From NCBI GenBank assembly GCA_039545335.1, contig BCIN01000006.1:124001-188000 (forward strand): a stretch of DNA of 64,000 nucleotides, written 5' to 3'. This stretch comes from Kondoa subrosea (Eukaryota). Of this stretch, positions 1 through 64,000 are shown piece by piece (positions within the stretch are counted from its first letter, which is position 1; each line of letters opens with the position of its first letter). The notes beneath the pieces are model-generated. The model was not told where the DNA came from. It made no database searches and saw nothing but the letters and a program-made list of their open reading frames with translations. The translations under genes and the position numbers were made by a program.

Positions 1-1046
1 CTGATACAAACATACCATTCTGAAAACATGGTTCTTGACCACAAATTCGGATTGCTGAATACCAGTAGTCTTGACTCGTGATCTTAGAACTGAACCACAA
101 CTTCAGCTAAATCCAAGGTAGAGGAGAACTAGGCTGACTATCAGCATCGTTAGGCATATAGCCTGGCGCGGCAAGTCTTGTAATAGCGTCAAAGTAGTAA
201 TTTGCCGAATCGTTCAACTGGAACTCAGAACGCCTGTGCAATTAAATCAGAACTCGTCGCTATATATTAGAAGTGGGTCTGTATACCGGTCAACAGCTCG
301 CTTGATAACTTCATTATTCCATAGATACATAACCGCATCAGCGACTTCAGGGTTCTGTGGCCTGGTTAGCTTGTTTGTTTGGTCTGAATGAAAGCAAATC
401 TACCATATCTTCTCCGTTGGCAGTTGCATCTTCTGTGTTGAGCAGAAGATGAGCCCGCCTTTCTGATGCTGGATCTTTGAGCGATAGATCGAGCTTTTCC
501 AGAGCACCAAGAACAGCTTGCATGCTTTGGAGTAAGTTTGAAAGCACGCTATCGTGATGAATCAGCTTCTCATCACAGTGACTATTCAATCTCTTACACC
601 TCTTTGTAGTCGGCTCTATCGGATTCAGAGTAGGTGCCCTCGTGCAACAGTCTAAAGCCGAATGAGCTTCTGCACATTTGAATGAAAAGTAAGACAGCGT
701 ACCTCATCTGCTTGATAACCTGTACCCAGTTTCAGCATATATCGTCCCAGGATCAAATCAGACCCACTGTACTCTTGCCAGATTCTCCTGCTCCTACTGT
801 ATACATTTATCAGCTCAAAGCCCATCATTATGCCGTAGACGTACAAAGCAACATCTTGATGATCCTTTGCTCAGCTTGTCTATCTTTCTTCAATTGAGCA
901 TCAATCGAAGCCTGTGCACATCCAGAGAACCCTTGTTTAGGCTCAGTTCGTCGCAGAGCGGGGACACTGACATTTCTTGCTTTAGCGCTAACATCTCCAT
1001 GATCCATTGCCGCAGCTCCTGAATCCTTACTAGCGCCGCAGCCCAT
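1..1046 (-). CDS. Heterotrimeric G-protein alpha subunit (multi-exon, 3' end outside window)
   Basis: N-terminus MGCGASK fits the myristoylation/palmitoylation pattern. IIKMLL is followed by the [10 protein letters not shown]-loop exon (~770-797). Later exons read [13 protein letters not shown] and [10 protein letters not shown]. Confidence 0.95.
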
Positions 1047-1601
1047 CTATTATATAGCGTTGAAGTGGAAAACTGAGATAGAAGCTAGCGGAGAGATTGA
1101 ATGTATCTCGGGAAGCAGATCTTGATGTGAATCGCTCGTGTGTAATCGAACGTGTACAGTATGTCGTGGTATTGAAGAAAAGCGCGGACAGAGCTGGAAA
1201 CAGGCGCCCGAAGAAACCAGAGCACAGGCGCTCGAAGCACAAAGCGCAAAAAAGAAGTCTTTTTGACCGGAAAGCTTGGGGTTCGGAGCTGAAGAGCGAG
1301 ACAGCGAGCAAGACAAGAAGAGCAGAGGAAGGAGTGTAGAGAAAAGCATCAAGCGCACGGATTTGCGAGACTCATCGAATTTCGAATCAATGCACGGCAA
1401 CTTGGGGTTGAATGAAAAGAAGATCTAAATTTGACATTGTAGTAGTGCAATAGTGGTGCAAGATGCAGGCACTGTACTGTACACACTAATGAAGTACACT
1501 GGTAGCACTGGACAATGAGTTTGGCCCAAGATTTCTCGCAATGATCCATTGTATCGCACATACAAACAGCAACTTCTTCGCGCATCGGCGACCGCCTCAC
1601 A

Positions 1602-3269
1602 TCACCTTGACCAACTACACTCTGGATCCGCTTCATCATACGTATCTTCAGCCAGTAATCCTGAATCGAATTTCGCTTCATCGACTTTCGGGAGCCCCTC
1701 ACTGAGCAGTTCTACAGCCTGACGAATTGATGTAACACGACCGTAGAGCATCAAGATTGGTTGATCTGCCTTAGTATAGATGATCTTGTAGTATCGCAGC
1801 AGAGCTCGACTGCGAATCGTTCCCAGTTGGATGTTGCTAAAGTATTGAGACCAATGATGTGGTAAGAAAAACTTGTAGCGCATCTGCTCAGAGTAAGATG
1901 ATTGTCGAATACGAGGTGGTTTAGCGCGAGGATCTGCAGATCAAGCCTTTGCAGACATATTCAAAGAGTCTGAACAAAAGACATACCTCCTTCACTGCTC
2001 CTTGGTGACGATCCAGCCCGATTCGCAGCCCGATTTGAAGTAATCTCTTGCAATCTCAGGTCTCCAACATCTTCGAGCTCTTCCAAATGCTTGTTTAGGT
2101 AGTCAATCAATCTTTCAGCTGCGGCTAAAGTGCCCTAGTCTCTGCGTTCAATACGACACCACTCCGTATATGTCTATCATACTCACCTCCATTCGCAGAG
2201 TACCTCCAGCCTGCCAATGATCATACAAACGCAGCCAAACCAGATCAAATCTCGCAGCTAACCAGCTAGGTGAAGCAATAGTCTTTGTATCGAAAGCTTT
2301 CACCGTGCCTCCACCTAATCTGACTTCAAAACAACGCGAATCTTCTTCGATGCCTTCAGGATAGACTTCTCTTAATCGCTCCGATGCAAAAGTAAGATCT
2401 CGGTCAAAGTTAGGTGTTTTCCAGATCGTTCGGTTGACTTCTTCACATATTTGCTTGATTCGAGAACGAGTGCCATGCAGATGAAAGGTACTTCGATGGT
2501 CAAGAGTAGGGTAAGACGGAAGTTTGTGTTCGCTATGCATTTTGCGAAGATTGTGACCGCTAATGCCAATGATTGCGCCGCGGAGGGAAGGGTTGATTTG
2601 CATCGTGTACGTGTAGATTGGATCTTCCTCGACTCCCAGTTCACGCTCTTTTGCTTCAGCTTGTTCGGAGTGCTCTTCATCTTGGCTGTGCACCTCAGGT
2701 TCAGGAGAAGGAGAGCGACGGCCTTTCACTTGTTTTAGTGAAGAGAGATCGATCTTGTCAAGGTTGCGAATCGGAAACAAGGCTGAAAGGTAATCCAGAG
2801 CTTTAGCAAGAGAAGCCTCAGTTCCGTTCATCCAAAGAATAGTGCCCTTCTCCAAGATGTAGACTTCCTTGACACCGATTGAAGTAATCACTCTGTCAAT
2901 AGCTGGTCCATCTCGATCTTGAAGCATAGGTTGAGAAATATACAAGGGACAAGCTTTCAGGACCTGCTCGTCCAACCAAGGATGAAAGGTAGCAGCAGAT
3001 TGAGCAGTCTCTGTACGAGCATGACCACGATAGAAGGAGAAGTCGGATTGAGCAGTGGAAGAGAAAGAGCTGGCCGTAGCAATTCTTTGGTGACTGCGAA
3101 TAGCAAGGTAGAGCGACATCGACACAGAGCACAATCGATGGAAAGGGGAAGTCCCATACCTTTTGCTAAAGCTTTGAGAGCGCTGTCTCTTTCGCAGAGT
3201 ATCACGCAGATCTATCTCTTGCTCAGTGAAAGGACCAAAGATTCGTTTGCCTAGTGCAGTGTCTGCCAT
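1602..3269 (-). CDS. KH-domain protein, copy A (about 4 KH-like units, one with a GxxG loop); 3 introns
   Basis: ORFs 2148-3308 and 1602-1883 can be joined by GT-AG introns. YTMQINPSLRGAIIGISGHNLRKMH matches the type I KH pattern. A close paralog lies at 22525-24192. Confidence 0.8.
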
Positions 3270-3546
3270 TCTTGACACAATGCAATGGAACAACAGCAAA
3301 GGGAGCACATCAAGAAGCTTGTCGGAGCTACATCAGCCAATTTGTAGCCGAAGAAGTTCCCAAAGTGAGGCTTTGACCTTGTTTTTTTTTTTTTTGAGCT
3401 TGTCGACATGCTTTGACGCGTTTCTACGTGACTGAGTCGCTGAAATGACCTGCCATGGCGTATATCTGCTGATCTAGATGCCTAGTACAGCTGGGTATCA
3501 TCGATGTTGGCGGAAAAGCGAGATTTTGGAGAACTCATTTCGTGAG
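1607..3546 (-). repeat. Left arm of ~1.9 kb inverted repeat
   Basis: The reverse complement aligns by eye with 22256-24172 across promoter, exons and introns. Confidence 0.95.
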
Positions 3547-3675
3547 ATTGTTGTTGACTGCCACAAACTCTCTTCTTTCTATTCCTCTGTGTCTCGTCTC
3601 TCTGCTATTCTGCTTCTAGACCTCCGTTCTTCTTGCAGACTCGCTGCTTTCCCTTCCTTGATCTTCACGTTGAGC

Positions 3676-4895
3676 ATGAGCCGACTTTGGAATGGCTACC
3701 TCTACTACTTACGGACTCGCACGCTCAGCACACAAATGGCAACGTGCGGTGTATGTATCTCTTTCATGCTTCTTTTTCTGGACTGAGTGTGTATCATAGA
3801 GTCTGTACTTGACCTATCTCTCGTTCAATGAATTGCTCTAAACTTGTCTCAGAATGGGTCTCAGCGACAGTGAGTATACTTCCAACTTGGTCTTTGACTT
3901 AATCCGAGTGATCAGTTGTGTCACAGCAGTTTATCGAGACGAAAGTAAACGGCAAACATAATGTGAAGGTTTCTTCTCCCCTGTGTTGTGATCGACTGAT
4001 TGCTAGTAGCTTGTTCGGACTGCTCGCTATGCCTTTTATGTAAGCTCAGCATTCAGGCCAATTCAACCCAATTCACATGTCTGCAGGGCGCTTGCTGTTA
4101 TGCCCCAGTACGCTGTTCTGTCGAACATTGTCCGATCGCTGATTGTCTGGCTCTAGCTTGCCAACAGATGGAATTTCGTTCTCAACAAAATTAATCTTGC
4201 TCGACCGATAGCAAGTGAGCTTGTTCAATGAATTTTGTTCGTCAGCTCACAATATCAAAAGCAACATTCGCAAGAGTGGTCACTGACATGGTGCGCTACA
4301 TACGATATGAAGTGATCCAGCTGATTGGTAGATCAAGGCCGTCATGGGTCCTGGTAAGCAATACTTTCTTTCCCATAAGATTGCCCTTCCCATGTCACTT
4401 GTTGACAGGCGGCCCTTGCTTCTTCTTTGTCTGTATGGGCTTACTAGAAGGCCGGAACTTCAGCGGTATCAAAACGCGACTACAAGAGGTAAGCTCGTAG
4501 TCATCTCACCGATGCCTTTGAAGCATCCTTTTCTTCCCATAGAAATGGTACGATGTATGGAAAGTCGGACTCTTCGTGTTCCCACCCGTTCAAGCTATCA
4601 ACCTAACATGTGAGTCTTTCATCTGCTAACTAAAGTCCGCTTTCCTGAGGATGTTGATAGTCACACCGCTCTATGCTCGGCCTATTGTGATACACTGCGT
4701 AAGTACCCGATAATGTACTACTTCTTCTGACTGCTGATAACATACAATGCAGGTCTTCTTCTGGTAGGCTTCCGAAGTACTGATATAGGGCAGATCTAGA
4801 CTGAGCACTGCCGGCTCAGTTGGGGACTCTTTCTACAGTCACAAAATAAGCAAGAGCCGACAAGTACTGAAATCGCTGGCTCTATGACAGCATAA
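3676..4895 (+). CDS. Mpv17/PMP22 (Sym1-like) membrane protein, copy 1; many small exons
   Basis: Exons read MSRLWNGYLYYLRTRTLSTQMAT, ATFARVVTDM, GPCFFFVCMGLLEGRNFSGIKTRLQE and VWKVGLFVFPPVQAINL, which are typical of the Mpv17/PMP22 family. Confidence 0.85.
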
Positions 4896-5098
4896 CAAGG
4901 GGACCGCGCTTTATTCGAAGAGAAAGAGAGTTACTGTAGCCGTGAGGTATATAGGGATTGAAGTCTGATACATCAAGGATTCTTGAGTCTTCGCAAAAGA
5001 TAAGACATACACAGCATGTATACTAGTGTCTACATTGTGGGAACTTCGAACTACGAATACAAGCCGAACGAATTGTCCTCTATTGGCTTCTTTCCCAC

Positions 5099-6057
5099 TC
5101 AAGCAGAGGCAGAAGCACTGGCGGATGCTGACATTGACTACATCCGAACAATAATCAGTCTCTTTAGCCAAAAGTCATCGCAATCAAAGCTTACGTTAAA
5201 GAACGGTAAAGTGCCTGTAGACAGGAGTGTAGCAATGTTGTTCAACGCAGCATTGTAGTAAGTTGCGTAGAAGGTCCGGACAGCGTCTTGCTGATTTGCG
5301 CAGATGTTGGCGAAGAGCTTGACAGTGGAAGCTGGTGAGCCAGATGCAGATGTGGCAGTGTTGTTAGTGTAGAACTAAGATAAAAAGTGGAACATCAGCC
5401 TCTTTCCGCACCCAAAAGTGCAACAGCATTACCTGAAGTACTTGAGAGTAGTTTGATACCATAAGCTCGCCAGCAGTGAGCGGTCCGGAAGTCAAGTTGG
5501 TGACTAGAGAGTACCTTGAGCAATATTCCTGGGAGCTGTTTCGAGTAAGACTTACCGGATTGAACGAAAGAGCTGGTCATATTTGTATCGACAAGAACCT
5601 CGGTGATTGTTCCACTGCAGAAAGAATAAGAACAGCCCGTCCTCGATTGGTGAACACTTACTCTCCACGAGTACGGGTAGATCCAGTGGTATTGCCTGTA
5701 GCATTGATCGGGGCTGACCAGAATCTGCCAGGCAGGAGAAGGTTAGCAAGGACCTTCCAAGATGATATGCCTGAATGTCACTAACGGAGCGGTAGCCCAA
5801 TCACCTATTTGGGCATTGACCAAAGCATCGAAAGAGTATGCATAGGTCTGTTGTTCCTCAACGTAGGTCAATTCATATCCTGTTGGAAGTTGCGATCAGA
5901 TAAAGGTGCCCCGTTTTCCATGAAATGCGAACCAACCTGCGGGGCAAGGATAGTTGAATTCGCTGGCTGCTTCTTGCCTCTTATAGAAGTCTTGAGGGAT
6001 AGCTTTGGCAGTGACAAGACCAGCGGACACGAAGAGAGCGACAAGGGAGGAACGCAT
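5099..6057 (-). CDS. Secreted protein of unknown function (multi-exon)
   Basis: Signal peptide MRSSLVALFVSAGLVTA and a Kex2-like KR site (FYKRQ). Exons are separated by GT-AG introns and the protein ends in an SASASASA tail. Confidence 0.7.
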
Positions 6058-6337
6058 GGTATCGAGAACTGGTGGTAGTAAGGGAGGAAAGCGAAAGCCG
6101 AGGGCTCAGGACTGCTTTTTGCAGTTTGGAGAGACATGTCCTTATATTACCAAATGAGGTCAAATCGACTTTTTGACTTTCACATGTCTCACTTGTAAGT
6201 ATGCGCGGAAGTCCGAGGCAAGCATACAGACCGAAAGGCTCTGCTTGCAATGTGATGCGATCGATTTAAAAGGGTCAAAATGGACTGTTGGGATCAAAAG
6301 GTTGCCGAAAAACTTTTCGTCTCTTTGAGGTCAAACT

Positions 6338-7167
6338 TCAAGTATTCGCTTCCACTAGTATAGGACTTCCGTCCTCCCTCTTTCCATCAATGACTTTCAA
6401 TCCTTTCGTTTTGCCCCAAAACGGATCATCAGGTTTTGGCATAATCTCATATTTAGCTAAATCGAAGTCGATTACGAACATCAGCGGAAGTACAGACTAC
6501 TCGTCGAGAGGACATACGCAGCGCTTCGTCAAATCTATCCCAAGCTACAGCGTCCTTTATCTAATTGGCATGCATTCAATCAGCAGCAGCACAGGATATG
6601 TAAGGTCAATGTACGCACATAGATCACTGCTGTTGGTGTGATCAGCGAAGGATTGTCCAAAGAACCAGACTGAATCATGATTGTGTCCCCTCTGCTTAAG
6701 GTCAGCTCTTGCTGTCGATACTGGTCGCAGAACTTACGGAAGATCTCCCTGAAGGAGCAGGTGTATGAATACATTTCAAGCGCAGCGTTAGACAATGGAC
6801 CCACTGAAGTATACAATCGGCCGGCGCAGTTCTCGCAGAAATGCCTGTGAGCGGTCTGGTTAATATTAGGTAATCAAAGTCATAGAGACCGCAAACCTGA
6901 TTGTTCTCCCACCACTATCAGCTATGGTCGTGTAGGTTTTAGGCGTCGGTCCTTCGAGTCTTAGCTGACTCTTATCAATACCAACGATTGTCGTATGACC
7001 TGTCCCAGTACATTTCTGACAATCTATTCGCACATGATTAGCTGGGAACAGCGAAAAGTTGACAACGTACCGATACAGCAACATTGGCAGACAAACTGAG
7101 ATTCTCCGACTATAGAGTATCTGATCCGCTCGCATTTGCATCCACCGTGAAGTACTCGTTCCGTCAT
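6338..7167 (-). CDS. GFA/CENP-V (Mss4-like) zinc-binding protein, copy 1
   Basis: Spliced reading gives MTERVLHGGCKCERIRY...CQCCCIDCQKCTG...TIADSG...HFCENCAGRLY...IMIQSGSLDNP, the GFA cysteine pattern. Confidence 0.85.
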
Positions 7168-7713
7168 GTCAAGATTCTGATTTGATTACAGTCGCGATAC
7201 GAGAGAACGACAGCGAATCGAAGATTAAGCTATAATAGCCTTTGGCGCAGTAGGGAGCAAAGGGGCTCCAAACTAATTGGGGAATCTCGCTTGCGTATAT
7301 GGATTTCGCGATTGCCGAATTTGTTGAGCGGGAAGCGGGTGGGTTACTAGACTTGTTCTGCATGGCTAGGACTGGCTTGATATCAAGAGAGAATAGATTC
7401 TTGCCGCTGGATGGGCCAGCATATGCCCTGCTGTATTTTCGCTTGAGATGGTATAGCAAGTGTACAAGCCAAGGGCCGCGGTAGACCAGAGCAAACAGTC
7501 ATCCGAGATAGCAGACAGTGGAGAGCAGGCGGTCTTCTTCAGCAAATGCATTTGAGGTCTGCTGGTTCATGCACAAAAGAGAAAGAAATATCGAAATTAC
7601 AACATGAAGACCCCTGCGACCCAATTCTAACAGATCTATACGCACACTCCAGCAGCTATCAATACATCCTTTCCATTCTATTCAATCTTGCCTCTTAGCT
7701 TCAAAAACACCTT

Positions 7714-8657
7714 CTACTTCTGGAACCCGCCAGCGTAGTAAGCAATGCAGTGCTTGGTGATTGCGATTGAGCTGAGACAAGGGCCGGTATTAGAGACCAA
7801 AGTTCCATCCTGAGGGCTGTACACGCCTGTATACGAACATTTAGATTGTTGAGCAAAGAAAGGGATTTCTCTACTATTAAACCCACATTGATATGTGTTT
7901 GAATCCACAAAAGGCGTATCAGAGTAGTTGCAAGTCGTTGAATGGACGACCGCTCTGACTTCTCCTGAATTGACCAATTTACCAGAGAAAAAGTATCTGT
8001 TCCCATTTGCAGTAGTAAATTGGCGAGGACATGCCGTGTAACAGTGAACTGATTTGGCATTTGTCGAATCGGGAGATTCTATCAATTGTGTTGGGCATGG
8101 AACTGTCGTGACGCCATCTGAGTCCGTCAAGCTTCCATTATCCCCCTGTTCATATCACAGATCAGTCGTTTTGTCGCCTGATGTGCAGTCAGATCGCTCA
8201 CATCATAGAGACAAGTGAATCGTGCCGGCGATTTATTTTGATAAGGATTCTGTGAATAGGTGCAAGAGACATCATTTTGGGGAGGTGGAATCTCTGCCGT
8301 ATATCTTGCTGCAACTTCATTTATCACTATCAGTAAGCGGTCAGTCAGTGTATGTGTTGGAGCTTTGGACCATAGGGCTAACAACCATAGTCTGCGTTAG
8401 AGACTCTCTGACAAGTATTGTAGATAGAAATATCGGTGTATTCCATACTTGGTGTTGAAGATGGTCCACCTTGCCTTGAGCAGAGTTTAACTCAGAACAA
8501 TGCTAAGAAATAGAGATAGACTGTGGACTCACCTAGCTCTGAGACGTCTGGTGCCAGATCTGATATCAGCTGCATTGACCTGTCTCCTGGCAATAACTTC
8601 GTCCAACGAAGCAGAAGCGATGAGCGGAAGTAGAGTGAGGAATGAAACGAATTTCAT
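7714..8657 (-). CDS. Secreted cysteine-rich protein
   Basis: Signal peptide MKFVSFLTLLPLIASA. The Cys-rich exons (8127-8384, 7714-8130) share an internal motif CxY...CxY...GxL...CP/CL. Confidence 0.7.
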
Positions 8658-9286
8658 GCTGAGCCTTTCAATTAATGCCAGAAGTTAGAACAGCTTGTTA
8701 CACTAAAGAGCTTTGTTGCTGGATGAGACGGCGCGTTGCGGAAATTTCCAGTCAAACAGAGATAGCGTGATCGTTGCTCAAGATGCAGATTCTCGCAGTA
8801 AGTATACGCGGGAAGATTGATGACAACAAACAACAAATGATCGGCAAATCATTTCCGAATCGGATGTCGTGGGTACTGGCGTTTCTTCCCACGCAATGAG
8901 TGCCAGTGATACGAGGTGGGTTCTCAAAGCTGTACTGAGCCAACTGACCAGGACTGTCGGCTATCTGGACATGAAGAGACAATTGGCTCGCCGGCTTCAA
9001 ATACAAGTATAGTACGTATGAAGACAGTCACGGCATTGTGCATCGTTGGAAGACTTGAGGCAAAGCAGCAAGCTACAGCAAGGTATCCAAGAGCTCGAAT
9101 TTCGGCAGCTTTGATGATGTCCATATCTGAAGAAACGAGGACTGAAGCTGGCTTGTTGGCAGGTGCAAGCATAAGCATAGCAGAGATAGACTAGATAAGC
9201 AATGCAGGTGGCTGTCCAAGGAATAGAGACAAGAAACAAGGTTGACCTCTAACCAACGCCTGGCCCGCCTAGAGCAATGACTGTAT

Positions 9287-10967
9287 ATGTTCCGATTCCA
9301 GAAGATAGATACCTCCTCTGCTACAGTGAATCATGTCCTATATCCACATGAGGAAATCTTGGAAAGTCGAGACAGCGTAGGGCTGTATGATGGAAAAGAT
9401 AAAGATCTGACGCACGACAACGGGACTCTGCATCTGACTACACATCGCTTGATCTATGTTGATGCCTTGAGACCTCATCATTGCTCTTGTACTTTGGATT
9501 TGGCTTGGATTCGTCAAACGGAACATTGGGCTGGTTTCTTGAAGTCATCCCCCAAGATCACTCTGACTCTGGGAGAAGCATCATCTTCTACATCGGACAC
9601 AAATACACCGAATGACACTCTTTCGAATGGGGTGTCGCTCGCAACACAAACATGGGTCTGCAAGATATGCGGATTCAGCAATGCACCTTCAAGCAAATGT
9701 ACTTTGTGCGGTATGACCAGGGAAGCAACCACTTCATCTCATTCTTCTACACCTTCCCGATCCTCCACACCTGTTCTAGAAGCAGTCGTACCATCAAATA
9801 ATAAAGAAGGCATACCTTGTCCAACCTGCACTTTTCTGAATCATCCTTCTATGGCTCGTTGTGAAGTATGCGATTCGAACTTAGGCAATGCTCTTTCACC
9901 TTCGTCTACCTCAACTTCGAACAATTCAAATGATACGGGTTTTGTGCGGTTAAGTTTTAGGAAAGGAAGGGAAAAGACCTTCTATGCGACTCTCAAGAAT
10001 GCCATAGTAGCTAAAGCATGGGAATTACATGGTGGTAGAAGGACGGAAGGCGAATCTGCTACTGCTAGAGAAACAGTTACAGCTGGAATTGGTGCGTTTC
10101 AAGCCGTCTCTTTACAAAGTGCCTTGTTAAGATAGCATGGTTAATACACAGATGGTATTCTCAAGACTATAGATCTGAATACTCAGGGTCAAACAGAAGA
10201 AATGCAAGATGCTTTACAAGATTTAAACGCCCTGATGCTCAAAGCAAAAGATATGGTCGCTTTAGCTCAATCTTTGAACTCCAAACTTCCTCCTTCTTCT
10301 AATACAACTGCAAATGACTCTCAAACTTCAACGATTATCAAATCTTCTTTAGTCAAGTTGGGTTTAGAAACACCTGCTTTGACATTGGATATGGTTAAAG
10401 ACGAAGAAGAATATCATCTAGGATTGGCTAGAGAATTAGCTAAACTTCTTACTACACCAAATAAGGAAGGGAAAGTGTTGATGAGCGATGATCCGGATGG
10501 AAGAGGGATTTGGCCAATCGAGGAAATCTGGTGCATTTGGAACAGAGCTCGCGGCATATGTTCGTCCTTCTCTCGTCCGTTCAATGATCACAATCTGATA
10601 TAATTCATGAGTAGCACTGGTCTCGCCTAAAGACTTCAGAGCTGCTTATCCTCACTTACCTACTTTCACTTGGCCTTCCATAACGCTTCGAACATTCGTA
10701 TCGGGTCTAACAGTTCTTCACACGCATCGATACGCTCGACCAATCTTTGCTGCTCGTCTTTCTTCTCATCTGAAACAAACAAACGAAGGATTATCAGCTG
10801 TCGAAATTGCGCGATTGGAGAATCTCAGTGTCGGCTTGAGTGTGGAAATGGTTGAAAGTATAGAAATGGATTCGGGTGAAATATGTAGGGATTTGCAAGC
10901 GAGCAGCGGGTGCACATGGTTCAATAACTTGATTCTGGGATTCCAATGGGAAGATCCGAATCTCTGA
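9287..10967 (+). CDS. VPS36: ESCRT-II subunit Vps36
   Basis: GLUE domain (GLYDG, HLTTHRLIY, FLKSSPKI, VRLSFRKG) split by two NZF fingers (WVCKICGFSN, CPTCTFLNHP). The EAP30 region reads ALQDLNALMLKAKDMV. Two introns. Confidence 0.95.
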
Positions 10968-11305
10968 AACGACGAAGAGGTTCGGAAACAAGAGCTTTTC
11001 GCATGCTTTTGGTATTACGAAATGGGTCAGTCGCACATTCAGCATTTGTAGAGCCATCACTAATGTAACTCTATTCAGATGACAGATCCTACGAGCTTTG
11101 CAATAGTAAAGCTGATCGTTCCCTTGGATCACTGTACACGTAAAAGGAAGGGCCACCACAACAAGGAAAAAATTAGCTACAGTATGTCATTTCCGTGCCA
11201 AAGCCTCGATATTTTCTAATTTGCTTCCCTTTACGATATAGGTGAACAGTACAGTAGCATGCTCTGTCTCGCTATGCAATTTTTACTCTCGCCTGCATCC
11301 ATTAT

Positions 11306-11545
11306 ACGAATTTCAGATCGACGTATGTGGCTTAAATTGCTTCTTCTCTTTGTCTCATTTTCGAACACCCTCTTCTTTCTCTCTCAACGACCGCTTCCAA
11401 GTTGCTTTTCCTGTTTACCTCGCATTCCGAAGGGCTGCTTTCCAGAGGCGCAGCTTTCATCTGGCAATGACAGAACACAGTTTTTGCTTGTTCCTGTTTA
11501 CGTTAACCCCTTACATCTGTGCCAAATCGACGCTAGAAAGTAGTT
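11306..11545 (+). repeat. Dispersed ~240 bp repeat, copy 1 (inverted copy at 52936-53174)
   Basis: Long identical runs such as ctcttctttctctctcaacgaccgcttccaagttgcttttcctgtttacctcgcattcc are shared with the reverse complement of the 53 kb copy. Confidence 0.9.
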
Positions 11546-12502
11546 TGGCGGCGTTATTAACAGGCTATCCTGTGGTCTCCGTGTGCGAGTGGACCATTGA
11601 TATGGTATCTGCCTGAAAAATGCACAGGCCGTCTTCACGGATTCTGCTGCGTTCCCTTTGATTCAATTCGGTTCCGGAGCTTCTTTGCTAGCTGCTTAGG
11701 TCGAGCTGCGTGAAGGACGTTCTTCTCACCGAAAAGTCATTCCGCATTGGCTTTTGGGTCATTGACTATTTCTGCTCAACGAAGTCTTTGTCTGGTGTCT
11801 GCGCAGGGGTGGATTCGGTGAACACATCTGTAGTTGAGCGTGTCACCTGACAAGTGCCGTAAGGATACCGCGGTGTGCAATCTGGGATTTCCGGCGACGC
11901 CTGAAGATGAAGAGCGGACAGTGCAGCTGGCAAAGCTGCTCTCTTATGTTTCGAATTATGTCATATTGCAGCAGCTGGAGATTTTCTTGTCATGACATTC
12001 GGTCCTGCATGCAAGTTCATTGCAATCGAAGCTGACAGATACTTTTTAAAGCAACCACTCGTTTGGGGTTCTCCGACGATGTAACGATGCCTTTGTGCTG
12101 TGAATTCGGGAGAGTATCGAGCTTCAAGCTTTACGGCTGCTTGTTAGCAACCTCATACGTGATGTTTCAAGCCAAGGATATTAAAGGCGGTCGTTGTTTT
12201 CTCTTGACGCAATGATGATCTTTTCATGCTAGAACTGCTTGCTATTCCTCTGGAATGGCAGAAGCAAAGTATAGATCTAAAGTAACTTTTCCCTCCCCAG
12301 TGTACATAGCAGACACATAATAAACGATCAATGTACCGTATTACTTTGATCCCTTCTTCCCATTCCCAACAATCTAAACGGTTGTTCTTCGTCTGGATAT
12401 GATTCGCCAGACTGCCATCAACAGCCAATGCGATCATCGCCGGCCATAGCCAATTTGAATCGTGGTACTTGCAGAAGTCTATCGCCTGCTAGATCTTCAA
12501 AT

Positions 12503-13386
12503 TCATGCCGGTGCAGCAGAAGAACGACGTAGAATGTATAAGTAGTAGGCGAAGTGCTCGCCGAGTTCTGTTACCGTCAAGTCCCAGCCGGGTCTAGACA
12601 GAATCTTTCGCCGGAAATCTATTCAGCATAGAATGTCAGGGCTATTCGTATGGATGAGAGAGGTATTACTAACGAGGTTGAGAGAATGAAAAATAAATGA
12701 ATAGGCCTGAAGGTTTTAATATCCGTATCACTTCATCCACTTCTGCGTTAACGTCTTTTAGCAATTCGGCTGGAGGGTTCCAAGGATCGTGCTTGTCCGT
12801 AAGCATAGCATCCTGCATCAAGATTAGGCCGAAGAGATTCGTTCAGGCGCTGCGACTTACCATTGTCGCTTTATCGATTGCGACATCAAACGAATGATTT
12901 TCGAAAGGTAGCTCGCGTATATCCGCTTCTAGCCATTCTAATTCAGGTCTACTTGCATTGTTGTGCCGCTTCATGTTCTGTATCACTCTATGAGCTGCTC
13001 AGTGGAGGCTTTGCATCTTTCTAGATTGCTCACGCTGAGCTGTAGTCAACTGAAATAATGTTGATGTATCCATCATCGTACACTGATTTTGTCATCAGTA
13101 CTGAGCGCCATGTTGAATGAAGTACGAAACCAACTGTCTTGTGATAAGGTCGAATTTCCGCAACCAAGTTGTAAGATCCGACATTGCTTATCAGGCAAAA
13201 GGGGCACGATTGCTTCTCTTAGGTCAGACCAAGTCTTGCACCAGTCGTATGAACCTTGGTCGTTCGTATAGCGTTCTTCCCTAAGGACAAGAAGGTAAAC
13301 AAGCGCGAGGACGATTAATCTATGGAAGTACCGCACCAATAGCTCTGACTCCCATACTCAGCATTACTTTTCGGTAGGACACTCAT
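12503..13386 (-). CDS. EEF1AKMT4/ECE2-N-like class I SAM methyltransferase
   Basis: Exons read MSVLPKSNAEYGSQSYW, EERY...YDW, ILQLGCGNSTLSQD, FDVAIDKAT, DPWNPP and YFSFSQP. Confidence 0.9.
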
Positions 13387-13473
13387 AATCCAAGAAAAGT
13401 GGAAGAAGAGTGAGTGAACAGGAATAGACAGAGACTAGAAAATCGCAGTATAGCAATTTCAATGGAATAGGAT

Positions 13474-13628
13474 ATGAAGCCTGTCAGATCAGGCAGAGAT
13501 CAACGCAGACACTTGAAAGGCAGCCAATGCAACGGACTAGACAGTTACTAGAGTGTTACTAATACTAGCAGATCACGAGAGCTTGTAAGTGGATGTTCCA
13601 GTTTGACAAATTTCGACCATGCCAATTC
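13474..13628 (+). repeat. Diverged direct copy of the OPI3 promoter/start region (partner 14888-15013)
   Basis: Shared blocks: atcaggcagag(a/g)tcaac, a 23-nt identical tactagcagatcacgagagcttg, ggatgttccag, and atttc(g/a)accATG. Confidence 0.8.
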
Positions 13629-13887
13629 CGTGGACATCTCGTGCGGGAGGCTGCAACAGTGCTGCAACTGCATCAATCAGCACTGGAGATTGAGATTCTC
13701 CTGTATCTCTCTATTGTGGACAAGGAACGACAGGAGTTTTGAAGGAACAACAAGCAATCGGCTGTAATCGCTATTCAGACTATTCTTCTTGGTGACCAAT
13801 TAGTTGTCTGCACACGAACGCATTTGAGCTGCATCTCTTCTGATTTTACACTACAACGCTCAAAAGATATAAGATCCCTCGTTTCGT

Positions 13888-14602
13888 ATGTTTTCTTCAG
13901 CTCCTGTGACGCTCGTTATCCTGCCGAGTGGTGAACTACCCTATGTTCTTTGCTATCGGCAAGGGTTCAAGGAACCATACATCTATTGCTCGGCTGATGA
14001 GCCTGAAAGCGGTGTTATGTGTAAACTGGTGTTGCCTGAGCGGATACCTAGTCCCGAAGTAAGTCTATTGCCTTCGAGTCGAATGCAGGAGCTCATGTAT
14101 CATCCAGATCTTGCCATTCGCTCAGCGTATGCTAGCTGAAAACCGGCTTCAAACAAACGCTACACCGGAAGAAGTCCAGGAAGTTTGGCAAAAGCTATTA
14201 GAGTTTGGAGGCCCCTTGTGGACGCACATTCGCACAGAAACATCTGCATTGACCGGTGGCCAGACTGAATTACCTGATTGGCTTCAACTCGGTCGAGGAC
14301 TGTCAGTTTCCGATTTCAAAGAGTCTGTGTATAGCTAATGATGAAAGTATCATACAGTGAAGACATTGAAGCTAAATTGATTGCCTCAGATGCTCGATCT
14401 AAGCGAGTTGCTGATGTATTTTGCTGCAAGGAGATTGCAAAGTCCTGCTCGCTGGTTATGAGTGAGTCAGCACTTGTGCAAAATCGGTCTAGGTCTAATG
14501 GAAGCGTCTAAAGAAGAAATAGCTTATCTAAAAGGCCGCATTCAAGCTCAGCTACATTCGAACAACCCTATCGTCAACCTGTTCCGCTGGCTCACAGGCT
14601 AG
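13888..14602 (+). CDS. Hypothetical orphan protein (about 4 exons)
   Basis: ORFs 13888-14139 and 14111-14338 can be joined by GT-AG introns; the last exon ends IVNLFRWLTG*. No family recognised. Confidence 0.55.
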
Positions 14603-15004
14603 TAAACTCAATACGCCGCTAAACTCGATTCGCCGTCTTTCTCTTCTATGATAACGAGCTAAACAGCATCCAGTCCTGGGCGTCTACAACATATGATTCT
14701 GTGATTTCTCCTTGTACCTTGCCGGAATTCATCTCAAGCGGTATCATGGAGATGGACAATATCGATTGCGAGTGATGAGGACTCGGTTTGGCATGCGTAT
14801 CGTCACAGTAACAGCACTGTTGTACTCTTTAAATGTATTTGTGTATACTGTACTTCTTCAGCTTGACTTTGAGTGATTCCCGTTTGGCTGAGGCTGTGAA
14901 ATCAGGCAGAGGTCAACATTATTCAGTCTGCGAAGCAGATAGTAGGTACTAGCAGATCACGAGAGCTTGAGAATGCGGATGTTCCAGGTCAACAGATTTC
15001 AACC

Positions 15005-16048
15005 ATGGCATTCAGCAAGTTTTGAGCTTACCTGGTCTAGAACATAGCTGACCAAGCTCTGGGATAGACGACTATGTGGATTTCAGTCAAGGCAGTTTCT
15101 GGTTCTCTGCCTTTTGTATCTGTTTCAATGTGAGTTCCGCAATGATGTACACCTATGTTCGCAACTGAGCTGGTCTGTAGCCGCTATATTGGAATATCAT
15201 TTCCATAAGAGGTAGCTCTAACCATCCAGCGTCTGGTCTAGCTAAAGCTTGGCATAGAAACGCACAAACATACTCTCGAGCGAGCTTTCGGGGGACCATA
15301 TGCTGGTACATATGCTCTTGCAATCAGCATTTTCTTGCTAGGACTCTTCCGGGACAGGTTAGTCTTGTATCTGGTCTGTTGAATGCGCGTTGATTATGTG
15401 ACAGAGTATACAATCTCGCTTTACAAGACCAGCCGTAAGTGAAAACGCGACACCCTAGTCTAAGCAGCTGATAATCTAGCGTGTGACAGTACTCTACCTG
15501 TGCTTGATTACGGGGAATTCAGATTGATCGCTATGATCCTCTTCGCATGCGGAAGTATTTTGGTAGCAAGTTCGACGTGGGCATTGGGGATAACAGGAAC
15601 TTTCCTTGGAGATCGCTTCGGTATACTGATGGATGTACGTACTAGCTATGCGCTAAGTCGTTCACCTCGACTGATAGCATGTCCATTTTCGCACAGTCTA
15701 AGGTCCAATCTTTCCCTTTCAACCTCACAAACAATCCTATGTATCATGGATCTTGTATGTGCTTCATCGGTACAGCTCTATGGTATGTTAGGCATCTCTT
15801 ATTGGCTGAAGCTTGCCTAAATTTGATATTTGAAGGCATGCTTCACCTGCTGGACTACTTCTCAGCGGTCTAGTATTCGTGGTCTATCAGATTGCACTGC
15901 AATACGAAGAGTGGGTCGCTCTTCAGCACTTAAATGTAGCTCTCAATCTCATATCGCCGATTATTCAGGCCATTCACGAATGAAATCTACGCCGCGAGGG
16001 AAAGGAAAGAGAACAGAGAAGTACCGAAGATGCTACAGGGAATGTTAG
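15005..16048 (+). CDS. OPI3: Phospholipid N-methyltransferase (PEMT family)
   Basis: Exons read CICFNPLYWNI, ALGITGTFLGDRFGILMD, FPFNLTNNPMYHGS and EEPFTNEIY. The first intron probably has a GC donor. Confidence 0.93.
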
Positions 16049-16137
16049 CAAATAGAAGAGATCAATAGAATAGATGTGATGAAGGCAATATGCTTATGGA
16101 GAATTACAAGTGCGTGAAAATTGAAATGTAGAGTCGT

Positions 16138-18066
16138 TTAGGCTGGACTGTACACTCGAACTTTGCGGTCGTCAGAGATATCCAAGGTGATGCAGAAGCA
16201 ACTCACCGTAATTGATCCCCCAGACAGCATCGTTGAAGTTGCTGCCTTTTGCTACAGTGTCCGAACATGATCCAGCTTTGGATGTACTTAGACTTTGAAT
16301 GTTCAAAGAGGTGGAAAGGACTCACGACATGGAGCGAAAGCGTTGCCTGCCCAATCGCCACAAAGAGCTGCGATGGATGTATCAGTAGTCATTCAGACAG
16401 AAGAGAAAGAAGCATACTCGTATTGATGATAATAGTCTGATCGCCAAAGAACTTGTTGATATCACAAGTAGCAGAAGCGAATAAAGCAGTTGGTTTTCCC
16501 CAAGCAGAAGGATTCGGTGCTTGAGATGTAAGATCTGCTGGAATTGCATTGCGAGAGAAGAACCATATCGATATCCCATCATCTATTGCCGAATTAGCCT
16601 CGCAGAGACTCTATATAGGCAAGCTCACCGTTCACTAAAGTAGCCCAAACTCCTCCTCCTGCAACATTGAAAGCTTTACCATAGGAATTCGGGTTGGTGT
16701 CAACAACCTAATCATGTCCCGTCAGCGGTTGAAAGCAATACAGTTTCAGACGGACCTGACAACCACTGTTGGAGTTGAGCTTCGCATCGCAGTCTAATAG
16801 ACCTATGGTGCCCTACTCACAGATCAAGCAACGAACCGGCAGAAATCTGCCAATACTGAAACCTACCGAAGCTTGCATCGGCGTGCTCAAAGTGCATCCA
16901 GGCTTGAGAAATAAATTAGCTCATTTTCGAACAGCAGACGAGACGAGACCTACAAGGGTATGTAGAGCGTAATGATTTGTTGCTTGATTATTGACACCTT
17001 CCATGATACTGGCAGCAGCATATAAGTCACATTCCGTTAGTGAATTCGAGGAGTTCACTCGATCTCTCCTCCATTGGGCCAATCAGGACCGTTCTGTTGT
17101 AACACTTAAGCTCATACAGTTATACGATGTAAACGAGCATACTGTCCAGAAGGCTGTGAGCGCAAAAAAGAGATCTCAGCTCAATGAACAAGCTGCAGAT
17201 CGCTAAGATACCGACCTGGCCACGTCGCACAACCAAAAGGAGCTTGTTTGGCTGCTGAAATTATAAGCCTTTGCCTTACTTCTCAAGCCGACGAACAACT
17301 GACCATCCAGAACCAACAACTGCCCATGCTTGAATGTTTGCTTCGAATGAAGCCTGATCGAATTCCTAGGAACACCTGCAGCCAGATCACTAGTAGCATC
17401 CACTTTGATCAGAGCTACTCCATCTTGCATCACAGCTAGACCAAATGATTGAGCTGCTTGTTGAGATTGATAAGCTACTTGCCCGTGTGTCGGATCAGGT
17501 TGATCCCAGAAATCCTGCTTAGAGATTAGTATGAGGCATATAGAAGCAAACTTGGGAAGGAAAAGTACCCATTGATCAAAGAAGGAATCGCCTTCCATTG
17601 AAAAGGCGAGCTTGAAACTGCCCGATGTAGGTGATTTTTTATTCGTCGGAGGTTCTAGTATAGGAGCAGGCGGAGGGCTTGTTTGAGATGTGGCTTGAGG
17701 ATTTGGTTGAGCAGCGGGTTGGTTGACTGGAAGTACTGATGCGACAGGTTTTGGGTCAGTATATCTGGTCGTCTGAGCTGGAGGCGGATTATTGACTGGG
17801 CCCATACCATAGGGATTTACATTGATCGGGGATTGCTGAATAGGCTGTTGAGCAGGTTGAGCGATCACTTGTTGTCTACACTGCTGGAGAGCCGCATTCA
17901 GAATATAATCACGCTTGAAGAGTCTTTTGAGGGGAGCAAAGAAAGGCAGCCAAGAATCACGCTGCCCGGGTAGTATAGGTAGACATTCTGCAAGGATCAA
18001 CCCTGCCAGCAAGATTGATAACCGAATCAGCTGGCGTTTCAGCTTTCGCGTGAGCTTCAAGGCCAT
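16138..18066 (-). CDS. GH16 endo-1,3(4)-beta-glucanase (Lam16A-like) with Pro/Gln-rich linker
   Basis: Exons contain DPTHGQVAY, RNSIRLHSK and PFGCATWP. The catalytic motif WPNGGEID/IMEGVN spans an intron. Later exons read AFNVAGGGVWA and IIINT. Confidence 0.9.
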
Positions 18067-18361
18067 CAAGAAAGAATAGAACAGCTTTAGACGTAAGACA
18101 AATAGAGCAGGACAAGACATGTTGAATCGCAGTGTAATCCCTTGAATCAAAGGGAACTTTGGCAAAGCTTCATATTTGGCCCTGGCAATGACTTGTGGTG
18201 CTTGTTGTAGCATATACCGCCCTATTGGTCAAACGCAAGGTCCAGGACAGAAATAGGTCATAGCAATGCCTCTCTTCGAAACGGCTTCTCTTCTTAGACC
18301 GTCTATGCTCCTGACGGCCCTCTGGTCTAGCCTCCCTGCTGTTGCTTCGTAGTGTATCAAT

Positions 18362-19823
18362 ATGGCTCCAGGTATACTGCATCTGTCGATACTATCTCGT
18401 CGTGTCTCGCTGACCTCATTTGTGTTCCGATAGTCACTCCAACTCAGGAGCAGCCGCAGACACTTTTTGCTGCTCAGTCCGCAACACTCCTAGAAGCATT
18501 GCCTGACTATGCAATCAAACACGCTCCTCTGTTATACTTGGACAAAGGTGAACTCTACTGGCCAACCCGGATGCAAGACTTTGTCAAGAGCTGTCGTCTG
18601 CAGACTGTAACAGATACTGTGCTAGACTTTGATCCTGAGATTTCTGGAACGATAGCTCAACTAGCTGATCCGAGAAGCGATGAAGCGACGTACCTTACTT
18701 CATTGGAAGACCCGCGGAAAGATCCTAGGCATTCTATCTTTACTACTGAACATGGGAAACCAGACTCAACTGGAAGATCGAATGCTCCATCGTGGATCAT
18801 CGCTGTAGACAAGTCTGAACTCATCGGACCTGGCGTTGTCGATATCTTCTACTTCCTCTTTTATGCCTAGTCAGTAGCTCTATCCTCCTCCATGCACTTC
18901 AATTTGCTGAGCAAGTTGAGCAGCAATTGTGGTCCAACAGTGGTGAATGTTCATTTCGGAAACCACATAGGCGATTGGGAGTGCGCATCTTTCTCATGTC
19001 TTCTTCCTGACGTCTCTTATACTGTACTTAGAAATGTCATGATCCGCTTTAAAGATGGCGTGCCGCAAGCGGTCCATACTTCAGCACATTCAGTGGGCGA
19101 TGCTTTTACTTGGGCAGCAGTAGAGAAGAAAGGCGAACGACCTGTCATTTATATCGGAAGAGGATCGCACGCGCATTATCCTATACAAGGGTAAGGCCGA
19201 TCGCTTCAACCACTATGCGGATGCTTATCTTGCGAAAGAGAGCATAATTACACTGGAATACTTTTCGGTCCGAGCGATAATACAAGTAAAGGACTCTTAT
19301 GGGATCCAACGCTCAATTATGTCTCCTCCACTTACGATAATAAGCAACCCGTGGGATCTCAATTCAAACATTTACCTCCCTGTCCTTCTTCTCAAGGGTT
19401 TGAGATTGAATTAGATGGCAACGGAAATGTTGTTCGACAAGCTGGTCTGACGCCGTTAGAGATCACTACTGTTCTAGAATTCAAGGGAAGGTTTGGAAAT
19501 TATTGGTCTGAGTGAGTTTCATTCAGCTTTGGCTTGATTGGCTTAGTTATGCTTATGCGTCGTCCTGTAGACCAAAGGAAGAAGAAAAGACGATCAACCC
19601 GCTCAATTGTTTTAATTTCGGCAAAAAGACAAAAAAGACTTTCAAGGCTTTGCATGTTTGGGATAATTTGGTTTGGGCTATCGGTCCGACGTGAGCTATT
19701 TCCTTGAGCTCATCTTGCTTGAAGCTGAGCAGCAGCTATGATAGAGGACCGCGAGACAAAACACTACATAGGACTGGTATGACTTGTAATTCTCTTGTTG
19801 CAACGAAGACATCAATTCGCTAA
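18362..19823 (+). CDS. VPS62: Vps62-like protein
   Basis: YAIKHAPLLYL...YWP, VDIFYFLFYA, FGNHIGDWE, VMIRFKDGVP, SAHS, RPVIYIGRGSHAHY and GLLWDP. Confidence 0.8.
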
Positions 19824-19909
19824 TGACGACTTGCGTTAATCATTGTATGTATCATCTTTTCTTGTAATTTTATCACGAATCTACATACAATGTTATCTAT
19901 GTACATTAT

Positions 19910-21873
19910 TATTTCAATACGGGTGAGAAGTATGCGCAGCGCTAAGACAGTGCTGATCAAAGAGACTTACATTTCCTGAGCCTACGAAGGTTTCAGTAAC
20001 AAATCACAGCATCATCCAGACTCACATGTCAGTTTGAGTTCGTGCGACACGACTAATTCAACAGGCCATCGCCGACTACCCTGCTTCATTCTTGGGGGAT
20101 TAAACTGTTCAAAGAGTTCCACATGGAGTGTACAGCTTCGTTGGTGACTCGATTGAAAGAGATGATGTAGAACTGCAATGCGAAAGCTCTAGCAGGTATA
20201 GACTGTATGAATGCTCACTTACTACAGGCATATACTGAAAATGTATTTGTCTCATCCAAAGTGAACCACATCTCATGTTTTTCGACACCTTGTGCTTCGT
20301 CAGCGATTGGCAATTTTGGCTTCACTGCGACCGTTACCCCCATTACAATATGACTTCTATCGGTGTCGTAATACAGCTTGACAGATAACCAATATCGATG
20401 CAACGAGTATGCGTGTGGTATCGATGCGACATGGCGTATGGCGATTCGGCGCTTATGCATAGCATCAGATAGCTGGCCTAATTGCTGATTCAGAGCTGAA
20501 ATAACGTGGGCAATGTCTTGCTGAGTTTGAGACAGAAGAAGTAGACCGTCGAAGAAAACCAGGCGACAGGATGACCAGTGAGCTACATAAGGATCAGTCA
20601 TCCGGCTTTCGCATACTAGACTGAGGACTGACTGCGCAGCTCAACCGAGAACTCCGCAAGCGTTCCATTAATCAGTCCGGCGCGACTTGCTTCATGTACC
20701 GCTTTGGCTGGAATGTATGACGGATTGCGCTGTTTTACTGCAGTGACTTCTGCTACCATTGAAAGCTTGATAACCAATCTACAAGACTGAGTGCCGCGCA
20801 AATTTGAGTTGTAGAGGTGATGGATCACTGCTATACTTCAGAGATGAGTCGCTTACTATTTGAGAGCCTGACCTTTATTATACATTTCGAGGGTTTCTCT
20901 TTGTGCCAGAACGAACCAATATCCACCATTCTCTTTGACAGGTCTATTTGAATCAAAACATTTCACAAGGTGCGGTGTTCGTCCACACGACCAGACAGGC
21001 TCGACCTGCTGATCGAAATACAAGGCTCCGTCGATCTTGAAGGTACTGTTTCTAGTCAATTCGTCTGATCTCGTAGTTGAGCTTCCAGTCAACAGATACA
21101 GCTGAGCAGGAGCTGGCCATGTATGCAGAAAGTTTTCGACTTCGCTCTCCGTCGTGTTGCTGTCAATTTTCTGTCCCGCAAGAAGCAACTGATACGTACC
21201 AGAGTCGTGAGACACAGGTCCTTTCATCCGAGAAGATTGGCCAGCGGTTGATGGAGAATCTGCAAGCGTTATCAGTTCTTAGCTTTAAGCGGAACAAAAG
21301 GTTAAAACAAGCTGACTATTGAAAGCCGTATCAAGAGTGCACAAATGCTCCCAGTCTCGCCAACCGGGATGGATATCGTCACGACGGCGAAGCCAGAGGG
21401 AGAATTGAATCCAGACTGTCCGACGAGGAACAGCAGACCGCAAGAACAAGTAGGCTAGCGATGAGAGTGAGCATCGCCCTACAGTAAAAGTGACCAAACT
21501 CGCCCGCGCGCTTTAGCTTTCCTGCAATATCGCTGGAGGGCGCAAAGAAGTACTTCAGAGGAGTTATGTTGATCGACATATGAGGATTCGAGCTCCAAAT
21601 TATGGGAGGCTTAAATGGTTCCATATACGTGATCTTTTGCTCATATTCAATCTTGTCTGGCGAGTTCGCCGGTATAGGCAAAGACTTCGTTTTACCGGCA
21701 TAAACTATGTGTATTGTTCTTCGCCAAAAGTTCGGCCAATCTGGCTGGCCATCCTGAAGGGTTCCAAGTAGCTCATTCATTTGGTTGGCGTCAGTCTGGT
21801 TCTGCGCTTTGAAGCAAAGAATAGGCGTGTCGTCTAGACATAGTTGCCATCCTTCTTCATTTGTACTTGTCAT
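19910..21873 (-). CDS. Hypothetical multi-exon protein
   Basis: A chain of ORFs (21379-21873, 20856-21227, 20616-20828, 20215-20601) is separated by short intron-like gaps. No family recognised; the 3' end is approximate. Confidence 0.6.
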
Positions 21874-22255
21874 GGCTTGGAGATTTACACCTGCTCGAGA
21901 GCAGAGAATCCTCAGATGATTGCGAGTAACTGTTTGAGCAGCTAAGGCTAGATAGAAATGGCGGAAAGGAAGAGATTACGACTTCCTGTCGAGGCATATT
22001 CGACACAAAGGAAATAGGTTCGAGAGGGAGTTTCTCATCTGTAATATTGAGCACGCAAGGTCGTAGCTATAGGGCAGCAGTTGAACGAGACACAGTGCAA
22101 TGGATTTACATTGACGACTGAAATGAAAGGTAAGAGTGAAGTCAGACAAGAGGCCGCAACCTAGCGAAGCAAAGGGTTGAAACTGATTGAAAAGAAGCAC
22201 AGAGAAGACAGCAGGTATGCAGAGGGAACAAAGACCTGTGGCAGTCCGTGCCATG

Positions 22256-24172
22256 CTCACGAATCAGTTTCTTCGAAATCTCGCTTTTCCGCCAACATCG
22301 ATGATACCCAGCTGTACTAGGCATCTAGATCAGCAGATATACGCCATGGCAGGTCATTTCAGCGACTCAGTCACGTAGAAACGCGTCAAAGCATGTCGAC
22401 AAGCTCAAAAAACAAGGTCAAAGCCTCACTTTGGGAACTTCTTCGGCTACAAGTTGGCTGATGCTGCTCCGACAAGCTTCTTGATGTGATGCTCTTGCTC
22501 TTGTTCCACTGCGTCGTGTCAAGAATGGCAGACACTGCACTAGGCAAACGAATCTTTGGTCCTTTCACTGAGCAAGAGACAGATCTGCGCGAGACTCTGC
22601 GGAAGAGACAGCGCTCTCAAAGCTTCAGCAAAAGGTAAAGCTTAGCCTTACATTCAACTGTGCTCTGTGCCGATGTCGCTCTACCTTGCTATTCGCAGTC
22701 ACAAAAGAATTGCTACGGCCAGCTCTGTCTCTTCCACTGCTCAATCCGACTTCTCTTTCTATCGTGGTCATGATCGTACAGGGACTGCTCAATCTGCTGC
22801 TACTTTTTATCCTTGGTTGGACGAGCAAGTTCTGAAAGCTTGTACCTTGTACATCTCGAAACCTATGCTTCAAGATCTAGATGGACCAGCTATTGACAGA
22901 CTAATCACTTCAATCGGTGTCAAGGAAGTTTACATCTTGGAGAAGGGCACTATTCTGTGGATGAACGGGACTGAAGCTTCTCTTGCCAAAGCTCTGGATT
23001 ACCTTTCAGCCTTGTTCCCGATTCTCAACCTTGACAAGATCGATCTCTCTTCACTCAAACAAGTTAAAGGCCGTCGCTCTCCGTCTCCTGAACCTGAGGA
23101 GCATAGCCAAGATGAAGAGCATTCCGAACCAGCTGAAGCAGAAGAGTATGATCAGGAAGTCAAAGAAGATCCAATCTACACGTACACGATGCAAATCAAC
23201 CCTTCCCTCCGCGGCGCAATCATTGGCATTAGCGGTCACAATCTTCGCAAAATGCATAGCGAACACAAACTTCCTTCTTACCCTACTCTTGACCATCGAA
23301 GTACCTTTCATCTGCATGGCACTCGTTCTCAAATTAAGCAAATTTGCGAAGAAGTCAATCAAATGATCTGGAAAACTCCTAACTTTGACCGAGATCTTAC
23401 TTTTGCCTCGGAACGATTGAGAGAAGTTTATCCCGAGGGCTCAGAAGAGAATTGGCGTTGCTTTGAAGTCAGATTAGGCGGAGGAGCGGTGAAAGCTTTC
23501 GATACAAAGTCTATTGCCTCACCTAGCTGGTTAGCTGCGAGATTTCATCTGGTTTGGCTGCGTTTGTATGATCATTGGCGGGCTGGAGGTACTCTGCGAA
23601 TGGAGGTGAGCATCGTTCAAATATTCCGAGTGGTGTCGTGTTGAATGCAGAAACTAGGGCACTTTGGCCGCAGCTGAAAGATTGATTGAATACCTGAACA
23701 AGCATCTGGAAGAGCTCGAAGATGTTGGAGACCTGCGATTGCAAGAGATTACTTCAAATCAGGCTGAATCGTCACCAAGGAGCAGTCAAGAAGGTATGCC
23801 TCTGTTAGACTCTTTGACTATTTGTTCCAAATGCCTGATCTACAGATCCTCGCGCTAAGGCACCTCGTATTCGACAATCATCTTACTCTGAGCAGATGCG
23901 CTACAAGTTTTTCTTACCACATCATTGGTCTCAGTACTTTAGCAACATCCAATTGGGAGCGAACCGCAGTCGTGCCCATCTCCGATACTGCAAGATCATT
24001 CATTCTGCGAAAGATCAACCCATCTTGATGCTCTACGGTCGTGTTGCATCAATTCGACATGCTGTGGAACTGCTCAATGAGGGACTTCCTAAAGTCGTCG
24101 AGGTGAAATTCGATTCAAGTTTACTGGCTGAAGATACGTATGATGCAGCAGATCCGGAGTGTAGCTGGTCAA
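22256..24172 (+). repeat. Right arm of ~1.9 kb inverted repeat
   Basis: Reverse-complement match to 1607-3546. Confidence 0.95.
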
Positions 24173-24192
24173 AACGAACTGTACAAAAGTAG
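22525..24192 (+). CDS. KH-domain protein, copy B
   Basis: Same exon structure and same GAIIGISGHNL motif as copy A. The frame is intact across ORFs 22667-23644, 23664- and 23896-24192. Confidence 0.8.
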
Positions 24193-24397
24193 CAATGAAG
24201 TGAGATCATTGTATGTAACCATGTCTTCGGGCAGGAAGCCTTGAAGCTGCGAGTCAAGTCAAATTCAGATAGCCAGCTATCAGACTACCATGTAGTGGCC
24301 AGACCTAGACAGTGCATATTCACTGTGTTCCAGCATTGCAATGTTTATCGCTCGTTGCACGAAACGACGACGACCCATAACAAAGAGCGTCTGAGTC

Positions 24398-25459
24398 ATG
24401 CAAGCGCTCTACCTCATAGGCCAACGACAGATCAGCGCATTATCGAACGATCTCAGAACATACAGCACACCAGAAGATGACCAGGATTCATTAACGCAAG
24501 AAGCAATAGATCCAGCCGCTTTGAATGGACAGATTGTAGCCTCGTTAGCTGGCTTGCAGAGGACAATAGATGATTATGAGAACATGGCGAGGAATGAGCT
24601 GGTGCAGGAAAAACAGGAAAAGGCCAATGTGTAGGTCATATCGCTTGTTTAAGCTCTCTGAAATTTCTTGCGTTTGCTATACTTCTTACTTCTATCCATT
24701 TTATGGATCATTATCTTGCTGTCTTGCGAGGCGCTGCTCAACACTTAGCTCACAGATGCAGATGCCAAACATGGACTCAACGTGTTATTCCTCTATCATG
24801 CCTTGCCAGCTCTCTCGCCTGGTTACATGTGCTCATTACGATACTCTCTCACAGACGAGTGAAGAAATTCAAGGAAGATTATGCGCGGCTGCGGCAGACG
24901 TTCGAGAAAGCTAAACAGACAAGGAGTACGCAGGTGAGCATCTGAAGTTCCGCTGAGATATCTCCTCTTACTCTTTCACGTGCATTCACAGCAATCAGCG
25001 TCCGACCGATCGAATCTTCTTAACACAGCATCAACTTCCTCTCTATCCCAATCTTCTTCGCGGAATCGTTACGCCCAAAGACCTACTTCTACAATGCCAC
25101 CAGCCGAATCTCCTTTCACACTTCCTTCTCGTCCATCAGCTTCTTCCAAACCAGATCAAAATGGTTTCACATCCAGAACTCACGCAGCATTAGATGAATC
25201 CTCTTTCTTACAATCAACGAATTCTATGTTAGATCAATATATAGCTCAAGGTCAAGCAGTTTTAGGCAATCTGAACACTCAGCGAGATATGCTTAAAGGA
25301 ACTCGAACGAAATTATTGAGCGCTGCAAATACTTTAGGGTTATCCAGATCGACAATTACTTTTATCGAAAGAAGAAGTAAAGGGGATATGGCTGTTCTTC
25401 TAGCTGGAGCAACGGGAACGTTTGTTTGTTTTTATTATATTCTCAAGTGGTTTGGATGA
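24398..25459 (+). CDS. BOS1: ER-Golgi Qb-SNARE Bos1/membrin
   Basis: MQALY...GQIVASLAGLQRTIDDY, the SNARE motif LDQYIAQGQAVLGNLNTQRDMLKGT...ANTLGLSRSTITFIERR, and a C-terminal TM anchor. Confidence 0.93.
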
Positions 25460-25640
25460 TGGAATTTTAGCATGGGTTTGTGAGTATATGTCGGACTCTC
25501 TATAGAATCGTTCTTGTTTTCTTAGCATAAAGTGGCATGGTCGTACAGAAGTAATCTTATATGTGTGTGTGGAAAGAATGCAACGACATTATATACAGCT
25601 AAAGCATTGCACAAACGAAGATTGTCCATAAATTAAGGTC

Positions 25641-27249
25641 TTATCCTGATGCTACACCTTCTTCTTGAGCGGCAGATCCGTTTGCAGATTCTTTGATTGC
25701 CTTTTGCCATCTCCACTGTGATTTCGCAATAAAGTGAGTTGCAAATCAACTTAGAACTTCATAGCGATACTCACAGCCCTCCAGTAACTCAATGCAGCTC
25801 CAATTAGCAAAGCCCAACCGATGAACATTAAACAATATGATAGCCAATCATTAGCCATGCTGCTCACTGTGCGACGAAGAATCAGACCCTATCAGTAAAA
25901 AATTGATATGGGCTAAGTCCAAACGCACTTTTCATAGCATCCTCCAATCCTTCTCTTTGTATTTCCGTCAAATCAGTAAGCGCAGTGGGTGTTGCCACTC
26001 CTTCCCCAATAGCAGACGTAGCACTAGCAATGGCGCTCTGAACCGTATCCGTAGCTGTTCCTTCCAATACCGTTGTTGTTGTCGTAGGACCCCAAATTCC
26101 AGCCCAACCATCTTGATCACCTCTCCAAGTATCATTTCCAGGTAAACCAATTCTACCACCTAAGAATTGTCCGTCTGGTCCTAATAGTTCTGGTGGGATT
26201 TCATCGTTTGCTATTTCATTGTTTAAGATGGAAGCTCTGTTTCGAAGGTAGAAAGAATATTGGATGAGGGTTATGCCGAGACCTGCTCGAGAACCATTTC
26301 TTGCTGCATGGGAAGTATGGAGTAGATAAGTGAGTAAGAAGCCAACGAACTGATACAACATCAGCAAGTAACTGAAAGAGCTAAAGAAGGAAAAGCATCT
26401 TACTTGGAATGACATGGAGATCAACATGTTCCAAGCGAAAGAAAATATAGTGCCAACTGGTAATCCTTCAATCAAGATTTCATCAGAATCCATGTAACCG
26501 AAATGATGTGGTGTAATGATTGTGGTTTCCCAGTAAGGTGGTGTTGTATCCGCTGCTGCTGCTTCATACGTCTGTCGATAGCAATCAATGCCATACATCA
26601 GCTCAGCCTGATAATGCATTGGTTTCAGACTGACAGGAGGCATTTCTTTACTATCACCTCCATCATCATCACCACCAACCCATTCCTGCCTATCTTGCCG
26701 CCTTCTCTCAGGTTTAGCAGTCAAATTAGCGAATACGCCATCATTTCGATTAGGTCCCATCAACCTCCTTCCCACGACATTCGATGAATCAGGATCAGAA
26801 GTAGCTAAAGGATTGTATCGACCGAAGAGAGACTGTGTTGCTTGATTGAAACGGGCTCGGAGTGAATTACTTCGTTGAGCTGATAAAGAAGTAGATTGCA
26901 TTTCTTCAGTTGGCATAACAGAAGTAGAGGAAGAAGGTAAAGGTTGATCAGCTACTGATAATTCAAAGTTGTACATGCCTTGTTGTCGCTGTGTTGTAGG
27001 CATTGATGAATGATCCGAGGACTGTGCTTGTCGCTCAGATTGGGACAACAAAGGATAGCTATCGCCTTGTTGCTCTTCAGAGGCATTGTTTTGACGTCTT
27101 TGAGCGCCGTTGTTGGCAGATACAGAGTGCGAAGGCGAGGAGTCATCATTGAAAGCAGCCTCCAATTCTGCATCGTCGTCTTCTTGCTGATTTAGCCTGA
27201 CATGCTGCGATGAAGTAGAGTCCCGCCGACCACCAAAGAAGGGTAGCAT
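25641..27249 (-). CDS. BSD2: Bsd2/NDFIP-like Rsp5 adaptor (DUF2370)
   Basis: NDGVFANLTAKP, PPTYE (spliced) and PPYWETT motifs, followed by GLPVG...SFQFVGFLLTYLLHTSHAARNGSRAGLGITLIQY. Confidence 0.9.
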
Positions 27250-28975
27250 TTGAATCGGGTATAAAGAGAGCAAGTCGTCAGTGCAGGTCAACCGATGTTT
27301 TGGTTGCATTTCGACCGTCATGCGCTCAATAACTCTGTCTCTGTGTACATAACAGGAGGGATCTCAGTCTCGGGTCTCTGTGCTAAAGAACAAGCTCTGA
27401 TCGGGCTGAAATCTGTGTTTTGGCAATCATGTCACATGTGGCTCGACTATCTTATGCTGTTTTTCTCTCTCTTCTGCTTCAGAAGCGCACTATCAGGACT
27501 ACTGATGCCATCTGTGTCCCACCACCGCTTAGAGATGAGCCACTGTTTCGCAAAACCTTTCATGTCGTGATGCGACGTACAATCAGCTTCTCGCTATAGC
27601 ATACTGCTCTACTACTCTTGGCATTAAGATCTTGCTTGGTGTTCGTTGAATTACTATGCGGCGTCTTGCTAGACTTAGGTCGAAATCTACGAAATGGAGT
27701 ATAAGTGCGTGGTTCATTGCGGCATCAGTATATAGCTGATTCGCAGATAACCCCGTCACAGACAATTAGCAGTCCTATACCTCAAAATCTCAACTAGTCT
27801 CATCTTTCCTCTTCGAATAAAATCTTTTTCGGACCGTTACCTAATCGATTGCGAAAATACATGGAGCATTCGGAGGCTGTTCGAGCTGCTCTAGATATTT
27901 GAGAGGAATAGTTCGAAGAATATTGCTCACCGGCCAAAGAGCCAGCACTAGGCAACAACGTCTTTCTCAAGAGAATCACCATGATTAGGCAACAGCAAAT
28001 CTGATTTGCTTCTAAGGTCGTGGATCTGTCATGGTTTGACACATATCTAAGCACCATCTTTTAAGCACTTCACCTGGTGTGGGCTCTTTTAGAGTGACCC
28101 GAAATCGCTTGACACGGGTGCACCCAACTTAGTCTTTCATCACTTTAACAGCTTTTATGCGATATTGGCCCTCTGCTACTGTCATGGCTTATTATGAAAG
28201 TCTAAAAATTCAGCAAGCGGGCTTATGCAGGATTTAGCAGCTTGAGTCATTCATCTTATTGCTGGTCATAAGGTCAGAGAAGAGATCGAAGCATCGGGAT
28301 CTTGCTGATCATTCGGTTTGATTCTGTGACAGGCTATGCCTATCGTTATACAACGGATAGAAGGTAGCGATTCTTCACCTCAAGCAGATAAATGGATCGG
28401 CTTCAACCTGGAGCGGTCAATCATAAGAGAGATCTCGATGACGACCTCCGGCAAGAGTCTCAAGTTCTTTTAATCGTTCTGACAAAGAGGAAAACAAGGA
28501 CAAGCTGCCAACAAGGCTGAGAATAGCAGGCTTGAAGCTGTCAGTGAATTTGGCTTCAAGCATATTACCTGCTCATTGCCTGTATTTGTTGACAGCCGTG
28601 TCAAGTACTGCAATGTTTCGGTCAGCTGTCAGAATGAAAACGTATGGAAAAGGAAGTTATCACCTTTACCATATGTCCGAATTTAGAGACAACTCCGAGA
28701 CATAAAATGAATGCCTGCGGATGATCTGATTGTACTCTTATAAGTAAGAGAAATACTTCTGACATTTGCAATATTGATGTTAATGACATACAAAACTAAT
28801 GAGTGATACTAATGGAGAGAATCATAATACTTAAAGATAACCTGAATCCTTCGTGTATGATGGGGTATATCAACAAAAGCGCCAAATAATATAAGCAAAG
28901 CCGGTTCAAGACTATGTGATTGTCAGCTGCTTGTAATCTGAGGAAGTCTAGCACCCTTACCTTTGATAACAACCA

Positions 28976-30489
28976 TCATGCACGCCATTCAGCAAAATCG
29001 TCGACTCCCATACCAGCACCTTCCGTTTCCCAAGGCATCTTTGATCCAATTAAGCTACCCTCTCTTCCTGCAGCAGTAAAATCCTGACCAATTTCGCTTC
29101 CGACTTGCTGCTCTTTCGAACCTTCCGCACTAACATCAACATTTGCTGAAGTGTTTCTTGGTAGCGATCTAGGTCTTGCCTCTTCATCGGCTGCCTTCCT
29201 CTTGCGAGGGGGAGTAACTAGCAAAGATTCGTTATTGTAGGTTCGAGGAGTAGAAGGTACAGGGGAAGCTGTGTAGTAGGGGTAAGCTGGAATAGCTGAA
29301 GAAGAAGAAGGAGCGGGTAGAGTAGGTAGAGCATAGAGACCTTCAGTATCGAGAGCCGTCTTTTCTGCGGCAGAGAGTTCCTTCTTTTGCTTCTTAGTCG
29401 GAGAAGGTATGTCACCAACGTTAAATTGACTGTTCGAAGCTTGTACGTAATCCATAGCTGCTTGCGTTGGTGACTGAACTTGCGCAGATGACTGGCATTG
29501 GGCGTTTCGATTAGCAGAAGGACCGATTTGAGCAGCGCTGATGTTTAGTCAGACGAGAAAAAACATCCCACAATGGCATGCACAAACCTTTGTATACCAG
29601 TCTGAACAGATCCACCAGCTGAAGTGGGCGAGTACAAAGTATACGAATTGCTACCAGGAAATTGTACGTTTGGCGATTGGGCCGATCGATCGACCGTTTT
29701 GCCTTGGCCCTGTACATCTTTAGTCTGAGGCCGAAACAAAGAGCCAGCAATAGAAGAAATTGGAGATTGGGCAGGGTTGACTCTATGATAAGGAAAGGGT
29801 TGCTTCGAAGGCTGTTGGTTATTGACTGGTACCGAAGGAAAAGTAGCGGAAGATATAGACTGTTGAGCTGGCCAATTCGGATGCATTGGAATACCAGCTT
29901 GACGGAATGCCATTGTAGCGCTCTTGCTTTGTGGAGACGCTGTATGCTGAGTATGCAAACCAGCACCAGTCTTCAGGGAATTCAGCAAAAAAGATTGAGC
30001 ATGGATAGGTGGCTGCTGCGACATTGATTTCCTGCCAGGAGAAGCTGATGAGATCGCTTGACCAGATGTAAAAGATTGCTGTTGTTGCTGAGATCCAACA
30101 CCTGGGGATCGAGCTAGTGTATATTGCGCCAGTTGTTTCGTAATTGTTGAAATATACTGCTCTTGGGCTCCATGCACCTTAGCCATAGTTAACCATAGAT
30201 CTAGAAGCTGGTCTTGTTGGGTGTTGAGTGCCATCATGTATTTGTACAAAGTCTCTTCCGTTAGAATGGCCGCCTCGATCTGACGGATCAAATTTTCTCT
30301 CTTGCTATTGATACCGTTCAAATCGGTCAACATTGTTTGAGAGAGCCAAATAGAGAGCCGCATTTTGGCAATTTCAGTCTTGTCAAGACGAGTAGTAGGT
30401 TCCTGCGAATCAAATAAGAGAAGAAGAGAATAGATGTACCACTAGCTTACAGTACTTGACGAGCTTTGCGCTACTATAGAGCGATTCAT
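28976..30489 (-). CDS. Hypothetical protein: helical N-terminus and long Q/S/P-rich disordered region
   Basis: ORFs 29545-30363 and 28976-29455 are joined by an intron. Contains an NLS-like PPRKRK. The start is uncertain. Confidence 0.65.
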
Positions 30490-31480
30490 TTAGCATTTAG
30501 ATCGTGAACCGATAGAATCCATCGCTAACCTGGTTCTGCTGCTCTTTGCCGAGCCAAATAATCAAAGCCATAGATAGCTATATATTTTGCTTGAGCAAAG
30601 GGCATATGACCTTGAGCAGCGGCCTTCAAGAGCTCAGCCAAGTACTGGTCTTGTTTCGCCTGATCAATTGGCGATACAGGCTGTAATGGATGATGGCTCG
30701 CCATAGCAAAGGAGGTTCACAGTGATAATCGCGTGTAGCTGAAGAGACAGATTCAATGACTACTGGGCAGTGTGGTTTTAGAGGGTCAGGGGTCCTTGCT
30801 CGAAAGTGAGTTACAGAGTAGAGAACAAGAGGGCACTTGTGCGCGCTGGCGAGAGTAAGCAGAGATAGAGAGTCCAAGCCCGTTGCGCCTACAGAAGCAG
30901 CGAAGCAAGCAACACAAAATTGAGGGGTAACACGTCGTTTGCGAAAAACAGCGTCTTGTTCCGACTCGGACTCTCAGGCTTTCGTTCTATTTGTCACATC
31001 CGCTTGGATAGTGGGCTCTACCTCTTTCCTTCGTCTACAGCTATCTTTGAAGTTCGCTCAGGCTGCTTTTTATCGGTGCTGCCTTCACAACGTCGAAGTC
31101 TTTGATACAAAGGCAATGAACGCGCCCAAAACGCCAGACAGACCTAAAGAGGTCGTTACAGCTCGCTCTACTCATAAGGGACGAGACAGACATGTAGCGG
31201 CGGAGCTCACGCCTGTGAGTTTCCTAGGAACTCTCAGTGGTAATTTCTTACTCATTGTGTCTTTTCATCTGCAGAAGAGTAAAGCCCAAATGCGTGGTAA
31301 GAGAATACTGTGATGATCCGATATGCCAGTGCTAAAGCTCTGCCTCTAGAAGAAGCTGAGTCTGATGAGGAGCATTCTAGTCTAATTGGCGAAATGCCCA
31401 TTCCCGGATCGAGTTCGTTATATCGCCCTTGGCCTCCCATCCTCTTTAGCTGATCGTAAATACGTTGAGCAGAGAACAGC

Positions 31481-32271
31481 ATGGAGTCTCCATCCAATCC
31501 CACTTTATCAACTCAAGTCACTTCTGATCCTGACACAGCTGTCCCTTCCCTGAGTGCTGGTGCTCAACAACTACTCGATCAGATCATGCAAATAGCCGCC
31601 AAAGAGGGTCTAGCAGGTACTAGCAATGTTTCCCAAGAAGAATGGCAATCTGGTATCGATCAGTTAACGCAGCTGTCGTAAGTTCTGATGCTTTATTATA
31701 GCCCTCCCTTCTCTCATAGTCCGATTACAGTGCTGAATGGACTGTTAACATTTCTAACGATCAATGGCAACCTTTTCTCCCTGATCCTCCGCTTGCTCAT
31801 GGTACAACTAGTTTCGACTTTGAGCGTTTGAGATCACCTTTGGCAATTTCCAAACCAGAACGAGTTTTCGTCGACTTCAGATTTACTCAAAAGGAAGCGG
31901 AAATTCTGCACGAAATTATGGAAGGCGTACGAGAGAGGGAACGAACGGGTGCGATTCCCGAAGGCCTGGTTCTCTATCAGCCTAATGAAGAGGAACAAGC
32001 GATGTTCAAGGAGTGCTTGGAGCTACTTGAGCAGAAGGCGGCTCACAGATTGTGAGTCTACCGCTGAGTCCATAGTTCCTTCCCTCAAACAATTGCACAC
32101 AGACTGCAGGAAATCATGGCCAAACCAAACGATGCTTTTGGTTTCTTTGTGCCTCCCTTCACAGAAGAACTGGCGGATGTCTTGAAAGCTGGTCAAGCTG
32201 GTCAAGGGTTAGGCGAGAACAATACGCCAAACTCTCCTGCCGACTCAAATAAGAACGACGATCAAAGCTAG
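31481..32271 (+). CDS. Acidic orphan protein family, copy 1 (upstream exons possible from ~31115)
   Basis: PTLSTQVTSDPDT..LSAGAQQLLDQIM, VRERERTGAIPEGLVLYQ and NDAFGFFVPP align with copy 2. Confidence 0.75.
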
Positions 32272-33432
32272 GTAAGCAAGCTTTGCTACCCTCGCAGAGT
32301 TGTTCTGACTGTGACATATTACAGAGCTTTACCTCTATCTCGCTCGGTGCAACCTTTCACCTCTTGAATACCTTACGTTTCTTTCCTACATACATAACTG
32401 CTCCCCATCCAAGTCGGATCAACTCCCAGCTTCTTTCGGTCCTTGGCTCGTCATGGCATGATTCACTAGCATGCGATTTCTCATACCTCAGGCTCTCATC
32501 ACCAGGCAATCAACTTGAATTGGGAGGATTCTCGAGCCATTTATAGTTTTATCTATCTGTATATCCGTCACTTTGTATGGCTTTCTGCTGTTTGAATGGT
32601 CACATCGTATTATGTAATACATCATATACTTCAGAGCTTCAAAGCTTGGAGGTTACTTTTCTTGTCCCAAACCAAAAATCGCATCAGCCAAACATTCAAG
32701 CCGTGACGGCCTTTTACTATATGACCGATGTACCTTGAAAGCAAGACCAGCTGCTTTCGTGTGCGTGTAATCGAGCTTGTCGAGCCGTTTGTGGAAGCAT
32801 GCCACAACACGACTTTGCAGCTTTCTCTCTATCGGCGCTCCGCAATTGGTCTCTGAGCTGAAATGTACAGTCTAGGGAAGTCGCAATGAGTCTGTTATCA
32901 AGTACTCTTCAAAGAAACCTTGAGGAAATCAATCTCCCTAGACTTGAAGTCGTAAATTCTCTCGCTCGAAATCGCTGGTTTCACTGCCTTCGTATCATCC
33001 ACTTGTCAGTACCTCCAGGGTTTGCTCCCATTATTATCAGGGGTATCTCATCATCTTCTCGAGTCACGTATCATGGAATATCTACCCTGCGCCAAATCAA
33101 TGTACATTCATTGGATAAATCTTTCGAACGGCTGTCTCAATCAATTCTACTGCTAGCTATCGCTATATCCACCTGTCTGTTTCTCGTGTGCTTGAGCCTA
33201 GCTATACTGGGGTCTCCGAATCATCATGGATCATCAGACTGTACAGCCATCCTTCGTCATGACTAATATAGTGATTGCAACCGCGGTCAGAAAGCTTTGT
33301 TTTTCAGTACGGCGTACAAAAGGCCTGATTTTCAGTTCTCTCTTCCTCTCTCTCTCTTCATCATTTATACCTTGCATTCGATATCCTCCATCCTATATCC
33401 TCATTTTGTTCTGTTATATACCCCTCATCAAG

Positions 33433-33927
33433 CTACAGTTTGGCTGTGCTCGACCGGGCTCTCTCAGACTGTAGTACATACCCTTGATTTGTTAGACTCA
33501 ATCGAGTTCTTCTTGTCGCATTTTAGTACCTGCATTTCCCTATAATTTGGCTGTGCTCGACCGGGCTACTCTCAAAATATAGGTGGTACCCTTCGGCTCG
33601 CTAGACTTCCTTGCGAAGTTCTCTTGCTCCATTTGATACCCTTCAAGATACCTGGCTTGATTTTTGCTGGTTAAAGATCTCGCTGCTCATGTCGCTTTGC
33701 TTGCTTTACGCGGTGCGTAGAGTGCTATGCTCACGTATAGCACACGGCACCCAACATTCAAAGCTCCTATACCCTGCTGACTTGCTGGTTCAAGTTCTGA
33801 CGTTAGTCATGCCTCATCTGCTTTACGAGGTGCGCTTGAGTGCTTGCACGCGGCACCCAACAGATGAAGAGCTATATACTCGAAAATTGTCTGCCTTGAT
33901 GCTGACTTTGCTGGTCAAAGTTCAGCT
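33433..33927 (+). repeat. Degenerate tandem repeats (periods ~107 and ~117 nt) with hairpins
   Basis: tttggctgtgctcgaccgggct occurs at 33439 and 33546. tgctttacg..gtgcg..ggcacccaaca..gctgactt occurs at 33702 and 33819. Confidence 0.8.
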
Positions 33928-34746
33928 CGGGTAGGTAAAACACTGACCTTTGCGTTTCTTTAGGTTTCCTCACTGGTTGTTCTTTTGATCTTTCGCTTCC
34001 TACTCACACCTTCCTCTTGTACGTATCTCTCTAGTGCAGAATCATTGCAAGTGCTCAGCTGTCCTTCACCTAGTATGCTATTTCGTAACTGAACTTCAAC
34101 ACATACGCGATTTCGGGAAACGACGGATCAATATAATCTGAGGCATCTGGGTCGTATTGTGCATACATATGTACACGATTTGTCTAATGAGAAGATTTTG
34201 GAGTCTCGTCTCTGACTTTGACTTTGCTATTTCCGCGTCTTTTTCGAATTGCCTGTCTTGTTCCCAACCTTCATCTCGCTGATCAGTGACCTGCTATTCT
34301 GAGATCTACTGCATACATCTACGGTCTACTCAGCGGCTCTGCTTTCACCCCTGCTTTGGAGCAGCTTCTGTTGGAACTCTGTGTACACAACTGGTCTACT
34401 CAAAGAGTTCGCAGTCCTTCTCTACTTCAATCTTGCCTACTGATCAGATGAGCAACTCTCATCAGCTGGCTTGACATCCCTCTGCTCAATTCTTTCATTG
34501 CGCGAAATTCCATATCGTTTTGAAACTAAAAGCTTTTGCTATAAAGGTCAGTACGATATTACGACATGTGTGACATACTGATATTCTACAGCGTTGTACA
34601 GTATCCTGTTCGTAGAATCCGGCAGTCCTTGTGTTTAGTCGGTATCGCGGCTCGACAGGCGATTTGATTTATCTCCAGTTAGCTATAGGCGCTCCTGACC
34701 ATCGATCTTGATAGGCTGATTGTGTTAGTCCTGTACAGAAGTCAAT

Positions 34747-35489
34747 ATGGATCATTCAAGCGCTATGCCTACTTTACCTACTCAACTTACTTCAAATCCA
34801 GATACTACTGTCAAACCTCTAAGCGCAGCTGCTCAAGAAGTACTCGATCAGCTTATGGCAAGTATGACTCCCGAAGACTTGGCAGAGGATATTCCCGAAT
34901 TAACACCTGAACAATGGGATATCGCGATACACGAAGCAGCACAAGTAGCGTATGTTCCTGTATCGTTCCTGATAGCCTACTGTTTAAGCTACATCACAGA
35001 GCTAGAAGCATTATGAATATTCCAAACAACGAATGGACTTCTTTCCTTCCTCTGCCTGCTGCAAATTTCGACAGGGATGTGCTCAACCTCTTGCCTTCTG
35101 CAACTTTACCTTCTTTCGATAGAGACACAGCCGGCGACGAGGATCTCTGTATCAGTGAACATGGAATGCAAGAATTACTCAAGATACTGGAAGATGTGCG
35201 GGAGAGGAACAGAACGGGAATCATCCCTCAAGGAGTAGAGCTGTACCAACACACCGAAGAGGAGCAGGAAGAGCTCAAGTACTACAGTGAAATAGCGGAC
35301 ACGCTTGCGTACGCAGATTGCTTCAGCTCATAAAGCTTTGGCTGATGCTCTGTTCGCAGTCTGGACAGGTTTTTGGCTACATCCAATGATGCTTTTGGTT
35401 TCTTCCTTCCACCTCGTCCATCAACAGATTCAGAAGATCATCAAGCCTCTGCAGATCTCGCTGATCATAGCAAACATGCATCATCTTAG
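34747..35489 (+). CDS. Acidic orphan protein family, copy 2
   Basis: PTLPTQLTSNPDT..LSAAAQEVLDQLM, VRERNRTGIIPQGVELYQ and NDAFGFFLPP; intron positions match copy 1. Confidence 0.75.
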
Positions 35490-37602
35490 GTAAAGTCTTT
35501 TCATCTTTGTCAACCGTGATCCAACTGACCCTTCAATTTTCCCAGACGACTTTCAACATCATGTTTGATCGTCTCTATGATGCCTATATATCATATCTCA
35601 CAATACTCTACCTTTCGATACCGCTCTCGATACCTTCAACGGACCAATACACGCATATACTGGCAATCGCTCCATCTAATGATCTCTACTCTGTTTCATT
35701 GCTCAGTCCGCAAGAGCCGAACGATCAATCAAGAAGCAGGGGTTCAGCTCGATAGTGTGATCTTCGATGAAGCGTTCTAGCACTGTAATTGTACATTTGA
35801 AGTAGACTGATAAGTATATATAATCTGTGCTGTACGATTGAGATCTACTTAATACACGTCTTTACTTGATATCTTCTGACTCTCCGCTTGACTTTCGCGA
35901 TTTCACGACCGTGACATCGTATCTTGCTCTTCAACCATCATCACATCCTCAGCTAATTCGGCTACTGGTTACAGTGCATTCGCTAACAAGAGTGCGCTCT
36001 ACCTTTTGACTTCACGCTGTAGCTTGCCTGCTTCGAAGCGTGTAGCTTACCCGGACACACTCTCGCTCAAAACAGACTGCATAGCTCTCTCGGTCCGTCG
36101 CCTTGTCTCAATTAGAGAACTATAGGCTTCTTCAATTCTTCTCGAATATTCATACCTAGCTGCTGCTCATGCTTTCGGCCTCTTCGAGCTCGTGACAGCA
36201 TGTGCAGCATGTCAAGCCACCGCTTGATTAAGGCAAGTTTCTTTATCAAAAGCTGCTCGTAGCAGAGCGTTGATACGGTTCATCTATCTTAGGCTTCAAG
36301 ACTCGCCGAATAGATGATTTGCAAACAATCGATTTGCATCGATCCTATTGTCCGATATTGCAATTGAGGCATAGTATAGCGTACTCTCGCGAATCTTACA
36401 TCTCTAATCTATTTCTCTCATTTAATCGGAGCCTGATCCTTCGTTATCTTTATATCCAGTCTGTACCTGTTCCTTTTCAGCCTTCTCTGGTTAATCGCTT
36501 AGATTACAAATCTGCCATAGCCCAAACGACTGATCCGAATCGCTTGTTTTGATTGCAGAGAACAAAAAGGCAGCTCTCGTTCTTCTTCTTTTCTTTTCCC
36601 ACCTTCCTATCATTCGAAGTGAGGTGTTTGTGGACAGTTTCCACGAATGATAGTTATACCCTGCTATGCTAGACTTTTTCCAAGTTCTTCTTGCACATTC
36701 AAGCTGCACTGCTGGTCAGTGTAGTATATACCCTTCATTGGAATACCCCCAATTGTTTTTACACTGACTTAGAAGTCCATTGTCTCTCAATGAGCAATGA
36801 GCTTCTCCTTTTGCTTTCAGATCATCAAGCTTATTGTCACTTCCTTTCGAGTTGTTCCTTGCTCTTTCAATAAAGTCAATTCGAGCAATTGGCTTACATT
36901 GAAAGAGTCAGAGCTTCTCAGATGGGAGTCTGACAATATTGCTTTGCAACAGAAGACCCCTTCGTCCTCGTGTCACAATATCGTCGCAACCTTTCCCCAG
37001 TATTCCCAGTATGTCATTTCTTCTGAACGGAGGAAAACAAGCTGACTTTATTGTACTTGACACTTCAATACAACATATATTGCTTGATTCATCTTCTGCA
37101 TCTGCTGAAGATCTCTGGTCTGATCTGGATATGCCCACCAATTTGATTCACAGCATATACAAGGGAAGCAAATCTTGTCTCATTGGTTACTATTGTTTAG
37201 GCATTCCACAGTTGAGCTGCTAGTGTATATCTGTTGCGCGTGCAATGCATCTCAAGTGGCTGACAGAAGCTGGGAGTTTCTCACTTTAGCTTTGCTTTTC
37301 TTCGTTACTCAGCCTTGTTCCCAACCTACCACCTCCAACTTGCTTACTGCTTTGAATATCTGAAGCTTCTATATTAGTTCCTCAGTCCCATCTCTCTCGA
37401 CTCCCGCTGGTTTACAGCACCTTGTGCGCGCTTCTGCGATAGAATACATTCGATTTGTTGTACGAACCCGCTGGTAGTCGATGTCTCTCTCGCTCATTCT
37501 TTGTCAGATAGCTAAATCTCACACGTCTACGCTTGCTCTCCCTTCACCCTCACTGCTACACACCTTTCGGTACCAGCTTGACATAGTTTCCCAGAAGCTT
37601 TC

Positions 37603-38093
37603 ATGGATTCTACCAAAGATAACGTGAACAAGACCGTCGAGCTCGCTTCTGGACCAAATAATGAGGCACTGCAAAATGAGCTGGAGGAAAGGAAGAAGAT
37701 TGCTCAAGCAGAATGCGACAGAATCTTCGATACCTACTTCCCTCAAACCAAAGATTGGCGATTTACGGAGGAGGAGTTGCAGCAGAGCGATGTGGCTCCT
37801 GAAGATTTGGCTCTTATAAAGGATTTCTTGGAGAACGATTGGTCCGATTTTGTGTACTTTGCCTTTTGATTTGTTTCATGTTCTGGTGCTTGCTCATTTG
37901 CTTCCCTGTCTCTGCCATCAGTCAGGATTCAATTATGGGCATACCGCTTGAAGATTGGCCTGTCCGCACACCAGAAGAAGCCGCTCGAGTACACAGAAAA
38001 TTGGAGGCTGCTGCCAAAGTTCGAGAAGATGGTCAGTCGCTTCTTAATCCATTGGAGAGCATTCTTTACCATTTCATGTGCAGCTCCTACTTG
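37603..38093 (+). CDS. Acidic orphan protein family, divergent copy 3
   Basis: Acidic ORF 37603-37869. Exon 2 begins SIMGIPLEDW, resembling SIMNIPNNEW of copy 2, and the upstream non-coding DNA is also similar to that of copy 2. Confidence 0.55.
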
Positions 38094-38604
38094 ATCTGAC
38101 ACCTTTCGTCGTCATACCATGGATCAAGGTAAGCTGCACTCTCTTTCAAGGAGGATAGCCCGCTAATCATTCAGTTACGTTGCGACAGCTCTGTCATTCG
38201 TCTCATCTCATCTTCGGAGTCTCTCAAGTCAGAGCAGCATATCAGATTCGACCTCTTCAAAGTCAAAACACTTCTCTCGACTCCTTTCACTTTCATTGTT
38301 CTGTAGCTTTTAAATCTTTCAGCTCGTGTTAATCGCCTTCGCCAGTATCATCTCGTCGGTCTTCTCAAGGCTATAATGGTTGTCACAACTTGCAATCATC
38401 AGGCAGTGACTGTGGTCAGCATAAATGGGCTAATTATGTAATATGTGCCCTCGTTTGTAAATACTCCGCATGACATTGTATTACCGCTTGTGTTTGCCTA
38501 CCCGTGCTTCACTCGCCTCACGTCCTTCAATCGCCTGGTTTCTTACAACTCGGCACCGCCAGCTTAAAGGTGCCTACATTTTCGGCAATTGTACCCAATG
38601 CAAA

Positions 38605-41343
38605 TTAATCCAGGTCAAACAAAGAAGACCGCCAGCCTTCCTCTTCAGCGATCTCTGCCTCGTCCATACCATCTTGCACTTGAGCAGCTTCGCCTTCTAG
38701 TATATGCAGTTTCCTGCTGGCTTTTTGCAGACCCTGTCTTGCAATTTGAGCATCTTTGACCGCTGAATTCTTAGCTTGAGTAACACTTTCATCCACTTGA
38801 GCAGCTATTCTTCCAGCGCTTCCACCTCCATCTATAACATTCAATTAGCACCATCTACGATCTTTAGAAGAAAAGGAAAGATGAGCTCACGATCGCCCGA
38901 AGGACCGATATGATGAGGTGTTACATCATCAGGTAGCAATTGCGCTCCGGCGCCAACAGCAATCTTCATGTCCCCATCTTCGGTACTAGCAATAATTCCC
39001 TTTCGAGTGAACTGAGTAGCAGCGAAAACGGATTGAGTTCCTTCTACAGTCTTCTTGAATCCTGAGGCGAAGACTTCAGGTGCCGGTTGAGCAAAAGCAG
39101 TCATCCAAGATTCGATTGGTCCATAACCTCTTAAGCGCAGTCTTTGAACTTGTTGATGTAAGCGGAAGACGATTCGATCTAAGGTTTCTAGACCTTGCTT
39201 CAATTGCGAAGAGAGAACGAAATGTAGAGCTGTCTTCAGTGTGAAGCGAGCAAAAGGTCTCATGAACCAGTAGAAGATAGGATGCTGACTTTTCGTAATC
39301 CGTAAGTCGAGAGAAGACAGCCGAACGTCAACGTTTGAGATGGTACAGAAAGATTCTCGAGAATCTTGTTCTTGCTGTAGTTTCAATCTTTCAAGATCTC
39401 GCTCATATTCCAAGGAAATGTTCTCGTTCAAGCTGTAAGAAATATCCGCTTCCAATCCTTTCTTTTCTAACGAGAACTCGACAAGACCGCTATCTTGTCT
39501 GAAACCAGGAATCCATCTCCAGACTTTACGTTTGAACCAGTAAGAAATATCATGTGCTGAGAAATGAAGACCGCGAATATAGAGACGACCGGATCCATCT
39601 GCTGTTGTAGTTGTTTTCTGAGCTTCAAGATCTGCTTCTCTTTGAATAACGAATTCAGTATGGTTGTCGATCTTAAAGAATGTAGGTAAAAAGGACAGCG
39701 AAGCGAGAACAAAATCATCAAGGACGGCATCGACAACAGGCGAGGAGAATTCCGTGCGAGGTATTGGACACTTTTTGAGTAGACGGAAGAGACGAGGGAC
39801 GATAATGTTGATGACGTCTGCAAAGATACCTCTTGTATCCCCGAAAGCTGTCCAAATGCCTCTGCGAGCCAAATCAGCATTCGATTGACATATGCCTGGC
39901 GAGAAACGAGCTGACCTCGAAAGTAGTGTTTCTATATCGAGAGTAAAGGCAGCAACTGAAGAAGCCAATTCCCCTAACGCTTCATCCTCTTTCACTCCTT
40001 GATACAGTGAGCTTACTTCTCCAATCAAGCTATTCAGATCCATTTGCCAAGCTGGATTGGCCAAACTCAAGTTCCTTCCTTTATCCCAAAGCTCTTCACC
40101 TTGCCTAGTAGCAGCTCTCGATGTAGCCCAAGTTGGTTCTTTGAGCATTTTACGCAAATACAGATCTAACTCTTTGAAATATTCTCTCATTTCAGGATTA
40201 TCTTTAACATCTGAAGCCGTTTTAGTGAACATTGATACAAGCGGATCAAGTGATCGACCAGAAAGGGTTTCAATAAAGCTTTTGAAAGCGGAAGTTGCGT
40301 TTTGAGCATGTTGCTGTTCGTCAGTGAGCTTGATGTCGACTTTGGTCGCATCTACAGCGTTTTGTGCTGCTTCAGTCGCTTCTTCTACTTTGGTAATATA
40401 CTTGTTGCCCAAATCAAGCAGAATCTCGAAAGCCTTTGTTGAATCTTGATCTTCTCGGATCCGATTGATGAGCTTCTGTAAACGAGAAAGAGCAACGTCT
40501 CGGAAATCTTGATCGGCGATGGAATAAGCAGCAGATTTTAGACCTCTGGTTTGAGCGGTAGCTTGCAAAGCAGCAGATCCAGCAGCACCAAGTGTATCTT
40601 TTAACTGTAATGCCTCTTTTTCCACATCTACAGCTGTAATCACTTCATCATCGTGATCGCGAGGTGTATCTTCTGGTCGTAGAGCATGTTCTGCTTTCCC
40701 AGCTCTTTGAGCTACTTCACCAGCTGCATCTGCCAGGACTGAACGGAAGAGGAAAAAAGTGTCCTCTAGTATGCTTTGAGAAGAAGCAAGGATATTGGCA
40801 AGAATCAAACGAGCCATAGTCCGGAGGGAGAAGAGAACGAGGGAAAGATCGCGCTGAGCTTCATCTATTTGCACATTTGGTAACTGAGAGTTCTGTGTGC
40901 CGACTAATAGCATTGTACTCAATCAGACACATTGCGGTCAATACAGGTGAAGGGATCTCACCCAATTCCGCCTTCAAGTCAACTTCAGCATGCCTCGAAT
41001 GATAGATGAGTTCTTGAAGTTGGTTATTGCCATTCTTTGCCAAGGCCACATTTTGAACAGCTCGCAATATCCTCCTCAAATCTTCGACCGCTTGCCTACC
41101 AGCTACTGAGAATCGACCCTCTCCAGCTATCTGACCAAAGACAGGATGTGTTTCGATGCTCAAGACAGATGAGTGCTCCACAACGGCCAAGATAGAAGCA
41201 AGCTGCTGAGATGAAGGTAGTTTGCCTTTATGCAAAGCTGAGATTGCATGACCAATCCGAGCGAGTGCGAATTGGGAAGCGTCAGCTTGAGGTTCAATGG
41301 TTTGTGCTGCTTGCGAGAGCAAAGGAGTTCGCTCAGATATCAT
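38605..41343 (-). CDS. DUF4449/HAM1-like fungal protein (BPI/TULIP-like C-terminal region)
   Basis: ALHKGKLPSSQQL and KNGNNQLQELIYH in the N-terminus; PIPRTEFSSPVVDAVLDD and SQHPIFYWFMRPF in the C-terminal half. 693-aa core exon. Confidence 0.75.
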
Positions 41344-41591
41344 GATGGCTTTGGTATCAAAAGGTTGCAAAGGTATAAGCAAGCAGGATGCTCGTCGGGA
41401 TAAAGAATGGAACTGGCGAGAATCCTCTCGAGTGCATAGCTTCAGCAACCGGAGGCAGTCTACATTGATCAGTCTTTCATCTACATGACGGGTATCCATG
41501 CAGAGTAGCAATTGTAAGGGTATATGCTAGAAATTGACTATCAGATTCAAAGTGAAAGACATGAGAGACACAAGAGCTTACATCGTACCAC

Positions 41592-44500
41592 TCATCGAGA
41601 GTAATCCCTCGAGTACGCCCTCGGCTTTCTCCTAGATTCTCTTCGCACAGGAGACCGACTCCGCCTGCTTGATAGCGAACGACCTCTTTCTTCCCTAGCT
41701 CTCCCTCGAATGTGCATCTCTTCCCTCTCTTGATGCCGCGAGCTACTGCCATATCCGCTTGATAACGATGATCCCAGAGCTCCCGGAGAGATGTCAAACT
41801 CTTTTGCGACGGCTTCAGGTAGTTCATAATTCAGAGTCAGATTATCTCGAGACAAAGCATCTCTGAAGAGCCGCAGTCCATACTTGAGCATTCGCGATGA
41901 TCCAATGAGTGTGATTTGATTGATATGAAATTCGATCTGACACAATTCGCCAAAGGTTTCGAGAATCTCATTCTTGATTTCTTTGAGGCGTAATCCATGA
42001 TGGCTGAACATGACGTTCCGAGCTAGGTCAGGTAGAAGAAATGAACTGGGTGCATTTATGAATCAGCGAATGGTCGCCGCACACCTCAGAGCCAGAGAGC
42101 TTACCATATACATCTAGCAGAAGAATTGTGTAACTGGGCTTCTGATTTCTTGATGAAATGTGACCGAGCAATCTCGGAAGGTACACTAAAGTTGGGCCAC
42201 TCTTCTTTCAGTAGTGTATTTAAGCGCTGCACTGCATTTGTAACATCGGTACGGCGACCTTCAATCTTGATGGAGTACTTGTTATCGAACGAAATGTGAC
42301 ATCGGGTCCTCTTCTGCAGATCTTTGAGCATGGAGCCGGAGACACCATAGATGAGACGCCATGCGGGCAAAGCCAATGGAAAGGCGCATGTAGCTGTATC
42401 ATCAGAGGCAAAGGTGGGCAATCGCGCCGGTTGCAAAAGTCCAAAGTCTTGCTGAACTTCTTGAGGCAGAGTATACGGTATTGTCTCGCCATAATCTTCA
42501 GACTTGTATTTGTGCAAGATTGACTTCATTGCCTTGAGAGCGCTACCTATACCAACAAAGGAGCCGGTAATGCATAGGACTGGCTGCTCTTTCTCCGAGC
42601 GACTGAAATGAGGCTTGCAGTCAGTTCCTTTACAGAGCTGTGTCCAGCGGCTTTGAAGAAATCGAAACAAGCCGATGGGCACTTTCAAATAGCTAAACCA
42701 GATAAGCTTCAGACAGAAGCAAGATGAGCACGGTGTAGCTCACCAGATGCTTAGCGCCGAGAATGTGCCACTTGATATCCCAGATAGACCGGATGGAAAA
42801 TACTTGTTAAGTACATCATGAGGTAAAGCGAAGTTGACCCAATGTTCAAGGAACTGCTCCTTGAGCAGCGCAATAGCTCGACCGATATTGGCTGCGTGTC
42901 CTGTGATAAGAACAGCATCGCTGACGTCGTCCACAAGACATCTGCAGTCAGAGTTTGCTTCTATCAAGTCAAGCCGAGAGAGTTTTTTCGAACCGTTCAG
43001 GAAGAGAAAAGGGACGGGAATTGAACAGCTGTCGCTGTATGACACATCTTCTGACAAAATAGCAGCAATTTCTGACGCAGGGGAATGAGATGGAGCTCGG
43101 GGTGTTTGCAGGATTTTCTCGCTTGTCATCTCGCCGCCAGTTGCTAAGAGGTTGACATTGTCAGCAGTCTCATCTAGCTGACTGAACATTCCGTAATATG
43201 TGCGAACTTCTGCTGGTATTTGCCAAGTTTGGTATCCAGCAAGCAATTCTTCCAATTTCCCAAGCGCTTTCGCAATTGCTGAAATTCGACCGCGGAGCCT
43301 TAGCCTATGGTCGTTCTGATTTTCGTTCAGCCGCGCCTTGACGCCGCTTTGTTGCTGCAGCCAAACTACATTCTCGCCGTCGTAGCGCAGCAGAAGACTA
43401 CGAGTTCCAAATGGAATTTCGACAATACTGTGCTCATCTGAGACCCTCCTCATTTCGTTTTGACTTGAGCTGCTTACCAGCATTCTCCGTCGTCGAATAT
43501 TCCCACAGTCAAATCTACCTTCGTTGTTTGGTCCCAAAGGCCAGAATGTATCTTACTTGGTAGGCGGAAACCGGCTTCCACGGATTCGAGGAATGCTACA
43601 GCCTTGTCAATTGCCTGCATCAGCTGGCCTTTAGATCCCACGATAACCACGCGACCGTCTGCGGTGATGGATAACGAGCAATTCGTCTGCACCTCTATGG
43701 TCTTGATATTGCGTCCATTTGAGCCAATCAAACGGGGTCGAAGATGTTCGGGAATGTCAAAGATACTGTTGACACATCAGGTGCTTATCTTACACCAATA
43801 CAAGCAGGTCTCACAATGTGCATACCCTGTCCACATGCGAAGGTTCACTTTGGGATTCTACCAAAGGAGCCATCTGGTCTGAAAGGTTCAAAATTGGGGC
43901 CGGAGGAGGTGAGGGCGAGAATGTCAAATCAATTACTTCGACCTGTGAGGAAGAAGGAGCTTCGCAGGTATCGTCGGACAGAGTAGCACTATCTGCATGA
44001 GCAATAGTTGGCGATCCGCAAGGTTTTGATTGGCCCCAGCCCAATTCGTGCGGCAACTTTTCTTCAACAAACACTTCCAGAGCCGCAAGTCGTTCATCGT
44101 GAATCGGATCAAGCATGAAACCGAGTGTATGCTCTTCAAGCATCTGAACTTGAGATCCAGAAGGTATAGAAGGTACTAAGGGCGAGAGTTGAGGGGAACT
44201 CTTCTTGGCGAAGCTGTGAGTCGCCTGGGCTGATGGGGCGACTTCCATTACTGAGTCGTCTAGCATTGGCGAAACATTCATACTTTCATGTGTCGGAGAA
44301 GGAATGTTCAAGGGGGCTTCATCTTGGTCAAGAAAATCGTCTTGCATTGGCAGAAGAAGACTGGCCGTTGCTATTTTAGGGCTACAATGAAGAGAGACTA
44401 AAGCTTCGTCGTCAGGTAGAAGGTCATCGCTCGGAGAAGCAATGTCTAAGCTCTGATCGACTTGAGCCGCATCGTTATCGTCAAGTGCCATTTCCTGAAT

Positions 44501-47285
44501 CGAGGAGCTCGCAAATACATTCTTGCGCCAAGGCCTATCGTAGCATGGCGAAGTATCTGTGATAAGGCGCTCTGGTTCAAACAACAGCCCTTGGAGTCCT
44601 GAATCACGACAAGTGAAATGTGAATTGAGGATCTCGAATGCTCGTTCTGTTGCAGACGATGTGCCATATATCACAAGATATGGATCTTGCGATGGAGGGT
44701 ATGTTCGAGGATCCCTGAAGTGGACAGAGCGAATCTCAGGAAGTTCATCCCGCATTTCTTTCAGAATCTCACGCTCGAGTAGTACAGAGCAATACCGACA
44801 GCTAGGGAAGTAGACTCTGTATATTGTCGGGCGATCTTTTGCTGCTCTTGTTGGATCCACAGCTTCTTCAGGTTCGCCCCAAGGTGAGGGATCGTTGTTG
44901 GGCACAAAGGCTTGTCTGATTGATTCACGATCAAAATCGTCCGTTGTTGCCGTCGGATCAACATATCTGGAGGTGAAGATGCGAGGATTCACATCTTCCA
45001 CCAACAACTTTTCGTCAAAATCCAATTTAGCTAGATCGGGCCGATGTATTTTAAGCTGCTCGTTCAGCAAATGTATTGCGGCTCTAGTAGATTGAGCTGT
45101 TGCAAAGATTAGAAGCTTCGGAGTTTGGCTGGAAGGAGTAGTGATTGAATCTCTAGCTTGCAGCCTGCGAATGTCAGGGAATCGGCTCTTCACTAATGTA
45201 AACAGGCGAAACGTAGATAGAACTTTAATATACTGTTCACTGGGGAAATGCAGGTCGTAAACAGTACAGATAGATTGGTCTTCGGTCGTAGATTGGGTTG
45301 AGCACTTTTCTGGCGCAGCCTGATAAACTGATGTCGAGAATTGCTTTGCATTAGCTCCGAAATCTTCACCAGATTCCGCAAGAGCTTTTTCTTTGGCTGC
45401 AAGGTATCCTCTGCTCGATCTATCTTTGATTGAATCAGCAGAAAAATCGGGTTTGCTGGTGTGGAAACGAGGGTGAAAATCTTCCTTCAAGAATCTCTCG
45501 TCAAAAGAAAATGCAGCCGATCCGACATCGTGTTTCTGGAATTGCTCGTTCAGTAGCAATATTGCCGCTTTAGTGGATTCGCGAGTTGCAAAGATCAAGA
45601 GCTTGCAAGCTTCGCTAGAAGGTGTGGTGTATGGGCTTCTTGCTGAAAGCTTTCGCACATCGGTAATCTCATTTTTGACGAGCTGAAATATGTTGAACTT
45701 GTATAAAATAGTAATGTATTCATCATTCGGAAAATGGAGCTCGTAGTTTGTATAAAGAGGAAGATCTGGCCTTGGTGGATGAGTAGGAAAGACTTCTTCT
45801 TCGTAGCATCGAGAATCGATATCTCGAGGACGCTTTAGAGATGCTCTGGGACTAGTTGGAAGCGCGGAATCAGCATATTCGGCAGGTCTTCTTTCCTTGA
45901 ACGTCAGAGCAGAGCTACATGCCGAGTGTAAACGGTCGGAGAGCATTTTTGCTACAGCGCATAAGCACGTGAAAATCCAGTGATGTGATCGGCTAACCAT
46001 CTCCAAGTGCTTCATTCACCGCATCTGGAGAACCCTTGAGTTTCAGCCTCCACTTGCCTTCTTGTTCACTGATTGACAACGACTCCAGACCATATCTAGC
46101 CCCTATCCTTTAAGAGACGCAGCATAAGTATAGCAAAACAAGAGAACAAGACAAGAATGTACCATTTCCTCTCGAAACGGAACTCGCGAGTTCTAGCCAA
46201 ATCAGCTACATGTCCAATAGCAAGGTTCAACGACTCTATAGAATAGTGTCTTCAGCATGATGCCATGCGAGAACTGATGTCAAAAGCTTACCTGAGACAT
46301 GGCCGTCTCTGTTTCCTCTCGTTTTTGCATTGTGCAATTTTTCGTAGGTAAATTCGTGCAAATAGGTTTCAACGGCATCGCTACTATCGATGTTCTGTCA
46401 TCAGTAGAAGTAAGACATTATCAAGTTAGACACTGACGGTTTTGTTTTTAAGTACTCTTGAGCCAAATCATTGAGTACACGTATACATATCCTAATCGCC
46501 GCCTTAGTCCCTATCATCTGATACTGATTGTCGTGGCTGATATTGGCTTGTTCGATCAATTGTGCGCGGTACGAGAGCTCTTTGATTCGAGAGCCATTTC
46601 GACCGATAAGTAATTCACGAAATTCTTCGTCGGCTGGAAGATCGAATGCATAGGTGTAGATGCGATGATCTACGTCAATATCCGGATTCTGCTTTCGAGT
46701 AGGACGTGGTACAGCAGCAACTTTCCGGGACGGAGTAGAAGCAAGAGCCGCTTTTTCAGGTAGCGATGCAAGATCAGAGATCTTGAGATGTGCTACAAAA
46801 TCAAGACATCAATCCTCATGCTGAACGGATATATGAGAAATCCTTACGAGCGTACTGCCGCAGCATACTCTCCACGCGAAGGGACAGGACATCGGAGACA
46901 AGATTCTCCTTGTCGAAGTCGACAGAACGACCTAGCACTTCTCCAAACCGGTTCAAAGCAGCGTCAATAAATTTTCGAGAAGAAGCTTGCAACAACGCGA
47001 CATTAGAACCTATTACGTAAAATATAAGGACAGCATTGTGCTTAAAGGAACGAGCCTACCATCTTCTCCTTTGCTGAAGAGCGCTACATGCTATGTGCCA
47101 GATCAGTTAGATTGCTCTGACAAGCTAGACTGGCACCAAACCAAATTGCATTCGTCCAAGATCTCAGCGAGGAAGGGCTGACCCTGGAGAAAGAGAGGGT
47201 CGACATCTTGAGGCAGGAGAAGTGTATAGAGGTAGTAAAGCTCGCTAGGTAGCGAAGGCTCTTCGCTAGCATGCCCTGGCGGCAT
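41592..47285 (-). CDS. Giant multi-KH-like protein (~12 units) with RS-rich C-terminus; multi-exon
   Basis: GxxG units LLIGRNGSRIKEL (~46600), LIGSNGRNIKTI (~43720) and LIYGVSGSMLKDL (~42340), plus degenerate repeats. ORFs are linked by short GT-AG gaps and the tail reads SRRSRSPVRRESRR. It could be two genes. Confidence 0.7.
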
Positions 47286-47801
47286 AATAGAGAATTCAAA
47301 ATTTGTAGCCAGCCTAACGTGAAGACGTGATGCTATGCTATAGGGATATCACTTGGCAGGTATCAGCTGATGATTGGGAATGAGCCAGATTGAGCAATGG
47401 CAGGCAATGGCTGATGGGAGTCAAGTAAACAGCCTCGAAGAAGTTTGGATGCCAACGTCGACTTATGATTCGTGTTCTCCTTCAGCTGCTTTCAGCTGTT
47501 CTGACAGTCTCACAATGGCAATGGCAGTGTGCTGCGCTCTCTGCGCCATTACATCGGACATCCGCATCCGCATCACTGTCTTCTAGTCAATATTACTGAA
47601 CTTTGTGTCGCGTGCTTGACTCTTTCCCTTGTCTCTGTCTGCCTTATCAATGCAGTGTAAGCATGTCTGTGCGGTGTGGTGCTTTTGACTGTATGCAGTT
47701 CCCTCGGTGAGGCTATGTGTGCCCGCTTACTAAGCTGTACACACAAGTCGCAGTTCGTTTGCTTTGCTTCCCTTTGCACGGTTGGAACTCTTGCTCGTAG
47801 A

Positions 47802-48545
47802 ATGGAAGACCTAACGATCCGATATGTAGAAGACTCGGACGAAGCAGAAGTCGACGCCATCTACGATGAATGCCTTGCCATCAGGCCGGATACTAAAGGC
47901 TGCTTCGCCTATTGCATCCAAAATATTTTAAATCCACAGTACCAGGTTCAGCTCAAAGCAGACGGCTGGCCTTGCTTGGTAGCTGTATGGCAAGATCGTG
48001 TTGTTGGATTTGCTGTACTTTCGCCTGAGATGTCCACTTCGGACACCCTCATTGAGAATTGGCAGTAAGTCCTACTGCCTGAATCGTTTTATCTTCGATG
48101 AATTGTCATAGCTCTTGTCACGTGATCGTTCTTATCAAACCGATCGTCCATCGCCAAGCAATAGCCAGCCGTTTGTGGTTTGCCTTGTTGAAGGATCCAC
48201 TCGCAAAGGCAAAGCAACTGAGAGTGATATATGGTATGCTCTACCTTCAATTTGCTAAGATCACACTGTGATTGCACTAGCACGGACACCTGCGACTAAT
48301 GGTAGGACTATATTGCCTTCCCTTGCACGTTTGAGCTCATATCGTTTCCTTTCGCTGTCCAGTTGCATCGATCAATGCGTGTCTCAAGGTGACCGTCTAG
48401 CGTGCAACTGGTCTTCGCTGTGCTTCATTGACATTCACACAAGGCGAAGTTCCGTCAGACCGGTCAACTCACCTCAGGCGACTTGTCGAGCACGAAAGCC
48501 ATCGACATGTTGTATCTTGAAAAACTTGTTGGAGTGAGTGACTGA
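47802..48545 (+). CDS. GNAT-family acetyltransferase
   Basis: LTIRYVEDSD..., CLVAVWQDRVVGFAVL, IKPIVHRQAIASRL (motif A-like) and N-VASINACLK-AKFRQTG. Confidence 0.7.
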
Positions 48546-48583
48546 CTTCTACATCTATCATGCTGATCCATTCCTCAAGCCTA

Positions 48584-49332
48584 GACCGGATGTACGCCAT
48601 GAAAATTGGCCAACTCCGTATGCTGGTACTGCAGATTTCGAGAAAATCTTGTCCAATATACTTATACAAACCTTGGAATATCGACTTGGATATGAGCTAC
48701 CTAGCTCGGAGCTGAGCCTATATCTAGTGTAATTTCATGTACCTACATAGAATGATTTCATGACTGATTCCCTTGATACAGGACCAATACTCTTTGGCCA
48801 CCTCGCTCCAGACCAGACTCCGAACAAGTTACAATCAGTTCAAGAAAAAATCTCGAGATCACTCAATCGCCACGAATTCTCATCCGTGATCCAGTCTCGG
48901 GTAAAGCAGTTGGCAGAGCGGTGTATCGACGTTGGGGAACAGATGTTGAGCGGCCTGTGCTGTGAGTCTATCGGAAAGGAAGAGCTCAACCAGGAAATGT
49001 AGTTAACGCTTATCTAATACAGATTTGGTCTCTTTGGCCTAGCTTTGGCAAATCAATTGAAAACAGTCGAAGTTGTTCTTCGGCTTTGGGACATGCTCTT
49101 GAAGGCGAATGATGAGTTGGGTGACTTGAAAATGAAACGTCTTTTCAGTAAGTCCGCTTGGTCAATTCTTGTCCCCGGATCTCATTATACGCGGCGAGCA
49201 ATGATGCCCATGGAAGACACAGGTCTGCGATCCATAGTGGAAACGCTAGGTTTCGAAAGAGCCTACACCGAAGTACATCTCAAGCGACCATTCAGAACCT
49301 ATGCTGATGAGTCTGTGATCAAAACAGACTGA
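48584..49332 (+). CDS. Hypothetical coding exons (separate gene or C-terminal extension of the GNAT)
   Basis: ORFs 48538-48732, 48760-49002 and 49045-49332 are separated by intron-like gaps. Confidence 0.45.
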
Positions 49333-49606
49333 TGTATATATCAAGTTTGGCGAATTCCATTCAACCATTGTTCACCAGAAGACGCTTGCCGGTCCTATGT
49401 CCAGAGATGAAGTGCAACGCTGGAAATTCGCCGTCGCTGCGACTAATGAGATTCGGACGGAAAATATGAAGCGAGAACTTCAGCTCGGCCAGGAAGCGGA
49501 AAAGATGTCTTGGAAGCAGTGGCTAAATCACAAGCTAGGTATACAATGAGAGTTCACATATATGATATAGATTCCCTCCTTTGCCCTGCCGCCAATCCTC
49601 TTTCGC

Positions 49607-51059
49607 TCATTCTTCCTTCTTGATCCTCTTCGTCGGTGAAGGAGACTCGCTCGCTTTCCTTCGACTTCTGCCTTTAACCCTTTCTGCCAAAGTCAGGCCT
49701 TCTTCTGTTTTGATGACCAATTCGGCACCTCCAGGTGAGGACCAAATATTGATGTCTTCCGCTGCATCTTCTTCTTCTTTAACTTCTTCTTTGGCTTTTC
49801 GTTTGCTCGAGGAAGAAGATGGTAGAGGTGAAGCAAACAGATCGACTTTCTCTTTCTTTGGCGTTGACACAGGCGAAGAAAGAGGGTCAGTGAATTCAGC
49901 AAAGGCCTTTAGATCAGCCGTGAACAAGATCTGTTCATCACAATATGTATATCAGCTAACATTCAAACAAGCAAGCTAAAATGCCAAAGCTGACTTGTTG
50001 AGCCCAACCAGCTTTAACGCCCCAAACTTCTTTCAACATTTCACCAACTTTCGCATAAATCTCTTTAGTCACATTCCCTCCTTTTGGTGCTTTGAATCCA
50101 TAATCCCTTACTGCGATTTGATAGACGTGCGTATCTACCGGTACTGATCCATCAAAACCTAATCCAAATAAAGCAATACAATCTGCTACTTTTGGTCCAA
50201 CACCAGTGAATTTCATCAAGGCGTCTTTTGCTTCTGTATAAGGTAAAAGAGAAAGAGAATGTAGGTAAGTATCAGGTGTTTGATTGAGGGCGGAAGAAGT
50301 CTCGAGCAAAAGAAGGGCAGTTTTGTAGACGTAGGGAGCTCGATAGCCAAATCCAATCTCTCGCAGAAGCTCGTCCGTCGATTCAGCTGTCAGAGATGAA
50401 GGAGGTGGAAAAGTATACATAGGTAGAGATGCTGATGGAGTTGTATGTGCTGCTAAAGGGGTGCCAAGTGCTGCGCATAGTCGAGTTATCATTAAGGTGA
50501 TGCGGGAGATGTTGTTATTGGATGAGCAAATGAAGCTGTGTGGCATTTTAGCACTGTTAGTACTGAACACCAGAAGTTCAGCCTACGAAATCAACGTCTC
50601 CCAAGGGTCTTGCTTCAGTACTCGTATCCCACCAAAGCGTCCATCCTCCGTCTTCTTGACAAAATTGGTATCCCGCTCACACCATTGCTTGTACAAGTCT
50701 TGCAAAGATACATCAAGCGAGAAGTAGGATTTCAACCAAGCATAAGTCGTGTCTTCTGCTAGATCTTGTTCGTAGACTTGTCTCTGTGCTTCAAGGTATG
50801 CTGTTTGATACCAAATACGCGTCCGATCTTGACGTAGATAGATCAACCTGTCTCTTGAAGGGAAGCACCATTCTTCATCAATCTCCAGCTCTTCGGTCAA
50901 ACTTGTTCTAGTATGAAAAGCAGGAACAGATTTGATCCATCTGAACGATTGGCCAGAAGGCAAGACAGCTGAAAGGCAAAGTTCGACAGGCAAGACTTCA
51001 AAGAACCGCAGAGGTGTACGAAGGACAGCAGGCAGCGGGGTACTAGGTATCTTTGACAT
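49607..51059 (-). CDS. OGG1: 8-oxoguanine DNA glycosylase/AP lyase
   Basis: LPSGQSFRW, IRVLKQDPWETLIS/FICSSNNNISRI, GFGYRA, the HhH motif GVGPKVADCIALF, VPVDTHV and AGWAQQ. Confidence 0.97.
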
Positions 51060-51540
51060 GGTATGTAGTGTCTTTAGGCTTATTCTCATGCGTTTCCTAG
51101 ATCTTCAACGCGGTCTCGGACGCTGCTTCAAGAAAACCTGATTTTACAGGTTGGAATAGGTCAGCGAAATCGGCATAGTTCTGGTCCCGTAATCATCTGA
51201 ATAAGCTACAAATAACAAGATGGTCGCTCTCAGTCCTACGCCTGTCGCAGGTATCAGACTGTCTGCTCGCGGCGGAGTAAGTTTGAATGTCTATTCTCGT
51301 CATTGCTGCCTGTCTGGCTCGTATGCCCTTTGCTTGCCTGTCTCTGCTTTCGGACTCCGCTATCGTGAATTTGGACTTCTCTAGTAGCAGATCTTCTCTT
51401 CCAGACATCCTTCTTTTGAGGTCATTGTACTCATTGTACTCCTTCATGAAATCAGGCCCCTCCCTTTACGCAGACTTCATATGAGAATCATCCTGTGAGT
51501 GTCCTCTCGACAAGTATAGGAGATTATCACCTTATCTTCG

Positions 51541-52118
51541 ATGAACAGCCCAAATCCAGTGGGTAGTCAGCGATCTTCTTTAACCCATTCTGACAATTCC
51601 TCAGCATGGCATGGACCAACAATAGCAGGGAGTGCAGGTGGTTTCTTCGGCGTTCTCTTCGGTAGCTTGTTTGTTCTTATACTCACACTATGGTATTTGA
51701 GATTTGCTGATTGTTATCCTAAAGTATCTTCTTCTTGCTCGTGCTAGCTGTCGCTTTCTTCTTCTGGCGGCGGCATCGTCTAGCTAGCTCTTTACCTATC
51801 TTACCTTGGCGAAAAGCTTCTTCACCTTTATCAAGACGAAGGGGAGATACAGCTTTAGGTCCTCATTCTCGCTTACCAGATGACAATAACGATTTTGATC
51901 TTTCGAAATCATCGAGAATAAAAGAAGATCCTTGGCAGTCTACTATAAGCCTACATGAAGGTTCAACATCCTCGGGAGGGAATTTAGGAGTCTATCAAGA
52001 TAAATTCGCTATGGCGAGCAGTGACAGTGTAGGGTTCGATAGCAGTCGAGTGAATCTTGGTATAGACGAAGAGCAACCATATAAGTCGTTGGCGACGGGC
52101 GAAAGGGACGAGAAGTAA
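51541..52118 (+). CDS. Small single-pass membrane protein
   Basis: A hydrophobic segment GFFGVLF...LAVAFFFW is followed by RRHR and a disordered tail. One intron. Confidence 0.6.
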
Positions 52119-52935
52119 TAAAATGCATTCATTATATGTGTTTTCGCTGTGTACGATAAGAATAGAGAAATTGCATCAGACTTATATGTTTCTCTAGTCG
52201 TTTAAAGACGGAAAAGTCTCATATTCAAAGTCATCATAGGCATCGAGAAGAAGAACGACCGCCTCCAATATCCTTGGACTTGACAACAGCGCGTGTTTTT
52301 CCTTAGCGTCCAATCAGACCAGAGGCCTTAAGAGGGGGCACAGTAATGGCACGGAAACTGCGGTCGCTGATCTACAAGCAGCTGTCAATTTGCGATTGAT
52401 CGACATGTGCGATCGGAAGCTTTTGACAGCTGCATTGTCCAGCCGCTGCAAAGATGAAGCCACTCGAAACATGAAAAGAAATCTTGCGCTGCTGATTATC
52501 TGCTCTCCATCTTCAGTATGCGACCGAGAGTGCTGGATCGGAAGAACTTCGGAGACAAGCTCTGCCACAGGCGCAGAGCTCGTCGACGAAGACACTCCTT
52601 CACCACCTGTCTCACGCTGTCTATGATAAGTCATCCGATAGCAGATGAACATAGAAGCCACGGCACAGCCAAGCGGAAACTTCGTTGAGCAGAAATTGTA
52701 CAGGCCCAACTAGTTGAAGCAGATATGACCAGTGGGCGAGCAAAAGCTCTATGTGAGACTTTTGCCCATAGCTTGACAAGCTCAGACAGCAGACACTGAA
52801 GAATCGAATGGCATCAGAAGAATGCTAGCAGAGTCCGTGCAGACCACCCATACATAGAGCTGGTGCGAAAAAACCGCTACCTCGCCTGTATGCACATTGC
52901 TGAAGGAGACCAAAGGATTGCCTGTCGAAATCCAC

Positions 52936-53174
52936 GAGACTGCTTTCCAGCGTCGATTTGGCACAGACGTAAGGGGTTAACGTAAGCAGGAACAAGCGAA
53001 AGCTGTGTTCTGTTATTGCCAGATGAAAGCTGCGCCTCTGGAAAGAAGTCCTCTGGAATGCGAGGTAAACAGGAAAAGCAACTTGGAAGCGGTCGTTGAG
53101 AGAGAAAGAAGAGGTTGTTCGAAAATTAGACAAAGAGAAGAATCGATTTAATTCACATACGTCAACCTGAAATT
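52936..53174 (-). repeat. Dispersed ~240 bp repeat, copy 2
   Basis: Reverse-complement match to 11306-11545. Confidence 0.9.
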
Positions 53175-53358
53175 CTTAAGGGCTCGATAACCACATGAAC
53201 TTGCTGCGGTTCTAGTCATATGCAAGAAGAGCTTGTCAACACTATATACAAGCAAGAAAATGCGTACAAAAATCCGATGATGATAAATAACACATAGTGC
53301 AAAATTCTAAGCAGAATATCGAAAAGCAGAGTCCCGAGAAGCAGAGTCGAAAGCGAGA

Positions 53359-56300
53359 TTATCTTCTCATAGCCTTCCATGTCTGTCGAGCGCAATCAGG
53401 CGCATTCGATCGGCATTATGAGACAGACTTACGGCCCAGCCTCCGACAACCGCAATGGCGACCAAGAATGCCACTATACTGAAGAACCACCTTTATGGAG
53501 AGCAGCTCAGCCTCAATCCCGGACATCTCAGAGATATGACAAACCGCAGATTCGGTACCCCTTCTCCCGGGACTTGCACGTTCATACCCTGGACAAAGGT
53601 AAGTGTCCGGACGAGACAGAAAGCCATGTCAACTGACCCAAAGACCGGTAATCTGCGAAAGAGACGTCAGCGAACAGATCTAGCGACAATGAGAAGATGA
53701 CTGACCAAGTTCATGGGCACCAAAACTGTACCTAAAGCGGTAAGTTTCGACAACACTTCATTGATAGCGTTGTTGGCATCTGCGTAGATTGTTCAACAAT
53801 GAGTAGACAAGATCATGATCTAGCGAACCAGTCATCTCAATCGAGATTTGAGCAAGGTAATTTGAATGCGAGCGTGAGAGAATCTTTTCGTAATGATTCA
53901 AATTTTGCGTCATCGTGACCAAATGATCCTAGAGAAGACTTTAGGCTCTGACTTGGACATTCAGCTAGACAATATCACTTACTTGAATATCAGACAGATA
54001 CAGACCGATGTCTGATTTAGGCGCGACTGTCCAGTTTTCGTTACATCGCTTAGCAAGACCTTTGACGACATCTGCTTTGTTGCCCATGAGCCGAAGCAGA
54101 CCCATGACCTTCTTGCGGCATGTGCCAATTCTGCTCTCCAGGTTAGTAAAGCACAACAAAACAGAACACACAGCATCGCACCTTCGCAACATGTCACTTT
54201 GTTCCGCTTCTTTCAAGATAAGTACAAGTTCATCAATACTGTCGACTTCATATTCGATGTTCTGGATCAGAGGACCGAAGGCATCGGTAATGTCATCAAT
54301 CAGAGCATATGATATCCAATCAGAAGTGACATTTATGAAATCTTTGAGCTGCTTGATACGTCTTCGGACATTCTGAGGGTGAGGTGTACCGCGGAAATGG
54401 AACTGCAAAAGCTTAAATCAATCATCAATTCGTGAAATACGAGAGAGGAACTGACCGATAATGTGCCTTCACGGAAAACAACAACATACATGTTGAGCGG
54501 TTCGAGATAGGTAGGACTATAAGGATCTTGATCGAAAGAGCGGAAACAGACCAGATAGTAATTGCGGAACAGCTCAATCTTTTCTCTTGATTCTTCCATC
54601 AGAATATCTTCAGTGGTCAATGGATGTATACCGAAGACCTACCCAAAGCTTAGATGAATATAACCTCAGTATTCAAGAAACACCGACCTTGCTAATCACC
54701 TTCATCTCCTGGTCTGTTGGACAGAGCACATCTAACCACCAAGTATTCAATTCCGCATCCACATCAGATCGCAATACTGTTGTTCGAGCTTTCGATCCAG
54801 GTGCACTTGCTGCAAGACCGCTCGGTTTACCTCCAACCATAGAATTCCTGTTCGATCCATTACTGGGCGTGTTGTAGCCTGTACTACCTTCTTCTTTGTA
54901 TATATGAGGTGGTAGTCCGCTCTCAGGAGGAGCGAACTGAGGGACGACCGGAGGCGCTTCGTCTTCAACCGATCTGTTTCCAACAAAGAGAGATTCGAAA
55001 GTTTGCCCTTCCCCTGGTAGTTCAGCTAAACTTCGCGCATGTATCGTAGATGGCAGAGCATTGGAATAGAAGGAGAATCGGTATGGTCGATCTTTCTCAT
55101 CACTTGCAGGCGTGTTTCGACTATAATGTGCAGTCGAGCCGAAACCTTTTGGACGTTCTCCTTCAAGCAGCGGTGTCTTTTGATGAGCTGATGGTTCTAC
55201 AGAGTTTATTCTTGGCAATGGATCAGAGTTGGCAGCTGCTCCTTCGAACAGAGCCAGTTTGCGTTGATATCTTCCACCTCTTGCACCAGGTGTAGCAACA
55301 CTTTCGCTCAATTTCCTCATTCTACCCATTCGACCATGTTTCTGAGGATGTCCATCTTCTTCTCCCTTCCGTCTCCGTAATTCACCTTTAGCTTCAGGGC
55401 TGAAGCTCACTTGACCAGGTGAACGAATATTCTTGAATGAAGGTCGAGGTAAGAAATAACCAGTTGCTTCCCTTTCCTTTTCAGCAAACTCTTCCAAGGT
55501 ATCGAAATCGAAAGCATATGGATAATGAGGTAGCATGCCAGCTGCACCCGAGTGTCTAGTTCGATGCGTACTGTGATGATGTTCATGATGACCTTCATGG
55601 CTTTCGTTGCGTGTTTTAGAGTGAGAAGAATGGATCGATGCTGCTCGGGCCGATTCAGGTAACATAGGGAAACAAACGTCTTCTTCTGCTTGACCTAGAA
55701 GAGAAGGCTGCCGGGAAAGAGAAGGCGTGAAAGTATTGCCTTCTTGTTGTCGTGGAGAGTTCATGTCAGAGAGTAGAGATCCATATGGTGATTGCGAAGA
55801 ACCTTCGCCGTTGTTGATGTGGAAAGGCCGTGGACTAGGTCGATGATCAATTACGCCTTCATCTTCTTCGTCATGGTCTGTGTCTAGTGCCGACTCGTTC
55901 ATGTTCGCACTACCATTCATACGCAACTCTGGAGGATTATCAGATGATCTCGAAGGTCTTTGATGCGAAGAGGGCCCAATGGTAATGCTTGAATTAGCCA
56001 GATCCACATCAGTCGGATTCACTTCCGCTTTCAGACCACTAGAGTGTGCTTTGTATCGATTGATAGCTGATGTTGCGTGTCCTGGCGACTTAGAAAGGGA
56101 GTGAGATTGATTTCGGTGATCTATGAATGCAGACTGGGAATCCAGCGATGTGTTCGACATATTTGAAGAGCGATAGAAGGAAGAGGGAACTGCCGAAGCT
56201 CGAGCAGGCATCGACTTGTCTTTCACGGACCGATTATGGCCAGATTGGGTATTATCAGGTTTGAGCACAGGCGAAGCAGGCTGAGCCTGGAAGAATCCTT

Positions 56301-56466
56301 TGTCTAGTTCTGCTTGATCCATATCTGTTGTATTGTCCTCATCGTCTTGACTATTGGGTGTTGGAGCTTCGTCAAAGGAACGGGGGCTGCCTAACATCGA
56401 GCCTTGACTGAATCTTCGACGAGTTTGCTCGTGTGATGGTGAAGTGCCTCGCTTGCGGCCTGTCAT
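53359..56466 (-). CDS. CorA-family Mg2+ transporter (Alr1/Mnr2 type)
   Basis: WWLDVLCPT, EDILMEESREKIELFRNYYLVCFRSF, DWISYALIDDITDAF, LYLSDIQDHL, and LVPMNLV...GMNVQVPG (the GMN signature). Confidence 0.95.
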
Positions 56467-57393
56467 TGTTCTGAGAACACAGGCAGGGTATCAGTCCAGA
56501 CGTCAACAGTAGTTGGTAGATTGGAGAAGACGGCCTCGAATGGATTTTGAGAAAGAGTCAAATGTCCGAATAGAAGATCAGCGAAAAACTCAGTATGTGA
56601 CAGAGTGACGCGAAGAATATCATTTTACAGATATAACTAGACTTGTAACGCATTTCCAGCGAATGCGAATTTCACCAAAAAGATCTTTACCTCGATATCG
56701 CTTGCACTGATAGCCTTTACATCTCATAGCTCTCCATCTGCACAGCACTCGTCACCAGATGAGCCTCTTCTGATCCTTCATTCTTTTTCTTCCTCCCAGT
56801 CTGCCATGATCGAATTGCTTCAATTTTCCTATCGATACTTGTCAAAATAGAGCTCGAAGACGCTCAATGTACAAAGGCTCACAGCCTGATGTTGCTTCAG
56901 CTGAAGCGACTTTGACTAGTGAATTTCGAGGATTTAGCGGATGGGTAGCGATGCTTGGAGTGCGAAGAAAAGATCCAGAACAGCGAAGAGGTTGTTTGAG
57001 AATTTCATGATTCATGACGCTTCTCTTCTAGTGAGGTGCACGAAACCAGATTTGAAACGACTGCTCCACATTGTGAGCGCTAATGCTGCATTTGATAGCC
57101 AGTAGTTGAGTACAAAGAGCCAGGCCGAAAGGGAAAATGGTATTCATAGTCGCAGCAAGGCATATGCGCACGCATGTGCATTGACCACAGAAAGCGACTT
57201 CTAAACGATCTTGGAGGCATAGCAACCAGGCTGAACCCTTCGTTGCCAAATTTGAGGAAGTGAAGCGAATAGTCAGATTGATTGTTGCCACGAGTAGTTG
57301 AATGAAGGGTCGGTGATACATCCAGCCGGTGCAGAGCAAGGAAGCAGAGACTTTCGCAGCAGTCCGATCCGAGTTGGAAGGAAGATTCGGCTT

Positions 57394-57998
57394 TCACAGT
57401 TTGCTACTTCTCGATGCCACCCTCGGTTCTGAACGATTACAGCATGTACACCATCAGCGGAGATACGTAGAGCGACCAAAAACACTTTACCGTATGCGTT
57501 TCCATCCACTTGCTTAATTCCTTGAGCAGGACCGCACCAAGCCACTCTGTCTTTAACAAATTGTTCCAACCTAGGTTTCAAGCTCGTCTCTGCCAAATTG
57601 AAATCATCTACTGTTCCGATTCTGAGGATACTGTTTCCAGGAAACCCTTGGCCTTTCCTATACATCAAAGAACCGCAAACAGAGCAGAAGTAATTCGTCA
57701 TGAGATTGCCTGTTGCTATTGTTTTTCGCATGCTGTAGGTGGAGAGTTTGTCTTGTCCGCGGAGATGCTTCAGATGAGAATCCTTGATGACGAAGTTGGA
57801 AGCAAACATTGACGCGGTGAGCTTCCTACAATCAGTGCAATTACACAAGAAGGAGTCTACTAAGCCGGGTCTAGATAGAGGCTGTACGAATACTTAGCCT
57901 TAGGACCCATAGAATCGGTTATGAAGAGCGAACGAAAGCGAGCTGAACTTGTCCACAGAAACAAGTTGCTGTAGCTTCATCCTTTCGAGAATAGCCAT
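57394..57998 (-). CDS. GFA/CENP-V (Mss4-like) protein, copy 2, with predicted C-terminal SKL
   Basis: ATCFCGQVQL, CNCTDCRK, YFCSVCGSLMYR and LRIGTVDDF. Splicing intron 57429-57490 gives ...ASRSSKL*. Confidence 0.88.
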
Positions 57999-58200
57999 CT
58001 GTGGCTCCTCCAGCTAGAGGTAAATAGGGCTTGCTCTTATCGGAATCTCGTACAGACATCGCCGTAAGGAAACAATGTGTGAGGTACATGAATAGTCAAG
58101 ACAGCAAGACGGCTGCCACACCCTCAAGTCTATACAATGCTCTATTGCCCAAACTCCTCTATTACCTCCAACGTCTAGGATACTTTTCCGAAATATTACT

Positions 58201-59453
58201 TTACACCAAAACCGATCCAGTGATTACAGGAGCAATCACTTCATCCCTATTCTGAGACTGAAGAAAGAGACCCCAGCTAGACAAACAGGAGGTAAGCGTA
58301 TCCATAGAGAGAAGTAAATGTTCAGCTTACAAAAACGAAGCCTGTGCAGGAAGATTAATTGCTAAGGCCACACTGAAGAGCTTAGAGCACGCTCACGCAA
58401 TTCATCACTACTGGCCGCGCTATATCTGTTGTTAGACAATACAGAAGAGTCTGACACCGTGAGCCATACCATAAAGCGGGGTGACTGGAACAATGGGGTT
58501 GAGCACTTTGCTTGCAGAGCGAATATCCTAAGGACGTACAATTCAAATTGATCATCTGGATAGGACCAAAGACGAAGAAACCAACGCTCCAAACTTTGAG
58601 GAATTTCTGAATATACCAACTTTTCATCAACTCTGCGAACAATGTGACAATACTCAGCAGATGTATACCTCTTGAATCCTCTCCTTTATATTCTGTAGGG
58701 ATCTACCTTCCATCATGCCCACGCAGAAGAAGAAATAGCACGGCCCGACTATCAATGGAATGAGCTGCCGACACTGAATACACAAGTATCGACCGACCAG
58801 GACCCATGAATGCCTGGAAAGTATATTTCAGCTATCTCTAATGTTTTTTTAAGTCCACAGACTGACCATATCTAAAGCCAATCGAGTGGCAGTAGCTATA
58901 ACATGGAATCAGCATCGATCGAACTGTCATTGTCAAGACGAACTCTTCACAGCTGATGGAAATTTGATCTTATTCAGAAGCAGATTCCACCGATTCGTGA
59001 AAGGTGCCCAGCAAAGCGAGCCCTTTTCTTAATACTTGAGCGAATGATATCACACGTGAAGATGATCACCTACATAAGTTGCTGATCGAGCAGTTCTGAT
59101 CCACTGCACAATAAAATGAGCATTCTATAAGAAGACAATGCGAAGCGTCGTTTACATCATGTTGCATGAAAGGCTTGCGTTCTATCATTTGCTGAGAAAC
59201 AGCTGTCACACAATCGATTGAATTTGAATAATGTTCGTCAAGCAGGCAATTGACTGACCATCGCTCAATCCTAGGCTATATTCGATTCAGTAGAGCCACA
59301 GTCGAGTAGACCGATGAGCGCACAGAGTCTGCCAAAAAAGCGTTAGAAGTATTTCGTTGAGAAAGATGATTGACTGACTCCACTAGTGGCCATCTGCGTA
59401 GGCAGAGTATAAGTCTGCAAGAGTCGCAGATAGGCATTGAAGATCCGTCCCAT
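58201..59453 (-). CDS. Mpv17/PMP22 (Sym1-like) protein, copy 2
   Basis: MGRIFNAYLRLLQTYTLPTQMAT, ATRLALDM, GPCYFFFCVGMMEGRSLQNIKERIQE and KVWSVGFFVFGPIQMINL; the exon pattern parallels copy 1. Confidence 0.85.
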
Positions 59454-59823
59454 GCTTTGCGCAACCCGGGAGAAAGGAGGAGAGAAGATCTACAGCGAAG
59501 GACCAAGCATATAGAGAACAGTAAAGACAGACAGAGAGGAAGAAGAAACAGTACAAGCGAGAGTGGATGACTTGGATGAAAGGACAAATTTCGGAAGTTG
59601 TTCTGTATCTATGACTCGCTCTATTCGTTCACGCGATTTGGGCGTGCTGGTAGTAACAACGCGAGAACAGCTATCCATCCATTCGGCTTCCGTCCTATAA
59701 TTGGCCATGTGCATTGACCTCCTTTACTTCGTGTTTTTCGAAGAGCTGGATTCGCTTTCTGTTTCGTACTGTCACTCCTTTCCATAAGTAATACCCTGAG
59801 CTATCTTTCCTGTCCTTTCAAAT

Positions 59824-61069
59824 ATGGTCTCCTTCCACTCTTTTGCCCTCCTGCTTCCAGCATTCGCTGCATTCGCTTCAGCAGCCAAGAACCCTGCATC
59901 CAATGTCCTCATCGTTCAATACCCAACTTCATACAATGACATAGCCAAAGGCAGCTCTGGATTATACCATGGATTCACTAGCGCTTGGCGCTCAAAATGT
60001 TTACAGCATTGTGGAAGTTTAGGCAAACATCATCTTATGTGAGTTCACTATCCGTTGGGTATCAGCCGAGAATACTGACTTTTTTGCAGGGGTGTAAGGC
60101 TATCCGTTCGCGTAGTCTGGCCGAGCTCATCTCAATTCAGGTCACTCCGCTTCGAGTATCTCAAACAGCTTCCGCTACGTGCTACTGCTGCGAAAGAAAC
60201 CCAAAGGTGAATGAGTATAGCTATGCAGTCGTCTAGTGACTGACTAATCGGCTTTGGCTTCTTCACAGACTGGAACTTGCTGTGCGTTCGATATGCGATC
60301 TACTCACTTTACTAAAGTTGCATGACAGACAACTCTGCTGAACCATACAGCCCTTCTGATGCTCAAGGCCGTGAGTTCTCAGCTTAGTTTTAGATGATCA
60401 AACCTATCATAAGCTGACGGGATTACAGCCCTCACCGTAAGCTTGAGCTCAAATATGAGTAGTAATGCGTACTCATCTACTGTCCTAGCTATGCACTCCG
60501 GACGTCATCAAGGTAAAATCTCCTTTCAGCTATAGCGCAGAATGACTCGCTGAAAGAGAGGCGGAATATTACAGATGATGAAGCCTGCTATCAAAGTCAT
60601 CGACAAGTCAATCATTGCTTCTGCTCCAGTACCAGTGTAGGTTCTCCTTTCTGTTTCAGACGAACCCGAGTTGAGGAGGGTTGAAACAGGGTTACGTCAC
60701 CTACCAAGAAACCTCAAGCTGGAAAAAAGATGCTCTTCAGATGGAAAGCGCCTGCTTCTGAGCTGTATGTTCCATGATCATATGACATGCAAGAGCTAAT
60801 TCGTTGCTTGCAGTATTGATGAAAAGTATGTCGTCTTTGGCCAATAGGTTGCTTGTTATGGTTGACTTTCTATGCTAGATTGTTCGCCCAATTCACTGCC
60901 GGTACTACAAAAGTCACTGTACCCGTTACTTCCAAGTATTTCGAGTGCGTCATCGTTTCAACGAAGCTCTATTCGAGCTTTTTTGACACCTGTACCACAG
61001 TTGCATCGTTCCGTCCAACGTGCACGGCAGCAAGATTCAAGTAGTCATCACTGCCGCCAACTCGGTTAA
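59824..61069 (+). CDS. Secreted protein with many small exons
   Basis: Signal peptide MVSFHSFALLLPAFAAFASA, Cys-containing exons and many GT-AG introns. The end is approximate. Confidence 0.6.
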
Positions 61070-61885
61070 TACGATCTATCAAGTTGCATCTGGGTTCATC
61101 TATTCTACTCTTACGAGGAAGAATGACTGATCGAATTGGGTTATAGGACTTTCAAGATCGCTGCTCCGATCGTCAAGAGGGATCATGAAATGAGGAGATT
61201 ACATTCTTTTGCTTGAACCAAAGGCGAGGCGCGATATCTTTAGGACAATCATTATAGTATTTTCTTCCCGTTTGCATTAGACTAAGTATGAATCTTGACG
61301 GTTCAATTTCATACGCACCGATCTTTTCCCTGAATGATGTTCGTAAGTCCGGTATATCGTTCGTAAGATTGCTGCTCAGCTTCAATGTTATATAGGATTG
61401 GTTCTTCTGATTCTTCTGGGCATTGTTTCCGATCCTTTTGGTCCGGATAGAGCGACCGTCCAGAGTCAGCAGTCAGCTGTTCTATATCACTCTCGGTCGC
61501 TCTATCTACCTTGCTCTATTTAGCCTTCATTTTCTAATCTTTGCCTTGAATATCTTCGTGCTTCTTCATAACACTGATGCCCTGTCGATGTCCTTGAATG
61601 TCTGAAACCTGCAGATAGGTGCTACCGATCTCTATTGCTGAACGATGGTCGTCTCACCTCAACCCTACTTGAAGTCGACCCTGATTTGCTCGAATGTTAC
61701 TTCTGAGAAGTTGGATTCTCTTGAACAATAGCCACAGGATGTTATTCGTGGACGGGCAGTGCGAAAAGCTATCAAAACCAGCGATTTCTCTCTTGCTCTT
61801 GCTCAATCTCGATCTATCAAACCTCTCCTGCTTTTTTTATATAGACTACCTCAGCTCAGCCTTAACTTCAAGTCTTGAACTTATC

Positions 61886-62440
61886 ATGACCCAACAACTG
61901 ACTTGTAATGATTTGGCCAATGTTGTTGCTCATATTGGTATCTTTTATTCCTCGCTGCCTCAATCGGATGTCACTATCAACCAGTTGCAACTCAACTACA
62001 TGGACGACAACAAACATCAATCCGTTGGCTTTTCATTACCTTCGGCTGTAGCTGGGAAGAAGGACTTGTTGACTCGTTATTATGGAATCCAATTAGAAAT
62101 TTCGGGATACCCAAAGCGGACTCTGCCAATCAACGTTGAAGTAGTCGCAACTGGTGGCTACAGTCTGTGGTTGCATGCTGATGCTAGGACACACCTCTGG
62201 ACAAAAGGTATGTCTCTGTGTCTCAAAATCGGCTCCGTTAAGCCGCCCTCTGTAGTGCACTCTGCACTGGAGAACTCCAACTATTGTTACCTGACTGTCA
62301 CCTTAGTGACGCATATATACTCTCAGTACGGAACCACGGTGGTTCCTCTCGCGCCCCACAAATTCCACTTCAGGCGTATGTACGCACTGCTTAACCAAGT
62401 CCGTTTGAACGCGCTGATTCTTCTCGTGCTCTCTAGATGA
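61886..62440 (+). CDS. Hypothetical protein
   Basis: Open frame MTQQLTCNDLANVV... with globular-looking composition. Introns are possible near 62208 and 62376. Confidence 0.45.
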   Translation: MTQQLTCNDLANVVAHIGIFYSSLPQSDVTINQLQLNYMDDNKHQSVGFSLPSAVAGKKDLLTRYYGIQLEISGYPKRTLPINVEVVATGGYSLWLHADARTHLWTKGMSLCLKIGSVKPPSVVHSALENSNYCYLTVTLVTHIYSQYGTTVVPLAPHKFHFRRMYALLNQVRLNALILLVLSR

Positions 62441-62663
62441 GTAGAGTCAAGCGGCATATGCTCATAGCATATTCATTCATAGACTTTGTTTTTACCTATG
62501 CATTTCCGTTTTGCTCTCTCATTTCCCTCAGAGGGGCCAGAATGTCGCCGACCGCGGAAATATAAGACAATGCAGCACTAATGTATCAGTGTCCGAAGAG
62601 CAGCCTGAAATTACACAAAACACAGCGAAACGAAAGTATATACACTACACATACGAGAGTAAT

Positions 62664-64000
62664 CTATCGCCATACAGGACTACCAGCAGCCGTTGATGAC
62701 GCAGACAGACTCATTCTACCAGCTGCTCTTCCGATAGCAGACGAAGCTCTGCTTCGCTTGACAGGTGAATGCTGAGGTGCAGGCAGGGTAGCTCGAGGAG
62801 CTCGACCAGCTTTTCTTGCAGAAGAAGTGATATCAGATTCAGGTGTTTCCGAGGAAGTCGGCGGAACATAGGAAACCCTTCGAGTCTTCTTTGCCGATCG
62901 AACTGGACCTATTGATGATCTGCGAGTCGTAGAAAGACGCTTCGTAGCTGACGGACGCGTTCGAGAAGGATTGAGAGACAGTGGAGTATCTCCAAATGAA
63001 GAATTTGCAGAAGAGATCGAAGCATTACCGACTTCACCCATTGGCTGTCTATAAGGATCTTGTTTGAGAAAAGAAAGCCGGGCCTGCTTGTTGTTGCCCT
63101 TGAATAATGAGGGTCGAGCTTGAGGCGGCGTGTTCTCGCTATCTTCACCGACTACAGCTAGACGAGTCATCTTGAAGCCATCATTTGGTTTGCTGCGAGA
63201 AAGGAAGCCTGTGCTGAGTCGATTACTGGTAGGTTTGAGCATAGCGCGAAGATCAGCTGCGGATTGAGGAGTAGAGGATGAAGGTGCTGGCTGGAATATA
63301 TCAGATTTCCCCAGAGAAAGCAGCACAGGAGGAGAAAGAGTCTTGTCTGATTGGTCTGTCGCCAATTCATCTTCGAGTTCCCATCCTTCGCCAGCCTCTG
63401 CAATTCGAAGGACTTTTTAGAAGAACAGCGCATCTTATACTCAAAACTTACCATCTCTCCAAATCACACTCTTCTTTTCTACTTTTGGTGCTCTTTTACG
63501 AGGCGAAGAAGCAATGCTACTCTTCAATCCACCCATTCTAGCTTTCCTAGGCGATCGAGCTGCATGTGAGATCTTGGCTGGTGAAGCAGATACAGCAAAG
63601 TCTTGCAGAGGTACTCTGCCTTTGACAGCGGTAAATTGTATGGCTTCTGTTCGTTGCCCAGCGAGCTCTTCGAAAGCTGCACGACTAGCTGCATCTAATT
63701 CACTTATAGCTGTTGTCCAGATTGATTCATCCATATCTTGTGCGTTTAGAAGTCGACTCCGAGCATCAAAGATAGCAACTAATATCCGAGCTTGAGTTCT
63801 GCTCCCTCCTAGCAGACCAGCTTCTTTAGCATTTCCGACAGACACTTGCAGAGTCAGATCAATGAGCTTCGTTTCCGAATCGAGTATACGTGAAGCTTCT
63901 GGATGTTGTAGGCGGCGACGCAAGCTTGCTACATTGGCGCCGTATATAGATTGAGCATTTGTAGCTTGTTTCGTTTCTTGCAAGAGTGATTGACCATGAG
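62664..64000 (-). CDS. 3' part of a large protein with a basic disordered tail (possibly a kinesin-8/Kip3-like tail); 5' end outside window
   Basis: ORFs 63441-63983 and 62664-63365 are joined by an intron. KKSVIWRD, RRSSIGP and terminal PVWR* recall fungal kinesin-8 tails, but no motor domain is visible here. Confidence 0.5.

Follow-up and report, generated by a model that had tools for sequence, protein, structure and literature searches.

The question raised by this locus is why two old copies of a gene, which differ in their coding sequences and in their introns, share an upstream stretch of non-coding DNA that is, apart from the length of a single homopolymer run, identical base for base. 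The window (the whole stretch of DNA that was analysed, 64 kb) is eukaryotic and fungus-like, with a GC content of about 45% and short GT-AG introns in its genes. Within it, an inverted duplication was delimited by repeat search, blastn and global alignment, and its two arms are as follows:

1607..3565, minus strand: left arm of the inverted duplication
22237..24172, plus strand: right arm of the inverted duplication

Each arm holds a single whole gene together with about 300 bp of DNA upstream of it, and the arms lie in mirror-image orientation with a spacing of about 18.7 kb (~19 kb). In blastn, positions 1607-3565 were paired with positions 24172-22237. When 1607-3565 was aligned globally with the reverse complement of 22237-24172, the alignment comprised 1960 columns with 180 substitutions and 25 gap columns; identity was 90.7% over ungapped columns, and the length of the duplication was 1.96 kb. 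A duplication larger than these arms was ruled out, as tblastn with the frames of the flanks (55 inner, 21 outer) revealed no similarity past either arm end (the best match had an E value of 0.009 over 21 residues). The duplicated genes, hereafter KH-like, are transcribed outward, and their upstream regions point into the 19-kb middle. When 53 stop-to-stop frames from 1-30 kb were searched against Pfam, only Vps36/EAP30, PEMT, GFA, V-SNARE, Bsd2, and a weak G-alpha match were obtained; HMG, homeodomain, and receptor domains were absent from this search of stop-to-stop frames, which intron-rich genes may escape. The middle between the arms is thus predicted to carry ordinary housekeeping genes (Vps36, PEMT-like, GFA-like).

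The arms may plausibly have arisen through an inversion with staggered breaks. According to Ranz et al. 2007 (PMC1885836), such inversions leave inverted, gene-sized copies at both ends of the inverted segment, and duplications of this kind accompany 17 of 29 Drosophila inversions, with copies about 88% identical and up to ~1.9 kb long. The arms described here are comparable (90.7% identity, 1.96 kb) and, as in the Drosophila cases described there, would represent an ancestrally unique sequence that now bounds a segment on either side in inverted copies. The staggered-break model accounts for the origin of the arms, but not for the identical 177-nt stretch within them.

The gene in each arm was modelled with four exons; the model was read from the sequence, and the same model is open in both copies:

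1602..3269, minus strand: left KH-like gene, 498 aa (exons 3269-3160, 3093-2187, 2134-1987, and 1933-1602, stop included)
22525..24192, plus strand: right KH-like gene, 499 aa (exons 22525-22634, 22699-23605, 23658-23793, and 23846-24192, stop included)

The left gene has GT-AG introns of 66, 52, and 53 nt, and in both copies the reading frames and all splice sites are intact. Comparison of the pair yielded a dS of 0.231, a dN of 0.051, and a dN/dS of 0.22, values that place both copies under purifying selection. That both are intact with a dN/dS of 0.22 indicates an old pair rather than a fresh duplication. Two features of the gene models were also noted. At about 2013-2036, the left copy has an in-frame insertion of 12 nt relative to the right copy, giving four extra codons in exon 3; this insertion resembles a tandem duplication, with CAGCCCGATT occurring twice, 12 nt apart. 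Intron 1 is 66 nt long and in frame in the left copy (3094-3159), where a prokaryote-style ORF call reads through it, and is 64 nt long and breaks the frame in the right copy (22635-22698); between the copies, its 3′ two-thirds are nearly identical and its 5′ third is scrambled.

Evidence on the encoded protein came from several searches. The Pfam domain KH_1 (PF00013) was matched by the left protein at 15.0 bits (E 0.021) and by the right protein at 16.9 bits (E 0.0054), both under the gathering cut-off of 21.5. Atlas neighbours of the protein were all KH_1 clusters (0.77-0.81), which we treat as a lead only. The KH topology is beta-alpha-alpha-beta-beta-alpha with a GxxG loop. Overall confidence in the AF2 model of the protein was poor, with a mean pLDDT of 48.2; residues 159-224, where it was best, were predicted as strand-helix-helix-strand-helix (E-H-H-E-H) with a pLDDT of about 69-79, and an IGISGHNL loop (GxxG) can be read from the protein sequence. 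A sequence search of the PDB returned a single match at chance level (E 0.74). Among 1.84 billion representative proteins there were three matches, two of them true relatives (P0002 and P0004, each with 40% identity), and P0003 was dismissed as a spurious match to a low-complexity repeat protein. P0002 and P0004 are environmental or Logan proteins. Both read into an intron at the same position as in the KH-like gene, which suggests that they come from eukaryotes sharing its gene structure. A word-based search for homologous proteins gave no match among 2573 candidates. On metagenome contigs, none of 184 pattern matches was confirmed as a related locus, and the palindrome-and-spacing pattern of the upstream region (see below) had no match. 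By these comparisons, the KH-like protein belongs to a rare, lineage-restricted family.

According to the earlier note, the reverse complement of 22276-22452 reproduces 3342-3526 in all but one T-run (14 versus 6), and the alignment bore this out, with 177 identical sites. The features concerned, hereafter the core and its homopolymer, are:

3342..3526, minus strand: identical core, left copy, 185 nt including T14, with 0 substitutions in 177 aligned sites
22276..22452, plus strand: identical core, right copy, 177 nt, from the alignment with the left copy
3382..3395, no strand assigned: homopolymer T14 (A14 on the sense strand of the gene), with six at 22407-22412 in the other arm

When gaps are ignored, the core is the longest identical stretch of the arms (177 nt, 3342-3526 versus 22452-22276). 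Read strictly, its identity consists of 137 nt (3390-3526) plus 40 nt (3342-3381), with only the T-run between, and the length of that run is the sole difference within the core. The borders are sharp: a mismatch stands at 3341, and mismatches resume from 3527 onward. In both arms the near edge of the core lies 73 bases upstream of the ATG; its far edge lies 257 bases upstream in the left arm (ATG at 3269) and 249 bases upstream in the right arm (ATG at 22525). On the sense strand, the order of elements is a palindrome cluster, the A-run, about 110 nt, and the ATG. From this position, the core is the predicted promoter/5′-leader of the KH-like gene.

This identity contrasts with the remainder of the arms. 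While the core differs at 0 of 177 sites, the three introns differ between the arms at 11/64, 11/52, and 11/51 sites (17-22%), the 72 nt between the core and the ATG differ at 11, and in the 60 nt distal to the core 33 sites differ; overall, the other non-coding parts of the arms differ at 15-22% of sites. Older divergence is thus found on both sides of the core, with introns and a dS of 0.23 in agreement. At the intron or synonymous rate, 35 differences would be expected in the core, and the probability of 0/177 is about 1e-17. The possibility that a run of this length is expected by chance at the overall divergence, which would have undercut the observation, was examined by permutation. When the 180 substitutions were placed randomly, a run of at least 177 was reached in 0 of 200,000 permutations (mean longest run 58; 99.9th percentile 121); when indels were also counted as events, a run of at least 137 occurred in 28 of 400,000. 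Chance therefore does not explain the core, which by the criterion used in GENECONV is an identity run beyond the overall divergence.

Changes in the coding regions are real as well. The replacements listed previously, AKERELGVEED versus AEEYDQEVKED and LGTIRSRALLRYY versus LGANRSRAHLRYC, were both found in the two proteins. The core had accordingly been described as reversing the usual pattern; it is indeed identical while the coding parts have diverged, but the description was overstated, as one block of the coding sequence is 165/166 identical:

2462..2627, minus strand: second near-identical block, coding, over the KH GxxG motif, with 1 difference (2517) in 166 nt

The block comprises identical runs of 110 and 55 nt around the difference at 2517, synonymous sites included. 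The coding part has therefore diverged unevenly, and the contrast between coding and non-coding DNA is less clean than it first appears. In a scan of synonymous sites along the CDS, the minimum was 1 difference in 40 synonymous sites, which was matched in 128 of 3000 permutations, and synonymous differences were mildly patchy, with the observed dispersion reached in 128/3000 and 48/3000 permutations. The block is possibly an older or a second conversion tract, with marginal statistical support. The longest synonymous-silent run was also considered as proof of a second tract and was rejected as not significant, since 5193 of 50,000 permutations reached the same length.

The reading that we regard as probable is that the core was produced recently, by a short tract of interlocus (ectopic) gene conversion from one old inverted paralogue to the other. 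Gene conversion between paralogues is a well-known, ordinary process. Recent copying from arm to arm would explain at once why the core is fully identical, why its borders are sharp, and why the flanks carry older divergence, and of the interpretations offered in the earlier note, a recent gene-conversion or crossover tract is the one best supported, given the absence of differences where 35 were expected. At the start of the event, the DNA of one KH-like copy would have broken at or close to its promoter, and homologous recombination would then have mended the break from the other copy. A plausible trigger would be a break in a nucleosome-free promoter region, and a poly(dA:dT) run of 14 bases lies in the core; promoter nucleosome-depleted regions are described in PMC6237102 as the places where meiotic breaks form by preference in Saccharomyces, Arabidopsis, and maize. 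Repair would have overwritten at least 177 bases, the tract ending distally where homology stops (~3565/22237) and proximally at 3341/3342. The T-run of 14 versus 6 might reflect later slippage or an 8-base loop that escaped conversion. As the tract happens to cover the promoter, both paralogues would now have one common upstream sequence, and the evidence contains no sign of selection for a shared promoter sequence. Because no substitution has accumulated since the event, the tract would be no older than about 7% of the divergence time of the arms (95% bound).

Further observations bear on this conversion reading from both directions. The patchy synonymous differences and the block at 2462-2627 fit other exchanges between the copies, although the independent evidence of such further exchange is only modest. 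Counting against it are the 8-base length difference within the core, which a single clean conversion would have erased, and the richness of the core in 8-bp palindromes, which hints at function and so at constraint. The core is wholly non-coding and so offers no synonymous sites for separating selection from conversion. The comparison behind this reading covers the two arms of a single genome.

Comparable tracts are described in other systems. The parts of PMC3966223 relevant here report conversion between inverted paralogues, reaching into introns and other non-coding parts and recognised by GENECONV logic, and those of PMC3071340 report conversion tracts in hsp70 promoters and 5′UTRs. The inverted hsp16 modules and hsp70 pairs of Caenorhabditis (PMC3966223) resemble the present locus in being inverted paralogues on one chromosome, and the promoter/5′UTR tracts of Stratiomys hsp70 (PMC3071340) resemble it in lying over non-coding DNA. 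Tracts in both systems, as described in these parts, likewise show complete identity over a length greater than the flanking divergence predicts, and the length of the core (at least 177 nt) falls within the ranges that they report. In contrast to these hsp cases, the present locus was studied in a single genome, involves a lineage-restricted KH-like gene, and has its best tract wholly outside coding sequence.

The alternative that survives best, which we nevertheless consider unlikely, is that the core is a cis-regulatory module (promoter/UAS plus 5′-leader) kept identical in both copies by purifying selection, in which dimeric transcription factors would bind the palindromes and the poly(dA:dT) run would exclude nucleosomes. 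Its position is suitable, 73 to 257 bases upstream of the ATG and, in the left arm, within a divergent intergenic region of 406 nt, and both paralogues are under purifying selection. The core had also been described as dense in short palindromes, and all seven of those listed were found at 3401-3506:

3401..3506, no strand assigned: palindrome cluster, comprising TGTCGACA at 3401, ACGCGT at 3416, GACTGAGTC at 3430, GCCATGGC at 3452, ATCTAGAT at 3472, CAGCTG at 3488, and CATCGATG at 3499

Four 8-bp palindromes fall within 137 nt of the core, a count reached in 22 of 20,000 mononucleotide shuffles. The same density was found in 0.22% of the 137-nt windows of the 64 kb, which form three clusters, two of them being the two cores. 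The sole further place lies at about 33160-33300 and includes, for example, ACCGCGGT and AAAGCTTT. ACGCGT is rare in the 64-kb window (4 seen versus 12.8 expected). The enrichment is a post-hoc and modest signal, modestly unusual. The palindromes are compatible with putative sites for dimeric factors, but leave the base-perfect identity unexplained. Outside the cores, the four core 8-mers occur in the 64-kb window only as ATCTAGAT at 22875, which belongs to the coding part of the right arm; no other intergenic site in the window carries any of them, which argues against the module. A count of 0/177 would need every base to be constrained, including the spacers between the palindromes, and the constraint would have to be stricter than that on amino-acid replacement sites, for even at the non-synonymous rate (pN) of the KH-like gene 8.7 differences would be expected, with a probability of 0/177 of 1.4e-4. 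The borders are abrupt rather than graded, and the A/T run places the palindrome cluster 8 bases nearer to the gene in one arm than in the other.

A bidirectional form of this module had been proposed in addition, that is, a strongly constrained element serving genes on both sides. Divergent genes do flank the core. On the left, it sits between the ATG at 3269 (minus strand) and the ATG of a gene, the N-terminal part of which presumably resembles Mpv17/PMP22:

3676..4629, plus strand: Mpv17/PMP22-like divergent neighbour of the left copy (exon fragment 4543-4629 versus PF04117)

The fragment 4543-4629 matched PF04117 with an E value of 0.0016 and 18.9 bits, under the cut-off of 27. The ATG at 3676 lies 149 nt past the left core. 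On the right, the ATG at 22525 (plus strand) is accompanied on the inner side by minus-strand frames of no known family. The inner neighbours of the two cores are unrelated to each other, and a shared bidirectional role of the core is unsupported; together with the low probability of 0/177 at pN, this makes the proposed element unlikely. The inner flanks (3527-3660 and 22140-22275) are both pyrimidine-rich (CT-rich) when read on the strand that runs away from the KH-like gene, yet they are non-homologous; this composition fits with leaders of divergently transcribed neighbour genes.

Selection and exchange may also be combined. It seems quite unlikely to us, if conceivable, that the core is a palindrome-dense control module whose every base must match between the two paralogues, the match being maintained by purifying selection of near-absolute strength or else by repeated, selectively favoured conversion restricted to the promoter, and that it serves as well as a preferred exchange point for an occasional inversion of the 19 kb. 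If this were true, the KH-like proteins would share a single, identical programme of regulation even as they diverge.

Flip-flop mating-type switching by inverted repeats occurs in Ogataea polymorpha and Komagataella. The repeats there are essentially identical over their full length and flank MAT genes whose expression depends on orientation. The present locus is similar to these in having inverted repeats of roughly 2 kb that lie about 19 kb apart, and the core could in principle be the crossover site of a working invertible locus, at which recurrent inversion homogenises the core alone. The inverted geometry would permit inversion, and the identical stretch is situated at the inner edge of the arms. 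Unlike the repeats of those yeasts, however, the arms here are 90.7% identical, and the genes between them that could be identified by Pfam are of housekeeping types. With 180 substitutions, the remainder of the arms is 9% diverged, so that frequent flipping has not homogenised their whole length; no mating-type or alternative-expression genes were seen by Pfam between the arms; and neither KH-like gene, nor its proximal promoter, would be altered by a crossover within the core. The suggestion of a switching hotspot is thus unsupported, and we hold a working flip-flop locus to be very unlikely. It should be added that k=31 contigs of one sample, such as those considered next, are blind to inversion isomers.

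It is similarly very improbable that the perfect identity is partly an artefact, produced when assembly or polishing drew the two arms into one consensus and so lost a few real differences. Collapse of this kind was checked on Logan contigs (k=31 de Bruijn) of two DNA runs, X1 and X2, which come from one sample and one study, this sample probably being the source of the sequence (stretch shares 0.93 and 0.92); no RNA run was listed as carrying the stretch. In both runs, the core formed its own contig of 185 nt, exactly 3342-3526. Its depth was 85.5 and 191.7, compared with 56-58 and 146-147 for the unique flanks (1.3-1.5 times), and it had two continuations, a loose end at 3533 running on into right-arm sequence. 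In the coding part, paired contigs for the two arms were present. A separate core contig with raised depth and two continuations is the graph expected of a true two-copy exact repeat at k=31, and two copies were thereby supported. At position 2517, X1 contained only C and X2 only A. The Logan contigs thus merge isolated differences between the paralogues, which demonstrates that short-read graphs are capable of such an error, and an isolated SNP hidden in the core may escape them. One sample stands behind all reads, and contigs that probably come from the source sample itself fall short of an independent proof that the cores are perfectly identical. The assembly of the window, on the other hand, retains both the isolated difference at 2517, between the 55- and 110-nt identical runs, and the T14/T6 difference, which argues against wholesale collapse, and even a few hidden SNPs would leave the core far under the 35 expected differences.

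Finally, it is extremely unlikely that the core entered the locus, or persists there, independently of the arms, whether as a mobile element of small size, a gene for a small RNA, or a short ORF upstream of the KH-like gene. It is a discrete block with sharp ends, and an upstream ORF of 25 codons can be read in it on the sense strand. A mobile element or MITE was nevertheless ruled out by the presence of only two copies in the 64-kb window (blastn), by a contig depth of just 1.3-1.5 times that of the unique flanks (and hence not multi-copy in the genome), and by diverged homology that extends past the core on both sides in both arms and so makes it part of the ancestral duplicate, and a structured RNA was ruled out by an Rfam search of the core with no match at the gathering score (two weak, chance-level lncRNA matches, E 0.066 and 0.8) and by RNA folding of the core no better than that of shuffles (z 0.05 and -0.76).

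Although the significance of gene conversion at this core beyond the present genome is small, the locus would illustrate cleanly, from a single genome, that ectopic conversion can reset a promoter within a diverging pair of paralogues while their proteins continue to diverge. For annotators, it carries the caution that greater conservation of non-coding than of coding DNA between paralogues need not imply function. For the duplicates themselves, resetting of the promoter by conversion may delay regulatory divergence.
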